Shown here: piece by piece, positions 1 to 64,000 of the stretch
Numbering within the stretch: the stretch's first letter is position 1
Layout of the letters: each line of letters begins with the position of its first letter
Assembly (NCBI GenBank): GCA_024653215.1
Contig: JANLFU010000010.1
Coordinates: 19,625 to 83,624 of the forward strand
From: Candidatus Saccharicenans sp.
Lineage (GTDB): Bacteria > Acidobacteriota > Aminicenantia > Aminicenantales > Saccharicenantaceae
DNA: 64,000 nt
Reading direction: 5' to 3'
The notes under the pieces: generated by a model
Database searches by the model: none
What the model was told of the DNA's origin: nothing
Seen by the model: the letters and a program-made list of their open reading frames with translations, nothing else
Program-made: the position numbers and the translations under genes

Positions 1-1
1 C

Positions 2-1804
2 CTGGATATTGACCTTATCCAGGAGAAATGGAAAAGGTTTTCGGGCTGGAGCAGCGATGGCCTTTTCTGTCCCCTGGTCGAAAGGCGCGGATTGCTGCAG
101 GCCGGGGAACGGGCCAGGTTGCTGCTGCTCGAAAGCCGCTGCCGGAGGACGGGAGCGGCCGAAGGCCATAACCTGGTCAGGTTCTCCACCCTGCCCGTGC
201 ATCACCAGGAAAAAACCTACCTGATGGCCACGGACGCCCTGGAAGCGGCTGACTATTTGCTCAAGACCGAATACGGGCTTAGTCTCCCCCCCTGCACCCT
301 TCTTTTTTCTTTCAGCGAAAAGAATTTCATGTACTCCGGCGAGAGTCTCAGCCTGCCCCTGGCCACCCTTTCCCTGAGCCAGAAATTGATATCCAGCCAG
401 CGCCGCTTTTACTTCGTCTATTCGCGGGAAGCGGCCTTCACCGGCAAGGTTGACTTAAATGGAGAAATCCAGCGTATTTCCCCCGACGCCCTGGAAGAAA
501 AGGTCAGGGCTGTTTTCTATTCTGGCATCCGCTACCTGGTCATTCCCGCTCAAAACCTCAAGGAAGCCAGGAGCTTCGTCTTCAACCTGCTGGCCAGACA
601 CCCCTGGAGAAGACTGGAACTCATAGGGGTAAACAACATAAGAGAAATAATCGCCGACAGCCGAATCTGCCAGAAAATAAAGATACCTCTAATCGCCCAC
701 CTGGCCCAGACCAGGGGCCCGTTGATCCGCCGGTCAATTATGGCCGTCCTCGGCCTGGCAGTTATGATCACCGCCCTGGTCATCATCAACAAGAATCCAT
801 CCTTTCACTTCTGGAAAATCAGGCACCCGGTGATAATCGAGCTTCACGACAGCCGGCTCTTCGCCCGCAACCCGGAGGAACAGCTGCTGTGGACCTTTCC
901 CCTGCGCCGGCCCTTCAGGCCTGACACCCTGCAGCAGAAATTCGTGGACCTCGACGGAGACGGGGAAGACGAAATTCTGGTCTCGGGAGACTACCTGAGC
1001 GAGGAAAAGGTCAGCGCGGAACTATTCTGTCTGAAAAAGTCAGGAAAATTGTTGTGGAGCTACCAGCCAGGGCGGAAGATAAAGACCCTGACCGATGAAT
1101 TTTCCAACCATTATACAATCAAGAAGTTCGAGGCCGCGAATTTCAGCCGCACTTCACCCGAAAAATCTGTCCTGGTAATTGGAAACCACGTCACCTGGTA
1201 TCCAACCCAGATTGCCCTGCTTGACGCCCGGGGCAAGCTCCTCGGTGAATACTGGCATGCCGGCCATCTTGGCCAGGCCGCCCTGCTGATAGAAGACCTG
1301 GATGAAGATGGCCGGAAGGAAATCATTGCCGGCGGAACAAATAACGACTTCCAGCAGGCCTGCCTCCTGGTCCTGGACCCGAGAAACATAAGCGGTTGCT
1401 CGCCGGCAAGCGGCAACCCGGATTTCAAGTTCAGGGACCTGCCGGAGGGGACCCAGGAATACTACCTGCTCCTCCCCAGGACCACGATTAATCAGGCCAT
1501 GAACCTTCGCAACTATATCGTAACCATCCAGCTCTTCCGCGAAGAAAAGATCCTGGAAGTAACCACCCATGAATTCAGTAAAGAAGTATCCTGCCGGATG
1601 ATGTACAACTTCGATTTCCGAATGAATCCGCTGTTATCCCGCCCAACCGACGTTTTGACAGAAGCCGTTAAAGAGCTGGTGGTTTCCCGGGTTCTGCCTC
1701 CGCATGCCGAAACCGAACTCAGGAGTCTTAAAGAAAGAATAAGATACTGGGACGGCCAGGCCTGGGTCAACTATCCTGACAGAAACAAAAAGCTTGATTT
1801 TTAA
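2..1804 (+). CDS. 5'-truncated membrane protein: Lon-like (S16) protease domain + single TM helix + C-terminal FG-GAP/VCBS-type beta-propeller
   Basis: The frame is open from base 2 (ctg gat att gac...). Lon-C-like motifs are SGESLSL, FTGKVDLNGEI, EEKVRA and GIRYLVIPAQN. TM helix is IMAVLGLAVMITALVII. Repeats DLDGDGEDEILV and DLDEDGRKEIIA follow. Confidence 0.7.
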   Translation: MDIDLIQEKWKRFSGWSSDGLFCPLVERRGLLQAGERARLLLLESRCRRTGAAEGHNLVRFSTLPVHHQEKTYLMATDALEAADYLLKTEYGLSLPPCTLLFSFSEKNFMYSGESLSLPLATLSLSQKLISSQRRFYFVYSREAAFTGKVDLNGEIQRISPDALEEKVRAVFYSGIRYLVIPAQNLKEARSFVFNLLARHPWRRLELIGVNNIREIIADSRICQKIKIPLIAHLAQTRGPLIRRSIMAVLGLAVMITALVIINKNPSFHFWKIRHPVIIELHDSRLFARNPEEQLLWTFPLRRPFRPDTLQQKFVDLDGDGEDEILVSGDYLSEEKVSAELFCLKKSGKLLWSYQPGRKIKTLTDEFSNHYTIKKFEAANFSRTSPEKSVLVIGNHVTWYPTQIALLDARGKLLGEYWHAGHLGQAALLIEDLDEDGRKEIIAGGTNNDFQQACLLVLDPRNISGCSPASGNPDFKFRDLPEGTQEYYLLLPRTTINQAMNLRNYIVTIQLFREEKILEVTTHEFSKEVSCRMMYNFDFRMNPLLSRPTDVLTEAVKELVVSRVLPPHAETELRSLKERIRYWDGQAWVNYPDRNKKLDF

Positions 1805-2367
1805 CCCCTCAAAAATACCCGCCCATTTTTTCTGCAAAATTAAATTTGGTAAGCCTATACTCATCTCTTGGTGGAGGCGAGGGCAAAAGGGCAAAAGGAA
1901 AGAAGGATGGGAACCTTCTTTTTTTAAAAGTGCTTAATAAACCCAAAGTTGCAGCGACCTGCCAATAAGATTTTCCCCTAACCAAGCCGGGATGCCAGCA
2001 TAACAGAACCGCTATCATTTTAAGCCTCCGCTAAGGCATTTTGGCCTGTTCTTGCTGGAATTTATCAGGGGCAGGAGCCTGGTGGTAGAAATGTTCACTC
2101 AGGGTAGCCTGGTCCTCAGGCTCATTGGCGTGTTTCTAACTGAAAATAAGAAAGATTGGCCAAATAATATGCTTGCTGCCAACCCGAGAGCCTGAAAGAC
2201 TAAGCCTTGCCTTGAAAAGTTCTCTGGTTCAGACAGCCAACTGAGGATTAAAATAAATATAAATAGAGAAATCAGGGCGGCCATATCGAGAACAAAACGC
2301 GACCAGGACCTGAATTACAGCCCCTTGAAATTGATGTATCATAGTACCAGCTGAAGGAAAAAGTTAT

Positions 2368-2763
2368 ATGAACGGCAACAGAAACAAGATTAATGAATTC
2401 CTGAATGAAAAGGAAATTGCGGTGGTCGGGGCCTCCAGGAACCCGGCCAAGTACGGGAACATAGTATTTAACAAGCTCAAATCAGCCGGATACCTGGTCT
2501 ACCCGGTCAATCCCAGAGCTGACCTGGTAGACGGTCAAAAGGCTTATCCCGACCTGTTCAGCCTGCCGGAAACGGTCAAGGCGGCCGTGGTGGTCGTCCC
2601 GCCCGAAATTTCAGAAAAAATTGCCGGACAGGCCATTGCCGCCGGCTTCCGCTACATCTGGTTTCAACCCGGAGCCGAATCGGAAACAGCTATCTCCTTA
2701 CTTGAATCGGCCGGAATCAGCGTCATCCATGGGACCTGCCTTCTGGTCCGGGTCAGTCCCTGA
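2368..2763 (+). CDS. CoA-binding protein (YccU-like)
   Basis: IAVVGASRNPAKYG, YPVNP, IWFQPGAES and HGTC motifs; 131 aa. Confidence 0.9.
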   Translation: MNGNRNKINEFLNEKEIAVVGASRNPAKYGNIVFNKLKSAGYLVYPVNPRADLVDGQKAYPDLFSLPETVKAAVVVVPPEISEKIAGQAIAAGFRYIWFQPGAESETAISLLESAGISVIHGTCLLVRVSP

Positions 2764-2822
2764 AAATCTGCCAGGGAAGATTTCGCCTGAAGCTGGCGGG
2801 GTCAGAGCCTGAGACCGACCAA

Positions 2823-3704
2823 TCAGGAACGGTAGATTTTTCTTACGAAGGATTCTTTTTCCTTCCACTTCTCATTAACCTTGACCCGGAGAGAAAGAAA
2901 GACCTTTTTGCCGGTCAGGAATTCCAGTTCTTCCCTGGCCAGGGTGCCAATCTTCTTGATCATTGAGCCTCCCTGGCCGATGATGATCTTCTTCTGGGAA
3001 TCCTTTTCCACGTGAATATCCGCCTCGATTTCCAGCAGGCCGCCGGGCGTTCTTTCTTCCACCCTGAGCACCTCGACCGCCACGGCATGAGGAACTTCCT
3101 GGTAGGTATTACCCAGTATTTTTTCCCTTATGATCTCCGCCGCCTGGATGCTCAGGGGGTAATCGGTCACCATATCCTCCGGATAAAGAAGGGGACCTTC
3201 CGGCAGGAGGGAGATTATCCTGTTAACCAGGTCTTCCAGCCCCTCTCCCCTGACTGCAGACAGGCTGACCACCTCCACAAAATCCAGCAATTCCCCGGCT
3301 GATTTGCGGGCCATTTCAATCTGTTCCTCGGAGCACAGGTCCTTTTTGGTCAGGACCAGGACTGCCGGCCGGCCGGTTTGTTTAACCTCAGCCGCCAATT
3401 TCCTGTCCTCGTCGCTGAGGGCCCTGGAAGCATCGACCAGGAACAGGACCAGGTCAACTTCTTTCATTGTCCCGGTCACCTGGGAATTAAGAAAAGCACC
3501 CAGGGCATCCCGGGGCTGGTGGAAGCCGGGGGTATCGACCAGGATAATCTGGGCTTCGGGCCTGGTTATGATTCCCCTCAACTTGAAGCGCGTGGTCTGA
3601 GGTTTCTCGGAGACTATGCTAATTTTCTTCCCGGTCAGGGCATTGAGCAGGGTGGATTTTCCGGTGTTGGGTTTGCCCACCACGGCTACAAAACCCGATT
3701 TCAT
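2823..3704 (-). CDS. era: GTPase Era
   Basis: SGFVAVVGKPNTGKST, KPQTTR, DTPG and TKKD G-motifs; C-terminal KH domain with IIIGQGG. Confidence 0.97.
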   Translation of the reverse strand: MKSGFVAVVGKPNTGKSTLLNALTGKKISIVSEKPQTTRFKLRGIITRPEAQIILVDTPGFHQPRDALGAFLNSQVTGTMKEVDLVLFLVDASRALSDEDRKLAAEVKQTGRPAVLVLTKKDLCSEEQIEMARKSAGELLDFVEVVSLSAVRGEGLEDLVNRIISLLPEGPLLYPEDMVTDYPLSIQAAEIIREKILGNTYQEVPHAVAVEVLRVEERTPGGLLEIEADIHVEKDSQKKIIIGQGGSMIKKIGTLAREELEFLTGKKVFLSLRVKVNEKWKEKESFVRKIYRS

Positions 3705-3821
3705 GCTGGACCTCCAAGGCCGGTTTCAGAAATGAACTTAAATGACAGAATACAGAATTATTTTATCTTAAATTATTGGGAAGGCAATCCTTCAGCTACC
3801 CCCCAACCGGCGCCAGCCCGC

Positions 3822-5855
3822 TCAGTGCTTCTCGTGGCTCGAAGAAGAGGATTTCTGACCGCCGGAGCGGTCACCGCTCGAGCCCTTCGAAACCGAGGCG
3901 CTGGCAGCAGAGGCGCTATCGGAAGAGCGGCCGGAAGAGGAGCTGCCGGAATAACTTGAAGCACCGGAACCCGGCGAGTAGCCAGACGGCGGTCCTAATT
4001 GAATCAGGCCATGAGGAGTAATCCTCAGGCCAAGACCCCTGGCTTCCTGCGAGGTCAGGCCCAGCTCCGGAGAAACCACCGAATTTCTGGAACTGTCATA
4101 AACGATGCGGATTCCAAGCTGGTGAGCGGTCTTCAGGTCAGGATTCCAGTCACGGAACCGCAGGCCGGGAGCCCCTGGCTTTTCTGGCAGAGACCTGTTT
4201 TCCGCGTTTCTCCTGAGCTCCGGCCTGCCCGGAACTTCCGGTTGGGGGACCTGTTGCTTCAGGGCTTGCCGCTCCATCGGCTGGGCCTTCAAGTTTCCAG
4301 GACCGGTTAGAGAAGCTTTGACTGCTTCCGTTTCATTCCTGTCCTTCAGGAAACGGAAAACTGCCAGATTCCAGGCAGGAACAGTTCCCTGGCCTGGCTT
4401 TCTTGTTTCTCCTGTGGACTGAACCTGCTTTATTTTTTCGGCAACTTCGTTCATAGAGACTCTGCGGGCCAACACATCACGGGCCCCAAGATCATCCGGC
4501 TTAACCAGGATCGGTTCAGGCGGCCTGGCTGAAATTCTCTTCAGGACTTCCTGGTCTCCCCTGTCAATGGCTTTGGCCAAGTTGGCCACCATTTTTCTGT
4601 AGCTTTCAGGGAGGGGAACAGTCTGGGCCTGGCCCTGGTGTTTTTTCAACTGGTCCCTGGTGATTTTGCGGAGGGCCGGCTGTCCCGCTGATTCACCGGG
4701 TGGAAGGACGATGCCGCTGGGGCCATAATAATCCCAGTAGCCATATCCGTAGCCGTAATAACCCAGCCAGTCATACAGAAACCAGGGTCTCCAGCTGTAA
4801 TAACCGTAATAAAAATCCCAGACCGCCCAGGCCGGGGCAAAGGCCGAACCCGGAATCCAGACCCAGCCTTTCTTCTTATCCCACTGCCAGAGGCCCAGGT
4901 GGTAAGGTACCCAGCCCCAGGGTTCAGCTGGCACCCAGAACAGCTGCCCGTTCAGGTAGGTCCAGTTGCCATAGTAATAGGGACTCCAGTTGCCCCAGGG
5001 ATAGTAATCATTATAGAAAGGCCTCCAGACATAGCCGAAATAGTCGTCCCAGATCCATTCCCCGTACTGGTTGGAATAATACTGGGCGAAATAAAAGACG
5101 GCCGGTGGAAGTTTCTGGATGGGCTTGGGCAGGGGCGTCAGCCCTTTATGCAGTTCCAGGAAATGTTTATTCAGGTCGGCATTCCAGGCCTCAAACTCGC
5201 CGAATTCAGGGAAACTCTCTTTAATCTCTATGCTGTGGCCGGAGTCGATGAGCAGGCTGGTTCCTTTTCTGGCGGTCAGAGTCTTTAGATCCTTGCTGGA
5301 GGGTCCGTAAAGCAGGCTGGCTTTGCCTTCCTTCACCGTCAACCAGGTCTCCCCGTTCTCGGTGAAACGGGCAACCAGGACCGTCTTGTTTTTCATCTTC
5401 AGGGCGGTGTTGGCGGTCAATAGCTGGAAAACTTCCCAGGAGTTATAGGCGGTATACATCAGGTAAACCTGCCCTTTTTCCAGAAGCAGGTTGGACAACT
5501 GGTCATCAGAACTCAGGCTCTGGGCCATGATGGTTTCAATTTTCAGCCTGGTATCCGTTCCCAGCCGAACTATGGTTCCGCTATCAAACTGAATTTCACA
5601 GGGTTTATCGAATGTAACCACAACGTCCCCGGGTCCCAGCGGAAAGTTCAGGCTGACCGGCTCGGGCCTGGCCAGTCCGGGCCTGATCACTTCTGGCACC
5701 CTGGTACCGGGCTCCTCGGGAATGTAACTGATAAAGCCGTAGTAAAAATTTCCCTCGCCGTTTAACAGGGTATAATGTTTGCTGGCGGCAAAAGCCGGCT
5801 GGAGCAGCCCGACCCCTAAAACCCCTATGATTAACCAAAAGTTTATTCTTTTCAT
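3822..5855 (-). CDS. Secreted FecR-domain / DUF6600-like Trp-Tyr-Pro-rich protein with Ser/Gly-rich tail
   Basis: Signal peptide from MKRINFW (ATG 5855). FecR-like segment LNFPLGPGD..EIQFDSGTIVRLG. YGEW..GYVWRP..WGWVPYHLGLW..GWVWIPG repeats. Confidence 0.75.
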   Translation of the reverse strand: MKRINFWLIIGVLGVGLLQPAFAASKHYTLLNGEGNFYYGFISYIPEEPGTRVPEVIRPGLARPEPVSLNFPLGPGDVVVTFDKPCEIQFDSGTIVRLGTDTRLKIETIMAQSLSSDDQLSNLLLEKGQVYLMYTAYNSWEVFQLLTANTALKMKNKTVLVARFTENGETWLTVKEGKASLLYGPSSKDLKTLTARKGTSLLIDSGHSIEIKESFPEFGEFEAWNADLNKHFLELHKGLTPLPKPIQKLPPAVFYFAQYYSNQYGEWIWDDYFGYVWRPFYNDYYPWGNWSPYYYGNWTYLNGQLFWVPAEPWGWVPYHLGLWQWDKKKGWVWIPGSAFAPAWAVWDFYYGYYSWRPWFLYDWLGYYGYGYGYWDYYGPSGIVLPPGESAGQPALRKITRDQLKKHQGQAQTVPLPESYRKMVANLAKAIDRGDQEVLKRISARPPEPILVKPDDLGARDVLARRVSMNEVAEKIKQVQSTGETRKPGQGTVPAWNLAVFRFLKDRNETEAVKASLTGPGNLKAQPMERQALKQQVPQPEVPGRPELRRNAENRSLPEKPGAPGLRFRDWNPDLKTAHQLGIRIVYDSSRNSVVSPELGLTSQEARGLGLRITPHGLIQLGPPSGYSPGSGASSYSGSSSSGRSSDSASAASASVSKGSSGDRSGGQKSSSSSHEKH

Positions 5856-6327
5856 TTTGCACCCCACGTCATGTTATACAGCATAAAACGTGCCAGCCCG
5901 GGCCAGGAGCCCTAACCCGTTATCCTGCCCCGTCAAGGACAGGGGCTGTCCTATTCATGATACTCCTGACACCTCAATAATACACCCCCGAGCCTGTAAT
6001 ATCGAATTTTCTAACAAATTTTCTCCGCGGGGCCCCTCCCCGGAACGGGTTTACCTGCTGTTCGCAGACTTTAGAAGCCCTGGGTTCTTCTGCCCGGCAG
6101 AGATACAAGAACCTGATCCCTGGCTATGATTGGCTTCCTTCACCTAGGTCCGGGCCGGCAAGCCCGGAACCATTAATTTTGGATGGCCGGGCTCAATTCT
6201 ATTCTGGTAGGCTTTCGGTAACTCCGGCCAGACCGGTGAATTCAAGTCTTAAAACTATTTTGCTTCCCCTGATTTCTTGCAAATCGGGTTGCTTCTCATC
6301 CCAGAATACGGGTAGAATAGATTCAGG

Positions 6328-6687
6328 ATGGATAAGCCGGCCAAGCTCCAGGAGCAAATTTACAAGCACCTGCCCGGGGTGATTGCCGTGCTGTTGGCCA
6401 TCTGGCTCCTTTCCCCTTTCGTTAAAATTGACCGCTCAGATTATGCCCAGGGCAAGGTCCTGGTTTACAGACTGGCTCTTGGGCTGATGATTATGATCAT
6501 CATGCTGGGCAAGCTGGGCTTTGATGTTTTCTTTCCCCAGGGAATCGCCCGGCCGGTCTCCAACCTCAAGTCCGTTATTTTCCTCGTCCTGGGAATTCTT
6601 CTCCTGGCCTTTGTGGTCTATATCATCATCCAGGCTGGCTCTCTTTTCATGACAAGCTACCCGAACACTTCAGAATTCGGCCAGTAA
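6328..6687 (+). CDS. Hypothetical 3-TM membrane protein
   Basis: 119-aa ORF with three hydrophobic helices and genome-typical codon usage. Confidence 0.7.
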   Translation: MDKPAKLQEQIYKHLPGVIAVLLAIWLLSPFVKIDRSDYAQGKVLVYRLALGLMIMIIMLGKLGFDVFFPQGIARPVSNLKSVIFLVLGILLLAFVVYIIIQAGSLFMTSYPNTSEFGQ

Positions 6688-6877
6688 AACCTATTAAACA
6701 TCGGGCCTGCACTCCGTCTGACTAACAACTGGAGCTTGTTATTCAGCAGGGATAATAGCCCCTGTTCTGTCAGCCATAGTTACAAGGCCCGGCCGGGTAA
6801 AGACAAAAATTGTTTACCATTTAGTTTTAGAGTGCTGCCGCCGAAGCAGAGGCCGGCCTCAGGACAACAAAAATCTA

Positions 6878-7685
6878 TTACTTAAATATCTCTTTATTTC
6901 TGATCGCAATGAAGATGGCCGACAGCAGGTAAAGAGCCGTCACCAGCCCCTCGGTGATGGGAGTTAATTCGAAGAGCTGGCCCGTAAAATTTATCATGAA
7001 ATGGAACAGGATGGCGGCCAGAGTGCTGCGCTGGTTCTTCAAGAAAATGTAGGTAAAGATGACCGACTTGGGAAAAAGGTCCAGAAAATAAAAGGCCATA
7101 ATCAGCGGCTGGTCGGCCTTGACCTGCAGGGGATAGCCTTTCACCATGAAAAGCGGGATATGCCACAGGGCCCAGACCGCGGCAACGAGCAGGCTGGCCC
7201 TCAACCCTGACATCCGGCTTTGCAGCTTGTCCAGCCAGTAACCTCTCCAGCCCAGTTCCTCGGGAAAGGGACCGATGAAAAACGTATAAAAAATAAAAAC
7301 GAGAATGGACGGGATGTGGGCCCGGACCTGGGGAACGAGCCGGAACTGCGACAGAGATTCTCCGAGAAGAAAAGAAACGAGAATGGCCACCACGGTGATG
7401 ACCGGAGGCAGAAAAAAGATAAGCCGGTAACTCCCGCGGCTTATCAGGGTCGGGTCAAACACCCGGCGCCAGTAATCCCAGTGATATTCAGCCTCTTCGC
7501 TTAGCAGGATAAAAGCCAGGGCCACCACAGCCGGTGACCAGCAATCCGCCCAGGAGCAAAACCTTTACGGCCAGGTTCTCCAGGCCCCGGCCGGTGGATA
7601 CGGCCAGCAACCATGGTACCCAGGTCAGGACCAGCACGAAAGGTATGTATAAGAAAGGATCAATATGGATTTTCTTAGAAAACAT
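6878..7685 (-). pseudogene. CPBP (Abi/CAAX protease) family intramembrane metalloprotease, frameshifted near 7535-7540
   Basis: The N-terminal part (RBS ggag + ATG 7685, MFSKKIHIDPFLYIPFVLVLTWVPW...LLLGGLL) and the C-terminal part (SPAVVALAF...EELGWRGY...WALWH...HFMIN) are in different frames. Removing one base restores a 268-aa ORF. Confidence 0.8.
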
Positions 7686-8031
7686 GCTTCGCTCCTGGCT
7701 GTGTCCAGCCCTTCTTAAAATACAAAAAAAATCTTCCATGATAAAGAAAATTTTTTACCGGAGGTCCCCGGGCCGCCAAATTAGAAGAGGCAACCTTCTT
7801 GAAAGAGGCAGAACAGCAAGCCCTGAGTTAACAGGATTACGAACCGATCTGCCTGGAGCCCGAACTGCCTGAAGCTGTCAGGCCGGCCGGTACCGGGTAT
7901 CCTTATATATCCATGAAGTCTGCCTTTCTGGTGGCAAATTGTAGTATCATATTTCTTCTGATATTTCCTGTTGACGCAGCACTCAACAGAAATTATTCAT
8001 ATAAAAGAAAGGTCACTTATGGAGCAGGCCA

Positions 8032-9066
8032 ATGAAAGCAGTCCTACTAACCGGCCCAAGGCAGGCCCAACTCCAGCAAAAACCAGAACCCGAGCTGCCC
8101 GATAAAGATTGGGTTCTGCTCAGAACCAGGGTAGCCGGCATCTGCGGCAGCGACCTGCATTACTTTATCTCCGATTCGGTTGGCGGCGAAAAAGTCCCCT
8201 ACCCCTGCCTGGCCGGCCACGAATGCTCGGCTGAAGTCGTCCGGGTTGGCCCGGAAGCCAGGGATTTCAGCCCCGGCGACCTGGTAGCGGTTGAGCCATC
8301 CATCTCCTGCGGAGCCTGCGACCAGTGCCTGGCCGGTAGGTTCAACACCTGCCGGAAGATCAAATTCCTCGGTCACCCTGGAGAACTGGACGGTTGCTTC
8401 GCTGAATATTTCGTGATGCCTGCCAGAAACTTAATCAAGCTTGATTCATCCCTGACCCCGGAAGAAGCCATGCTGGCCGAACCCCTGTCCATCGCCCTGC
8501 ATGCCCTCAACCTGGCCGCGCCTGGCAGCGGGGACAGGGTGGGGGTTCTGGGCACCGGCCCCATTGGCCTGTCTTTGATATTGCTTCTCAGGCAACGGGG
8601 CTTGAGTTCAATCTTTGCCACCGACCGCTCGGAAGCCAGGGTCAAGGCCGCCCTCAGGGCCGGGGCCGCCTGGGCGGCCAGCGTCGAGCAGGAAGACATA
8701 GTCCGGGAAATTCTTTCCAGGCAGCCGTTGGGATTGGACCTGGTGTTTGAGGCGAGCGGCGACCAGGAAGCCATAGACCAGTCGGTGGCCCTGGTCAAAC
8801 CGGGTGGCCGGATAATCCAGGTCGGGATTCCGGTTCCGGAGAGGATTTCTTACCAGATAGCCCGCCTGCGCCGCAAGGAAGTCGCCATAATCAATTCCAG
8901 GCGGCAGAACCGGTGCCTGGAGCCGGCGCTCGAGTTGATTAAGAACAGGAAGGTCGAGGTGGGCTGGCTGCTTACCCATCGCTTCCGGCCGGAAGAAGCC
9001 CAGCAGGCCTTTTCCACCGCGGCCGACCGCCTGGATGGAGTCCTCAAGGCCGCTTTCATTTTTTGA
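8032..9066 (+). CDS. Zinc-binding (MDR) alcohol/polyol dehydrogenase, sorbitol/threonine dehydrogenase-like
   Basis: GICGSDLH, GHE, structural Zn site CGACDQC..C, and GTGPIG Rossmann motif. Confidence 0.92.
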   Translation: MKAVLLTGPRQAQLQQKPEPELPDKDWVLLRTRVAGICGSDLHYFISDSVGGEKVPYPCLAGHECSAEVVRVGPEARDFSPGDLVAVEPSISCGACDQCLAGRFNTCRKIKFLGHPGELDGCFAEYFVMPARNLIKLDSSLTPEEAMLAEPLSIALHALNLAAPGSGDRVGVLGTGPIGLSLILLLRQRGLSSIFATDRSEARVKAALRAGAAWAASVEQEDIVREILSRQPLGLDLVFEASGDQEAIDQSVALVKPGGRIIQVGIPVPERISYQIARLRRKEVAIINSRRQNRCLEPALELIKNRKVEVGWLLTHRFRPEEAQQAFSTAADRLDGVLKAAFIF

Positions 9067-9155
9067 GAGGTGATGAATACTGACAGAGGCCCTCGAAACG
9101 CAGGCCGGATTGAAGCCGCCAGGGTAAATCCCGGAAAGCTTAAGCCCGTAAGTTC

Positions 9156-9731
9156 TTAAAAAATAAAGCCCAGCACCGCCGAGGCCCGGGTCCCCCCGAT
9201 CTTGAAGTCGACCCCTTCGTAGGTATCACTGGCCGCGCAATAACTTCCGTTCAGGCCGAAGAGGACCGCCTTGAACCTGAGGTAAAGTCCCGCCTCCATC
9301 AGAAATCCCAGCTTGTTGCCGCTGACCTTAATGTCCATGGCTTCTTCTTCGTAGGTGGCCGAAGCTACTCCGGCCCCGATAAAGATTTTCAGGTTCCGGG
9401 CCACTGAGGGGAAATAGGCCAGCCCTCCGCCCATAAATTGCTGCTTGGAATGGGCGGGTTCATTCAGCTCCGGGGTGGTGCCATTTTTGCTCAGGGTGGA
9501 AAACATTCCGTAGATGTAGACATCGCTGATAACCCTGAAGCCCAGCTTGAATTCCGGCACCATGACCTTGCTTCCGTAGACTTCCTTGTAGCCGGAATCG
9601 GCCGGAAAAAGGTAACCGTAGCTGAATGACAGCATCACGGTGTCGGCCCGCAAAGCTGGAACCAGAAAAATTGAAGACAAGACCAATGAAAACAGGACTG
9701 CCAGGGCGCATTTGGTTTTGTGGTTTTTCAT
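9156..9731 (-). CDS. Outer-membrane beta-barrel protein (small, about 8-stranded)
   Basis: Signal peptide, amphipathic beta-strands and terminal Phe (VLGFIF). ATG lies 1 nt after the M6 protease stop. Confidence 0.75.
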   Translation of the reverse strand: MKNHKTKCALAVLFSLVLSSIFLVPALRADTVMLSFSYGYLFPADSGYKEVYGSKVMVPEFKLGFRVISDVYIYGMFSTLSKNGTTPELNEPAHSKQQFMGGGLAYFPSVARNLKIFIGAGVASATYEEEAMDIKVSGNKLGFLMEAGLYLRFKAVLFGLNGSYCAASDTYEGVDFKIGGTRASAVLGFIF

Positions 9732-9732
9732 G

Positions 9733-11862
9733 CTAAACCTTCTTGTTTATGGTTTTAAGAATTCTTTCCCTGCTTAACTCCGAACCGGTCTTCTGCTGCG
9801 AGGAAGAGCTGATGACCCGTCCGTAGCAATCAAGGGCCTGAATGGTGTAGAGGTAAGTTTTATCTGCTTCCAGGTACTTGTCGATGTAGACAACCTGCCC
9901 TGCCGAAAAATCAGAATCCCTGAAGGTCTGCACAATATGGGGATTGGCCCCGCTGCCCGCTTCCTGCCGGGTGAGCTGGTAGCTATCGACGTTGAAGGGA
10001 GCCGCCTTGCTGACCTGAATGGTAATCCGGGAATAGGCCCGTCTCAAGATCCAGGCCCTCTCCACCTTGCGTTCCACCTGGATATTGATGTTTATTTCAG
10101 GAATAAAACCGGTCCCGCCCAGGCTGAGCAGGGCCTGGGGTGTGGAGGGGTCGTTAGAATTAATGGCGAAAGTGGCAGTCAGGGGACCGGTGTTGTATGC
10201 TCCAAGCCTGAAGCCGACTTCCCGGCTGCTTCCGGCATTAACCGTAAAGGGAAAGGCGGTGGCCAGGCAGGAAAAATCCGTAGCCCCGGAGAGCCGGCTG
10301 ATGCTGTTGATAATCAAGGGCCCGGCCCCGTCGTTGTAAATCGTCAGGGTCAGGTCGGAATTGGTGCAGACATTGACCTGGCCGAAGCTGAGGGTCGAGG
10401 ACGACAGGCGCAGTTCAGGGTTGGCCCCGGCATACATCCTGAAACTTATGGGGGTACCTGACCCTGTGATTTCGGTCATACCCATTCCGGTAGGGCTGCC
10501 GTCATACCGCACAGTTGCCGGGTAGGTGGAAGGACCCAGCTCCGAGCCCGGCCGGTAAAAATCAGCCGAATCGCAACCCCTGATACCAAGCTCGATCTCG
10601 TCCAGGCCGTCGGCCTGGACCAGCATCAGCAATTTATGTTCGGTGTAGGAATTGTCATAGAGGAAGTTGGTGCCGTAGGAATTAAGCCTGGCATCCACGT
10701 GCCAGACGGCCAGGCCAACGTTCCCGCCGTTGACGCTGACCAGCCTGGAGTCGTTCCTGGTGGCATACCTGTTCTGAACCAGGTAATATTCATTAAAAAT
10801 ATCCCCGCTGACCGCTCCCGGAAAGAAAATCAGGGCCTCTGGATAATCACCCGTGGCTCTCAGGCTATAAACCTGGCTGCCGGCGCTGAAGACAGACGGA
10901 GTCAGCCAGTCCAGGATGAACTTGGAAAAGGCATTGTGGTCAAAGTTGTTGGAGTCCATCATGTCAAAGCCGCCCACGCCTCCCTTGGGGCCAACCGAAC
11001 CGTCATAATCGTAATAATCAGGCAGGCCCAGGGCATGTCCCGTTTCGTGAATCGCTACCAGAGGAGTAAACTGGCCGGCAGGATAATTGTAAAGCTCCCA
11101 CTGCCAGGAGTATCTCCTGAGCCTCTTTCCGTCAAGCAGATAACTGGTATCACTGAAAGTCGTCTGGTAACCCCACCAGAAAGTAGCCCAATCGCCATGG
11201 GTCCCGGTCCAGAAAACCAGGAAATAATCAACGTACCCGTCGTTGTCGTTATCGTACTGGGAAAAATCGTGACCCTGGGCGTCGTAATAATTCAGAACCT
11301 CTTTGATGAGAGACTGTCGCCCCTGGGTGGTTTCTGCTACGGCAGAGCGGTTATAAGCGGTGGTATACCAGCCGAGGACATTACCCTGTATGTCCAGTTG
11401 GCTGTAAGAGGCCCGAGAGTAATAGGCTCTCATGGTTTCGTAGGGATAACTGGGGTCGTACATATCTTCCGACCCGAAAAGCTTCTGGGCAATGAAATCA
11501 GCACTGGTCATAGGAGCATAATCCTGGAAGGCAATCAGGATGGCCAGGACCTTAACCTGGCCCTTGGTGGGCATTCCCCGCCAGCTGGGGGGCGGGGCCA
11601 GTAGTCTATCAATCTCCTGCGGACTTAAGCCCCGGGCTTCCAGGGCCAGGCGCTTAACCCGGTAATTCAATTGGGCCACAACGTCCGGGTCCATCCGGTG
11701 ATTTCCGATTTCCCTGGCCGCGGCCACGCGGGCGGCATAGGTGCCATCCTGCTTGTATTTCTGAATCTGCTCCCTGGTGGGCGGTTCCAGGGCCCGGAGC
11801 CCTGCTGTTACCAAGAGAATAATGATTAACAATAAAAAAAAGACCCTGTTACGCGTCAGCAC
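9733..11862 (-). CDS. Secreted M6 (immune inhibitor A-like) metalloprotease with Ig-like (choice-of-anchor D/ASH-like) and C-terminal FN3-like domains
   Basis: Signal peptide, DFSQYDNDNDGYVD, HETGHALGLPDYY and FDMMD. Ig-like segment LSFGQV..LTIYNDG..INSNDP. RBS ggagga before GTG. Confidence 0.9.
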   Translation of the reverse strand: MLTRNRVFFLLLIIILLVTAGLRALEPPTREQIQKYKQDGTYAARVAAAREIGNHRMDPDVVAQLNYRVKRLALEARGLSPQEIDRLLAPPPSWRGMPTKGQVKVLAILIAFQDYAPMTSADFIAQKLFGSEDMYDPSYPYETMRAYYSRASYSQLDIQGNVLGWYTTAYNRSAVAETTQGRQSLIKEVLNYYDAQGHDFSQYDNDNDGYVDYFLVFWTGTHGDWATFWWGYQTTFSDTSYLLDGKRLRRYSWQWELYNYPAGQFTPLVAIHETGHALGLPDYYDYDGSVGPKGGVGGFDMMDSNNFDHNAFSKFILDWLTPSVFSAGSQVYSLRATGDYPEALIFFPGAVSGDIFNEYYLVQNRYATRNDSRLVSVNGGNVGLAVWHVDARLNSYGTNFLYDNSYTEHKLLMLVQADGLDEIELGIRGCDSADFYRPGSELGPSTYPATVRYDGSPTGMGMTEITGSGTPISFRMYAGANPELRLSSSTLSFGQVNVCTNSDLTLTIYNDGAGPLIINSISRLSGATDFSCLATAFPFTVNAGSSREVGFRLGAYNTGPLTATFAINSNDPSTPQALLSLGGTGFIPEININIQVERKVERAWILRRAYSRITIQVSKAAPFNVDSYQLTRQEAGSGANPHIVQTFRDSDFSAGQVVYIDKYLEADKTYLYTIQALDCYGRVISSSSQQKTGSELSRERILKTINKKV

Positions 11863-12216
11863 AGGCTTCCTCCCCTCTTCACTCTTTCAGAACCTCAATT
11901 CTATTATCCTGATTGAGTCCTGGCTGTCAACCGAAAATTGGCAGCGGCAGAACCGGGCCCGGGCAACCAGCCAAAAACTCAGTTAGAGCATCCGGTTGGA
12001 AGCCGGCAATATATTAAATTGGCTTTTTAAGCTTGAGCTCAGGGACTGTCTCTTCTTAAACCAATTTTCCTTTTACCCGGTCGGTCCCCTGGCAGCCACG
12101 GGTCTATTCGCCAACGGAACGTTGTTATAAATTTTCTTTGTTTATCATCATCCTATTTGCTTATAATATCCCTGATTAATCGGGCTGGCGAAAAAGCCGG
12201 AGATGAGGAGTTAGAC

Positions 12217-13761
12217 ATGCAACTTCACTGGTTGGACCTCTCAGTCTTCATCCTCTTTTTCATCGTGGTGGTTTCGGTCAGCATGTACAAGAGCCGCAAG
12301 GAGCGGACCGGGACGGATTTCTTCCTGGCCGGGCGGGGGCTGGTCTGGCCGCTGATCGGTTTCTCGCTGATCGCGGCCAACATTTCCACCGAGCATTTTG
12401 TCGGCATGTCCGGCCAGGCCGCGGGCGTGGCCGGCATGGCCGTGGCCAGCTACGAGTGGATGGCCGCCATCACCCTGGTTTTCGTGGCCCTGTTTTTCCT
12501 GCCGAAATTCCTGCGCAGCGGTATTTATACCATTCCTGAATTCCTGGAGTACCGCTACAACCCGGCGGCCCGCGGCATCATGGCTTTCTACATGATTCTG
12601 ATGTACACCCTGGTCAGCATCGCGGCCGTGGTTTACACCGGGGCCCTGGCCCTGCACACCATATTCGACTTCGACCTGGTAAAAGCCGTCTGGCTGATCG
12701 GCATCATTGCCGCCGTTTACACCACCTGGGGCGGACTCAAGGCCGTGGCCTGGGCCGACCTCTTCCAGGGCTCAGCCCTGATCCTCGGCGGCCTGGTGAC
12801 CATGGTCCTGGGCTTCAGGGCCGTGGGCGGGATCGGGGCCTTCGTGGCCGCCAACCAGGATAAGCTCCACATGATCATGCCGGCTGACCACCCGGTCATT
12901 CCCTGGACCACCCTGGTCGTCGGGCTATGGATCCCAAATTTCTACTACTGGGGATTAAACCAGTTCATAACCCAGAGAACCCTGGCCGCCAAGAGCCTGA
13001 AGCAGGGTCAGCTGGGAATCATGTTCGCCGCTTTTCTAAAATTGCTGATACCTTTCATCATTGTCATGCCGGGCATAATCTCCTACCAGCTCTACAAAGA
13101 CCAGCTGCTGGCCCCCGGCCATACCACCGACCAGGCCTACCCGCTGCTCATCCGCAACCTGGTTGGTCCCGGAATGAGAGGCTTTATCCTGGCCGCCATT
13201 GCCGGGGCCGTGATCAGCACCCTCGGTTCACTCCTGAACTCGGTCTCCACCATCCTGACCATGGACATCTACAAACGCCACCTGAAGAAGGAAGCCAACC
13301 AGGAAACCCTGATCAAGATCGGGCGGGTGGCCACCATCGTTTTCGTGCTGCTGGTCTGCTTGCTGGCACCAAAGCTGGGAGACCCCAGGTTCAAGGGCAT
13401 CTTCAATTACATCCAGGAATTTCAGGGCTTTGTCTCGCCGGGCGTGCTGGCTGCCTTTGTTTTTGGCCTGTTCATAAAGCGGACACCGCCGGCGGCCGGG
13501 GTGACCGCCCTGGTGCTTTCCGTCCCGGTGTACGGCTTCCTGAAATGGCAGTTTGGCGACATAGCCTTCTTGAACCGCATCGCCATCAACTTTATAGTCC
13601 TGGTCCTGGCCATGGCCATAATTACCCTGGTCAGGCCGCTCAAGCAGCCAAAAGAACTTCCGGTCCAGGAAAATTTCGACATGCGTTCCACCCCGGTTCT
13701 CAAGTACCTGTGCGCCGCCATCGTTATCCTGACTGTCGCCCTTTATATAATTTTCTGGTAA
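12217..13761 (+). CDS. Sodium:solute (sugar) symporter, SSS/SLC5 family
   Basis: DFFLAGR, AANISTEHFVGMSG, YTIPEFLEYRY, GGLKAV and NQFITQR motifs; about 13 TM. RBS gaggag before ATG 12217. Confidence 0.93.
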   Translation: MQLHWLDLSVFILFFIVVVSVSMYKSRKERTGTDFFLAGRGLVWPLIGFSLIAANISTEHFVGMSGQAAGVAGMAVASYEWMAAITLVFVALFFLPKFLRSGIYTIPEFLEYRYNPAARGIMAFYMILMYTLVSIAAVVYTGALALHTIFDFDLVKAVWLIGIIAAVYTTWGGLKAVAWADLFQGSALILGGLVTMVLGFRAVGGIGAFVAANQDKLHMIMPADHPVIPWTTLVVGLWIPNFYYWGLNQFITQRTLAAKSLKQGQLGIMFAAFLKLLIPFIIVMPGIISYQLYKDQLLAPGHTTDQAYPLLIRNLVGPGMRGFILAAIAGAVISTLGSLLNSVSTILTMDIYKRHLKKEANQETLIKIGRVATIVFVLLVCLLAPKLGDPRFKGIFNYIQEFQGFVSPGVLAAFVFGLFIKRTPPAAGVTALVLSVPVYGFLKWQFGDIAFLNRIAINFIVLVLAMAIITLVRPLKQPKELPVQENFDMRSTPVLKYLCAAIVILTVALYIIFW

Positions 13762-13788
13762 TCCCGAAAAAGCGAGGAATGTTATAAG

Positions 13789-15396
13789 ATGCCAGCGGGC
13801 CGAACTTCGAGATTGCCCCCGGCCAAAAATATCCTGCCTGTCCTGCTCCTGGCCGCGGTCATCGCTCTATCCAGCCTGGTCGTTTCCAGAGGCCAACCGA
13901 CTGAAATTCCTTTCAGAAATGTCCAGATAATTGAACCCGGCGACTCGCCCGATATCATAATCCAGAAAGCGGCCAGGGTTGTCCCGGCCAGGCGACAGAT
14001 AAAGTGGCAGGAAAAGGAAATGGCCGCCTTTGTCCATTTCGGGCTTAACACCTTCACCGGCAAGGAACACAGCGACGGGACCGATAGCCCCTCTCTTTTT
14101 CAACCATCGAGCTTCAACTCAAGACAGTGGGCCCGGGTATTCAAGGAGGCCGGCTTCCGGATGATAATCCTGACTGCCAAGCATCATGACGGTTTCTGCC
14201 TCTGGCCAACCCGGACCACCGATTACTCGGTTAAATCAAGCCCCTGGCGGAAGGGACGGGGCGACGTGGTCAAGGAAGTGGCCATGGCCTGCCGGGAAGA
14301 AGGCCTGGATTTCGGCCTTTACCTCTCTCCCTGGGACCGGCACGAAAAGAGTTATGGCAGCCCGCAGTACAACGAGTTTTTCCGTCACCAGTTGAGAGAA
14401 TTGCTCACCAATTATGGCCCGGTGGCCGAAGTCTGGTTCGACGGGTATTGCGGAGAAGGACCGAACGGCCGGAAGCAGGATTATGACTGGATCTCATACT
14501 ACCAGTTGATAAGAAAACTACAGCCGGAAGCCGTCATCGCCATAATGGGCCCGGATGTTCGCTGGGTTGGCAACGAAAGCGGCCTGGCCAGGGAGAGCGA
14601 GTGGAGCGTTCTGCCCCTTAACATTTCTGAAGCTTCCCTGAACCTGTTAAAGGCCGGGCGCACACCGCTGGAAAGAATATTCCAGCCGGCCAATGTCATG
14701 GGAGAAGACCTCGGGAGCCGGGCGGTGATCGGCGGAGCCCGGGCGCTGTTCTGGTACCCGGCCGAGGTCGACGTCTCCATCAGGCCAGGCTGGTTTTACC
14801 ACCAGGACCAGGACCGGCAGGTTAAATCGCCCCGGGAGCTTTTTGAAATATATCTTAAATCAGTTGGAAGAAACTCTGTCCTGCTGCTTAATGTTCCGCC
14901 GGACAGGAGAGGCCTGGTCAACGAAAACGACATGAGGGCTCTGCTGGGCTGGCGGCAGTTGCTGGACCAGACCTTCAGGGAAGGTTACATCAGAAAAATC
15001 GCGGCCAGAGCCTCCGGCCAGTCGCCCGGGACAGAGGCCAGCTACCTGCTCAGGAAAAATCCGGATGGAGTCTGGAGCCCTTCACCCGGCCAGTTACCGG
15101 CCTGGCTGGAGTTCACGCTGGAAAGAATGGGCCGCTTCGACTGCCTGGAAATAAGGGAAGACATCGCCCGGGGTCAGAGAATCGAAGCCTTCTCCGTCGA
15201 AGCCTGGCTGGGGGGAAAATGGACTGAAATTGCCAGGGGAACGACGGTGGGTTATAAGAGGCTGGTAACCTTTTCCCCCGTTTCGACTGACCGGGTGAGG
15301 CTGGTAATAAGACAATCCCGGGATGTCCCCCGGGTGAAGAGTTTCAACCTTTACAGGCTGGCCCGCCAGGCTGCGCGGCCGGCCAGCATTGGTTGA
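13789..15396 (+). CDS. Secreted alpha-L-fucosidase, GH29, with C-terminal F5/8-type (CBM32-like) domain
   Basis: FVHFG, KHHDGF, YLSPWDRH, WFDG (nucleophile), RWVGNESG, SIRPGWFY and LLLNVPP. Confidence 0.93.
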   Translation: MPAGRTSRLPPAKNILPVLLLAAVIALSSLVVSRGQPTEIPFRNVQIIEPGDSPDIIIQKAARVVPARRQIKWQEKEMAAFVHFGLNTFTGKEHSDGTDSPSLFQPSSFNSRQWARVFKEAGFRMIILTAKHHDGFCLWPTRTTDYSVKSSPWRKGRGDVVKEVAMACREEGLDFGLYLSPWDRHEKSYGSPQYNEFFRHQLRELLTNYGPVAEVWFDGYCGEGPNGRKQDYDWISYYQLIRKLQPEAVIAIMGPDVRWVGNESGLARESEWSVLPLNISEASLNLLKAGRTPLERIFQPANVMGEDLGSRAVIGGARALFWYPAEVDVSIRPGWFYHQDQDRQVKSPRELFEIYLKSVGRNSVLLLNVPPDRRGLVNENDMRALLGWRQLLDQTFREGYIRKIAARASGQSPGTEASYLLRKNPDGVWSPSPGQLPAWLEFTLERMGRFDCLEIREDIARGQRIEAFSVEAWLGGKWTEIARGTTVGYKRLVTFSPVSTDRVRLVIRQSRDVPRVKSFNLYRLARQAARPASIG

Positions 15397-15589
15397 ATGG
15401 CATTCACTCGGTTCTGACTCTTATGGCCCAGTCAACTCGGTCAGGAGCTGGCCCGGGCACGCTTAACCAAGTCCTGTTCGCGAAATGCCTGTTTTTATCC
15501 CTCCCTTCACCGATAGCAGTCAGAATTCTCCACCTGATTGACAGCGCCCGTGAACTGATTTAATTATTTAATACGGGGAGGGAAAGGCG

Positions 15590-16312
15590 ATGAAAAAGGC
15601 AGCGGTCTTCCTGGTGCTGATCCTTTTTTACTGGAGCTGTCTGCCAACGGAGAAGGCAGGTTCGGAAGCGTCCTTCGAACGGCATCTCAACGCCGGCCTT
15701 GCTCACATGCGCAACAGGGACTATGCCCTGGCCAGGCAGGAATTTTCCCGGGCCTTAAACCTCAACCCGAAATCGACGCGGGTTCACAACCTCCTGGGCC
15801 TGACCTACTTTCACGAGCAGAATTACGATATGGCCGAAATGTACTTCCAGCGGGCCGTAAGACTTGACCCGCAATTCAGCCTGGGTTATCTCAACCTCGG
15901 CGGTGTCTATGCCATGAAACAACTCTATCCCCGGGCCAGGGAATACTACGAAAAGACCATCAGCCTGGCCCCTGGCCTGGTCGCCGCCTACTACAGCCTG
16001 GGCGCGGTCTGTTTCCAGCTGGGTGATGAGGAAGCTGCCCTCAATTATCTTTCCAAGGGCTTTGAGCTTGAGCCAGATTTCCTGGAAAAACACCCGGACA
16101 GCCTGGTCGGTTTGCCCATGAAAGGAGCCTCCCTGGCCGAGCTTTATTTTTCCTTCGCCCGCCTGTATGCCGGCCGCCAGGACCTGGACAGGACGGTAGA
16201 TTACCTGAAGCGGGCCAGGCAGGCCGGCTTCAGGGACTGGAAGCGGATAGAGCAGGAACCGGAATTTGAAAAAATCAGGGACAATCCGGTCATCAGGGAA
16301 TTTCTGAAGTAA
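15590..16312 (+). CDS. TPR-repeat lipoprotein
   Basis: Lipobox-like YWSC followed by several TPRs (HNLLGLTY, YLNLGGVY, YYSLGAV). Confidence 0.85.
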   Translation: MKKAAVFLVLILFYWSCLPTEKAGSEASFERHLNAGLAHMRNRDYALARQEFSRALNLNPKSTRVHNLLGLTYFHEQNYDMAEMYFQRAVRLDPQFSLGYLNLGGVYAMKQLYPRAREYYEKTISLAPGLVAAYYSLGAVCFQLGDEEAALNYLSKGFELEPDFLEKHPDSLVGLPMKGASLAELYFSFARLYAGRQDLDRTVDYLKRARQAGFRDWKRIEQEPEFEKIRDNPVIREFLK

Positions 16313-16388
16313 GACCTGCAACCTTTTATCCCGGACCTGGTTTTTCATGAAGGAGAGTACTTACATTTCCCGGGGCAGGCAGGATTTC

Positions 16389-16417
16389 TTGACAGTCACC
16401 GCCCCTTGGTTTAGCAT
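16389..16417 (+). promoter_or_regulatory. Sigma70-type promoter of the GWxTD gene
   Basis: TTGACA-N17-TAGCAT, 57 nt upstream of ATG 16475. Confidence 0.55.
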
Positions 16418-16474
16418 TTAGTTGACTTTCGGGCAAACCAGAGTGAAACGACCTAATTTTAACAGGGAAAAAAA

Positions 16475-18556
16475 ATGATAAAAAGAATCGGATGGGTCCT
16501 TGCTATCCTGATTGTAATTACTGCCGCCGTTTCAGCCGGTCAGAAACAATCGGATATCATCAAAGGCCTGAATCCCAAGTACCAGGACTGGCTGAAGCTG
16601 GTCAATTACATCATCCTGCCCCAGGAAAAAGACGTTTTCCTGAAACTCAATAACGACCGGGAAAGGGACCTGTTCATCGAAACCTTCTGGAAGATGAGGG
16701 ACCCGACTCCGGGTACCCCCGAAAACGAGTACAAGGAAGAAATAATCAAGAGATTTAATTACGTGAACAAGACCTTCAGGCGGGGCTCAACCCGCGAAGG
16801 CTGGCAGACGGACATGGGCAAGATCTACATGATTCTCGGTGCCCCGGAGAGCATAGAGAGGTTTGAGGGTGTTAACGGCATAGTCCCCTGCCAGGCCTGG
16901 ACCTACCACGGCGACCCTGAAAAGGGACTGCCCCCGGTCTTCATATTCATCTTTTTCCAGAGGCATGGCAGCATCGAATACAAGCTCTACGACCCGTTGA
17001 TAGACGGCCCGGCCAGCCTCCTCCAGGATAAGCGCGGCCTGGATGGCCTCACCTATGAAGAACTTTACGAGAAAATCCTGGAAATTGCTCCCACCCTGGC
17101 CAACACCGCCATTTCCCTGATTCCAGGAGAATTTTCTTACGATTATTCTCCTTCTCCCCGCTACAACCTCATCCTGGCCGATATCCTGGATTCACCCAAA
17201 AAAGACGTCAACCCGTCCTATGCCACCCACTTCCTTAATTACAAAGGGGTGGTTTCAACCGAGTACCTGACCAATTTCGTCGATTCCGAATCAATGGCCG
17301 AGGTTATCCTTGACCCGGTCACCGGCCTGAACTTTGTTCATTTTACGGTGGCCCCAAAGAGCGTTTCGGTGGATTATTACGAGCCGAGAAGCCAGTACTA
17401 CGTCCCCTTCCAGATGGATGTCAGCCTCAGGTCCAAGGATAAAATAGTCTTCCAGTACAACCGCAACATGTCCTACTACTTTTCCGAAAACGACCTGCCC
17501 CGAATCCAGGGTAACGGGCTGGCCCTTGAAGATTCTTTCCCGGTGGCCGAAGGTTCATACCAGTTAACGGTCCTGCTGAGGAACCCGGTCTCCAAGGAAT
17601 TCACCATCCTGGAAAAGCAGATTGAAGTGGCTGAAGCCGGGAACCAGCCCCGGCTGGCCAACCCGCTCATCGGCTACCGGACGGAAAAATTCGCCCGGAG
17701 CCAGCATCTGCCTTTCAAGGTGGATGAAACCAAGGTCCTGGTGGACCCGAAGAATACCATCTCCGCCTCCGATGTCCTGGCCGTCAGCATCAGTGTTCTC
17801 AACCTGACCGAAAGCCTGCGCCAGAACGGCAAGATCAGGCTGGACCTCAGGAGTCTGGGCCAGAACAACCAGTTGACCAGGACCATAGAAATAAACCTGA
17901 ACGAAAAGGAATTCAGCCGGGTCAGCAATTACCTGAGAGAGATCCAGGTGCGGGACATGATACCTGACTATTACGAGCTCAACCTCAGCCTGCTGGACGG
18001 AGCCGGAAGCCTGGTTGACCAGAAAAAGGGCACTTTCATCATCTCGCCGGAGAAGACCATTGGTCATCCCATAGTCCAGGCCAAGAGCTTTAACCTGGGT
18101 AACCTCTTCTACTATCATTACATGCTGGCCAGCCAGTACGACAAGCTGGACCAGACGGACAGGGCCGCCTACTATTACGAGCAGGCTTTCCGGCAGAATC
18201 CACAATTCAAAGAGGGTCTAAAAGAATACTGCCAGTTCCTCATCAAGGTCGGCCAGTTTGACCGGGTCATGGAAATGGCCGAAGGACTGAAAGCTGACGA
18301 CAGCCAGGCCTTTGACTATCACCTGTTCCGGGGACTGGCCCTGATGGGCAAACAGGACATGGCCGGAGCACTGGACGAACTGTTGAAAGCCATTACCATC
18401 TATGACAGCGATACCCGGGCCCTGAACGCCCTGGGCCGCGTCTATATCCAGACCGGCCAGAAAGAGAAGGCCAGGCAGCCGCTGGAGGCCTCCCTGCGGC
18501 TGAACCCGGACCAGCCCGAGATCAGGAAGCTGCTATCCGAACTGGACAAGAGGTAA
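16475..18556 (+). CDS. GWxTD domain protein with C-terminal TPRs
   Basis: FWKMRDPTPGTPENEY..R...EGWQTDMGKIY..LGAP, a signal peptide and C-terminal TPRs. Confidence 0.9.
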   Translation: MIKRIGWVLAILIVITAAVSAGQKQSDIIKGLNPKYQDWLKLVNYIILPQEKDVFLKLNNDRERDLFIETFWKMRDPTPGTPENEYKEEIIKRFNYVNKTFRRGSTREGWQTDMGKIYMILGAPESIERFEGVNGIVPCQAWTYHGDPEKGLPPVFIFIFFQRHGSIEYKLYDPLIDGPASLLQDKRGLDGLTYEELYEKILEIAPTLANTAISLIPGEFSYDYSPSPRYNLILADILDSPKKDVNPSYATHFLNYKGVVSTEYLTNFVDSESMAEVILDPVTGLNFVHFTVAPKSVSVDYYEPRSQYYVPFQMDVSLRSKDKIVFQYNRNMSYYFSENDLPRIQGNGLALEDSFPVAEGSYQLTVLLRNPVSKEFTILEKQIEVAEAGNQPRLANPLIGYRTEKFARSQHLPFKVDETKVLVDPKNTISASDVLAVSISVLNLTESLRQNGKIRLDLRSLGQNNQLTRTIEINLNEKEFSRVSNYLREIQVRDMIPDYYELNLSLLDGAGSLVDQKKGTFIISPEKTIGHPIVQAKSFNLGNLFYYHYMLASQYDKLDQTDRAAYYYEQAFRQNPQFKEGLKEYCQFLIKVGQFDRVMEMAEGLKADDSQAFDYHLFRGLALMGKQDMAGALDELLKAITIYDSDTRALNALGRVYIQTGQKEKARQPLEASLRLNPDQPEIRKLLSELDKR

Positions 18557-18875
18557 GGAAACTGAACGTGGCTTGGCCCGGTGCGGTATCAAGAAAGTGC
18601 AACCCTGCCAGAAAAATAATGGGTAAAATCCCATAAAACTGAAGAAGAGGTATTCTTCTATCGGCCAGGACAAGCCGTTAACTAAATCCCCCTGGATTCT
18701 AACTGCTCTGAACGAGATAAACCGGCAACATTTCCGGCCACCGCGGGGGAAGTTAAAGTCCATTACACGGAGTGGGGGGTATCCGGCCGTTTTCCAGCGC
18801 GACTTCGCAATGCCATCCTCTGAATTCCACTGGCTCTTGATAACATGAAACAGAGCCGGTCCCGGCCACCAACTA

Positions 18876-20252
18876 TCAGCGAATGGAAAGAATCCAGCCG
18901 GCCAGGTCATTGATCACTTCTTCCGAGACGTTTCCCGGCCGGTACATGTACTCGTCTGGTGTGATCAACCCCTTGCCTTCCATGAACAGATGGTTGCAGA
19001 AGGGATAGAGCTTAAAGGCAACGTTTTTCTTCCCTTCCAGCGCTTTTTTCCAGGCGTTGAAATCCACCTCGGTCACCTGGTAGTCTCTCTTGCCCTGAAG
19101 AATGAGTAGCGGCTTTTCAATTTTCCTGGCCTCTTCGGTTGGGCGATAATCTCTGAGATCAAGCCAGTAAGAAGGAGCGGCCCCGATCAGGATCTCAGGA
19201 GAGTTCTTATCAGCCTCGGTCAGTGCTTTAATCTTTCCCACTGTCGTTTCCAGTTCCTGGAGCTTTTTCTTGGTTTCTTCCGTGGCCGGCCCCTGCAGGG
19301 CCAGCAGGTACCTGGTCTGCTCCAGGATGGTGTCCTCCATGGGCCTGGTCAGCCCGGCCAGGATGATGAACCCGGCGGCCCCTGTGGCCTTCCGGGCAAT
19401 CCTGGGCACAAGCATTCCTCCCAGGCTGTGCCCCAGGACAAAGACTCTGTCCGGGTCAATCCCTTTAGTTTGACGCAGCAGGTTCACGGCCGAAACCGCA
19501 TCGTCCACGGTTTCCTCGTTGACTGTAAAGGAACTCAAAATCTTTTTATCAGTGCCCAGCTTCTGACCGTAGACTCGGGTCCGCTTTTCGTACCTTAATA
19601 CTGCAATGCCTTTTGAAGCCAGCCCCCAGGCAATATCACGGAAGGGCTTGTTGGGACCGACCGTCTCATCGCGGTCGTTGGGACCCGAGCCATGAACCAG
19701 GACCACTGCCGGAAAGGGGCCGGGCCCAACAGGCCTGGCTAAGGTACCGGGCAGAATCCAGTCACCGGTTCTGACCTGGACTTCCTCCTCCCGGAAAGAA
19801 TCAGGTCGGGCATAGGGCGGGGGTGGGCTTTCCCTGACTTCAAGATGGGGCACAAAGCTGAACCCGGCAATTTCCGCCTGTTTGTTGAAAACCACCCTCA
19901 GGTCCAGGGCCTGCTTTTCGAAAAAGCAGGCCAGGTAGACGAAATCATACGGCCCCTGGGATTCAAACCTTGACCCTTTGATCTCCTTCAGGGCTCCGAG
20001 TTGAGCCTGGAGTCTTTCCCAGATCATCTTGAGCGTGGCCGGGGTGGCCTGGGTTTTCATGGTCTGGTCAAAATGTTCGCCAGCCGTTTCATAGTTCCCC
20101 TGGCGGAGATTTTCGACCAGGGTCCAGGCCCTTGTTTCTAGCTTACTCAGGTCGGGCTTTTCCTGGCCAAAGACCTGGCTGCCGCAGGCCAGCAGGCCAG
20201 CTAAAATGACCATTATAAGGATGTGTTCCCTGTTTGTTGTGATGATTTTCAT
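18876..20252 (-). CDS. Alpha/beta-fold hydrolase with N-terminal DUF3887-like domain (possibly a lipoprotein)
   Basis: VHGSGPNDRD, GHSLG nucleophile elbow, QGKRDYQV and NHLF; LLAC after a hydrophobic leader. Confidence 0.88.
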   Translation of the reverse strand: MKIITTNREHILIMVILAGLLACGSQVFGQEKPDLSKLETRAWTLVENLRQGNYETAGEHFDQTMKTQATPATLKMIWERLQAQLGALKEIKGSRFESQGPYDFVYLACFFEKQALDLRVVFNKQAEIAGFSFVPHLEVRESPPPPYARPDSFREEEVQVRTGDWILPGTLARPVGPGPFPAVVLVHGSGPNDRDETVGPNKPFRDIAWGLASKGIAVLRYEKRTRVYGQKLGTDKKILSSFTVNEETVDDAVSAVNLLRQTKGIDPDRVFVLGHSLGGMLVPRIARKATGAAGFIILAGLTRPMEDTILEQTRYLLALQGPATEETKKKLQELETTVGKIKALTEADKNSPEILIGAAPSYWLDLRDYRPTEEARKIEKPLLILQGKRDYQVTEVDFNAWKKALEGKKNVAFKLYPFCNHLFMEGKGLITPDEYMYRPGNVSEEVINDLAGWILSIR

Positions 20253-20521
20253 GTGGCTACTTAAACTCCCTTTATGTCAGTCAGAGCCCCAGAAAGGGTT
20301 CTATAATCTCTTCTTTATCTGACCTATTTTCTCAGTAAATTGCTTCCTGCCGGGGCCTTAAGCAAAGAGTCCGGCTACTGAGATTTAATGCCAGTACAGA
20401 TCACCTCTATTTTATAAGGCTAAGTGCTCATTTTTTCAAATGAAGAAAATAAAATGGCCCTGGCCTTGATGCCAGAAGTGTTCTCTAAAAAAGGATTTGC
20501 CCCTGGCCTGCCCCTGAAAAT

Positions 20522-20561
20522 AAAAATCCCTGCCCCCGGTTATTATTCCCGGAGGCAGGGA
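20522..20561 (-). terminator. Rho-independent terminator downstream of the FadL-like gene
   Basis: Stem tccctgcccccgg / ccggaggcaggga followed by a U-tract on the minus strand (aaaaa at 20522-20526 on +). Confidence 0.65.
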
Positions 20562-20613
20562 CTTGACTCTGCTTCAACAATAACAGCCGATGAAGTTCTG
20601 ATCCAGTTCCACC

Positions 20614-21933
20614 TCAGAAACGGTAGTTTATGCCGACAGCCGCATCCCAGGTGCTCCTGTTATAGGTCACCGGGTAAGCGGGGAAGGGATATACCGAATC
20701 CTGCTTCTGGTATTTCTTGTAGAAAACGTAAATGGCCCCGAGTTCCAGGCTGAGCCGGTTAGTCAGGTTCAATTTCAGGCCGCCGCCAATGGTGTCGCTG
20801 CTGAGTTCATGGTTGATATCATCCTGGTATTCGGGAGCCAGGTCAAACTGGGTTCGGAGATAACCGGCACTCAGGGTAACCAGGCGGCTCAGGTCATATT
20901 CCAGCCCGGCTCCCAGCTCGTAGCTATTCTTATTTACCAGCGCTTCAGCCCCTTCCCAGTTGGCACTCCTGTCGAAATAGTAGCTGAAAGACAGGTAGCT
21001 GCGGAAAGCGGGAGTGAAGGCATAGCGCAGACCGGCTGACAGGATGGCCGGAATGTCATTCCGGAATTTCTCGCCGTCCGGGAACATTCCGGTGTCGTCG
21101 ACGGTCGTCTTATTGGTCAGTTCCAGCTTGGTGTTGAACTCATACTTCAGGCTGAAGGCCAGAGACTCGCTGGGCGTGAAGTTCAGGCTCAGGATGGGTG
21201 TAAAGCCGGTGCCGGTCTGCTTGACGTCGACTTGCTTGTCAGCCACCATGGCGGCATAACCCGTCTGGCCTACGGACATGAAGAAAGCATAGGCACTGAC
21301 CCAGGTGCCATTGGGGTTGATCATGACGTTGGTGATAGACCCCTCGTACTTGTTGGTGGCGGTGATAAGGCGAGCCCCGACGCCCAGGGCCAGGCTGGGG
21401 CTCAGGGCATAGGAGAAATTGAGCTGGTAGCCCATGAAGACCGATTCCCCCTTGAAGGCGATGTCCACGTCGTAGCCCGTGGTCGGCACCCCCATGTTGG
21501 AAATTAGCACGGGCAGGGTGGAAAAAGGAATCTCGAACGACGGCAGCCCGGTCTTGAAGTCGGCTGTTCCACCACCGGCATTGGGTCCCACCCCGAAGGA
21601 AATGGCCAGGTTACCCTTCTTATAAACCGCGTACAGGTTGGGGAAAAAGGGCACCCGGACTTCTCCCAGGTAATTGGGGTCGTTGAGCAGCGGGAAACCG
21701 TTAAGGATCTTCTTGTCCTGGGTGATTATCTGGTTGTGCAGCGAGAGGTGAAAGCCGTCTGATAGCTTGACCAGGCCGGCCGGGTTGTAGTAGACGGCAT
21801 CGACGTCGAGGGAAGCGTTTCGGGACAGGAGCCGGATGAAGGTAGCACTCTGGTTGTTGTTGGTCAGGATACCGGCCGTGGCACTTGAGGCCAGGAGGGC
21901 CAGAATCCCCAGAAGACACACCGTTTTCCTCAT
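20614..21933 (-). CDS. FadL/TodX-family outer-membrane channel for hydrophobic compounds
   Basis: Signal peptide, LTNNNQSA..R..SRNAS..DAVYYNPAGL hatch motif and C-terminal INYRF. Confidence 0.88.
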   Translation of the reverse strand: MRKTVCLLGILALLASSATAGILTNNNQSATFIRLLSRNASLDVDAVYYNPAGLVKLSDGFHLSLHNQIITQDKKILNGFPLLNDPNYLGEVRVPFFPNLYAVYKKGNLAISFGVGPNAGGGTADFKTGLPSFEIPFSTLPVLISNMGVPTTGYDVDIAFKGESVFMGYQLNFSYALSPSLALGVGARLITATNKYEGSITNVMINPNGTWVSAYAFFMSVGQTGYAAMVADKQVDVKQTGTGFTPILSLNFTPSESLAFSLKYEFNTKLELTNKTTVDDTGMFPDGEKFRNDIPAILSAGLRYAFTPAFRSYLSFSYYFDRSANWEGAEALVNKNSYELGAGLEYDLSRLVTLSAGYLRTQFDLAPEYQDDINHELSSDTIGGGLKLNLTNRLSLELGAIYVFYKKYQKQDSVYPFPAYPVTYNRSTWDAAVGINYRF

Positions 21934-22274
21934 TCTTAACCTCCTTTGAGATGTGCTGAATATTATTCGAATTTTTGAATTAATTGCAACTGGTTTTTTT
22001 AGCCCGGCAGGCCGGGTTCAGATACGGAAAACTTCAGGTGTTTAAAGCAGACAGGCGGGGTATTCCTGGCCCGTACAGAGGCCGGGCTGGATGACAGGAC
22101 ATGATTGTTCCTTTATTAGGATAATCCAGGCGAAACCCGAGAGAGTGCCCTTACAGGCCAGAGGCACGATTCAAATCCCACTCCAACCATCCGGAAACGA
22201 TCTCCTGCCCCGGCCAGTTCTTTAATTCTTAATTTTTTCTATTAAGTTTTCTTGTAAGCCTGCTCGTCTTTTAC

Positions 22275-22303
22275 TTGACAGGGATAGACCAAAAGTTTAA
22301 TTT
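22275..22303 (+). promoter_or_regulatory. Putative sigma70 promoter of the tusA-dsrE-lbpA-hyn cluster
   Basis: TTGACA-N17-TAATTT; implies a leader of about 265 nt before tusA. Confidence 0.45.
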
Positions 22304-22573
22304 AGAAGCATAGCGGGAGGCCAATACAGAGAAACCGGGGATGGGTAAGTATTGCTTTTTGAAGCCGTGTCCTGTCCTGCACGGGAAGAATTCCGCATCC
22401 AATGGCCCGAATCCATGCATCCCGGCAATCCCTTGTATTTTTATCGGAATAGTAGGATAATGGAAGAGTCATGACAGCCGACAGGATTGACCGGCGACCT
22501 GAGATAAACACCAGGCCCGGTTTTCATAACCGGATTAGACCTGACTCAATAGTAACCAAAAAGGAGGCTTGAT

Positions 22574-22813
22574 ATGTCCGAACTTACACCAGATGTCACC
22601 CTCGATAACAGCGGGCTGGCCTGTCCCATGCCAATCATCAAGACCAAGAAGGCCATCGACGGGATGCAAGTCGGCCAGGTGCTGAAGATGATCGCCACCG
22701 ACCCCGGTTCCATCCCCGATGTCCAGGCCTGGGTCAGCAAGACCGGTCATGAACTTCTGAAGCATGAAACCGAGGGCAACAGGTTCATCTTCTACATCCG
22801 CAAGACAAAATAA
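22574..22813 (+). CDS. tusA: TusA-family sulfurtransferase (sulfur carrier)
   Basis: LDNSGLACPMPIIK (persulfide Cys), ATDPGS..DV.AW and FYIRK; RBS aggagg. Confidence 0.93.
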   Translation: MSELTPDVTLDNSGLACPMPIIKTKKAIDGMQVGQVLKMIATDPGSIPDVQAWVSKTGHELLKHETEGNRFIFYIRKTK

Positions 22814-23056
22814 CAGCCGTCAGGGAAGACCTGTCTTCCCCGGCCCTTAGCATAAAAGCCCCGGGCTGAAGGAGAGCTAAGAGTGGTGGGACTCAAGCGG
22901 GAGGCTTTTTTCGGAAAGCCGGTTAATCCCTCTCTGCCGGGAATATTTTTCAATCCGAACTATCCCACACGATACTTACCCCTTACCACCACAAACCATT
23001 TCAGCCACCCGTCTCGGAATTTAAGTCAAGCTAACTTCAAAAAAGGAGGATAAATA

Positions 23057-23530
23057 ATGCCTGAAGGAAAAAAGAGACTGGCCATCATCTGCCTGCACGG
23101 CAGTCTTGACGTGGCCTTTGCCACCTTCGTCCTGGCCACGGCCGGGGCCGCCATGGAAATGGAGACCGCCGTTTATTTTGCCTTCTACGGGCTGGAAGTC
23201 CTCAAGAAGGGGAAAATCAACAAGCTCAAGGTTTCACCGCTGGCCAACCCGGCCATGCCGGTGAAAATTCCCAACATCATTGCCATGCTGCCCGGGATGA
23301 CCGCCGCGGCCACGGCCATGATGAAATCCTGGATGAAAAAATCCAAGGTGGCCACCCTGGGCGAACTGCTGGACACGGCCCGGGAACTGGGCGTCAGGCT
23401 TATTGCCTGCCAGATGAGCATGGACGTCATGGGGATCAAGAAGGAAGACCTCATAGACCGGGTTGAAATCGGCGGGGCGGCTACCTTCCTGGAATTTGCC
23501 AGCCAGGATGCCATCACCCTGACCTTTTAG
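23057..23530 (+). CDS. DsrE2-like (DsrE/DsrF/DrsH family) sulfur-relay protein
   Basis: AMEMETAVYFAFYGL, LIACQMSMDVMGI (conserved Cys) and GGAATFL; strong RBS. Confidence 0.9.
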   Translation: MPEGKKRLAIICLHGSLDVAFATFVLATAGAAMEMETAVYFAFYGLEVLKKGKINKLKVSPLANPAMPVKIPNIIAMLPGMTAAATAMMKSWMKKSKVATLGELLDTARELGVRLIACQMSMDVMGIKKEDLIDRVEIGGAATFLEFASQDAITLTF

Positions 23531-23539
23531 GAGGAAGCC

Positions 23540-23908
23540 ATGGCCGACGATAAAATCCTGATCATCATGACCAGTGGCCCGGACACACCCCGGCGCTGTG
23601 CCACACCCTTTTTCTTTGCCACTCTGGCCACCGCTATGGATTATGATGTCACCATGTTCTTCACCATTGACGGAACCCTGCTGCTCAAGAAAGGTCTGGC
23701 CGATACAGTTTTCCCCAAGGAAGGAGGCAAATCGGTCGGCGAATTCCTGAAAGAGGCCATGGACTCCGGGGTCAAGATGACCGCCTGCACCGCTTCCCTC
23801 GAACTTCACGGCCTGAGCCCGGAAGACCTGATTCCCGAGGTCAAGATGGTCGGTGGAGCTTCCATGTGGCAGATGGCCGAGGAAAGTAAGACTGTCTTAA
23901 CTTTCTGA
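23540..23908 (+). CDS. DsrE-family protein (DsrE3-like sulfur carrier)
   Basis: TSGPDTPRRCATPFF..A.AMDYDV.MFFTIDG and GVKMTACTAS; two Cys. Confidence 0.87.
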   Translation: MADDKILIIMTSGPDTPRRCATPFFFATLATAMDYDVTMFFTIDGTLLLKKGLADTVFPKEGGKSVGEFLKEAMDSGVKMTACTASLELHGLSPEDLIPEVKMVGGASMWQMAEESKTVLTF

Positions 23909-23930
23909 GCGAATCAAAAAGGAGGAAACC

Positions 23931-24377
23931 ATGGCCATAATTCGCGGCTGTAACCTTCCCGAAGACCTCTACTATTACCCGGAAAAGCACCTGTGGCTAA
24001 AGCCGCTCGGTGGAAACCTCTTCCGTATCGGACTGACCCCCATCGCCGGAAAACTGGCCGGCGGTAAACTTAACGCAGTAACCATCAGGTCCAAGAACAT
24101 CGGCCAGGAAGTCCAGCATGGGAAAAGCCTGGCCACCCTGGAGAGCAGCAAGTACGTGGGTCCGGTGCCGGCTCCCATTACCGGCATCGTCAAGTCTGGA
24201 AACGACAGGCTGGCCGCCGACCCCAACCTGGTCATCAGCGACCCTTACGGCGAAGGCTGGGTGGCCGAGATCGAAGCCACGAAGTGGGACCAGGAAAAAG
24301 CTGCCCTGCTGACCGGGGCTGAAGGCCTGGCCGAATACGAAAAGAAACTGGCAGCGGCCGGGATCTCCTGCGGGTGA
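23931..24377 (+). CDS. LbpA-like lipoate-binding protein (GcvH fold)
   Basis: LPEDLYY..HLW, RIGLT, lipoyl-Lys motif LESSK74YVGPVPAPITG, and DPYGEGW. Terminal cysteines C7 and C147. No gcvT or gcvP in the window. Confidence 0.85.
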   Translation: MAIIRGCNLPEDLYYYPEKHLWLKPLGGNLFRIGLTPIAGKLAGGKLNAVTIRSKNIGQEVQHGKSLATLESSKYVGPVPAPITGIVKSGNDRLAADPNLVISDPYGEGWVAEIEATKWDQEKAALLTGAEGLAEYEKKLAAAGISCG

Positions 24378-24456
24378 TATTTTTTGGGTGCGCTGGAAGA
24401 TTAAAAATTAAAGTTTATAAATCGCGAAAAAATAATTCCTTCGCCAAGGAGGGCAA

Positions 24457-25608
24457 ATGAAGGAAAAAACGATTTATGAGCACTTGAGGGAAAAGGGGCT
24501 CTCCCGGCGGGACTTCATGAAACTCTGCGGCACCATTGCCGGTATGATGGGCCTGGAGTTCGTACCGCCGGTCAAAGCCCTGGGCAAAACACTCGGACCG
24601 AGCCCGGAAGAAGTGGTGGCTCAGGCCCTTAAGACCAAGCCGAAAGTTCCCATCATCTGGCTGGAGTTCCAGGACTGCGCCGGGTGCAGCGAAGCCATCT
24701 CCCGCTCCAGCTCTCCCCTTCTCAGCAACCTGGTCCTAAATGACATTGCCATCGAGTACCACGAAACCCTGATGGCTGCGGCCGGCTTCCAGGCCGAGAA
24801 GGCCAAGGAAGAATGCATGAAGAAATACTTCGGGAAATACGTGCTGGTGGTTGAGGGCAGCCCTACCCTGGCCGATGACGGCATCTACTGCACCGTGGCC
24901 GGAAAAAGTAACCTGGACCTGCTAAAGGAAGCTGCAGCCGGGGCTGCTGCCGTCATCGCCACCGGAAACTGCGCCTGCTTTGGCGGAATCCCGGCAGCCC
25001 ATCCCAACCCGACCAGGGCCGTCGGCGTGGCCGACCTCATCAAAGACAAACCCGTGGTCAACATACCGGGCTGCCCGGCCATTCCTGAAGTTACCACCGG
25101 AACCATACTCCATTTCCTCATCCTGGGCCAGTTGCCTGAGACTGACCAGCTGAAAAGGCCTTTGCCCTTCTATGGCCACACGGTTCACGACCACTGCCTG
25201 CGCCGGCCATTCTACGAAGCCGGAAAATTCGCCGGAAGCTTCGACGACGAAGGAGCCAGGAAAGGCTATTGTCTTTACCGACTCGGTTGCAAGGGCCCGA
25301 CCACTTACAATGCTTGCGCCGGCCTGAAGTGGGAACGCGGCCTTTCCTATCCCGTTCAATCCGGCCACCCCTGCCTCGGCTGTTCCGAGCCTCATTTCTG
25401 GGATGGCGGCGGCTTCTACCAGGGTCAGTCGGCTCCAATCGTACGGCTTGATAAAAGTTCCACGGCCACCCTGGTCGGAGTCGGCGTGGCGGCCGGGGCC
25501 GCCCTGGCTGGCCTCAACGCTGTCAAGAAGAGCCGGGCCAAAAAGGATCTGAAAAAAGATCAGTCTCAGGCCGCCGGGTCTGATCCCGGGTCAAAGAAGG
25601 AGGGCTGA
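24457..25608 (+). CDS. hynS: [NiFe]-hydrogenase small subunit (group 1; Tat-exported, C-terminal membrane anchor)
   Basis: SRRDFMK Tat motif, QDCAGCSE, GNCACFGG, PGCP, HDHC..CLYRLGCKGP and HPCLGCSE; hydrophobic C-tail. Confidence 0.95.
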   Translation: MKEKTIYEHLREKGLSRRDFMKLCGTIAGMMGLEFVPPVKALGKTLGPSPEEVVAQALKTKPKVPIIWLEFQDCAGCSEAISRSSSPLLSNLVLNDIAIEYHETLMAAAGFQAEKAKEECMKKYFGKYVLVVEGSPTLADDGIYCTVAGKSNLDLLKEAAAGAAAVIATGNCACFGGIPAAHPNPTRAVGVADLIKDKPVVNIPGCPAIPEVTTGTILHFLILGQLPETDQLKRPLPFYGHTVHDHCLRRPFYEAGKFAGSFDDEGARKGYCLYRLGCKGPTTYNACAGLKWERGLSYPVQSGHPCLGCSEPHFWDGGGFYQGQSAPIVRLDKSSTATLVGVGVAAGAALAGLNAVKKSRAKKDLKKDQSQAAGSDPGSKKEG

Positions 25609-25609
25609 G

Positions 25610-26287
25610 ATGAACTGGACGAATATCTTGAATTTCAGCCGCGGGCCACTGCTTCATGTGGCCATGATAATTTTCGTGGCCGGCCTGAGCTACCGGCTGG
25701 TCCGGGTTCTTTTGCTCGGCTGGGCGAGAGACAGGGCTAAGAACAAGGGCAGCAAGCTCTGGGGGGTAATCGTCAATTACCTGAAGGGCCTTTTCGTCCT
25801 GCCGTTTATTCCCTGGGTCAGGCGCACCTTCCGCCACAACGAGCTGACCTTTATCGCCGGCGGGCTGTTCCACCTCAGCCTGTTCCTGGTCCTGGTTTTC
25901 GGCACGGCCCATATTTTAGTCTGGAAGAGCCTCTGGGGTTTCGGCTGGAAGGGCCTGCCAACGCCCATCCTGGCTTTCTTCTCGGCCGCGGGCATAATTT
26001 CCATGATTGTCCTGCTGATAAACCGGCTCACCCACCCGGTGTTAAAAATGCTGACCAGGTTCCCGGTCTGGATAAACTGGCTGGTGGTTTTCCTGCCGAT
26101 GATAACCGGCTTCATCATGGCCAGGCACCTGTGGTTCAGGTACGAGGTGATTTTCAGCCTGCACCTGATTTCGGTCAGCCTGCTTCTAATCTGGGTTCCC
26201 TTCGGCCGCATCTCCCACTTCCTGTTTTACTTCTTTTCCAAGACCATCCACGGAGCCCAGGCTGGTAAGCGCGCGGTAACGCCCTGA
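25610..26287 (+). CDS. isp1: Isp1: NarI/DsrM-like di-heme cytochrome b membrane subunit
   Basis: 5 TM helices with paired His (FHLS..AHI; LHLIS..PFGRISHF); lies between hynS and an HdrD-like gene. Confidence 0.85.
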   Translation: MNWTNILNFSRGPLLHVAMIIFVAGLSYRLVRVLLLGWARDRAKNKGSKLWGVIVNYLKGLFVLPFIPWVRRTFRHNELTFIAGGLFHLSLFLVLVFGTAHILVWKSLWGFGWKGLPTPILAFFSAAGIISMIVLLINRLTHPVLKMLTRFPVWINWLVVFLPMITGFIMARHLWFRYEVIFSLHLISVSLLLIWVPFGRISHFLFYFFSKTIHGAQAGKRAVTP

Positions 26288-26301
26288 AAAGGAGGCAAGC
26301 C

Positions 26302-27567
26302 ATGAAAAGCCAGAAAACGCAATCAGCCATAAACACCTACCTTAAGGAGACAGGTGGCTGGGTGGCCAGTCAGCTTGAGGCCTGTACCCGCTGCGGCATC
26401 TGCGCCGAAGCCTGCCATTTCTACCAGGCCCTGGGCAATCCAGAATATGCTCCCATCTGGAAGCTGGAGCCGCTGCGCCGGGCCTATGAGCAGCGCTTCA
26501 CGGTGGCCGGCAAGCTGAAATTAGCCCTTGGCCTGGAGAAAAAGCTCGCCGACTCCGACCTGGAACACTGGAGCAAAATCGTCTACGAGGCCTGCACCGT
26601 CTGCAACAAGTGCGCCCATGTCTGCCCGATGGGCATCCAACTCGGGCCACTGATTCACGGGGTCAGAGCCGGGATGGCTGCGGCCGGAGTGGTGCCCGCG
26701 GACCTGGCCGAAGCCACGGAGAAGCAGAAAACCGTCGGCAGCCCGCTGGGGGTTACCGACGAAATGTGGCGGGAAAGAATCGACTGGATCACCGACGAAT
26801 GGGAAGCTCAAATACCAGTTGATAAGGCCGGGGCCGAGAGCCTGGTAGTTTTCACCTCAATTGAGCTTATGAAATTTCCGGATAACCTGGCCGCGGTGGC
26901 CAGGATTCTCAACAGGGCCGGAGAAAACTGGACGGTGAGCTCAACCGGCCGGGAAGTGGTTAACTTCGGCTACTTTGAAGCCGACGAGGAGCTGACCAGG
27001 CTTTTCATGTACCGGGTCTTCAAGGCGGCCGAGGAGCTGGGCGTCAAGCGGATCATCATCAGCGAATGCGGTCACGCCTACGACGCTTTTCGCTGGGCAG
27101 CACCCAACATGATGAAAGTTCCAAAGGGAGTGGAAATCGCCCACATCAGCGAGTACATCCACCAGCTCTGGAAGACCGGCCGGATCAAGCTCAAAGAAGG
27201 AGCCTTTGACGGGGAGACCATCACCTTCCACGACTCCTGCAAAATTCAGCGCCGCGGTGGCATCATCAAGCAGCCGCGGGAGCTGCTCAGGGTACTGGCT
27301 CCCAGGAGTTTCAAAGAAATGACGCCCAACAAGGAGCAGTCCCTGTGCTGCGGCGGCGGGGGCGGTGTCATCTCCATCAAGGAAGCCGACGCCAACCGCT
27401 ATGCCGTCTTCGAGATGAAAATTGAGCAGCTCCAGGAAGTCCAGGCCAGGGCCGTCTGCATGGTCTGCAGCAACTGCCGTTTGCAGTTCGTGGACAGCGT
27501 GGGGCATTTCAACCTGCCGGTAAAAGTCCACGGCCTGGCCGAGCTGGTTTCCAAGGCCCTGGTTTAA
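26302..27567 (+). CDS. isp2: Isp2: HdrD/DsrK-like Fe-S (hetero)disulfide reductase subunit
   Basis: Two [4Fe-4S] motifs (CTRCGICAEAC, CTVCNKCAHVCP), ECGH, and a CCG domain FHDSC..CCGGGGG..CSNC. Confidence 0.9.
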   Translation: MKSQKTQSAINTYLKETGGWVASQLEACTRCGICAEACHFYQALGNPEYAPIWKLEPLRRAYEQRFTVAGKLKLALGLEKKLADSDLEHWSKIVYEACTVCNKCAHVCPMGIQLGPLIHGVRAGMAAAGVVPADLAEATEKQKTVGSPLGVTDEMWRERIDWITDEWEAQIPVDKAGAESLVVFTSIELMKFPDNLAAVARILNRAGENWTVSSTGREVVNFGYFEADEELTRLFMYRVFKAAEELGVKRIIISECGHAYDAFRWAAPNMMKVPKGVEIAHISEYIHQLWKTGRIKLKEGAFDGETITFHDSCKIQRRGGIIKQPRELLRVLAPRSFKEMTPNKEQSLCCGGGGGVISIKEADANRYAVFEMKIEQLQEVQARAVCMVCSNCRLQFVDSVGHFNLPVKVHGLAELVSKALV

Positions 27568-27582
27568 GGAAAGGAGGGGAAA

Positions 27583-27903
27583 ATGGCATCCTTTAATCTT
27601 ACCCCGGTGGAAAAAGGAATCCTCAGGTGCCGTCACACCGGCCCCTTTACCCCTGAGGACATTCAATCCCTGACGGTTTTCTTCAGGGAATACCACGGCA
27701 AGCTGCTGATAGACCTCAGCGGAACTGACCCGTCCGAATGCCTGCGGCACATCAGGCACATGAGGCCGATCATGCCAACCGCGGCCATTTTCGGGGCCGA
27801 AATAGACCCCAAAATTCTGGAGATAGACCGCAGTTACTACGCCAACGAGGTGCGCTGGTTCCGGACCGAAAAAGAAGCCCTGGAATGGCTTCGCAACCAG
27901 TAA
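27583..27903 (+). CDS. Small hypothetical protein, STAS/SEC14 (SpoIIAA-like) fold suspected
   Basis: Strong RBS, tightly packed between isp2 and hynL; LLIDLS and C-terminal FRTEKEALEWL pattern. Confidence 0.7.
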   Translation: MASFNLTPVEKGILRCRHTGPFTPEDIQSLTVFFREYHGKLLIDLSGTDPSECLRHIRHMRPIMPTAAIFGAEIDPKILEIDRSYYANEVRWFRTEKEALEWLRNQ

Positions 27904-27918
27904 TGGGAGGAGGACAAA

Positions 27919-29658
27919 ATGGCTAATCGAATCGTCATCGATCCTATAACCAGGATAGAAGGTCACTTAAGGATTGAAGCCGCGATCGATGGGAACAACA
28001 CCATCACCGAGGCCTACTCGGCTGGAACCATGGTTCGCGGCATCGAAAACATCCTGAAGAAGCGCGACCCGCGCGATGCCTGGGCCTTTGCCCAGAGAAT
28101 CTGCGGGGTTTGCACCACGGTCCATGCCATTGCCTCCATCCGGGCGGTAGAAGACGCGCTAGGCATAAACATTCCTAAAGCAGCCAACCTGATGCGAAAC
28201 ATGATCATCGCCCAGCAGTACATCCATGACCACGTGATGCATTTCTACATCCTGCACGCCCTGGATTTCGTGGACGTGGTCAGTGCCCTGAAAGCTGACC
28301 CGAAGAAAACCTCGGACATCCAGCAGAGCATCTCCGGCTGGCCCAAATCCTCCCCGGCCTACTTTGCCGAGGTCCAGAAAAAGGTTCAGGCCATCGTCGA
28401 TAGCGGCCAGCTATCGCTTTTCAGCAATGGCTACTGGGGGCACCCGGCCTACAAGCTCCCGCCGGAAATCAACCTGCTGGGCGTGGCTCACTACCTGGAG
28501 TGCCTGGACTGGCAGTCACAGGTGACCAAGATCCACACCATCTTCGGCGGCAAGAACCCGCATCCCAACTTCGTGGTGGGAGGGGTGCCGCTACCCATTG
28601 ACATGAACTCGGACCAGGCCCTGAACGCCGAGAAGCTGGCGGTGATAGCCGATTCCATCAAGAGGATGAACGACTTCGTTGACCAGGTTTACCTGCCGGA
28701 CCTGCTGGCCGTGGCTCCCTATTACCTGGAATATGCGGCGGTCGGCGAAGGGTTGGGTAATTTCCTGGCCTGGGGGGAATTTCCTGAAGGGCAGCTCAAC
28801 GAAATTGATAAGCTGATTTTCCCCAGGGGTGTCATCGTCAACCGTGACCTGAAGAACGTTATCGTGCCCGACCCGAGAGATGCGGCCAGGATGAAAGAAT
28901 TCATCACCCATAGCTGGTATAAGTACAGCCAGGGCGACGAAACGGGCCTGTTTCCCTGGGAAGGCGAAACAGTCTTTAATTACACGGGTCCAAGACCGCC
29001 TTACGAATACCTCAACGTCGAGGGCAAGTATTCCTGGTTGAAATCACCCCGCTGGAACGAGCTGCCGATGGAAGTCGGCCCCCTGGCCCGGGTGCTGATT
29101 CTTTATGCCACGGGGCACAAGGAGACGGTTGCCCTGGTCAACGCCGTTCTGGAAAAGCTCAGGGCTCCGGTCAGCGCCGTGTTTTCGACGCTCGGACGGA
29201 CGGCGGCCAGGGCCATTGAGACCAAGGTCATCGCCGGGCTGCTTCAGAAGTTCTATGACGAGCTGGTGGCCGAGATTAAAGCCGGAAACACCGACACCTT
29301 CAACGACGAAAAATGGGAGCCCCGGACCTGGCCGAAGAAGGCGCTCGGTTTCGGCTATACCGAGGCGCCGCGCGGAGCCCTGGGGCACTGGGTGGTGATA
29401 GAGAACAGGAAAATCAAGAATTACCAGATAGTGGTGCCGACCACCTGGAATGCTTCGCCCCGCGACCACAGGAACCAGGCCGGCGCCTATGAGGCTTCGC
29501 TGGTCGGAACTAGGCTGGCCAACCCCGAACAGCCGCTGGAGATTCTACGGACGCTTCATTCCTTCGACCCGTGCCTGGCCTGCGCCGTGCACCTGGTCGA
29601 CACCAGCGGGAAGAAGGTCGGAGAAGCGGCCACCGGCTTTAACCTGGTTGTCCGCTGA
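27919..29658 (+). CDS. hynL: [NiFe]-hydrogenase large subunit (group 1; gene order indicates Isp-type group 1e)
   Basis: DPITRIEGH, L1 RICGVC, L2 SFDPCLACAVH, followed by a cleavable C-terminal extension. Confidence 0.96.
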   Translation: MANRIVIDPITRIEGHLRIEAAIDGNNTITEAYSAGTMVRGIENILKKRDPRDAWAFAQRICGVCTTVHAIASIRAVEDALGINIPKAANLMRNMIIAQQYIHDHVMHFYILHALDFVDVVSALKADPKKTSDIQQSISGWPKSSPAYFAEVQKKVQAIVDSGQLSLFSNGYWGHPAYKLPPEINLLGVAHYLECLDWQSQVTKIHTIFGGKNPHPNFVVGGVPLPIDMNSDQALNAEKLAVIADSIKRMNDFVDQVYLPDLLAVAPYYLEYAAVGEGLGNFLAWGEFPEGQLNEIDKLIFPRGVIVNRDLKNVIVPDPRDAARMKEFITHSWYKYSQGDETGLFPWEGETVFNYTGPRPPYEYLNVEGKYSWLKSPRWNELPMEVGPLARVLILYATGHKETVALVNAVLEKLRAPVSAVFSTLGRTAARAIETKVIAGLLQKFYDELVAEIKAGNTDTFNDEKWEPRTWPKKALGFGYTEAPRGALGHWVVIENRKIKNYQIVVPTTWNASPRDHRNQAGAYEASLVGTRLANPEQPLEILRTLHSFDPCLACAVHLVDTSGKKVGEAATGFNLVVR

Positions 29659-30020
29659 AGCTGCACACAATCTAGGTTTAAGAAGTGATTGGACGGCCAA
29701 GAGCTTGAAACGCCGGGACTGGCCCGTTAACCAGGTGAATCATAATTCCGGAGGAGTAAGAGCACAGACCGGGCACTGGCAACGGCAGATGATAGAAACG
29801 TTTGAAAAATTGAAGATATCTAACCGAAAAAGAACAAACGGCCCGGTTGGGGTTCCAGCCCTTCAGGGACAAGACGCTGTTCAGAAAACCGCCTTATTCC
29901 AGGACGGCCACAAATGGCAGGTAGCTGCTAACCTGGGTAAAACTGGCGTGCGGTCAGCTGTCCGGACCAGAAAGAAGCGGCAGTCACAACGTGTCGTCAT
30001 GGGGACGAAACCTATTAGAT

Positions 30021-30040
30021 ATATGAATGGTTATTCATAT
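30021..30040. promoter_or_regulatory. Palindromic operator ATATGAA-N6-TTCATAT (copy 1)
   Basis: atatgaa tggtta ttcatat, 37 nt upstream of the maturation-protease ATG. Confidence 0.7.
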
Positions 30041-30077
30041 GTCCTGAAACTGGCCGAATCTGAGGGCAGAAACTGAA

Positions 30078-30569
30078 ATGACCAAGAGAATTGTGGTGCT
30101 TGGAGTGGGAAACATCCTGAACCGGGATGAAGGAGCGGGAGTGCAGGCCCTAAAAGAACTGGAAAAAATTCTACCCGCTGGCCTGAAGCCGAAGGTTGAG
30201 CTGGTAGATGGCGGGGTGCTGGGGATGGACCTTCTCCCCTACGTGGAACGGGCCACTCACCTGCTCGTCCTGGATGCGGCGGATTTCCAGGGCCGGCCGG
30301 GAGAAATCCGGGAGTTTCCGGGAGGGGCGCTAAAAACATTTTTCTCAGGCAAGATTTCCTGGCACCAGCTCGGCTTCCAGGAGGTGCTGGAAGTAGCCCG
30401 GGTCAGAGGGCACTATCCGGGACAGGTTCACCTGATCGGCGTTCAGCCGGGGGACATGGAAGTCGGACTGGGCTTAAGCGAAGCTCTGGAGCTTTCCGTG
30501 AAGGACATGGCCAGAAGGGCCCTGGATATACTGAAAAACTGGCTCGAAGATACTGACCATGCAGGATAA
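30078..30569 (+). CDS. Hydrogenase maturation endopeptidase (HyaD/HybD family)
   Basis: VLGVGNILNRDEGAG, VDGGV.G, VLDA and SWHQ. Confidence 0.93.
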   Translation: MTKRIVVLGVGNILNRDEGAGVQALKELEKILPAGLKPKVELVDGGVLGMDLLPYVERATHLLVLDAADFQGRPGEIREFPGGALKTFFSGKISWHQLGFQEVLEVARVRGHYPGQVHLIGVQPGDMEVGLGLSEALELSVKDMARRALDILKNWLEDTDHAG

Positions 30570-30906
30570 ATTCCGGAGGATTACCCCTCAAATAAAAATG
30601 TTAACTTGCACCATCTACAGGTCCAGGACCAAGTACAGGAAACAGAAGAGTCACCATGCGCTTCAGGTTCAAGTGGCAGCAAGAATCCTGCCTGTGCGAA
30701 GTCTTAATCAAAGGCTTCTGGCCTTTACCAGATATTCAGCTCCAGAAACCCGAACTCTGAAGCCTGGATTGAGGCATTAATAAAACAAATTTCCGAGGGA
30801 TTGATTTATAAAACTAAATAAGGCAAAAAAGGCATTAATTACCAAAATGGGGCTAATCAAAAAACAAACGATAAATCATCTTAAGGACCTGGAAAGGAAA
30901 TAAAGG

Positions 30907-32007
30907 ATGGACGGGAATCATAGGAAAAGAATAAGGGGCATCGACCTGGGGGAAGTGCCGGCCGTTAGGTCGCAGACTTGCTACCATGCTGTCGGCTACG
31001 CCTTTGGACCCAAAACTCCTGATACCATCATCCTGGTCAGCCCCGCGAGTCCCTATGTCTGTGTCGGCTTCCACCAGGAAGCGGAGAGGGAAGTTGACCT
31101 GGAATACTGCCGGCAGGCCGGGCTGCCCGTCTACCGGCGCGAAGTCGGAGGCGGCGCTGTCTATCTCGACCGGAACCAGCTTTTCGTGCAGTGGATTTTC
31201 CACCCGGAAAGCCTGCCCCTCGAGCTTGAGGATAAATTCAGGTTCTACGTTGAGCCAATTATCCTCACCTACCGGGAGCTGGGAATTGAGGCCTCTTACC
31301 GCCCGGTTAATGACATCCACGTAGCCGGAAAGAAAATCGGAGGCACGGGCGCGGCCAGGATCGGCCAGGCGGACATCCTGGTCGGAAGTTTCATGTTTGA
31401 TTTTGATAAGAAAACGATGGCCAGGGTGCTCCGGGTTTCCTCAGAAAAGATGCGTGACAAGGTCTTCCAGAGCCTGGAGCAGTATATGACCACGATGAAA
31501 GAACTGTTGCCGGAACTTCCCGCCAGAGAGATTGTTAAGAGAATTTATCTGAATAAGGTGGCAGAACTGCTGGAAGCCGAAGTAGAGGCAGGCGGAATGT
31601 GCGAGGCAGAACTTCAAGAGGCGGAAAGGCTGGACCGCCTTTTCCAGAGCGAGGACTGGATTTTCCAGAAGGGACCGCTGCGCCGGCCTTCCGTCAAGAT
31701 CCACGAAGATGTCCACGTGCGCGAGGTGGATTATAAAGCTCCGGGCGGATTGATCAGGTTGACAGCCAGGATCAGGACGGAGGGCGGAAAACCGATCCTG
31801 GATTCGGTCTGGATTTCCGGCGACTTCACCGCCATTCCCAAGGAAGGTATATTCATCCTGGAAGATAGGCTGCGGGGTATTGCCATCGAGGAAAAAAGCA
31901 TCGGTGAAGCGGTCTGCCGGGCTCTTGGAGAATCGGGGCTGCAGTGTCCCGGACTGACAGAACAGAGCTGGATTTCTGCCCTGCTCAGGCTGACCGATTC
32001 CGGGTAA
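30907..32007 (+). CDS. Lipoate:protein ligase, catalytic + accessory domain fused (Lpl(AB), sLpl(AB)-like)
   Basis: VCVGFHQ..EVD, RREVGGGAVYLD and NDIHVAGKKIGGTG; C-terminal accessory domain KAPGGLIR...ISGDF. Confidence 0.9.
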   Translation: MDGNHRKRIRGIDLGEVPAVRSQTCYHAVGYAFGPKTPDTIILVSPASPYVCVGFHQEAEREVDLEYCRQAGLPVYRREVGGGAVYLDRNQLFVQWIFHPESLPLELEDKFRFYVEPIILTYRELGIEASYRPVNDIHVAGKKIGGTGAARIGQADILVGSFMFDFDKKTMARVLRVSSEKMRDKVFQSLEQYMTTMKELLPELPAREIVKRIYLNKVAELLEAEVEAGGMCEAELQEAERLDRLFQSEDWIFQKGPLRRPSVKIHEDVHVREVDYKAPGGLIRLTARIRTEGGKPILDSVWISGDFTAIPKEGIFILEDRLRGIAIEEKSIGEAVCRALGESGLQCPGLTEQSWISALLRLTDSG

Positions 32008-32315
32008 ATTGCGGTTGGCCCCTGCCCCCGAAGCAGATAATATGCATCAAGGCGGAGCAAAAAATTATAAAGGCTCTTGGTCGCCGGATTTATTGATTAT
32101 CGAGTGGGGTTTATAGGTTTTCTTTCAGCCAAAGTATATAAAATGAATTTTTCACCGGGGAAGCCGGCAAATGACCTTCTCAAAGTCTGTATCAAAGACT
32201 TAACCGTGTTTCGTTGTATATCCGTCTGCCTGGCCGGCTCTCAACTTCCTCATAATAATAACGATACAGGAAAAAATACCCCAGGCTGCCAGGTAAATAA
32301 ATTCGGGTTTTTAAG

Positions 32316-32344
32316 TTGCCTATTATCAGGTAGCCGTCTATAAT
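32316..32344 (+). promoter_or_regulatory. Sigma70 promoter of ferritin
   Basis: TTGCCT-N17-TATAAT, 24 nt before the ATG, with RBS aggagg. Confidence 0.6.
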
Positions 32345-32368
32345 AGAAAATAAGGCAGGAGGTAAAAC

Positions 32369-32863
32369 ATGATCAGCAAAAAGATGGAAGAAGCCATCAA
32401 CAAACAGATCAACGAGGAGATGTATTCGGCCTATCTTTATCTGTCGATGGCCGGGTACTTTGCCGAGCAGAACCTGATGGGTTTCCACAACTGGCTGTAT
32501 GTTCAGTACCACGAAGAGCTGGAGCATGCCGAGAAATTCTACAAGTATCTGGTGGAACGCGGCGGGCAGGTCAGGCTGGCCGCTATCAAGGAACCCGAGC
32601 ACACCTGGAAAAACGCCAGGGATGCCTTCGAGGCGGTCCTCAAGCACGAACGGCACATTACCGGCAGGATTAACGAGCTGGTGGACATAGCCGAAGCAGA
32701 AAAGGACCGGGCTTCTTTCGCCATGCTGCAGTGGTTCGTCAACGAGCAGGTCGAAGAAGAAGCTAACGCCCAGGACATCCTGTCCAAGCTGGAGATGGTG
32801 GGCGACCACAAGCAGGGCCTGCTGATGATCGACCGGGCCCTGGCCGAACGGAAAAAAGGCTGA
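32369..32863 (+). CDS. ftnA: Non-heme ferritin
   Basis: QINEEMYSAYLY, EELEHA, HERHIT..IN and LQWFVNEQVEEE ferroxidase-centre motifs. Confidence 0.95.
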   Translation: MISKKMEEAINKQINEEMYSAYLYLSMAGYFAEQNLMGFHNWLYVQYHEELEHAEKFYKYLVERGGQVRLAAIKEPEHTWKNARDAFEAVLKHERHITGRINELVDIAEAEKDRASFAMLQWFVNEQVEEEANAQDILSKLEMVGDHKQGLLMIDRALAERKKG

Positions 32864-32870
32864 CAAAAAA

Positions 32871-32899
32871 GGGGGACACAATATCGTGTCCCCCGTTCT
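32871..32899. repeat. REP-like hairpin / bidirectional terminator GGGGGACAC-aatatc-GTGTCCCCC (copy 1)
   Basis: Perfect 9-bp stem between convergent genes, preceded by an A-tract; shares gtgtcccccgttct with 41859-41872. Confidence 0.6.
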
Positions 32900-34979
32900 A
32901 TTTTTTCCTGAGGACTATCTGCTGACTGTCACGAGCCAGGACAAAGTCAAAAAACTCTTTCAGGTGAATATACTCGTTGACCGGAAATAGATTTTTCTTG
33001 ATGGCCAGCCGCCTTTCCACGCGCAACTGACCCGGCTCATCCTGGCTACAGGCCAGGTTAAAACCGGCCCGTTCCGAATCCCTGGTCTTAGCTTCGGGAA
33101 GCGCCTCCACCTCGTAGCCATCGGGTAATTCGATTATGATTTCGTCAATCTCAGCGTACGGGTAATTGAAATAAACCGGGTATTTCCTGAAAGCGGAGCG
33201 GAAAGGATAGCGGCCCGGATTGGTCAGGGCATAGACCGGAAGCAACAGCTTGTCACCGGCTTCATGTATCACCCCGGAAACCGTGGCCTCAAACTCAGCA
33301 GCCAGTTCGGCTGATCTTTCTTTAAGCCCCGTAAGATCCTTTAGCTTAACCTTACTGCCGGCTGGTAGTTTCTTGAGCAGCTCTTCTTCCAGGATTTCCT
33401 TAAACTTCATTGCATCCTTTTCCCTGTTACCAAACTTCCTTGATAGGGCTTCCTGTCCCCTGTATTCTACCCGGATTGTGCCGGTCAGATTGCCCTGGCC
33501 ATCAGGTCGCAATTTCGCTATTTGCCTGCAGCTTGAGTCATCAGCCGAAGTCGAGGGGCTGGTGAAAAAGCTCATCCGGTCATTCTCGAAGGTCAGGGCC
33601 GTGGTCCCGGTCCTCGGCCAGTAAACCATCTCGTATGGGCAACCGGGCAACCCGGGGTCAAACGCCTGGAACCTATTTCCAATTTTTACCATGACAATTT
33701 CCGAATCTAACTGCTCCTTGAACAAGGGGATATCAGCCTTGAAAATCTTTTCGTCTCGACTGGCCACCCTGACCAGGTAGGTCTCGAAGCCCGCCGCCCG
33801 GGCCAGGGCGGCAAAGGTCCTGGCAATCTGGTTCTTATACCCATAATTCCTTTTTAGAACGTCCCTGACATCATTGTTTGGCTTGATCTTTTTCCATTCT
33901 TTTTCTGACATTGACGGGACATAATCCAGGTTCTTTATGTCCTGGACACGCTCATATAGTTTCCTCAATTTAACTTCGGGGTCAGTTGCCCCTTCGACCA
34001 GGGCCAGAACCTCTTTTTGCAGACCTTTCCCGCCAGTCATAAATTCCTCATAAATTTGTTTCCAGGAGCCGGCCGCTTTCTCCCAGTATTCATCGTTACT
34101 TCTGATGTCTGGAGGGAGATAATAAATCTTAAAAGAAATCTTTTCGGCATTTTCCGGCGGCATAAATTCTTCTCGTAAAAAGGGCGGGATATCATTTACT
34201 TCCAGTTCCAAACCTTTTTCAATCCTTTTCGGGAGGACGTTCCGAAGGTTATTGGTTACCCAGGCCATGTTGTATTTGCCGCCACTGCTAACCCCGGTAA
34301 CCGGGTCAGCTAAAAAAGTATATTTTGCTTTTTTTATATAGATGGAATCCTGTAATTCCCAGTTGACGGCAGACTGAGAGTAGAAATCATCCATCATGAT
34401 AAAAACCGCGTTAATACTGATCGACAGAACTCCATCGGTGATTATCCATAAAGGGCCCGGTTTCTCACCCGGTGACATCTCGTATTCATAATCAATTATC
34501 TGTCCAGCCGAAACACCGGGAATGGCCAGGGTCTTGATTCGGTTTTCAAACATTCCCTGCCTGGAAGCAATCTTATCCATTGTTTCCGGCACGACTTCAC
34601 GACGGCGCCCGTCAGTTTCATAAACGACAACCTTGATGTTTTTTACATCATTCAGCAGGGGAACATATGGAATTTCAAGGTTGGCATAATCTCTGCCGGC
34701 CGGGCTCAGGATTTTAATTCTCTTGAAGACCGATTTCACCTTTTTTTGATTATCATCTATTCTTTCATAATACAGGCAGACGGCCGGAGCCCCGGGGAGT
34801 TCCGGCAGGTCGCTCATGGCCAGGTCTTCAGGAGTTATTGGAGGCCTGGGCCGGGCCGGTTCCTTGGTCTGAGCGGAAAGTCCGAAATCAAGGACGGCAA
34901 TCACCAAAATCAGCAGAAGGATCATCTGGCCTAAATGATAACCCGATTTATGCTGTCGGAATGAACAGCGAATTTTCAT
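32898..34979 (-). CDS. DUF3857 + transglutaminase-like protein (catalytic Cys apparently lost)
   Basis: Signal peptide, RIKIL..AG and GQIIDYEY. The TGase-like region reads RNYGYKNQIA (no Cys) and keeps FDPG. Confidence 0.85.
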   Translation of the reverse strand: MKIRCSFRQHKSGYHLGQMILLLILVIAVLDFGLSAQTKEPARPRPPITPEDLAMSDLPELPGAPAVCLYYERIDDNQKKVKSVFKRIKILSPAGRDYANLEIPYVPLLNDVKNIKVVVYETDGRRREVVPETMDKIASRQGMFENRIKTLAIPGVSAGQIIDYEYEMSPGEKPGPLWIITDGVLSISINAVFIMMDDFYSQSAVNWELQDSIYIKKAKYTFLADPVTGVSSGGKYNMAWVTNNLRNVLPKRIEKGLELEVNDIPPFLREEFMPPENAEKISFKIYYLPPDIRSNDEYWEKAAGSWKQIYEEFMTGGKGLQKEVLALVEGATDPEVKLRKLYERVQDIKNLDYVPSMSEKEWKKIKPNNDVRDVLKRNYGYKNQIARTFAALARAAGFETYLVRVASRDEKIFKADIPLFKEQLDSEIVMVKIGNRFQAFDPGLPGCPYEMVYWPRTGTTALTFENDRMSFFTSPSTSADDSSCRQIAKLRPDGQGNLTGTIRVEYRGQEALSRKFGNREKDAMKFKEILEEELLKKLPAGSKVKLKDLTGLKERSAELAAEFEATVSGVIHEAGDKLLLPVYALTNPGRYPFRSAFRKYPVYFNYPYAEIDEIIIELPDGYEVEALPEAKTRDSERAGFNLACSQDEPGQLRVERRLAIKKNLFPVNEYIHLKEFFDFVLARDSQQIVLRKK

Positions 34980-34990
34980 TCGTGCCTCCT

Positions 34991-37072
34991 TCAGTCCGGA
35001 TTGTTGACCTTCTTGAGGAGCAACCGGCGCCGTTCTTCGCCGGAGAGCAACCTGAACATCTCCAGGATTTCATGGAATCGGTCGGGTGGCAGATAATCCT
35101 GCTTGATTTTGAATAACCGCTTCAGCCGCAGCGTCCCCCCATCGAGTTCCAGACGGCTGTAATAATCGGCAAATCCGTTACTGAGTTCAACCGGCCCCGG
35201 GAGGACTTCCACGGCGTAACCTGCCGGGAGCTTGATTTCAAACTCGTCCTGGCTGGTGCCAACCATAGATAACAGGACAGGATATTTCCGGTCGTCTTTC
35301 TGTTTTAAGATCTCATAGTCGTCAACCATGGCCAGGATATTAGGCCTGAAGCTGAAAACGTCGCCGGTCTTACTTAGGTAAGAGGCAGCCCGGAAGCTGT
35401 ACTGAAGCACAACTTCCCTGTCCGGTTCGTTAAGGTTAAGGTATTGATAATTTTCGAGGGTGAAGGACCCGACGCTCCGTGCCAGGAAATCTTCCATATC
35501 CTTCCGTCTCTCCTGCTCGTGGACATCCCGGAGCCTCAACCGGACCACTTCCGCCTGGAAGCCAGCCAGGGTTTCGGTCACATCTCCTTTAAGCGTGCCA
35601 TCAGCCGAAAGCACAAATTGTCCCCGGCGATTTAACTCCAAGCTGTCCGGGGATGAGCCAGGAAAGTGGATCAACCGGCTGTGCTCCCCGGCCACCAGCA
35701 GTCCGTTGTTTTTCTGCAGGTAGAATGGTAGCCGCCCGGGCGGGCTGTGGGGCATGGTCGGGTCGAAGATCAACAGCCGGCCCAGGCCCGGGATTGAGAC
35801 CACGGCCTCAGAACTTTCGTACAGCTTATCATCAGGCAACTTTATCCCGAGGATAACATGATTAAACCAGAACAGCGAAACCGGGGAATTCTCTTTGACC
35901 ACCTGGGGCTCAATATTGACAATGAAATAATACGAATCGATATTTAGGGAACTCAGCAGGGCGGCCAGCAGGGTGGCCTTATCCTTGCAGTCCCCGTAGC
36001 GGTTGGCCAGGATTTCCGAAGCCCGGTGAGGTTGATACCCGCCAATACCTATCTGGATGGAAACGTACCTGATTTCCTGCTGGACGAAGGCCGCCAGTTT
36101 CTCTATCCGGGCTCTATGGTCCGTCAACCCGGAAACCAGCTCGCTGGCTTTTACCCTGACACTCTCATCCGGCTGGCGCCGCTCCCTTGAGAGCTGCTCA
36201 TACCATAGTCCCATATCTTTCCAGTCGGAGAAAAAATAGCCGAACCTTGGGGCGTTTTTAGTCTTGAAACGAACCAGCAGGCGCCCAGCGATGGCTTCAT
36301 CCGGGGGTTTGAGCGGTTCATCTTTTATGGCCGGGACATCCGACAGCTTCACTGAAAATGACTTTGGTCCAATGGTCACCGAGGATTCAGGCCAGTTTAT
36401 CCAGTCCAGCCGGGGCTGGCAACCTGAAGGATACTCGGCCTGGTAGATGGCCTGAAGGACTGGAAAGCGAAGCTGAAAAATGAAGAGGTCTTCCAGCGAA
36501 AGGGGCTTGACTTCCTCTTCCCATTCATAACCGATCAGGCTGCCTCTGGTTACTTCCGACATGACCAGGAACAGTGTCTTGACATCCCAGTAAAGCGTAT
36601 CCGGCGCCAGCGAGGTGGAAATAGCCGATTTTAGGTTGTAATCCTGCTTGCTTCCGTCCGGGTTGATAACCCAGGCGTTCATCTTGCGGACCCGGGTATT
36701 AAAGGTGTTGGCCCTGACCAGAAATTTCAGTCGTTCTATGCCTTCCGACCTCAGGATCTTGATAGCCTGCCTGCCGTAGCGAACCAGGTTCCCGGAGGAG
36801 CTGTAGGTTAACTTCTGCTCATGAAGAAGGTAAATTCCCTCTGTTTCGGGCGCCAATTCAGGCAGCGGTGTTTCTGCCATCTCGGTCAGCCAGCGTGGCG
36901 GTTTGGACCCTCCGGGAGCCGCCTGGGCCTGAATACCTAAAAGTGTCACAATTAAGATAATCCCTAATAATATCTGCTGACATCCGTGGCATAAGAAACG
37001 CTTGCGAGATAATTTGGCCCGGCTTTTAAGAAGGAAATTAAGAGGGTTTATTTGACCTGGGTGTCCTTTCAT
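34991..37072 (-). CDS. DUF3857 + transglutaminase-like cysteine protease (intact triad)
   Basis: IRYVSIQIGIGG, RYGDCKDK (Cys), FNHVI (His) and FDPT (Asp). Confidence 0.88.
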   Translation of the reverse strand: MKGHPGQINPLNFLLKSRAKLSRKRFLCHGCQQILLGIILIVTLLGIQAQAAPGGSKPPRWLTEMAETPLPELAPETEGIYLLHEQKLTYSSSGNLVRYGRQAIKILRSEGIERLKFLVRANTFNTRVRKMNAWVINPDGSKQDYNLKSAISTSLAPDTLYWDVKTLFLVMSEVTRGSLIGYEWEEEVKPLSLEDLFIFQLRFPVLQAIYQAEYPSGCQPRLDWINWPESSVTIGPKSFSVKLSDVPAIKDEPLKPPDEAIAGRLLVRFKTKNAPRFGYFFSDWKDMGLWYEQLSRERRQPDESVRVKASELVSGLTDHRARIEKLAAFVQQEIRYVSIQIGIGGYQPHRASEILANRYGDCKDKATLLAALLSSLNIDSYYFIVNIEPQVVKENSPVSLFWFNHVILGIKLPDDKLYESSEAVVSIPGLGRLLIFDPTMPHSPPGRLPFYLQKNNGLLVAGEHSRLIHFPGSSPDSLELNRRGQFVLSADGTLKGDVTETLAGFQAEVVRLRLRDVHEQERRKDMEDFLARSVGSFTLENYQYLNLNEPDREVVLQYSFRAASYLSKTGDVFSFRPNILAMVDDYEILKQKDDRKYPVLLSMVGTSQDEFEIKLPAGYAVEVLPGPVELSNGFADYYSRLELDGGTLRLKRLFKIKQDYLPPDRFHEILEMFRLLSGEERRRLLLKKVNNPD

Positions 37073-37196
37073 TACTTAATACCCCGAGCTTCTGATGCAT
37101 GACATTTTTATCTTAAAAACGCGTGGTAATTGAGTCAAGAAAATTCTTTCCGAAAAGGGTAGCCAACCATGGGCACCCGGTGTCAAGAAGATTTTA

Positions 37197-37583
37197 TTAG
37201 ACTTTCACTACATTGCGCCCTGTCTTATTTTTTTTCCTGAGGGTGACTTCGGTAGCGCCCCACCCCCCGGCGGTCAGGTCGGCCTCTCTGAAGCTAAGCA
37301 CGGCCGGGTGCTTCTTTAAGACGCTGTGGACAATGGCCCTTAAGGTTCCAGTCCCCTTGCCATGTATTATCCGCAGGTCATAGATGCCCCGGTTGAGACA
37401 TTCCTCGATGTAATCACCTACCAGCTCTTTAACTTCCTTCGGTCGAAAGGTATGTAAATCCAGCACGCCGTCTATGGGCATTTCTACCGGTTCTTCCACT
37501 CCCCCGGCTCCCGGCAACTCCGCCATTTCGGCAGCCTTTCTCTTTTCTGTCTCATCTGTCTTTTCGGTCTGATATTTTTTCAC
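37197..37583 (-). CDS. Stand-alone Smr/MutS2-domain protein
   Basis: [15 protein letters not shown] and GGWGATEV. Confidence 0.9.
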
Positions 37584-37840
37584 GGCATTTCACCATTCAA
37601 CTTATTATTTATCCTTTCCACCCTTGATTTCAAATCTGAAATCTTGACCTCTCTGCTGTAGATAGAGGGCGAGCGGACTGTACGCAGTCCTCTAAGAACT
37701 ATTTACTAACCGGATTCCAATTTCAACCAAGGGAACCATGGCCGGAACCCGGGCCATCCCGACCGGACCTTTATCATAACTTCCAGGTTATTCGAACCAA
37801 ATTAAAAAAACAGGGCCGAGGCACTAATACAATTACCGAT

Positions 37841-37869
37841 TTGACTTTTCATACCCGGCTACCTAAATT
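37841..37869 (+). promoter_or_regulatory. Putative sigma70 promoter
   Basis: TTGACT-N17-TAAATT upstream of the 37911 lipoprotein. Confidence 0.45.
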
Positions 37870-37910
37870 TTATCTTGAAGGTAAGGCCGGGCAGGTAAAG
37901 AGATTATAGG

Positions 37911-38438
37911 ATGAGGCACTGTAATCAATTGAGGGCAAGATATGGTCTTGTCTGCTTTTTGTTCATTTCTCTTCTTCTGGGAATGAGCTGTTCATCCCCT
38001 TCCGGGACGCCTTACGGACAATTGGTAAGGCACTCCGGTTGCAAGAGCTTCCTGGCCGTCCAGGGCAGCACTCTAACCCCGAGCCATTCCTCCAGCGAAG
38101 AATGCCTGGAATATACCTATGACGGCCAGGGACACCTGACCCTGCGGCATATCAATGCCGGCTTCAACTGCTGCCCGGGAACCATTTCCGCCGCCATCGT
38201 TATCCTGGCCGGAGAAATCATCATTAAAGAAAAAGAAGAGTCTTCATTGTGCGATTGTAATTGCCTTTTTGATGTCGATTATGAGTTCATGAACATCAAA
38301 CCCGGCCTCTACCGGATTTCAGTTAAAGGACCATATCAACCTCCGGACGAGCCTCCGCTGGAATTTGTGGTTGCCCTGAAAGGTCCGGTCTCAGGGACGT
38401 TCTGCGTCCCCCGGAAAAAGTACCCCTGGGGATCGTAA
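37911..38438 (+). CDS. Cys-rich hypothetical lipoprotein
   Basis: Lipobox GMSC, SGCK, HINAGFNCCP and LCDCNC. Confidence 0.75.
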   Translation: MRHCNQLRARYGLVCFLFISLLLGMSCSSPSGTPYGQLVRHSGCKSFLAVQGSTLTPSHSSSEECLEYTYDGQGHLTLRHINAGFNCCPGTISAAIVILAGEIIIKEKEESSLCDCNCLFDVDYEFMNIKPGLYRISVKGPYQPPDEPPLEFVVALKGPVSGTFCVPRKKYPWGS

Positions 38439-38507
38439 AAAATTTAAGCCTGTCCCTCAACCGAGTCTTAGTCTTAAAGCGAAATTGAAGATTCTCTTCA
38501 AGACTTA

Positions 38508-39296
38508 TCAGCCGGAGGCCCGGCGCAGCATCTCGGCATATTCCACGGGCAGCCCGCTCTGTTCCACGGCCCGGGCCATGGCTTCTACCTCGTAAGGCAC
38601 CCGCATGATTTCATATTTTATGCCCTCGTCCTGAAAATCTAACAGGGCATATCCAGCCCGCGGGTCTCCGTCCTTGGGCTTGCCCACGCTTCCGGTGTTC
38701 ACCAGAATATAGCGGCCGCCTGGCTTTCTTCTGGTGACCTGCCGGCCGTCAGTGTCGGCGACTGTCTCCAGGCCCTCCTCGACCATCAGGTCATGAACAT
38801 AAGGCAGATGGGTATGGCCGCAGGTGATGATGTCCACCTTCTCCGCTTCAAACATTCTGATTATGGAAGCGGTCGGGCGGTCCTCGAACAGATACTCATT
38901 GATCCTGCGTGGACTTCCGTGAACCATTAAAATCTTTTTTCCATCTATGGTCAGGCTGATTCTCTCGGGAAGATGCCGCAGGTAAGACTTGTTTTCGGAG
39001 GTGACCCTGTCTCTGGTCCAGGCTATCGAACGCTTGCCCAGCGCCCTGGATAACTCGTCCCGGTAGGCGCAGCCGCAGTCGTCCGAGTCATTTCCGATAC
39101 CCTGGTCGTAATTGCCCATGATGGTGGGAATATGATTTTCCCTGATTAGAGAAATTACCTCGTTGGGAAAGGCCCCGTAGCCGACCAGGTCTCCCCCGCA
39201 AAAGACCATGTCCACCCCGCGACTCTGGATATCGGCCAGCACTGCCCGCAGGGCCAGAAGGTTCCCATGGATGTCTGAAAATATGGCTATTTTCAT
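38508..39296 (-). CDS. Calcineurin-like metallophosphoesterase
   Basis: SDIHGN, GDLVGYG, GNYD, HGSP, GHTH and NTGSVGKPKDGD. Confidence 0.92.
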   Translation of the reverse strand: MKIAIFSDIHGNLLALRAVLADIQSRGVDMVFCGGDLVGYGAFPNEVISLIRENHIPTIMGNYDQGIGNDSDDCGCAYRDELSRALGKRSIAWTRDRVTSENKSYLRHLPERISLTIDGKKILMVHGSPRRINEYLFEDRPTASIIRMFEAEKVDIITCGHTHLPYVHDLMVEEGLETVADTDGRQVTRRKPGGRYILVNTGSVGKPKDGDPRAGYALLDFQDEGIKYEIMRVPYEVEAMARAVEQSGLPVEYAEMLRRASG

Positions 39297-39580
39297 TTAT
39301 TTCCCTCCAGCCTGACCAAAATCATCATACCAGGAATAAAGCCCAAATCTAAAAACTCTGATAAATTTTTCCTGAAAGACAATGGTTAATAATCAGGAGA
39401 ACCATAATTCTGGCTGAATTAAATAAACAACTGCCAGGCCATCTGCATTCGGGTTCCCGAAAAAGAAATTCATCGTGATTCATCATCACTTTATATTTTA
39501 CCCCCTGATTAAAGCGGACGCTTTCGCTTAACAGAAATTTAACTTAAAAAATGATCCGGGGAAGCCCTGAACCTGAAATC

Positions 39581-39838
39581 CTAACCTTGCTCCTCGGGCG
39601 GCAGGTCGCCGGCTTCCTGCTGGTCGCGGCGTTCATCCTTCTTAATCTGAACCACATATTTTTTGGATGGCTCCAGCAACTGCTGGACCTCCAGGCAGGC
39701 ATTGCTCAGGGCGCTGGAACTCGGTTTCTTCCGCCGGTAATAAATCCAGCCCCTTCCCTCCATATAAAGCAGAAGCCGGTCCAGTCCAAGAAGCAATCCG
39801 GCCACCAGCCCGATCCAGAGCAGGGTTTTCAAGTTCAT
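39581..39838 (-). CDS. Small hypothetical membrane-anchored protein
   Basis: RBS + ATG, N-terminal TM and EGRGWIYYR motif with a charged tail. Confidence 0.65.
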   Translation of the reverse strand: MNLKTLLWIGLVAGLLLGLDRLLLYMEGRGWIYYRRKKPSSSALSNACLEVQQLLEPSKKYVVQIKKDERRDQQEAGDLPPEEQG

Positions 39839-40043
39839 CCTGACCTTTCTCCGGAGATTTTACAATATTTTCTCCCCACCCAACAACATTCTCTGCCGAG
39901 CCCGGTGGACTGTCCAGGACCATCCCTGAACTGAAGTCCCCTGGTTGCAAATTTTTATCCGTTGTTATCTTAGGTCACCTCTCCCCAATTTCAGGTCTTG
40001 AAGTCTGAAAATACCCGTCCTAAAATTATGGTGCAGGAGGTAT

Positions 40044-40553
40044 TTGCCGATGGGGAGGGTTAAACGCGATCTTCCTGCCTCTATCCTTCCGGCCCTGGTT
40101 ATTTTACTTGCGTTGGCTGGAGCGACTGGCTGCAGGAGTCCCTTCTCTCCGATCGACGACCTGGAAAATATCCCGGAAGCTGTTGTGATCGAAGGGACAA
40201 AAATCACCATGAAGGCTTTCCTTTACCGGGATTTCATGCCGGGCGGTGAGCCGGGCGGCTCACCTCTCATGGCTGGAATCGAACTCACCGCTGAAGGGGC
40301 ATCTCGCTTCCCCGATAACGTCGCGGCCGACAGGCTCTGGGTAACCAACAGGACCGATACCTGGGAAACCGGGTTCGAGTCAGAAATAAGGCCCAAGAGT
40401 CCGGGCGAGCCAAACAAGATTGAGGTTGTGGCCCGCGGCGGCCCGAAATGGGAAATCGGCACGAAAGCCGACGTGGTGGTCAGGCTCAGGGTTAACGGGA
40501 AGCTTTCCCTGTTCATCAAGTCGCTTAACAATGAGGTCGGGGCAGTCTATTAG
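40044..40553 (+). CDS. Hypothetical lipoprotein
   Basis: RBS aggagg, lipobox ATGC, YRDFMP and ARGGPKW motifs. Confidence 0.75.
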   Translation: MPMGRVKRDLPASILPALVILLALAGATGCRSPFSPIDDLENIPEAVVIEGTKITMKAFLYRDFMPGGEPGGSPLMAGIELTAEGASRFPDNVAADRLWVTNRTDTWETGFESEIRPKSPGEPNKIEVVARGGPKWEIGTKADVVVRLRVNGKLSLFIKSLNNEVGAVY

Positions 40554-40692
40554 CTTTAGCCGGGCAGAATAAACAGAAGCCTGGTCGGCGTCGTTATGAT
40601 AGAGGTGAAAAAATTCAACTAAAAAACCTCGCAGCTCAAAGCTAATTTAATTTGGCGATGTTGCCTCATATCATATAAAGGGGGTAAAAGGC

Positions 40693-41730
40693 ATGGCCCA
40701 TAAATTTATATCCAGGAGCTGCTCTTCTGTTGATAAGGGCAGGTTATCCAGCCGGTTTCCGGGCTGGCCCGGTCTCATAACGACTCTAATGTTTCTTTTA
40801 TTCCTCCTGACCCTGACCGCGGGCCCGACTCCTCCCGCCGCCGCTGGCCAGAATGTTCGGTTGAAATTCATACCGGAGCTGACCATCGGCCAGGAAAGCG
40901 GCGACGAAAACTTTATGTTTGGCCACATAAGCTACATTGATGTCGATCCAGATGGAAACATTTACGTCACTGACAGCAAGAACCGCCAGGTGAGGATATT
41001 CGACCGTGACGGCCGCTTCATAAGAAAGATTATCGTCCCCGAGGGGCAGGGGCCTCAAGAACTTAACCAGATAAGCGGTATTGCCGTCACCCCGTCTGGC
41101 CTTCTTTTCATCAACGGCGACCGCAAAATGATAGTCTACGACGGGCAGGGAAATTACCTGCGCACCTTCAAGGTCGATTTCCATGTAAGCTGCATCAGGT
41201 CAGCCGGCTCGGAAGAGGTCATCGGCATCGGGCCGCATGAGGAAAAGATATTACATGTCTTTGACTCCGAAGGCCGGCTGCTTTCCTCCTTCGGGGAAGT
41301 CTTCGAGGTGCCAAAGGATTTCGAGCCGATGAAGATGATGCCCATGTTCGGGGCACCGCTCCTGTTCTCAGCTTCCAAGGACGGCCGGGTTTTCGTCCTG
41401 AATCCTCACCGTTACCAGGTTCTGGTTTTCAGGAACAAGAAGCTTGAAGCCACCGTGGCCGGTTCCAGTGAACTCTACGAGCCACTTGCCAGGATGGGCC
41501 GGGGATTTGTCTCCACCGCGGCCATTATACTTCCGGCCGGGAAGTCCCTGCTCGTTTACTTTGAATACTTTAAGAACCAGGAGCGTGTGGCTGACCTCTT
41601 TCTTGGGGAGAAACAGGTCGGCAGCCTTAAACTTCCGGGAGAGCTTAAAGCCATCGATTACCAGGGCAAGCTGTATATGGTTATCCCGGGTGAATTTCCC
41701 AGGGTAACCCGTTATTCTGTCAGCGAATAA
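40693..41730 (+). CDS. Secreted 6-bladed beta-propeller (NHL-like) protein
   Basis: IDVDPDGNIYVTD..VRIFDRDGRF..GQGPQE repeats after a hydrophobic leader. Confidence 0.85.
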   Translation: MAHKFISRSCSSVDKGRLSSRFPGWPGLITTLMFLLFLLTLTAGPTPPAAAGQNVRLKFIPELTIGQESGDENFMFGHISYIDVDPDGNIYVTDSKNRQVRIFDRDGRFIRKIIVPEGQGPQELNQISGIAVTPSGLLFINGDRKMIVYDGQGNYLRTFKVDFHVSCIRSAGSEEVIGIGPHEEKILHVFDSEGRLLSSFGEVFEVPKDFEPMKMMPMFGAPLLFSASKDGRVFVLNPHRYQVLVFRNKKLEATVAGSSELYEPLARMGRGFVSTAAIILPAGKSLLVYFEYFKNQERVADLFLGEKQVGSLKLPGELKAIDYQGKLYMVIPGEFPRVTRYSVSE

Positions 41731-41844
41731 CGGGGAAAATTTGCCTGGGTGGAATACAATGAGCCGGCCGGCCAGTACGAACTTCATGTTTATTGATAGC
41801 AATGATTCTCTTGAAGATATAATTTGATTCACAGGTAGAAAATT

Positions 41845-41872
41845 GGGGAATGAGTATTGTGTCCCCCGTTCT
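41845..41872. repeat. Degenerate REP-like element (copy 2)
   Basis: ggggaatgagtattgtgtcccccgttct; tattgtgtccccc is the reverse complement of gggggacacaata at 32871-32883. Confidence 0.5.
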
Positions 41873-44800
41873 CACTGCTTATAAATGATTATGGGGCCGA
41901 GAAGGCCGGAAGGAAGCAGCGGGTCGCCCTGCCTGTAAAAACGGTGGGTGGTAAAAGTATAGCGCCTGGTCGGGCGGGGTTCACCTTTTAACAGCCACTC
42001 GGGCCATTTGCCGTCGGCCACTCCATCCCAGGGTTCATTCTCATCGCCGATAAGTCGGTTAACCCAGAGGTTGGCCACTTCAATTTCCAGGAGATTATTT
42101 TTCTTTTTAAGCCCGCCTTTAAGGAGAACCCGGGGCGGGGCCGTCCAGACTATACCCAGCTCTTTTCCATTCAGTTTCACGCGCGCCAGGCAGCGCACTT
42201 CACCCAGGTCAAGGTAAAGCCGGTCCTTCCGGGAAATTTCCGCACCTGCCGGCAAATCGAAGTCTATGCTATATACCGCGGTCCCCGAATAATACCTGAT
42301 ACCCTCGGTCGGGTGTTTCGTCCAGTCAAGCAATTTTTCAAAAATTACTTCCCTTGGGCCTCCCCATTTCGGGTCAAACCAGACTTTCCAGGGACCTGCG
42401 ATTTCCATCAGAGTCCGCGTTTCAGGAAAATTTCTGGATAAGGATTCCAAATTTTTGATGCCCGCTACTTTTCCTTCTAATTTTTTATATTCAAAATTTT
42501 TCTTTACTGGCTCATCCGGTTCACGTTCATTTCTTAATCCGATTTTATTTTCTAACCTGGATTTATTGTCTGATTCAGGGTTAACTCGAGGTTCAACCCC
42601 CTGCTTCCCTTTCTCAAAAACCACAAAGAAGCTCTGGTACGGTTCAAGCCTCACTCCGAGTTCAACGCCGGCCGGCCCGGCTTTCACTCCCTCAAGCTTC
42701 CGGATTTCTCCGGTCGCCGGGTCCCAGAGCTCGGCCCGCAAGGAACCATCTCTGAACCGGCAGACATCTTCCACCCGTTCGCCAGCGCGGTTCGAAATAA
42801 AATAGATTTCGCGCCCATCTTCAGTTAGAGACCGGTGAGTGTAGCGAATTTTCCCGGTGCTGCAGGTAAAATCGGGCTCGACACCCATCTTTTCGAGCAC
42901 CGCCACCGTGTCTTCATAATCAGGATAAAGCCGGGCCTCAAGCGGGCTGGAATCACTTCTCACCGGCGCCGGACTCAGGTTACCGCCCCAGAATATTTTT
43001 CCCTTTCCATAATCGCGCCCGGTGGAATCTTTCGGCCGCTCCAGGCTTCCCCAGACCTTTTCGGCTGCTTCCTTAACCAGCCGGTCGCAGTCGGGATAAT
43101 TTTCCAGGGAAGGCGACCTCCAGGGTGGACTGCCGATGACCACCGCTCCCTCCCTTACCAGCTCTTCAATCCTAGCCAGGAGCTCGGGCGTCATGGTTTC
43201 CAGGGCAGGAAGAATCAGAAGCCGGTAGGAAGCTCCTCCCGGAAAAACTATTCTCCCATCTTTGACCTTAGCCAGCTTCATCAGCGCCGTCGGAGAACAA
43301 CCATCAAAAGCGTAACCGCGCTTGTCAGGAAGGAATTCTGTACCGTCAGTGGCCCCGCCTGCCGGCCTGAAAACCTGCGGCGCCCCTTCAGGCGTCAGGT
43401 ACAAAATATCAGCCACCGGCTTCCCCTGGCTCAGGAGAAACTGGCACCTGGCAATGTATTCATGATACGGCCTGACCATCGACCACCAGGTCTGGCCGCG
43501 GTCCCAGTGCACACCGTAGGGCCCCATGGTCATTCCCGGCTTAAGCTCATCGTCGAGTGGATTATGGACAAAGGTATGAAAAATCAGCCGGTTCAATCCC
43601 TGGCAGAAAGCCCAGTCAGTCTGGTTTTTCATGTTAACGGGGTATTTCTTCCAGGCTTCCTGGGGCATAGCCGTAAATGATTCGGCCGCAATCACCGGCC
43701 GTCCCATCACATGTCCGATGGAAGTGGCTTCAATAACGCTGAAGGCCGAATTAAAACCGTAGCCGTCGCTCCAGAACTCACCCATGGGCACATCGGCCAC
43801 GGCTCCCAGGTCGAAATCAGCCGCCGGGTTCATATCGTAGGGCTCGATTGAAAGGGTAAACCCGTATCTCCGACCGAGCTCCTTGAATTTCTCGGCATGA
43901 TTTTCCACAATGAGTTCGCTCGAGGTACGTCTCAGGTCCCAGAGAAAACGCTCGCTTTCTTCCAGGCTGCCAACAATTCGGCCAGCATAAACTGGATAAA
44001 AGGGCAAAGGATCATAGCCACGACGGCGCTTGAATTCTTCCCGGAAATTCTGCGAGAAGTTCTGGGCCCCCATTTCCCAGCTGTCGATGTGGATCATGAC
44101 CCAGCCACCGCCGGCTGGTGTCTTCTGCGGCCTGGCCCGGTTGATGAGCTTTCCCGCGTAGGCTTCAAAATGGGCCTCAAAGGCTTCACGGCTGAACTTG
44201 TCGCACTCAAATCCCAGCCCCGGCACCGGAGCCGGCCTGGTCACCGCACCGTTATTCCTGGCGACAAACCGCATTACCGTCCAGCGCCCGGGCGGCACTT
44301 CCCAGGCCAGGCTGCCGTCGGGCTGCAGGCGCTCGGTCAGGTTCACAATACGGTCAGGAGATATGGCGGCTTTCATCAGTTCCCGTTTCTTGTTCCCGCA
44401 GTTATCAATTGCTTCCACACCAAACGGCGGCGGAAGATAAGGCCAGACACCTGGTTGCGAGGTATAAGGCGCGCGGTAATAGAGAGCCTTCTCATCTATC
44501 AACGAAATTCTTGCCTCAGCTTCAGGCGCCGGAAAAGCCAGCACGGCCACATCCCGGTACCATTCATCGCGGAGTTTTTCCAGTTCCGGGGTCAGGCTTC
44601 CCTCGCCGAAAAAGGGTTTTTTAGGTTCGGGCAGGGGCAGCTTCAAATTCTTGGCGCCCGGGCCACTGACTGTAACTTCGGAAGCTACCAGGTGCTGCAT
44701 CGATTGTTCTGGCCGGACCCAGGGCCCGCCGCTTCCGGCCCAGCCCGGACCGGAACCGAGGATGAGCCTTATTCCCAGCCTCTCCGCTTCCCTGACCGCG

Positions 44801-45150
44801 TGGGTGAAAAGCTCCTGCCACTCCTTGCTCAGGAAATCAACCTTTCCCCTCGGCACACCCACGTTGACTTCCAGGAAAAGGGCCCACCTGATACCGGCTC
44901 TTTTCATGGCCTCGAGATCCGCCGTCATTTTCTCCTGGCTCAGATTGCCATCCATGAAGTACCAGTAAACGCCCGGCCAGAAGTCATCGGGTGGCGAGGT
45001 GAACCCCTTTTTCAGGGCAGATTCTTTTGAAGGCAGGCAGCCCTGGTGGAACAGAGAAAGAGCCGCTATTACAATGATAAATAAAGAGAACGATACCGAC
45101 CCGGCCACACTTAGAGCAGGCCTGGTAGCTTTTGTGTTTTTATCAAGCAT
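41872..45150 (-). CDS. GH106 alpha-L-rhamnosidase-like glycoside hydrolase (probably a lipoprotein)
   Basis: PGVYWYFMDGN, GPGWAGSGGPW, HIDSWE, VPMGEFW, AAESFT and C-terminal LLPSGLLGP. Start is ATG 45150 or TTG 45174. Confidence 0.88.
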   Translation of the reverse strand: MLDKNTKATRPALSVAGSVSFSLFIIVIAALSLFHQGCLPSKESALKKGFTSPPDDFWPGVYWYFMDGNLSQEKMTADLEAMKRAGIRWALFLEVNVGVPRGKVDFLSKEWQELFTHAVREAERLGIRLILGSGPGWAGSGGPWVRPEQSMQHLVASEVTVSGPGAKNLKLPLPEPKKPFFGEGSLTPELEKLRDEWYRDVAVLAFPAPEAEARISLIDEKALYYRAPYTSQPGVWPYLPPPFGVEAIDNCGNKKRELMKAAISPDRIVNLTERLQPDGSLAWEVPPGRWTVMRFVARNNGAVTRPAPVPGLGFECDKFSREAFEAHFEAYAGKLINRARPQKTPAGGGWVMIHIDSWEMGAQNFSQNFREEFKRRRGYDPLPFYPVYAGRIVGSLEESERFLWDLRRTSSELIVENHAEKFKELGRRYGFTLSIEPYDMNPAADFDLGAVADVPMGEFWSDGYGFNSAFSVIEATSIGHVMGRPVIAAESFTAMPQEAWKKYPVNMKNQTDWAFCQGLNRLIFHTFVHNPLDDELKPGMTMGPYGVHWDRGQTWWSMVRPYHEYIARCQFLLSQGKPVADILYLTPEGAPQVFRPAGGATDGTEFLPDKRGYAFDGCSPTALMKLAKVKDGRIVFPGGASYRLLILPALETMTPELLARIEELVREGAVVIGSPPWRSPSLENYPDCDRLVKEAAEKVWGSLERPKDSTGRDYGKGKIFWGGNLSPAPVRSDSSPLEARLYPDYEDTVAVLEKMGVEPDFTCSTGKIRYTHRSLTEDGREIYFISNRAGERVEDVCRFRDGSLRAELWDPATGEIRKLEGVKAGPAGVELGVRLEPYQSFFVVFEKGKQGVEPRVNPESDNKSRLENKIGLRNEREPDEPVKKNFEYKKLEGKVAGIKNLESLSRNFPETRTLMEIAGPWKVWFDPKWGGPREVIFEKLLDWTKHPTEGIRYYSGTAVYSIDFDLPAGAEISRKDRLYLDLGEVRCLARVKLNGKELGIVWTAPPRVLLKGGLKKKNNLLEIEVANLWVNRLIGDENEPWDGVADGKWPEWLLKGEPRPTRRYTFTTHRFYRQGDPLLPSGLLGPIIIYKQ

Positions 45151-45196
45151 ATTAAACCTTGAACCCTCAGACAAAATTTAAGAACCCGACCCGACC

Positions 45197-45298
45197 AGAA
45201 TAAAACTCCGGCAGAAATGGTGTCAAGAAATTCCTCACTGAGAAACCAACTTAAAAGAGTTCCCTGGTTTGACAGCCGCGGAAGGCAAAACTTATAAT
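45197..45298. promoter_or_regulatory. Back-to-back divergent sigma70 promoters (rhamnosidase / isomerase)
   Basis: Plus strand TTGACA(45269)-N18-TATAAT(45293); minus strand TTGACA(45226)-N18-TATTCT(45202). Confidence 0.6.
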
Positions 45299-45557
45299 CC
45301 GGCCGTAAGGCCTGAGGACCAGAGGAAAATGCGCTCCAGGTACGCCCCTGTTCTGTTCCTTAACCTGAAATGTTCAAAAAGGTGCCAGCCACATACTCCT
45401 GGTTTCCGGCTGGAACACCTGGACTCAATTTACAGCCTGTCTGAAAACATTGCGCAAATAAAAAGCGATGACTTATGGGCCGGAAAACGTTAATTTATTT
45501 AACTTGCGGGCGACAGGAAAAGCCCGGCGCTGAAAATGGCAGTAAAGGGAGGCAAGA

Positions 45558-47120
45558 ATGACGTCCAGAACCAAAATCCATAGTGGGTTCTTATCATCAT
45601 TAATTTTAACGTCCACATTCATTTTTCTGATTTCAGGTCTGGCCCTGGCTGGCAACACGGGAGCGCCGAATGTTCAGGCCGCCAAAGGCGAACTCAATCC
45701 AGCGTCGGTGAAAATTGGCCTGTTCGGCATCGGGCTTAACACCTACTGGGGACAGTTTGCCGGCCTGCGCGACCGGCTGGAGGGCTATCTCAAGACCATA
45801 GAAACCAGGCTGTCTTCGGGCCAGGGTTGCCAGGTCATCTCCGCCGGCCTGGTGGACTCCGTGGATAAGGCCAGGGAAGCAGCCAGCCTGTTCAAGGCTC
45901 GTGAGGTGCGAATCATTTTTCTCTATGTCTCCACCTATGCCCTGTCCTCAACCGTTCTGCCGGTCGTTCAGGAAGTTAAGGTTCCGGTCATCGTCCTCAA
46001 CCTGCAGCCCGCACCTGCCATCGATTACAGGTGGTTTAACTCCCTCGGCGACCGGGGCAAGATGACCGGCGAATGGCTGGCCTTCTGCCAGGCCTGCTCG
46101 GTCCCGGAAATAGCCAACGTCTTCAGCCGGGCCGGAATTGACTTTCACCTGGTAACCGGAACTCTCGATGATCCCGAAGCCTGGAAAGAAATCGGGGAAT
46201 GGGTGGAAGCCGCCCGCGTGGCTGAAATCCTGGGCCGAACCACCCTCGGCATTCTCGGGCATTATTACAGCGGTATGCTCGACGTCTATTCTGACCCGAC
46301 CCAGCTGGCAGCCAGCCTTGGACTTCATATCGAATTCCTGGAAATGGCTGAACTAAAAGTCCTCAGGCAGAAAGTAACCAGGAAAGAAATCGAGGCCAAA
46401 ATCAAGGAAATGCAGGCCACCTTCAAAATTCTGCCGGAATGTTCCCCGGCAGAAATTGAACGGGCGGCCAGGACCGCCTGCGCCCTGGATCGCCTGGTAG
46501 CCGAAAAGAACCTGGGCTGCGTGGCTTACTATTATGAAGGAACTCCCGGAAGCGAAGAAGAAGACATCGTTACTTCCATGATTGCCGGGAACTCCCTTCT
46601 GACCGCCCGGCACGTGCCCATGGCCGGGGAAGGCGAGCTCAAGAATGCCGTGGCCATGAAAATTATGGATGCCTTCGGCGCCGGCGGCTCCTTCACCGAG
46701 TTCTACGCCATGGACTTTAACGAGGGCGTGGTGCTCATGGGCCACGATGGCCCGGGCCACGTTGGCATAGCCGAAGGCCAGCCGCTGCTCAAGCCGCTCG
46801 GCGTTTTCCACGGCAAGCCGGGTCGAGGCCTGAGCATTGAAATGAAGGTAAAAAACGGGCCGGTGACCCTGCTGTCGGTGGTGCAGACCAGGAACGGGGA
46901 ACTCAAGCTGCTGGTGGCCGAAGGCGAATCGGTTCCCGGACCCATCCTGGAAATCGGCAATACCAACAGCCGCTACAAGTTCCCGCTGGGCGTAAAGGGT
47001 TTCATAGAAGCCTGGAGCAAAGAAGGCCCGGCCCATCACTGCGCTGTTGGCCTCGGCCATATTGCCTCAAAGATTCAGAAACTGGCCGCCATAATGGGCC
47101 TGAAATTCGTCAGGGTCTGA
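45558..47120 (+). CDS. L-arabinose/L-fucose isomerase family protein with apparent N-terminal signal peptide
   Basis: KIGLFGIGL.TYW and AraA-type metal ligands GEGE, FTEF, MGHDG and HHC; RBS gggagg before ATG 45558. Confidence 0.88.
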   Translation: MTSRTKIHSGFLSSLILTSTFIFLISGLALAGNTGAPNVQAAKGELNPASVKIGLFGIGLNTYWGQFAGLRDRLEGYLKTIETRLSSGQGCQVISAGLVDSVDKAREAASLFKAREVRIIFLYVSTYALSSTVLPVVQEVKVPVIVLNLQPAPAIDYRWFNSLGDRGKMTGEWLAFCQACSVPEIANVFSRAGIDFHLVTGTLDDPEAWKEIGEWVEAARVAEILGRTTLGILGHYYSGMLDVYSDPTQLAASLGLHIEFLEMAELKVLRQKVTRKEIEAKIKEMQATFKILPECSPAEIERAARTACALDRLVAEKNLGCVAYYYEGTPGSEEEDIVTSMIAGNSLLTARHVPMAGEGELKNAVAMKIMDAFGAGGSFTEFYAMDFNEGVVLMGHDGPGHVGIAEGQPLLKPLGVFHGKPGRGLSIEMKVKNGPVTLLSVVQTRNGELKLLVAEGESVPGPILEIGNTNSRYKFPLGVKGFIEAWSKEGPAHHCAVGLGHIASKIQKLAAIMGLKFVRV

Positions 47121-47364
47121 ACGGGGAGCGGTAATTACAGCCTGTTGATTATCTACAACTCATTCAGGAAAAGACGGCTAATTTTTTAACATTCTGAACC
47201 AATAAGGGCTGAAATCGACGAGGCTATTTCTAACCCTGCAATGGACTTGACTTTTGCCATTTAAGAAGTTGATAAAGAATAAATTAAACCCATCCCCGAA
47301 CATATAAAAATCTACTTGACACCCCCGTCGGAAATCATAATCATATTAATCAAGGAGGGCCAAA

Positions 47365-48996
47365 ATGTTTACCAGGGTTAAAGGGAGTATTCTTTTCTTT
47401 TTTCTGGCGGGGCTGGCTGTTTCGCTGCTGGTTTTCTTCGCGCCGGCAGCCGGCCAGGAGCGCCTGGTAGCAAAAAAATCCACGCTCCGGACCAATTCCC
47501 TGCTATTTGTCCCGAAAACGACACTGCTGGCCGTGGGCGACAGCCTGACCCAGGGTACCAGGGACGCCACTAACAACCAGTACCATCTGCAGAATGCTTA
47601 CCTGCAGAAGGTGGCCAATAAGCTGAGCCTGGTTCTGCCGTTGAAATTCAGCCAGGCTTGGCTCGATGTCAACGGCACCCGGCTTAACCCCCTGACCGTT
47701 CCCAGCAACCTCGGCGTCGACGGAGAGGACATCTTTTCGGTGGAAGGCTACGAATACTACAAGCGGGCCGGTACCAGTTCAAATTATATCTCATCAGATT
47801 ACCTCTGCGACCGGCTTCAGCCCTACCTTTTCACCGACATGCACGACAGGGTGCTCTACCCGATTAACATCCTGGCCGGAAAGCCGGTCAGCCAGATCGA
47901 TGCCCTGATCTGGCACCTGAACAATCGGACCGGACCAGCCATTGTCATTTTCTGGGTGGGAAACAACGATGCCGCTCTGTCGACGCTGGGCCTCGGGGGG
48001 CAGAACCCGCAGTACCTGCCCATTCCGTTTGACCAGATCAAGGACAGGCTGAAACCGGTAGTAAGTTACCTTCTGAACTACGGGCTAAGCCAGGGAGCCA
48101 TTGCTTTTGAGCCATACACCCCGGCCCAGATCGGCCACAACCTGACCGATATTGCCGATTTCCAGGCCCAGCTCAGCCGGCTGGTCACCAGGATTAACCT
48201 CAACCGCTCCGGGGTCAAGTATTTCTTCCTGACCTATCCTTACTACCCAGAAATCGGCTACCTCATGGGCAAAGAGGACCTGGAATTCTATTTGACCAAC
48301 AAGCTGGGCTATGCTGTCCCCGACGGCTTTACAGGCCGGATTCCGCTTCTAACCTTCCTCTGCCTCTATGAGCTAGCCAGGGAAGGCGAGTTTGGCCGGA
48401 TTGGTACCGTTCTGGCCAACGACCGGCTGGTCATGAGCCCGGATGAAGCCTTGATTATCAAAAACCGCATTGACCTGTTCAACGCCGCCGTCAAGTCGCT
48501 GAGCGGCCGGCCAAATTCTTACATTGTGGATATTGGTGACAGGCTCAACCAGACCTTCTCCACCGGCCTGCCGGTTGGCAGCTATACTCTGACCCGGAAC
48601 TGGGGGCGCGGTGGCTCTTTTTCCCTGGACGGCGTGCACGCCGGGCATACTGTCCATGCTCATATTGCCAATATTGTTCTTGAGGCCATAAACAATGCCA
48701 CCGGCCTGAACGCTCCGCTCTGGGACCTGGCCTCGGTCCTGCCTTCTGACCCCTATTTTGATTTCGACGGCGACGGCTGGGTGCCCGGGCCGAACCTGGC
48801 GGCTTCGGGCCGGACCAAAATCCTCTACCTGTTCAAGGACTACCAGGAAGGCGTTTACGGCCCGGCAGTAATTGACACCATGACCCCTGCTGACGTCTGG
48901 TCGCTTATCTCCGATGCCCTGCTGGAAGAGATTCTCGGTATTTCCTTGATCAGGGCTGAAGCTGAAAGAATTGGCGTGGTTCAGCTTAAAAAATAA
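47365..48996 (+). CDS. Secreted SGNH/GDSL hydrolase
   Basis: GDSL, NLGVDG, VGNND and SLDGVH blocks; signal peptide. Confidence 0.85.
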   Translation: MFTRVKGSILFFFLAGLAVSLLVFFAPAAGQERLVAKKSTLRTNSLLFVPKTTLLAVGDSLTQGTRDATNNQYHLQNAYLQKVANKLSLVLPLKFSQAWLDVNGTRLNPLTVPSNLGVDGEDIFSVEGYEYYKRAGTSSNYISSDYLCDRLQPYLFTDMHDRVLYPINILAGKPVSQIDALIWHLNNRTGPAIVIFWVGNNDAALSTLGLGGQNPQYLPIPFDQIKDRLKPVVSYLLNYGLSQGAIAFEPYTPAQIGHNLTDIADFQAQLSRLVTRINLNRSGVKYFFLTYPYYPEIGYLMGKEDLEFYLTNKLGYAVPDGFTGRIPLLTFLCLYELAREGEFGRIGTVLANDRLVMSPDEALIIKNRIDLFNAAVKSLSGRPNSYIVDIGDRLNQTFSTGLPVGSYTLTRNWGRGGSFSLDGVHAGHTVHAHIANIVLEAINNATGLNAPLWDLASVLPSDPYFDFDGDGWVPGPNLAASGRTKILYLFKDYQEGVYGPAVIDTMTPADVWSLISDALLEEILGISLIRAEAERIGVVQLKK

Positions 48997-49414
48997 TTGC
49001 CGGTATCGAGAACGGAATTTCCTGTAAAACGGAGCCATCTCAATTGTCCAGAGAGGACCTTCTCATTGCCGGCTGAAGAGCTTGCAGGGAAAACACTTAT
49101 AATCAAAGGAGTGATTTCTTTTGCCTTGAAAGGGAAAACATCGATAACTTCTTGGTCATGATGAGAATCACCCTGCGGGATAAAAGGCGATCAAGTTACC
49201 TAAGGTTGGAGATATTTGTGGCAGGATAGCCAGGAAGGGACAGAATTTCATTCGCAAATAAAGCCTGGAAAATAAGCGGGAAAACCGGAGCAGAGTTCTT
49301 CTGGTGCCTGATGTCCGGATTTGCCGGTCGCCGGCTCGACGCTGGAATAAGAACTGGAAATAAATAAAATAGTTATAAAAACCCTGATATTTCCTGGCAG
49401 GAAGGGAGAAACAA

Positions 49415-50254
49415 ATGGAAGAAAATCAGGCCTTTCTCAGGGGGCAAAGACCCGAAATCAGGAAGCGAACAGCCGGCAACTGGCTGGCCTGGCTCAACCT
49501 GGTCGGCTTCCTGGGCATGATTGTGGTCAACTACCTGGCCAATGCCCTGCCCATCAACAACCTGAACACCGGACAGCTTTCCGATAAGTACCCCAACCTT
49601 TTCGTCCCGGCCGGCTTTACCTTTTCCATCTGGGGAGTTATCTACCTGCTCCTAGCTGTCTTTGTCTTCTTCTCGCTTAAGCAGGCCATAACGGGGCGCG
49701 AGGTTTTCCCGGCTTTTAAGGCCATCGGGCTGCTATTTTTCCTGACCTGCCTGGCCAACGCCGGCTGGATTTTCGCCTGGCACTATGAACAGCTTCTTCT
49801 TTCGCTCCTGGTAATGTTGACCCTGCTGGTGCTGCTGGTAATAATTTACCAGCGACTGAGCCGTCGCCCCTACGAAGAAAAGCAGCACGACCGCTTCCCG
49901 GCCCGGCTGCCCTTCAGCATCTACCTGGCCTGGATATCAGTTGCCACCGTGGCCAACACCACCGCCGTCCTGGTTGGCTTCAAATGGAACCGTTTTGGCC
50001 TCAGCGAGCAGTTCTGGACCATCGTCGTCCTGGCTCTGATCACGGTCCTGACCCTGGTTTTCATGCTCAAGAAAAAAGACCTCCTGTTCGGGCTGACGGC
50101 CATCTGGGCCCTTTCCGGGATTCTCTACAAGAGGGTCCAGGATACCGCGGCCGCCGACCGGGCCGTAGAAACGGCAATTGTCGCCGCCCTGTTCATCATC
50201 CTGCTGGCCCTGATCCTTATGGTTGTTGTCCGTCCGGCCGGAAAAGCTGCTTAG
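49415..50254 (+). CDS. TspO/MBR-like tryptophan-rich membrane protein
   Basis: NYLANALP, SDKYP.LFVPAGFTFSIWG.IY and FSIYLAWISVATVAN. Confidence 0.82.
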   Translation: MEENQAFLRGQRPEIRKRTAGNWLAWLNLVGFLGMIVVNYLANALPINNLNTGQLSDKYPNLFVPAGFTFSIWGVIYLLLAVFVFFSLKQAITGREVFPAFKAIGLLFFLTCLANAGWIFAWHYEQLLLSLLVMLTLLVLLVIIYQRLSRRPYEEKQHDRFPARLPFSIYLAWISVATVANTTAVLVGFKWNRFGLSEQFWTIVVLALITVLTLVFMLKKKDLLFGLTAIWALSGILYKRVQDTAAADRAVETAIVAALFIILLALILMVVVRPAGKAA

Positions 50255-50583
50255 TGCTGCAGGGAGTCTTTTCCCGGTTTAATTTGCAGGAGGGAACCCC
50301 AAATACGAACAAGATTCTATGAGCTTGATAAAGCCCTCCCGGTGGCTGCGCAGATTCAGACATTAAGGAGAGAACTTTAATTTCCGAACAAGATAACCAT
50401 GGGAAGGCTAAAGAACTTTCCTGAAATAAAAAAAGAAGGGAACCCACTTAACACCCGAGCCTTGGCTGGACTGCTCACAACCCATCCCATGCCCTGGTCA
50501 TATGACTCTTTTCAGGAATAAATATTTACTTGACTTTATTAGCCCGGCTGGAATAAAGAAAAAGTATAAAGGAGGGAAGCGCC

Positions 50584-51486
50584 ATGAAAAAGCTAGCTAT
50601 CCTGTTCTTTCTCTTTATTTTTCTTGCCACCTTCCCCGGCCTGGCTGATAAGACGGTCCGGGACCCGGAAGAGGCCACCCACATCCTGGTGGGAGAAGTG
50701 GCCGAGGTGGAAGGGTACTACGATTACAATGAATACGGCGACTACCTGATCTTCAGCCGGGTGACGGTCCGGGTGGACAAAGAGCTTAAGGGCCGGGCCG
50801 AGAAATTCGTTGCCTTCTCGGTCGAGGGCGGCGAGGTTGGGGACCTGGGGCTGAGGGTTTCCAACACACCAGCATTCAAGAAAGGCCAGGTCCACAAGTT
50901 CTACTTAAAAAAGCTGAATGCCGTCTATAAATTAATCAAGCAGGAAAAACTCCAGCCCGAGGCCAAAGCCCAGACCGTATGCTGTCTCACCTTTGCTAAA
51001 TGGCCCTCAAAAACGGCCACCTTTTACCTTAATCCAAACTGCAATGACATGACCTCAAGCTGCACTTATTCAGAGATCGACCTGGGCTCGGGGAGCTGGC
51101 AGCCAGTTTTCAATTTGGTCATCGGCGGCACAACTTCCCTGACCAAGGTCAAGCAGGACTACCAGAACATAGTCTTCTTCAGAAAAGTCAAAGGCGGGAG
51201 CACCATCGCCGTTACCTATACCTGGTACAACCGGACCACCGGAGAAATCATCGAGTTCGACATGATGTTCTACGATGGCTGGAAGTATTTCAGCTTTAAC
51301 AATGCCTGCACCGCAACCTGCAACGGCGGTTTCTACCTGAGCGTTATCGCCGCCCACGAGTTCGGGCATGCCATAGGAATTGACCACAACGACTGCACCA
51401 CTTCCATCATGTACCCATACGCCGATTACTGCGAAACCGGCCTGGTGCAGAGCGATGATAGGGCCTGCGCCGCCACGATTTATTGA
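50584..51486 (+). CDS. Secreted matrixin-like (M10/metzincin) metalloprotease
   Basis: HEFGHAIGIDH plus Met-turn SIMYP; signal peptide and N-terminal pro-domain. Confidence 0.88.
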   Translation: MKKLAILFFLFIFLATFPGLADKTVRDPEEATHILVGEVAEVEGYYDYNEYGDYLIFSRVTVRVDKELKGRAEKFVAFSVEGGEVGDLGLRVSNTPAFKKGQVHKFYLKKLNAVYKLIKQEKLQPEAKAQTVCCLTFAKWPSKTATFYLNPNCNDMTSSCTYSEIDLGSGSWQPVFNLVIGGTTSLTKVKQDYQNIVFFRKVKGGSTIAVTYTWYNRTTGEIIEFDMMFYDGWKYFSFNNACTATCNGGFYLSVIAAHEFGHAIGIDHNDCTTSIMYPYADYCETGLVQSDDRACAATIY

Positions 51487-51695
51487 TGGGATAGAAGATC
51501 GCAAATAATAAGACGGCAGGCGCGCTGGACCCGGCATCCAGTTCAGGATAAAAGAAATATGATTTCCAGGCCGGATAATTAGCGGGGATAACCCTGGGGT
51601 TTCTTAGGTTTTTCCTGAACCAGGCTATTCTTACTCTAACTAAACTCTAACTAAAACAGATTAATATTCAAAATATTCTGCCGAGATCTTTTACC

Positions 51696-51740
51696 TAAAG
51701 GAGAGAGCAAAAATCATCTGGCTTATCTCTCCTTTTTGTT
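51696..51740 (+). terminator. Possible terminator hairpin downstream of matrixin
   Basis: aaaggagaga...tctctccttt followed by ttgtt; the loop is large. Confidence 0.35.
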
Positions 51741-51971
51741 GAGCTAAATCCATATCCATTTTCTATTAATATGAACTACTTTTGCTCTGACCACCGCCAT
51801 TATTTTTTCTTGTTCTCAAACTGAACAGGTCTCAATTTCAGTCGACTCCAATTATCCAATTTATTGTCCTCACTATCTCCGCTCTCCTGGTCAGCTGTTT
51901 CTTCCTGCCTTTCTTCTATATCAGTCCGGGCGAAAATAGGATAAAATTTGAATGCTGAAAGAAGTATTAAA

Positions 51972-54900
51972 ATGGGCAGAGAGCCAACCAGGGAGACCCG
52001 GAAGGAGCCTGCCGGCCCCGAACGAACCCGGCTGCAGGACCTGAGGAACGAAATCTCCCGGCTTCTGCCCGAAGCCATGCTCCGGGATTCTTACCAGGCG
52101 CGGGAGAGACTGGTTCAGCTTCTTACTTCCAGCCTGCCCCGAAAAAACCCGGCCAGGGCAGTCGAGGTCTTGGTCCGCCTGAAACAGAGACTTCAAGAAT
52201 CGGCCGAGGAAAAAAGGGCCCGCCACCGTAAAAAACCCCGCCTGTCCTATCCCCGCGAGCTGCCCATAACCCGGCACCGCCAGGAAATAGTCCGGGCCAT
52301 AAGGGACAACCGGGTCATCATCGTCAGTGGCGAGACCGGCTGTGGCAAGAGCACCCAGCTGCCCAAGATGTGCCTGGAGGCCGGTCGGGGGCTGGCCGGG
52401 AAAATCGCCTGTACCCAGCCCCGGCGGATTGCGGCCATGACCATCGCCCAGCGAATTTCCGAGGAGCTGGGCCAGCCCCTGGGAAAAGCCGTCGGCTACA
52501 AGATTCGCTTCCAGGACCGCACCTCTCCCGGCTCCTACATCAAGGTCCTGACCGACGGTATGCTGCTGGCTGAAACCCAGGGCGACCGCCTGCTGACCGA
52601 GTACGACACCATCATCATCGACGAAGCCCACGAGCGCAGCCTGAACATTGACTTTCTTATCGGTCTCTGCCGGCGCCTTCTGGAAAAACGCCCCGAACTC
52701 AAACTTATCATCACCTCGGCCACCCTGGAAGTGGAAAAATTCGTTGAGGCTTTCAACCATCCCCCGCTCTTCAAGGTCAGCGGGCGGATGTACCCGGTGG
52801 AGGTGATTTATTACGAGCCGGAGTCTGCCCGCCAGAAAAAAGAAGAGCCCGACTACGTTGACCTGGCCGTGGAGGCAGTCAACTTCATCAAGCGGGAAAA
52901 GCCGCCTGGCGACATCCTGATTTTCATGCCCACCGAGCAGGACATCCTGGAAACCTGCCAGCGCCTGCAGGGCAAGCATTACCCGGACTCGGTCATCCTG
53001 CCGCTGTTTGCCCGGATGCCGGCTCACCAGCAGAAGCAGATATATCATGTAAAAGAAGGAAAAATCGTGGTGGCCACCAACGTGGCCGAAACTTCGCTGA
53101 CCATTCCCGGAATCCGTTACGTGGTGGACACCGGCCTGGCCCGCATCTCGCAGTACCAGACCTCATCCGGAATCCACAGCCTGCCGATTCTGCCCATCTC
53201 CCGGGCCAGCTCCGAGCAGCGCAAGGGTCGCTGCGGCCGGGTGAGCGCCGGCCTGTGCCTCCGTCTTTACTCGGAAGAAGATTACCGGTCCCGGCCCGAG
53301 CACACCCCGCCAGAAATCCTGCGCAGCAACCTGGCCGAGGTCATCCTGCGGATGCTCGACCTGGAACTGGGCGACCCGCTCAAGTTTCCCTTCCTGGACC
53401 CGCCGGCCGCCCGGGCAGTGCGCGACGGCTACCGGACCCTAGTGGAGCTGGGTGCCCTGGAGAGCTCTGAATCCGGCTATGAACTGACCGACCTGGGCCG
53501 GAAGATGGCCCGCCTGCCACTCGACCCAAGGCTGGCGCGGATGCTGCTTGAAGCCGAGCGGCGAGGTTGCCTGGATGAGGTGGCTGTCATCGCCGCCGCC
53601 CTGAGCATCCAGGACCCGCGCCTGCGGCCCCTGGAAAAGGCGGCCGACGCTGACCGCGTCCAGTCCGTCTTCCAGCACCCGGAATCGGATTTCCTGACCT
53701 TCTTCAACCTGTGGCAGGCCCTCCAGACCGCCAGCCAGGGGCAACCTTCAGGCCCCGGACTTAAGAAATTTGCCCGCGATTACTTTCTTTCCTACAACCG
53801 GCTGCGGGAATGGATTTTTGTCCACAACCAGATTTTAGAAATTCTCGAAGAACAGAAAATCCGGGTCAGCCGACCGGCCCGGCCGCGGGAGGCTGAAACA
53901 GACCGTTACTCGGCCATCCATAAGTCCATCCTGGGCGGTTTCATCTCTCACCTGGCTGCCCACAAGGAAAAGAATATCTACGAAGCGGCCCGTGGCCAGG
54001 AAGCCATGCTCTGGCCGGGCTCGGCCCTTTTCCGGAAGCCGCCGGCCTGGGTGGTGGCGGCCGAGCTCATCAAGACCAACCGGTTATACCTGAGGACCGT
54101 GGCCCGCATCTCGCCAGCCTGGGTGGAAGAGCTGGCCCCGCATCTCTGCCGCTATTCCTACGAAGACCCTTACTGGGACCGGAACCGGGGCCAGGTTCGG
54201 GCCAAGGAGAGAGTTACCATCTTTAACCTGTCGATAATCAGCGGTCGGGACGTGCCCTTCGGCCGCCAGGACCCGGCGCTGGCCCACGAAATCTTCGTGG
54301 ACGAAGCCCTGGTCAAAAACCAGGTTAACCGCCAGCTTCCCTTCCTCGAACACAACCACCGGCTGGTCAGCCGGGTGCGCCTGCTGGAAGACAAGCTCCG
54401 CCAGCGGAATATCATGATTCCCGGGCAATATCTTTTTGATTTTTATTCCGGACGCCTGCAGGGGGTTTACAGCCTGGAAGGACTGGAGCAGAGGATTAAA
54501 AACGCCGGCGGCGACGACTTCCTCAGGCTCCAGGAAGAAAACCTCTACCTGACCAGGCCGAAAGAAGAGCTGGTGGAAAAGTATCCCGACAGCCTGAAGA
54601 TTCTCGGGCACACTTACCAGCTAAAGTACCGCTTCGCACCGGGCGAGGACGATGACGGGGTGACGATTGTGGTCCCGCGGAAGCTCATCGACCAGGTCCC
54701 CGAAGCGCTGCTGACCTGGCCGGTTCCGGGCCTGCTCCAGGAAAAGGTCGAAGCCTGCCTGAAAGCCCTGCCCAAGGAATACCGACGGCTCCTGCAGCCA
54801 CTGGGAGAAAGGGCCGAGCAGATCGCCCGGGAGCTGAAGCCAGCCCCCGTGTCCTTTTTTACGGCCCTGGCCGCGCTCCTCAGGGACCGCTACAAGATGG

Positions 54901-55988
54901 ATATTCCCAGGGACGTCTGGGAAAAACTGGAAATCCCGCGCTACCTCAAAATGAGAATCTCGATCGTTAACGAAGCCGGCCAGGAAGTCCTCAGCGGTCG
55001 CGACCTCGATTTCCTTAAGAAGATGCTCAGCAGCCAGGCCCGGCAGCCGGCAGCCGAAGAGTCGCCGGGCTGGCGGGAAGCCAGAGCCAGGTGGGAAAAG
55101 AGCGGCCTGGCCGGCTGGGAAGAAACCATTCCGGAAATTCCCGAAGAAGTGGCCATAGACGATTTCCTGAAAGGTTACCCGGCCCTCACTGCCAGCGGTG
55201 AAAAATTTGAAGTCCGGCTTTTCAAGAGCCAGGACGAGGCCAGGCAGGCCCATCTCCGGGCGGTGGAAGAAATCCTGAGCCGGCAATTCCAGAAGGACCT
55301 GAACTTCATCCAGCGAAGTTATGTCTTTCCGGAAGACTTGCGACCGGTGATGCTGTTTTTCGGGGGCGAGGCAGCCCTCAAGAGCCGCATTTTGCAGAGG
55401 ATTAAGGCGGAAGTTTTCCAGAAGAACTTCCGAAGGCGGGAAGAACTCCAGGCCTTTATCAGGGACAGCGCCCTGAAACAACTTTTTGAGACCGGGCACC
55501 GGGTTTTTTCCGCCGTCCAGGAAATTCTCCAGGAATACCGGAAAACCAGGGCCCTCATCCAGGAGATGGAAGAAGCCAGGAGAAAGCTCGGGGTGAGTTC
55601 AACCCTGCCCGAATTGCTGAAAGAGGAGCTTACCCGTTTGGTGCCGCCGGACTTCCTGGCAGTCTATCCTTCAGACTTCCTGGCCCGGCTGCCGCGTATG
55701 GTCCAGGCCCTGGGCCTTCGGGCTGAAAGGGCCAGGCTGTCGGCCGAAAAAGACCGGGCCAAGGCCACCCAGGTCGAGCCTTTCCTGGCCGAGTACGAGC
55801 GCCTGAGCCGGCTGGCCCGAAAGAAACCTGGCCCGGAAAAAGAGAAATTGCTCTTTGAGCTGCGCTGGATGATCGAAGAGTTCAAGGTCTCGCTCTTTGC
55901 CCCGGAAATCAAGACGGCTTTCCCGGTCAGCGCCAAGCGCCTGGCCGCGCGGGTCAAAGAAATTGAAGCACTCCTGGAACAGGGTTAA
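51972..55988 (+). CDS. hrpA: ATP-dependent RNA helicase HrpA
   Basis: GETGCGKST, TQPRRIAA, DEAH, SAT, QRKGRCGR and C-terminal WMIEEFKVSLFA (DUF3418). Confidence 0.95.
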   Translation: MGREPTRETRKEPAGPERTRLQDLRNEISRLLPEAMLRDSYQARERLVQLLTSSLPRKNPARAVEVLVRLKQRLQESAEEKRARHRKKPRLSYPRELPITRHRQEIVRAIRDNRVIIVSGETGCGKSTQLPKMCLEAGRGLAGKIACTQPRRIAAMTIAQRISEELGQPLGKAVGYKIRFQDRTSPGSYIKVLTDGMLLAETQGDRLLTEYDTIIIDEAHERSLNIDFLIGLCRRLLEKRPELKLIITSATLEVEKFVEAFNHPPLFKVSGRMYPVEVIYYEPESARQKKEEPDYVDLAVEAVNFIKREKPPGDILIFMPTEQDILETCQRLQGKHYPDSVILPLFARMPAHQQKQIYHVKEGKIVVATNVAETSLTIPGIRYVVDTGLARISQYQTSSGIHSLPILPISRASSEQRKGRCGRVSAGLCLRLYSEEDYRSRPEHTPPEILRSNLAEVILRMLDLELGDPLKFPFLDPPAARAVRDGYRTLVELGALESSESGYELTDLGRKMARLPLDPRLARMLLEAERRGCLDEVAVIAAALSIQDPRLRPLEKAADADRVQSVFQHPESDFLTFFNLWQALQTASQGQPSGPGLKKFARDYFLSYNRLREWIFVHNQILEILEEQKIRVSRPARPREAETDRYSAIHKSILGGFISHLAAHKEKNIYEAARGQEAMLWPGSALFRKPPAWVVAAELIKTNRLYLRTVARISPAWVEELAPHLCRYSYEDPYWDRNRGQVRAKERVTIFNLSIISGRDVPFGRQDPALAHEIFVDEALVKNQVNRQLPFLEHNHRLVSRVRLLEDKLRQRNIMIPGQYLFDFYSGRLQGVYSLEGLEQRIKNAGGDDFLRLQEENLYLTRPKEELVEKYPDSLKILGHTYQLKYRFAPGEDDDGVTIVVPRKLIDQVPEALLTWPVPGLLQEKVEACLKALPKEYRRLLQPLGERAEQIARELKPAPVSFFTALAALLRDRYKMDIPRDVWEKLEIPRYLKMRISIVNEAGQEVLSGRDLDFLKKMLSSQARQPAAEESPGWREARARWEKSGLAGWEETIPEIPEEVAIDDFLKGYPALTASGEKFEVRLFKSQDEARQAHLRAVEEILSRQFQKDLNFIQRSYVFPEDLRPVMLFFGGEAALKSRILQRIKAEVFQKNFRRREELQAFIRDSALKQLFETGHRVFSAVQEILQEYRKTRALIQEMEEARRKLGVSSTLPELLKEELTRLVPPDFLAVYPSDFLARLPRMVQALGLRAERARLSAEKDRAKATQVEPFLAEYERLSRLARKKPGPEKEKLLFELRWMIEEFKVSLFAPEIKTAFPVSAKRLAARVKEIEALLEQG

Positions 55989-56322
55989 GGGAATTTTCCC
56001 ATCTGCGGTAATAATCGGACAGCTTCCTACTTATCGGTGTGCGGGGTCAGATAAATTATCGAAACATCAGGGCAAGAAGGACAGGTGTTATTACACATTC
56101 GGCCCGGCTCTACAGTTGCATCATTCCGGGCTCCGGATTTATAAGGTCTCTGCCTGGCCAGGGGACCGCATCAAAGAGCGCGGTCAACAAGCTGAAGCGA
56201 TTTGACTATTATGCCGCCTGCGGCAATGTCGGCAGGACTTGTTCTACCAGCTCCTCTGCCTGCTCTCTGAATTGGGCCCTTCCGATTTTAGCCTGTATTT
56301 TCATGCGCTTAGGATAGAGCCA

Positions 56323-56344
56323 TATATGAATGAAGTTTCATATA
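56323..56344. promoter_or_regulatory. Palindromic operator ATATGAA-N6-TTCATAT (copy 2), overlapping a TATAAT
   Basis: tatatgaa tgaagt ttcatata; TATAAT at 56341-56346; upstream of the MaoC gene. Confidence 0.7.
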
Positions 56345-56509
56345 ATAAAAAGGGTTGAAGTGAAGCTTAAAATTAAATAGATATATAATGCCCTTAAAAC
56401 AAGTCGGCTGCTTCAAGAAGGTGGCCGGGGATGAATGGTCAGATGGTCCGGGCAAACCCGCGGTCAGCCTGACCGGGTCGGGCCGGAACCAGGGCCGGTG
56501 GAGGTTCAA

Positions 56510-57010
56510 ATGAGTGATGAGAAGATAAGCGGGAACAGCGTACAGGGAATGGACGAAAAAAAGATAAAGCCCCGCCTGCTTAAAAAAATGCTCGGCCAGG
56601 AATTCTGCCTCTCCGACTGGCTGACCATGACCCAGGACCGAATTAACGCCTTTGCCGATTGCACCGAGGACCACCAGTGGATTCACGTCGACCTGGAGAG
56701 GGCCAGCCGGAGCCCGCTCAAGAGCACCATCGCCCACGGCTTTCTTCTGCTGTCGCTTCTGCCCCATTTCCTGGCCCAGTCGCCCCTGGCCAGGATCAAG
56801 GTCCGGATGATTTTCAACTACGGCCTGGACCGGATCAGGTTCATCCAGCCGGTCAGGCCGGGAGACCGCATCAGGAACCGGGCCGTGCTAAAAGAAATTA
56901 AAAGGAAAGGTTTCCGCCGCTGGCTGGTGAAAATTGAAAACACCCTGGAAATAGACGGCAACCCCAAGCCGGCCCTGGTGGCCGAGCTCCTGGTCTTCGT
57001 GATTTTCTGA
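56510..57010 (+). CDS. MaoC-family (hot-dog fold) dehydratase, NodN-like
   Basis: FADCTEDHQWIHVD, TIAHGFL and NYGLDRIRF..PV; RBS ggagg before ATG 56510. Confidence 0.9.
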   Translation: MSDEKISGNSVQGMDEKKIKPRLLKKMLGQEFCLSDWLTMTQDRINAFADCTEDHQWIHVDLERASRSPLKSTIAHGFLLLSLLPHFLAQSPLARIKVRMIFNYGLDRIRFIQPVRPGDRIRNRAVLKEIKRKGFRRWLVKIENTLEIDGNPKPALVAELLVFVIF

Positions 57011-57031
57011 GGCCGGAAACCGCGGCTTCAA

Positions 57032-58213
57032 TCAGCGACCGGCGGCCAGGTCTTTCAGGATGTCCACGGTCCGGTCTATTTCTTCGAAGGAATTGTAGAT
57101 ATGGGTGGACTGGCGCACTCCGTAGACCTCGCCCATTGACCGGGGCCGAAGTCGGGCCCTCTTCCAGAGCTCATCCTGGATAAAATTCCCGGTCAGGCCT
57201 TCAATGTTGTAAACGGTAATCCCGGCGGCCATTTCGGGGTGAAGCGGGGTAAATAGCTGAATTCCCGGAACTTCCTGCAACCTGGTCCTCAGGTAATCAC
57301 CGAGGGCCTTGATCCGGGCATAGACCCGCTCCGGGCCAAGTTCAAAATGAAAATCAAGGGCCTCGTCCAGTCCGAAAAGAAGCGACAGGTTGCCGGTGCC
57401 CCGCTGGCCCAGGCGGAAGCCGTGGTCTTCCTGGTTATCCCACTGGGTGCTGGCCAGGGTGGTCCAGACTTTCCCGGCCATGTCGCGCCGGAGATATAAG
57501 AAGCCGTTACCGGCCGGGGCGCAGAGCCACTTGTGAAAGCTGCCGTAGTAAGCGTCGCAGCCGAGTTCTTTCAGGTCAACCCGGATCTGGCCGACGGTCT
57601 GGGCCCCGTCTATGACCGTGAAAATTCCCCGCTGCCGGGCTTCGGCGCAGAGCTCTTTAACCGGCAGGATGGCCCCGCTGCCGGTGATGATATGGGGAAT
57701 GGCCAGGACCCTGGTTCTTGGGCCCATGGCCTGAACGAAGGTGTCGATAACTTCCCGCGGCGATTTGATCGGTTTTCCGAGCGGCAACTGGCGGTAGACA
57801 ACACCGCAGCGTTTGGCCTTGAGCTTCCAGCCGGACTCGCCGCCGGGATGTTCCTGGTCGGTTCCCAGGACCTCATCCCCTTCTTTGAGGTCAAGCCCGT
57901 TCGAGATGTAGTTCATTCCGGCCGTGGCATTTTCGGTCAGGGCAATTTCCCCGGCCTGGCAGTTCAGCAACCGGGCGATTTTCTCCCTGATTTCAGTCCA
58001 GGGCTGGTAGCCTGAAATCCAGTCGGCCCCGTAATAATCCCACTCGGCAATCTTTTCGGCCGTGAGCCGAAGGTGGTTGACAACCCGGTCCAGGACCCGT
58101 CGGGGCATGGCCCCCAGGGTGCCGGTGTTGAAAAAGACCTGGCCAGGGTCGAGCAGGAATTCCGCCCTCACTTTCTTCCAGAATTCTTTTTCTTCGGCTT
58201 CCCGCTCCAGCAT
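57032..58213 (-). CDS. PLP-dependent class V aminotransferase-fold enzyme (cysteine/cystine lyase- or isopenicillin-N-epimerase-like)
   Basis: FFNTGTLG, NATAG, QEHP, DGAQ and SFHKWL (PLP Lys); RBS ggagga. It lacks the IscS/SufS catalytic Cys loop. Confidence 0.88.
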   Translation of the reverse strand: MLEREAEEKEFWKKVRAEFLLDPGQVFFNTGTLGAMPRRVLDRVVNHLRLTAEKIAEWDYYGADWISGYQPWTEIREKIARLLNCQAGEIALTENATAGMNYISNGLDLKEGDEVLGTDQEHPGGESGWKLKAKRCGVVYRQLPLGKPIKSPREVIDTFVQAMGPRTRVLAIPHIITGSGAILPVKELCAEARQRGIFTVIDGAQTVGQIRVDLKELGCDAYYGSFHKWLCAPAGNGFLYLRRDMAGKVWTTLASTQWDNQEDHGFRLGQRGTGNLSLLFGLDEALDFHFELGPERVYARIKALGDYLRTRLQEVPGIQLFTPLHPEMAAGITVYNIEGLTGNFIQDELWKRARLRPRSMGEVYGVRQSTHIYNSFEEIDRTVDILKDLAAGR

Positions 58214-58476
58214 TTTCTCCTCCCGGACTGAAATTTCCCAGAAATTTTCCCGGCCCGAAACCGCTGAGCAGACCGGGACAGGTTCAGGAATCTTCGACTA
58301 CGGCTGTAAGCCACTTCCTGGATTCAAGGCTTCCAGTCACCTGATTCCTGCCTGAGCCAATAAGTTTAGCCGATTCTTACCCATTGATAAAGTGAGCTAC
58401 AGCTTATAAGAAATAAATTCTGTGGACCGGTTATTCTTCTGCCAGGACACGGTCTCAAAGGCTCAGGAAAAATACT

Positions 58477-58504
58477 CAATATATGAACATCCATTCATAT
58501 ATTG
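58477..58504. promoter_or_regulatory. Palindromic operator ATATGAA-N6-TTCATAT (copy 3, 11-6-11)
   Basis: caatatatgaa catcca ttcatatattg, upstream of the class V PLP gene. Confidence 0.72.
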
Positions 58505-58639
58505 TTCTCAGGACACAGAGATATTTGTAATTATTCTTCGAATGCATAAAAAATCTCTGCGCCAGGGAACTTATCCCCTCGATGACCATCAGCTCATTTA
58601 ATCAGAATGTTACGGTCCTTTATTAAATCCCGTCCCGGC

Positions 58640-60037
58640 TCAGTTTCCTTTCAGCGAATAAGACTTTTCTATAGCCTGGTAGACCATGGTCCGGAACTTG
58701 TTCTGCAGGTCGCCGAGTCCGGCCGGAACGGGCAGGACCTGGATCATGAACACCGCTACCAGCTTCTCCACCGGGTCAACCCAGTAGCTGGTAAAATAGG
58801 CCCCGCCCCAGCCGTAGGAACCAACGGTGCCCGGGAGTCCGGAAGTACCCAGGCTCTTGGTGACCCAGAAACCCAAACCAAAGCCGGTGGCTCCGCCAGA
58901 ATAGAGCTGGCCCACGTGGTCGGCGGTCATCAGCTCAACCGACTTCGGGCTCAGAAGCCGCGAGCCGCCCAGCTCGCCGCCATTCTGGAGCATGAGCAGA
59001 AAGCGGGCATAATCCTCGGCCGTTGCGACTAACCCGGCCCCGCCCGAATAGCACTTCTTCGGTCCATAGACATAAGGACTCCTGGCCGGGTCTTCGGTCA
59101 TTTTTAGCTCGCCTTTTTCATCGGCACCGTAGGACGGGGTGAACCTGGACACCTTGCTTTCCGGCAGGAAGAAGTGGGTATCTTTCATTCCCAGCGGTCC
59201 GGTTATCCGCTTCTCCACGAACTCGGCCAGGGTCATCCCGGAGACAACTTCCACCAGGTAGCCCAGGATGTCGGTGTTGTAGCCATAGACGAACTTTTCT
59301 CCGGGCTGGGCATCAAAAGGCAGCCTGGCCAGTTTTTTGACCAGCTCGCCGATGGTCATATCTTTGTCTGTTAAAAACCAGCCATGAATTCCAGCTTTCA
59401 GGTACTCTTCCTTGGCCGGGCCTTCTCCATAGGATATGCCGGCCGTATGGGTCAGCAGGTCGCGGATGGTAATCTGGCGCCTGGCCGGCACCAGGCTGTA
59501 TCCCCTGGCCTCCTTGTTTTCGGCCCTGACGGCCACAAAGGTTTCCTTGAATTCGGGAATATACCTGGACACCGGGTCGTCCAGAAGCAACTTCCCTTCT
59601 TCCATCAACATCATGACCGCCACCGAAGTTACGGCCTTGGACTGGGAAGCGATGCGGAAGATGGCATCCGGAGGCATCGGCTCGGGCCGGTCGAGCCTGA
59701 ATTTTCCAAAAGCCCGGTGGTAGGCAACCCGTCCATTCCTGGCTACCAGAACCACCATTCCCGGCGCTCCCTTCTGGTCGCAGTAGCTCTGCAAGACCTG
59801 TCCCAGTCGTTCCAGGCGGCTGGCCGAAAGCCCGACCTCGCCCGGGCGGGCAGCCGGCAGACTGGTCGACCAGGCAGAGAGGCTTAATGTCAGGACCAGC
59901 AGTGCCAGGCCGAGAAGGCGGATAAAAGCCCGGGAACTTATTCCCGAATTTTTATCCTTTGCTTTAACTTTTTTGCCGGAAGATCTTTCTCTTCCGTATG
60001 CTTCACCCAGATAACCCGAAAATACTTTCAAGTTCAT
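58640..60037 (-). CDS. Secreted serine hydrolase, beta-lactamase (class C/esterase) family
   Basis: FRIASQSK (SxxK), LLTHTAG, PGEKFVYG and WGGA. Confidence 0.9.
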   Translation of the reverse strand: MNLKVFSGYLGEAYGRERSSGKKVKAKDKNSGISSRAFIRLLGLALLVLTLSLSAWSTSLPAARPGEVGLSASRLERLGQVLQSYCDQKGAPGMVVLVARNGRVAYHRAFGKFRLDRPEPMPPDAIFRIASQSKAVTSVAVMMLMEEGKLLLDDPVSRYIPEFKETFVAVRAENKEARGYSLVPARRQITIRDLLTHTAGISYGEGPAKEEYLKAGIHGWFLTDKDMTIGELVKKLARLPFDAQPGEKFVYGYNTDILGYLVEVVSGMTLAEFVEKRITGPLGMKDTHFFLPESKVSRFTPSYGADEKGELKMTEDPARSPYVYGPKKCYSGGAGLVATAEDYARFLLMLQNGGELGGSRLLSPKSVELMTADHVGQLYSGGATGFGLGFWVTKSLGTSGLPGTVGSYGWGGAYFTSYWVDPVEKLVAVFMIQVLPVPAGLGDLQNKFRTMVYQAIEKSYSLKGN

Positions 60038-60686
60038 TTTCCCTCCTGTTTCCCGTTTAATTTTATAGTCTCTTTCAGAACTGCCATCATTTTTCCGGTG
60101 AGATAGAGAAATGCCCCTGCTTTTCTTTTATAAATACCCGGAAGGCAAGCAATCAATGACATTCTCGGTTTTATTACCTGACTATATCCCATCCAGCCGA
60201 CGGCTGTCAAAATGGAGGCCGTACCCGGCTGAAGTAGGGCCCGCAGATGGTCCCTGACCGAATGACCGCACCGCCACCTGCTTAATTAAAGTCTTATTAA
60301 TACCTTCTTCCCGATTACCTCCAGACCACCTGCCCCGTGCCTTGTAAATTGATTAATTCCAGCCTGAAACCCTCTATTCTCACTGTGGCAGGTCAAATCT
60401 TTTCTGAGTGCTTATTAATCAAGAAGCCCCTACCACATTCCTCTTTTTTCATCACCCCTTTGTATGAAGAACCCTTCTCGTCCCGGTTGCCCCATGAGAG
60501 AATCTATATGAAGACCTGATCACTGGCTTGCCTAAGAATTCATACCAAAATTTGCGCGGTTACTGCTCACTCTCGGCGACAATCACAGCCTGTTCCTGGG
60601 TCTGCTTATCTCTGCTTTTAGTTTCAACTATGAGCTCCTGGTAGGTGTCTTGACTGAACTGAAGTGGCCATAATATACTCACGGGC

Positions 60687-61415
60687 GTGACCAAAGACTC
60701 TCCGGCCCGCATCTGGGAAATAGACTTTCTGCGGGGGCTGGCCATCATCCTGATGGTCGGCTACCACCTGCTCTATGACCTCGGCGATTTTGCCGGCCTG
60801 GAAAAATTCCTGGGTTTCACCACCGACCTGACCACCCCGGCCTGGCTCCTGGCCCAGCATTTCTTTGCCGGCCTGTTTGTCATACTGTCCGGGATGAGCT
60901 CCAATTTCAGCCAGAACAATTTCCGGCGCAGCCTGAAATACCTGGCCGTGGCCCTGCTGATCACCGCGGCCAGCTATGTTTTTGACCCGGAGTCGGTCAT
61001 CCTGTTCGGTATCATTCATTGCCTGGGAGTTTCGGCCCTCTTATATGGCCTGTTATTTAAAAACTCCACGGCCACGACCTGCCTGATTTCCGGAATTATC
61101 ATCGCCGGCCTGAGCGCCTTGCTGCCCTCAGCTCATAGAATTCTGGCCATAAACACCAACTGGCTCCTGCCCCTTGGCCTTCACCGCCCGGACTTTGCTT
61201 CCTTCGATTACTTCCCGCTCATCCCGTGGCTGGGGATCTTTTTAATCGGGGCCGCTCTTGGCCGCTGGCTGTATCCGTCCCGAAAAAGTCTCCTGGGCCG
61301 AGAACTGTCTCCGAATCTCTTCAACTGGTGCGGACGCCACTCTCTCTGGATTTATCTCCTCCACCAGCCGATAATTCTCGGGATTCTCTATATCCTCGGA
61401 TACGTCACCCTGTAA
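60687..61415 (+). CDS. DUF1624 / HGSNAT-catalytic-like membrane acyltransferase
   Basis: RIWEIDFLRGLAI..MV.YH, FGIIH, DYFPLIPW and GRHSL.IYLLHQP. Confidence 0.87.
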   Translation: MTKDSPARIWEIDFLRGLAIILMVGYHLLYDLGDFAGLEKFLGFTTDLTTPAWLLAQHFFAGLFVILSGMSSNFSQNNFRRSLKYLAVALLITAASYVFDPESVILFGIIHCLGVSALLYGLLFKNSTATTCLISGIIIAGLSALLPSAHRILAINTNWLLPLGLHRPDFASFDYFPLIPWLGIFLIGAALGRWLYPSRKSLLGRELSPNLFNWCGRHSLWIYLLHQPIILGILYILGYVTL

Positions 61416-61462
61416 GAAATAATAAGGTAGAATAAAGAAGATGCCCTGGATGGGACCAGGTT

Positions 61463-62782
61463 TCAGATATTTTTCATCAGCTTCTGGAAATCGCTCTTTT
61501 TCAGCAACTTTTCCATCTCGAAGAACTGCTTTAAGAGCTGGTTAACTTCCTGGATGGGGCGACCGCTGCCCCGGGCGATCCTGGCCCGTCTCCGGCCGTC
61601 GATGATCCGCGGATTTTCCCGCTCGGCCGGGGTCATGGAGTTGATGATGGCTTCGAAATAAACAAGCTTCTTATCGTCAACGTCCAGGTTACCCATCTTC
61701 TTGAAGGGCCCGGCCTTGGGCAAAAGGTCCAGCAGTCCCGACAGGCTGCCCATCTTTTTTAGCTGCTGGAGCTGCTTGCGGAAATCTTCCAGGGTGAACT
61801 GCTGCTTTTTTATCTTCCTGGCAATTTCCTCGGCCTCCTTCAGGTCCGCTTCCTGCTCTGCCTTTTCAATCAGGCTGAGAATATCACCCATGCCCAGGAT
61901 CCTCGAGGCCATGCGGTCGGGGTGAAAGACTTCCAGCTTGTCGAATTTTTCGCCCACGCCGATGAACTTTATAGGCTTATGGGTTACATAGACAATGGAC
62001 AGGGCGGCTCCGCCCCGGGCGTCGCCGTCCAGCTTGGTCAGGATGATAGAGGTCAGGCCTATCTTTTCCTCGAAGGCCTGGGCGCTGCGGACCGCATCCT
62101 GGCCGGTCATGGCATCGCCCACATAGATGACCTCGGTTGGCTCCAGGATTTCCCGGACCAGCCTCAGCTCCTCCATCAGCTCTTCATCAATGTGGAGACG
62201 CCCGGCCGTATCCACGATGAGCGGGTCGTAGCCGCGGTTCCTGGTGAAGGTCATCAGCTCCTTAAGGGCTTCGGCCGGGTTCTTCATCTTCTCGGCCGTC
62301 ATTTCGTAAAAAGGCAGGCTGAGCGACCTGGAAATGATCCGCAACTGGTCCTGGGCGGCCAGCCTCTTAAGGTCAAAGGACACCAGCAACGGGTTTCGCC
62401 CGAGCCCTTTAACATACCTGGCCAGCTTGCCCGAGGTGGTGGTCTTGCCGCTGCCCTGCAACCCGACCAGCATGAACACCGAAGGCGGGTGGCTGGCAAA
62501 GGTCAGGGGTTTGGCTTCCCCGCCCAAGATCTCGGTCAGTTCATCTCTTACTATCTTTATGAAATGCTGGGCGGGGGTCAGGCTCATCATGACTTCCTGG
62601 TCAAGGGCCCTGGCCTTGACCCGGGCTTCAAACTCCTTGACCACCTTGTAATTGACATCGGCCTCAAGGAAGGCCAGGCGTAGCATCTTCAGGGCTTCGG
62701 CAATATTCTTCTCGGTTATTTTGCCTTCGCCCCGGATATACTTGAGGGTTCTCTGGATTTTTTCGGCAAGCTGTTCAAACAT
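61463..62782 (-). CDS. ffh: Signal recognition particle protein Ffh
   Basis: GLQGSGKTTT, DTAGR, TKLDGDARGG, FHPDRMASRILGMGD and the M-domain. Confidence 0.98.
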   Translation of the reverse strand: MFEQLAEKIQRTLKYIRGEGKITEKNIAEALKMLRLAFLEADVNYKVVKEFEARVKARALDQEVMMSLTPAQHFIKIVRDELTEILGGEAKPLTFASHPPSVFMLVGLQGSGKTTTSGKLARYVKGLGRNPLLVSFDLKRLAAQDQLRIISRSLSLPFYEMTAEKMKNPAEALKELMTFTRNRGYDPLIVDTAGRLHIDEELMEELRLVREILEPTEVIYVGDAMTGQDAVRSAQAFEEKIGLTSIILTKLDGDARGGAALSIVYVTHKPIKFIGVGEKFDKLEVFHPDRMASRILGMGDILSLIEKAEQEADLKEAEEIARKIKKQQFTLEDFRKQLQQLKKMGSLSGLLDLLPKAGPFKKMGNLDVDDKKLVYFEAIINSMTPAERENPRIIDGRRRARIARGSGRPIQEVNQLLKQFFEMEKLLKKSDFQKLMKNI

Positions 62783-62804
62783 TCAGGCCACCTGACTGCC
62801 TTAA

Positions 62805-62833
62805 ATCTTACGCCAGGCCGCCCCCGAGGTCAA
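62805..62833 (-). promoter_or_regulatory. Sigma70 promoter of ffh
   Basis: Minus strand TTGACC-N17-TAAGAT, about 22 nt before the ATG. Confidence 0.55.
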
Positions 62834-63225
62834 TCAAGCGGAAGCCCCTGCGGCGCCTGGTCTTCCGGAAGATGACTCCGGAACGGGCTATTTACCCGGA
62901 AACTACCTTTCTTATCTCAAACAGCAAAAAAATGAAGTAACCCCTCAGGCTGGAACCTGGCTCATGCCTCCAGAAGAATCGGGCTTCAGGCATTAAAGCC
63001 TGAATGCCTCCCCGGCGCAGTTTACCCGCCAGGCTGGATTATTGATGATCAGACCATAATAGCCCTGAATACCCCTATCCAGCACCAGCTTCCCCCGATT
63101 CCAAGCCAGGACCCGCCCCGAGAAGCCAGGCCCAGACAGACGGGTGGCGTCGCCGAACTCAGGCCGGGCCCGATAGGTTAACTTATTGATTATAAATTAT
63201 ATATATCCAGGCCCCGGCTTCCGGC

Positions 63226-63254
63226 TTGACAATCCGGGCCGTTCTGGGTAAAGT
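63226..63254 (+). promoter_or_regulatory. Sigma70 promoter of accBC
   Basis: TTGACA-N17-TAAAGT. Confidence 0.55.
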
Positions 63255-63280
63255 TTTACTAACTTTCAGGAAGGTGAATA

Positions 63281-63808
63281 ATGACCCAAAAGAACGGTAA
63301 GCCTGTTGATTCAGGCCAGGCGAGTCCCTTCAGCTCGAAAATTGACTATGAAGAACTCCGAAAGCTGATCTCACTCCTTGAAGAGAAAAACCTCACCCAG
63401 TTCGAGCTGGAAGTGGAAGGTTTCAAGATAAAACTGAGCCGCAGCCTGGGCAATTCGTCAGGCCCGGCCCAGGTGATGTTTACCCCGGCCATGCCGGAAG
63501 CCGCGGCCAAGATTATGGCCACCAACGGCGACATTCCCGCCCCGACCCCGGCTGAAGACAAGAACATACATTACGTGACTTCGCCCATGGTCGGAACCTT
63601 TTACCGGGCGCCTTCTCCCACCTCTCCCCCCTTCGTGGACATAGGCGATCCAGTCAAGAAGGGCCAGACCCTGTGCATCGTGGAAGCCATGAAGTTGATG
63701 AATGAGATCGAGTGCGACGTCAACGGCCTGGTAGTCGATATCCTGGTGGAAAACGGGAAACCGGTTGAATACGGGCAGAAACTCTTTGCCATCAAAGTGA
63801 GCGCCTGA
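63281..63808 (+). CDS. accB: Acetyl-CoA carboxylase biotin carboxyl carrier protein
   Basis: [17 protein letters not shown] (biotin Lys) and PVEYGQ.LF. Confidence 0.96.
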
Positions 63809-63813
63809 GAAAC

Positions 63814-64000
63814 ATGTTCTCCAAGATTCTGGTGGCCAACCGGGGCGAAATCGCCTTAAGAATCATCAGGTCCTGCAAAGAGCTGGGCATCAAGACCGTA
63901 GCAGTCTTCTCCGAAGCCGACCGCAATTCTCTCCACGCCATGCTGGCCGACGAGAGTATCTGCATCGGGCCGGCCAAGGCTTCAGACAGCTACCTCAACA
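63814..64000 (+). CDS. accC: Biotin carboxylase, 3'-truncated by the window end
   Basis: Translated by hand: [54 protein letters not shown]. Confidence 0.95.

Follow-up and report, generated by a model that had tools for sequence, protein, structure and literature searches.

For Isp-type [NiFe] hydrogenases, the electron acceptor of the subunit Isp2 has only been suggested, in a 2024 paper and from a model, to be NAD+ or ferredoxin. A run of eleven genes in Candidatus Saccharicenans (Aminicenantia), encoding such a hydrogenase together with a set of sulfur carriers, raises the question of whether a lipoyl protein could be that acceptor. The window analysed here is the whole stretch of 64,000 nt, from a genome that is 91.8% complete.

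Gene content and order

The run comprises eleven co-oriented open reading frames on the + strand, at positions 22574–32007 of the window (Table 1). All were located where a first-pass annotation had placed them and in the same order, and family scans bore out the gene identities. Gaps along the run are 243, 9, 22, 79, 1, 14, 15, 15, 419 and 337 nt, the carrier gene ending 79 nt before hynS as originally noted.

Table 1. Features of the run in Ca. Saccharicenans (positions in the window)
Gene	Product	Positions	Strand	Profile match	Details
tusA	TusA sulfur carrier, 79 aa	22574..22813	+	TusA	PF01206 E 9.5e-26; one Cys, Cys17, within CPxP motif
dsrE2-like	DsrE2-like sulfur transferase, 157 aa	23057..23530	+	DsrE_2	PF13686 E 9e-46; NF047629 157.8 bits, below cut-off of 210; Cys118
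dsrE3-like	DsrE3-like sulfur transferase, 122 aa	23540..23908	+	DsrE	PF02635
lipoyl carrier	LbpA-like lipoyl carrier, 148 aa	23931..24377	+	GCV_H	Lys74 in ESSKYVGP, Cys7, Cys147, pI 6.7
hynS	HynS, [NiFe] hydrogenase small subunit	24457..25608	+	Hydrogenase small subunit (Tat signal)	TIGR00391, TIGR01409; top PDB match 3MYR chain A
isp1	Isp1, DsrM/TmcC-like membrane protein	25610..26287	+	TmcC/HmcE-like	TmcC/HmcE matches below cut-off
isp2	Isp2, DsrK/TmcB/HdrD-like	26302..27567	+	DsrK/HmcF/TmcB-like with CCG	Family matches, motif alignment
small ORF	STAS/SpoIIAA-like, 106 aa	27583..27903	+	SpoIIAA-like (weak)	PF11964 below cut-off
hynL	HynL, [NiFe] hydrogenase large subunit, Isp (group 1e) type	27919..29658	+	NiFeSe_Hases	PF00374; top PDB match 3MYR chain B
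maturation protease	HupD/HyaD-type maturation protease	30078..30569	+	HycI/HupD	TIGR00072 above cut-off
ligase	Lipoate:protein ligase, sLpl(AB) type of sHdr clusters	30907..32007	+	LplA-B_cat	PF21948, LplB domain

The PDB entry that matched both hydrogenase subunits best is one which we take to be the Isp-type hydrogenase of Allochromatium vinosum, and the large subunit is close to it (813 bits, the runner-up scoring 708). Both isp1 and isp2 lie between hynS and hynL, the arrangement by which Isp-type enzymes are defined in PMC11018855. In Isp1, His88, His101, His185 and His203 are candidate ligands of two b hemes. Cys83 of the DsrE3-like protein was invariant, and Cys20 nearly so, in a 12-row alignment that included DsrE3 proteins of sHdr clusters. 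The 106-aa ORF is retained in related loci when present, yet it is absent from 3 of the 19 that span isp2 to hynL and is thus dispensable.

The lipoyl carrier and its ligase

LbpA proteins are marked by a lipoyl lysine and by cysteines near the N and C termini that are absent from GcvH (PMC6067878). The corresponding residues of the carrier, K74, C7 and C147, were invariant in 38 aligned rows; both terminal cysteines were present in all 25 rows of Isp-linked carriers, and a C-terminal cysteine in 0 of 10 GcvH proteins. LbpA is also expected to be less acidic than GcvH (10.64898/2026.10.01.755906), in keeping with whole-protein pI values of 6.7 for the carrier and 4.7 for the GcvH of the same genome. 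Assignment as GcvH was rejected, the model score being 64.6 bits against a cut-off of 115.85 and gcvT/gcvP context being absent; the true GcvH, on contig C22, scored 161.6. The earlier description of the carrier as LbpA-like therefore holds. In a quick tree of 148 columns, with no named reference LbpA among its rows, the carrier grouped tentatively with LbpAs of sHdr clusters and apart from GcvH (SH-aLRT 82–91). Four OsmC-linked carriers, mostly without the two cysteines, nest inside its clade.

The ligase, in which the A and B domains are fused, shares 46–56% identity with the principal ligase at each of 12 type II sHdr loci. It fell within a 23-row clade (SH-aLRT 99) holding 10 of those 12 ligases, in a tree without a canonical E. 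coli-type ligase, which agrees with its proposed role as a dedicated Lpl(AB)-type enzyme. It would lipoylate the LbpA-like carrier.

Isp2 and predicted docking of the carrier

Isp2 contains two ferredoxin-type motifs, one full CCG site (C313, C349, C350, C389, C392) and an ECGH motif in which C256 and H258 are invariant in the alignment. Against the DsrK model NF045796 it scored 224.7 bits (cut-off 400), and counterparts of DsrK Cys329, His331 and Glu292 are retained. PDB sequence searches found neither a DsrK nor an LbpA. When Isp2 and the carrier were modelled together, a check proposed at the outset, the lipoyl-lysine hairpin was placed on Isp2 with a score of 0.65, the best control reaching 0.00. 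At least 95% of contacts agreed between runs and the partner pLDDT was 90. The score mark was reached by 116 of 157 pairs with solved structures and by 2 of 215 mismatched ones in a benchmark that applies roughly to this pair; near relatives of a genuine partner frequently passed in the tool's own test (10 of 12), and the controls contained no DsrC, TusA, DsrE or GcvH competitor. The predicted interface joins carrier residues 73–78 (including Lys74), 65–69 and 53 to Isp2 residues 159–166, 190–194 and 394–401, with the tightest contacts made by Y75-V76-G77-P78, where the GcvH of this genome has S-V-S-D. The model predicts that LbpA docks at the opening of the Isp2 active site by way of the lipoyl-lysine hairpin.

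The docking loop of Isp2 aligns with the DsrK loop that contacts DsrC, and Met190 aligns with a Phe that by spacing corresponds to DsrK Phe258, a DsrC-contacting residue (preprint 10.64898/2026.08.25.746951). The hydrogenase-free K subunit described below has R159 and M190 in common with Isp2. Sharing was seen at 2 of 3 interface positions and 8 of 50 others (Fisher p = 0.09), with the rows of loci L051 and L052 counted as one event because they are 90% identical; this overlap is weak evidence. More distant Isp2-like proteins, including the P0125 group with its Pseudomonadota members, are without the predicted docking residues, so the partnership with LbpA may not extend to model organisms.

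Conservation across genomes

Genomes of 151 Aminicenantia and 401 Chloroflexota were sampled. A close carrier and a close Isp2 occurred in identical sets of genomes, 14 in Aminicenantia and 7 in Chloroflexota, and were adjacent in each. As kin are not independent, these 21 genomes represent two or more lineages and not 21 events. The full run from tusA to the ligase was present in 18 of 22 genome loci and the other 4 stop at a contig edge, which argues that the gene order is not due to chance; the synteny anticipated in the first-pass annotation is thus found in two phyla. Two of the seven Chloroflexota loci have no TusA or DsrE2 next to the carrier, in one the stretch fetched holds no ligase, and two also carry lipS1/lipS2-like genes. 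Wherever the contig extends upstream of the carrier, DsrE3 adjoins it. A hydrogenase-free run, arsR-tusA-dsrE2-dsrE3-dsrM-like-dsrK-like-lbpA, was found at L051 and L052. In the tree, the K subunit of this run branches apart from Isp2 and represents a second DsrK-like lineage with LbpA.

Sulfur and lipoate genes elsewhere in the genome

The window was earlier said to lack sHdr, gcvT/gcvP, 2-oxoacid dehydrogenase, dsrAB and dsrC genes. This is correct for the window, to which should be added that a gcvT-gcvH-gcvPA-gcvPB set, dihydrolipoyl dehydrogenase, LipA and an orphan DsrC are encoded elsewhere. The genome-wide search that had been called for found only three CCG proteins, and tblastn with sHdr subunits of types I and II gave no homolog of A, B1, H or C1 in this 91.8% complete genome; neither LipS1/S2, nor a PF01077 match for DsrAB, nor a polysulfide reductase (Psr/Sre), nor a sulfite-forming enzyme was found in it. 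Glycine cleavage has its own GcvH, LipA and a second ligase-family protein. None of the sequence-level observations named as counting against the proposal was made: the synteny is conserved, no sHdr was found, glycine cleavage is served by a separate GcvH, and an interaction of the carrier with Isp2 is predicted. By their neighboring genes, other hydrogenases in the genome resemble enzymes of groups 3 and 4, from a reading of ORFs.

Proposed function and alternatives

The operon encodes an Isp-type membrane hydrogenase along with three cysteine sulfur carriers, a dedicated lipoyl carrier and the ligase for it; its likely function is to use H2 to reduce sulfane sulfur bound to the carrier. HynSL would oxidize H2 on the periplasmic side and electrons would cross the membrane via the Isp1 hemes to the [4Fe-4S] clusters of Isp2. 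Zero-valent sulfur, gathered as persulfides by TusA, DsrE2 and DsrE3, would be handed to the lipoyl arm, which would reach Cys256 and the non-cubane cluster, where the S–S bond would be cleaved and H2S released. We give this reading, in which Isp2 reduces sulfane sulfur on lipoyl-LbpA with electrons from H2, a probability of roughly 55%. Lipoyl-LbpA would then fill the place that DsrC has for DsrMK. With protons taken up in the cytoplasm and H2 oxidized in the periplasm, the reaction would separate charge. The span computed from textbook potentials is 114–262 mV from H2 to S0/HS− and 6–124 mV from H2 to plain lipoamide; at low H2 the span may not suffice to move electrons against the membrane potential. 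H2-dependent S0 reduction has been linked to Isp-type hydrogenases in PMC10892978, PMC11018855 and PMC11772811, and this link, together with the lack of a detectable Sre/Psr-type enzyme here to take the electrons, counts for the model. The direction is likely reductive because the host is an anaerobe and the partner is a membrane hydrogenase module. Against the model, sequence does not give direction, known LbpA systems are oxidative (PMC6067878) and no YeeE-family sulfur importer was found in the genome.

The docking and co-occurrence evidence would also fit if the substrate of Isp2 were the plain lipoyl disulfide, with LbpA an H2-regenerated, protein-bound dithiol electron carrier that strips persulfides from TusA/DsrE, serves peroxide or sulfane detoxification, or reduces NAD+ via the dihydrolipoyl dehydrogenase found in this genome. 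At the position of HdrB Cys234, which Asp500 occupies in reductive DsrK, all 37 of 37 Isp2 rows have Cys392, as in Hdr, and this fits plain disulfide cleavage as well. The OsmC-linked carriers within the clade and the dispensability of TusA and DsrE2 in two of the seven Chloroflexota loci point the same way. However, at low H2 the H2/lipoamide span is too small to move electrons inward against the membrane potential, and the adjacency of DsrE3 noted above also counts against this reading; we regard a purely dithiol role as rather unlikely.

Outward flow, in which LbpA delivers electrons from dihydrolipoyl groups or sulfide by way of Isp2 and Isp1 to HynSL and H2 is evolved as a fermenter's electron sink, appears improbable. 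The oxidative precedent of LbpA and the reversibility of the enzyme (PMC10892978) are in its favor, and the membrane potential would drive it, but it would cost proton-motive force in a genome with group 3- and group 4-like hydrogenases and, no sulfite-forming enzyme having been found, would leave three sulfur carriers without a sink.

Following the model published for other Isp hydrogenases (PMC11018855 and PMC11772811), Isp1 could instead pass its electrons to menaquinone, which would feed a different terminal reductase, or Isp2 could reduce ferredoxin or NAD+, with the carriers having a side job such as sulfur supply to, or repair of, an Fe-S site. A UbiA-family gene is present in 12 of 12 genus relatives, the four tested being MenA-like below cut-off, but the present genome yielded no MenA-like or futalosine gene and no Sre/Psr, and Isp2 retains an intact CCG site and relay cysteine. 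A Methylovirgula plasmid encodes an Isp2-like hydrogenase with none of these carriers next to it, so they are not generally needed for hydrogenase assembly, and we consider this explanation quite improbable. It is very improbable that Isp2 acts on the orphan DsrC while LbpA serves another purpose: DsrC is the established substrate of DsrK (PMC10861901), and here, with both C-terminal cysteines, it has no DsrK-like neighbor and recurs in all 10 other genomes tested, but in 13 of 16 paralog loci fetched it adjoins a separate Isp2 paralog (31–37% identity; its own DsrMK-like pair) with different residues at the docking positions, this unit occurs together with the Isp operon in G002, G003, G004 and G130, and G074 and G076 keep DsrC where neither Isp2 nor the carrier was found.

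Relation to known systems

Gene order, a Tat-exported small subunit, a b-type membrane subunit, an Hdr-like Isp2 and a literature link to S0 reduction are shared with HynS-Isp1-Isp2-HynL of Thiocapsa and Allochromatium (group 1e) and with the archaeal group 1g enzymes, whereas the present run also holds TusA, DsrE proteins, LbpA and the ligase, with no Sre or Dsr partner found. The carrier set, LbpA with two terminal cysteines, and the ligase clade common with type II clusters are those of the sHdr-LbpA pathway (types I and II; TusA, DsrE2, DsrE3, sLpl(AB)). It differs in that no sHdr subunit (sHdrC1B1AH plus C2B2 or B3) was found in the genome, LbpA is single, in its own clade and not one of a pair, catalysis falls to a membrane hydrogenase module, and LipS1/S2, not found in this genome, occur at the two Chloroflexota loci. 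With DsrMK(JOP)-DsrC-trisulfide, TmcBC and HmcEF it shares a single non-cubane site, the ECGH relay Cys and His, a membrane partner of the cytochrome b type and, at the equivalent loop, a predicted protein-bound sulfur substrate. Unlike DsrMK(JOP), it has no DsrAB, DsrJOP or adjacent DsrC, has Cys at the Asp500 position, uses a lipoyl protein as carrier and has its electron donor fused into the operon.

The arrangement of hydrogenase and lipoyl sulfur carrier was not found in the literature searched, and docking of the carrier on the inner Fe-S subunit, as modelled, would be an undescribed route of hydrogen-driven sulfur reduction. A wider proposition, to which we would give slightly less than even odds, is that a DsrK/HdrD-type enzyme genuinely acts on lipoylated LbpA and that the operon is a self-contained H2:sulfur respiratory loop without Psr/Sre, Dsr or sHdr. 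It would belong to a family of DsrMK-like modules, found in uncultured anaerobes, whose sulfur carriers are interchangeable (DsrC; TusA-DsrE2; TusA-DsrE2-DsrE3-LbpA) and whose docking loop varies with the carrier. If the reductive reading is true, lipoate also serves reductive sulfur respiration, the opposite of what it does in sHdr, and common sediment and digester bacteria (Aminicenantia, Chloroflexota) without the usual marker genes turn H2 and S0 into sulfide. The operon supplies a candidate Isp2 acceptor, a docking surface from modelling with residues as targets for mutation, and carrier proteins of a size suited to expression. Because annotation pipelines label the carrier 'glycine cleavage H protein', they would miss the H2/S0 capacity.

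Operon structure and conservation

Eleven co-oriented ORFs were confirmed in the operon, and family scans bore out the families that the first-pass annotation had named for them. Intergenic gaps are 1-79 nt from dsrE2 through hynL, with larger gaps setting off tusA (243 nt), hupD (419 nt) and the ligase gene (337 nt). Promoter and terminator motifs were about as frequent as expected by chance (8 vs 4.8; 20 vs 15.8), and no telling repeat was found upstream of tusA. Four sequencing runs, judged probably DNA, covered the operon and its flanks evenly, giving no evidence either way on expression. A palindrome upstream of hupD recurs at a second site, and hupD and the ligase gene may be regulated separately from the structural genes. 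The palindrome and the flanking genes are listed with the other features in the table.

Conserved synteny of the carrier set with the isp genes had been proposed as a check, and it was found: the stretch spanning tusA through the ligase gene was complete in 18 of 22 genome loci, the remaining four being cut by a contig edge, and the linkage extended to seven Chloroflexota genomes. Relatives of 95-98% identity were labelled Ca. Saccharicenans or Aminicenantes. Among 80 metagenome loci, 15 contained a close carrier (at least 57% identity), followed by hynS in 13 and by a contig edge in two. Within a sample of 151 Aminicenantia genomes the carrier was present in 14, each with an adjoining Isp2 of at least 62% identity, and 53 others had only an Isp2 paralogue of 31-37% identity. 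A close Isp2 was encoded in seven of 401 Chloroflexota genomes with a close carrier upstream in each (one locus cut by a contig end), and in a 401-genome Acidobacteriota sample no carrier was found outside Aminicenantia (four matches, all Aminicenantia). The core dsrE3-lbp-hynS-isp1-isp2-hynL was kept without exception; tusA and dsrE2 were absent beside it in two Chloroflexota loci. Since kin are not independent, these counts indicate genes kept together as one block in two phyla rather than 21 events. The run also occurred in three records labelled Eubacteriales, which were rejected as a third phylum: the two placed in trees fell among Aminicenantia rows. A regulator with HTH_17 and PocR domains precedes several Chloroflexota operon copies and one TusA-type unit; it was identified by domain scan at one locus (L206) and by sequence likeness at L207, L208, L210 and L265.

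Features located in the window, the genome analysed (G000) and fetched loci (L-numbers)
Feature	Location	Strand
Outer-membrane beta-barrel gene, divergent, flanking operon	window 20614-21933	-
Operon, tusA to ligase	window 22574-32007	+
Palindrome ATATATGAA-N-TTCATAT, upstream of hupD	window 30018-30041	
Second copy of palindrome	window 58479-58503	
Ferritin gene, flanking operon	window 32369-32863	+
Orphan dsrC, both cysteines	G000:C22:243242-243562	
Tandem rhodanese, signal-peptide-like N terminus	G000:C2:20626-21531	
arsR-tusA-dsrE2-dsrE3-dsrM-like-dsrK-like-lbpA, no hydrogenase, metagenome contigs	L051:3679-7952; L052:6099-10441	
dsrK-like-lbpA, short third locus, metagenome contig	L050	
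dsrM-like/dsrK(TmcB)-like/dsrC units, Aminicenantia	L142-L153, L155, L157, L164, L165	
dsrE2-tusA-dsrM-like-dsrK-like units, often with arsR	L257-L265 (G021, G533, G373, G267, G233, G260, G163, G278, G170)	
HTH_17 and PocR-domain regulator	L206:6143-6934	
Hydrogenase cluster, Isp2-like gene upstream of small subunit, Methylovirgula sp. HY1 plasmid	L268:7917-14204	
OsmC-like gene directly upstream of same-clade carrier	L040:9573-10444; L043; L047	
Type II sHdr-like clusters, paired lbpA and ligase, about 12 Chloroflexota genomes (families checked for L220 only)	L211-L222	

The lipoyl carrier and its ligase

Lys74, Cys7 and Cys147 of the carrier were invariant in a 38-row alignment. PMC6067878 gives these two cysteines as the hallmark of LbpA; both terminal cysteines were present in 25 of 25 Isp-linked carriers and the C-terminal one in none of ten GcvH, four GcvH-like extra rows having been left out of these and the pI counts. 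The calculated pI (6.7 vs 4.7 for GcvH of the same genome) fits the charge criterion for LbpA given in 10.64898/2026.10.01.755906. In a tree built by a quick method, the Isp-linked carriers formed one clade (SH-aLRT 99) that included four OsmC-linked proteins and was placed, with moderate support, among carriers from sHdr loci. Compared with the main ligases of 12 type II sHdr loci, the operon ligase showed 46-56% identity, and it shared a clade with 10 of these 12. Genes resembling lipS1/lipS2 were present at two Chloroflexota loci, and BLAST found no LipS1/S2 in the Saccharicenans genome. The OsmC-linked carriers mostly lack the two terminal cysteines; an OsmC-like protein and its carrier could possibly form a lipoyl-dependent peroxide reduction pair.

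An orphan GcvH as the identity of the carrier was rejected because the genome already encodes a GcvH of its own, as well as LipA and a second protein of the ligase family. Together with a dihydrolipoyl dehydrogenase these cover glycine cleavage, the GcvH belonging to a separate gcvT-H-PA-PB operon. The first-pass annotation had named use of the carrier by a complete sHdr or glycine-cleavage system elsewhere as grounds against its proposal; the glycine-cleavage operon is separate from the carrier, and a genome-wide search of the 91.8%-complete genome turned up no sHdrA, B1, H or C1 homologue.

Isp2 active site and predicted complex with the carrier

The C-terminal part of Isp2 has an HdrB-like fold (rmsd 2.5-2.7 A across some 233 residues, Z 20-21). 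A single complete five-cysteine site and an ECGH motif are present. In the part consulted of a cryo-EM preprint on DsrMKJOP (10.64898/2026.08.25.746951), where neither Isp nor LbpA is mentioned, Cys329 of DsrK is the sulfur relay, His331 and Glu292 are active-site residues, Phe258 contacts DsrC and Asp500 is a DsrK-specific ligand. By alignment, Cys256, His258 and Glu218 of Isp2 are kept counterparts of the DsrK active-site residues, whereas Cys392 stands in place of Asp500. Met190 occupies the column of a conserved DsrK Phe, equated with Phe258 from its distance to the cysteine in database proteins resembling DsrK (67-69 vs 71 residues ahead of it), not from the Archaeoglobus sequence.

Modelling of Isp2 with LbpA, suggested earlier as a check and run with the carrier as the sole candidate partner, passed the mark, with a predicted score of 0.65 vs 0.00 for the best control. 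Of solved pairs, 116 of 157 scored this high, as did two of 215 mismatched pairs, a calibration roughly applicable here. Contacts agreed to at least 95%, and partner pLDDT was 90. The predicted interface comprises the Lys74 hairpin (73-78), 65-69 and 53 of the carrier, and 159-166, 190-194 and 394-401 of Isp2, the last of these lying immediately after Cys392. Its best contacts run through carrier YVGP, where GcvH has SVSD. PDB sequence searches turned up neither DsrK nor LbpA. The prediction favours binding of the carrier to Isp2, and the docking site appears to match the DsrC-binding loop of DsrK.

Proposed mechanism and alternatives

We consider it probable that Isp2 reduces lipoyl-LbpA in some form. 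In the most likely reading (probability roughly 0.55), H2 would be oxidised outside the membrane by the hydrogenase, electrons would pass from Isp1 to Isp2, and Isp2 would reduce to H2S the sulfane sulfur that TusA/DsrE supply and the lipoyl arm of LbpA presents. Spans calculated from textbook potentials are 114-262 mV for H2/S0, which can cover the cost of inward electron transfer under many conditions, and 6-124 mV for H2/lipoamide, mostly too small for it. Reduction of a plain lipoyl disulfide, to which the predicted docking would equally apply, is unlikely, and electron flow in the reverse direction is more improbable still.

A further candidate substrate of Isp2 is the orphan DsrC, whose gene stands alone after a sensor-kinase-like gene. 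In relatives, however, 13 of 16 paralogue loci place dsrC next to a DsrMK-like pair of its own, an arrangement also seen in four genomes carrying the Isp operon, and DsrC is retained in two genus members where neither Isp2 nor carrier was found. Units of the type dsrM-like/dsrK(TmcB)-like/dsrC are frequent among Aminicenantia.

Isp hydrogenases have been tied to S0 reduction, in the parts consulted of PMC10892978, PMC11018855 and PMC11772811 usually via a sulfur reductase, whereas none was found in the Saccharicenans genome. Searches of this genome found no sulfite-reductase domain, E2 lipoyl domain, YeeE transporter or Psr/Sre-like molybdoenzyme (two hits sit in hydrogenase-type clusters), and only three proteins with the cysteine-rich CCG domain. 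The tandem rhodanese is a candidate periplasmic polysulfide carrier.

Relation to known systems

Every part of the operon is already known. In its proposed working mode the operon resembles DsrMK with DsrC, and it shares its carrier set with sHdr, yet it belongs to neither system. Its wiring was not found in the literature searched, which covers a minority of the subscription journals, nor by term search of the article text available for PMC10332631, PMC11094781, PMC10504309, PMC10861901 and PMC13490349; gene-cluster tables accompanying the first two could list these loci.

The K subunit (DsrK-like protein) of the hydrogenase-free loci was 35% identical to Isp2 and lay on the DsrK/TmcB side of a tree built without sixteen near-duplicate rows. 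It shares R159, M190 and L394 with all 37 Isp rows; T159 and D394 occur in most of 19 DsrC-linked K rows, and Q159 with a shorter loop in most of 12 K rows from arsR-dsrE2-tusA-M-K units. This excess of shared interface residues is slight (p = 0.09, one event). Such residues were absent in the more distant Isp2-like proteins compared, and no sulfur carriers were found near the Isp2-like gene of the Methylovirgula plasmid cluster. In the recurring dsrE2-tusA-dsrM-like-dsrK-like units, LbpA, DsrC and hydrogenase were all absent from the fetched stretch; their K subunits form a clade of their own (SH-aLRT 100), and TusA may be their substrate.
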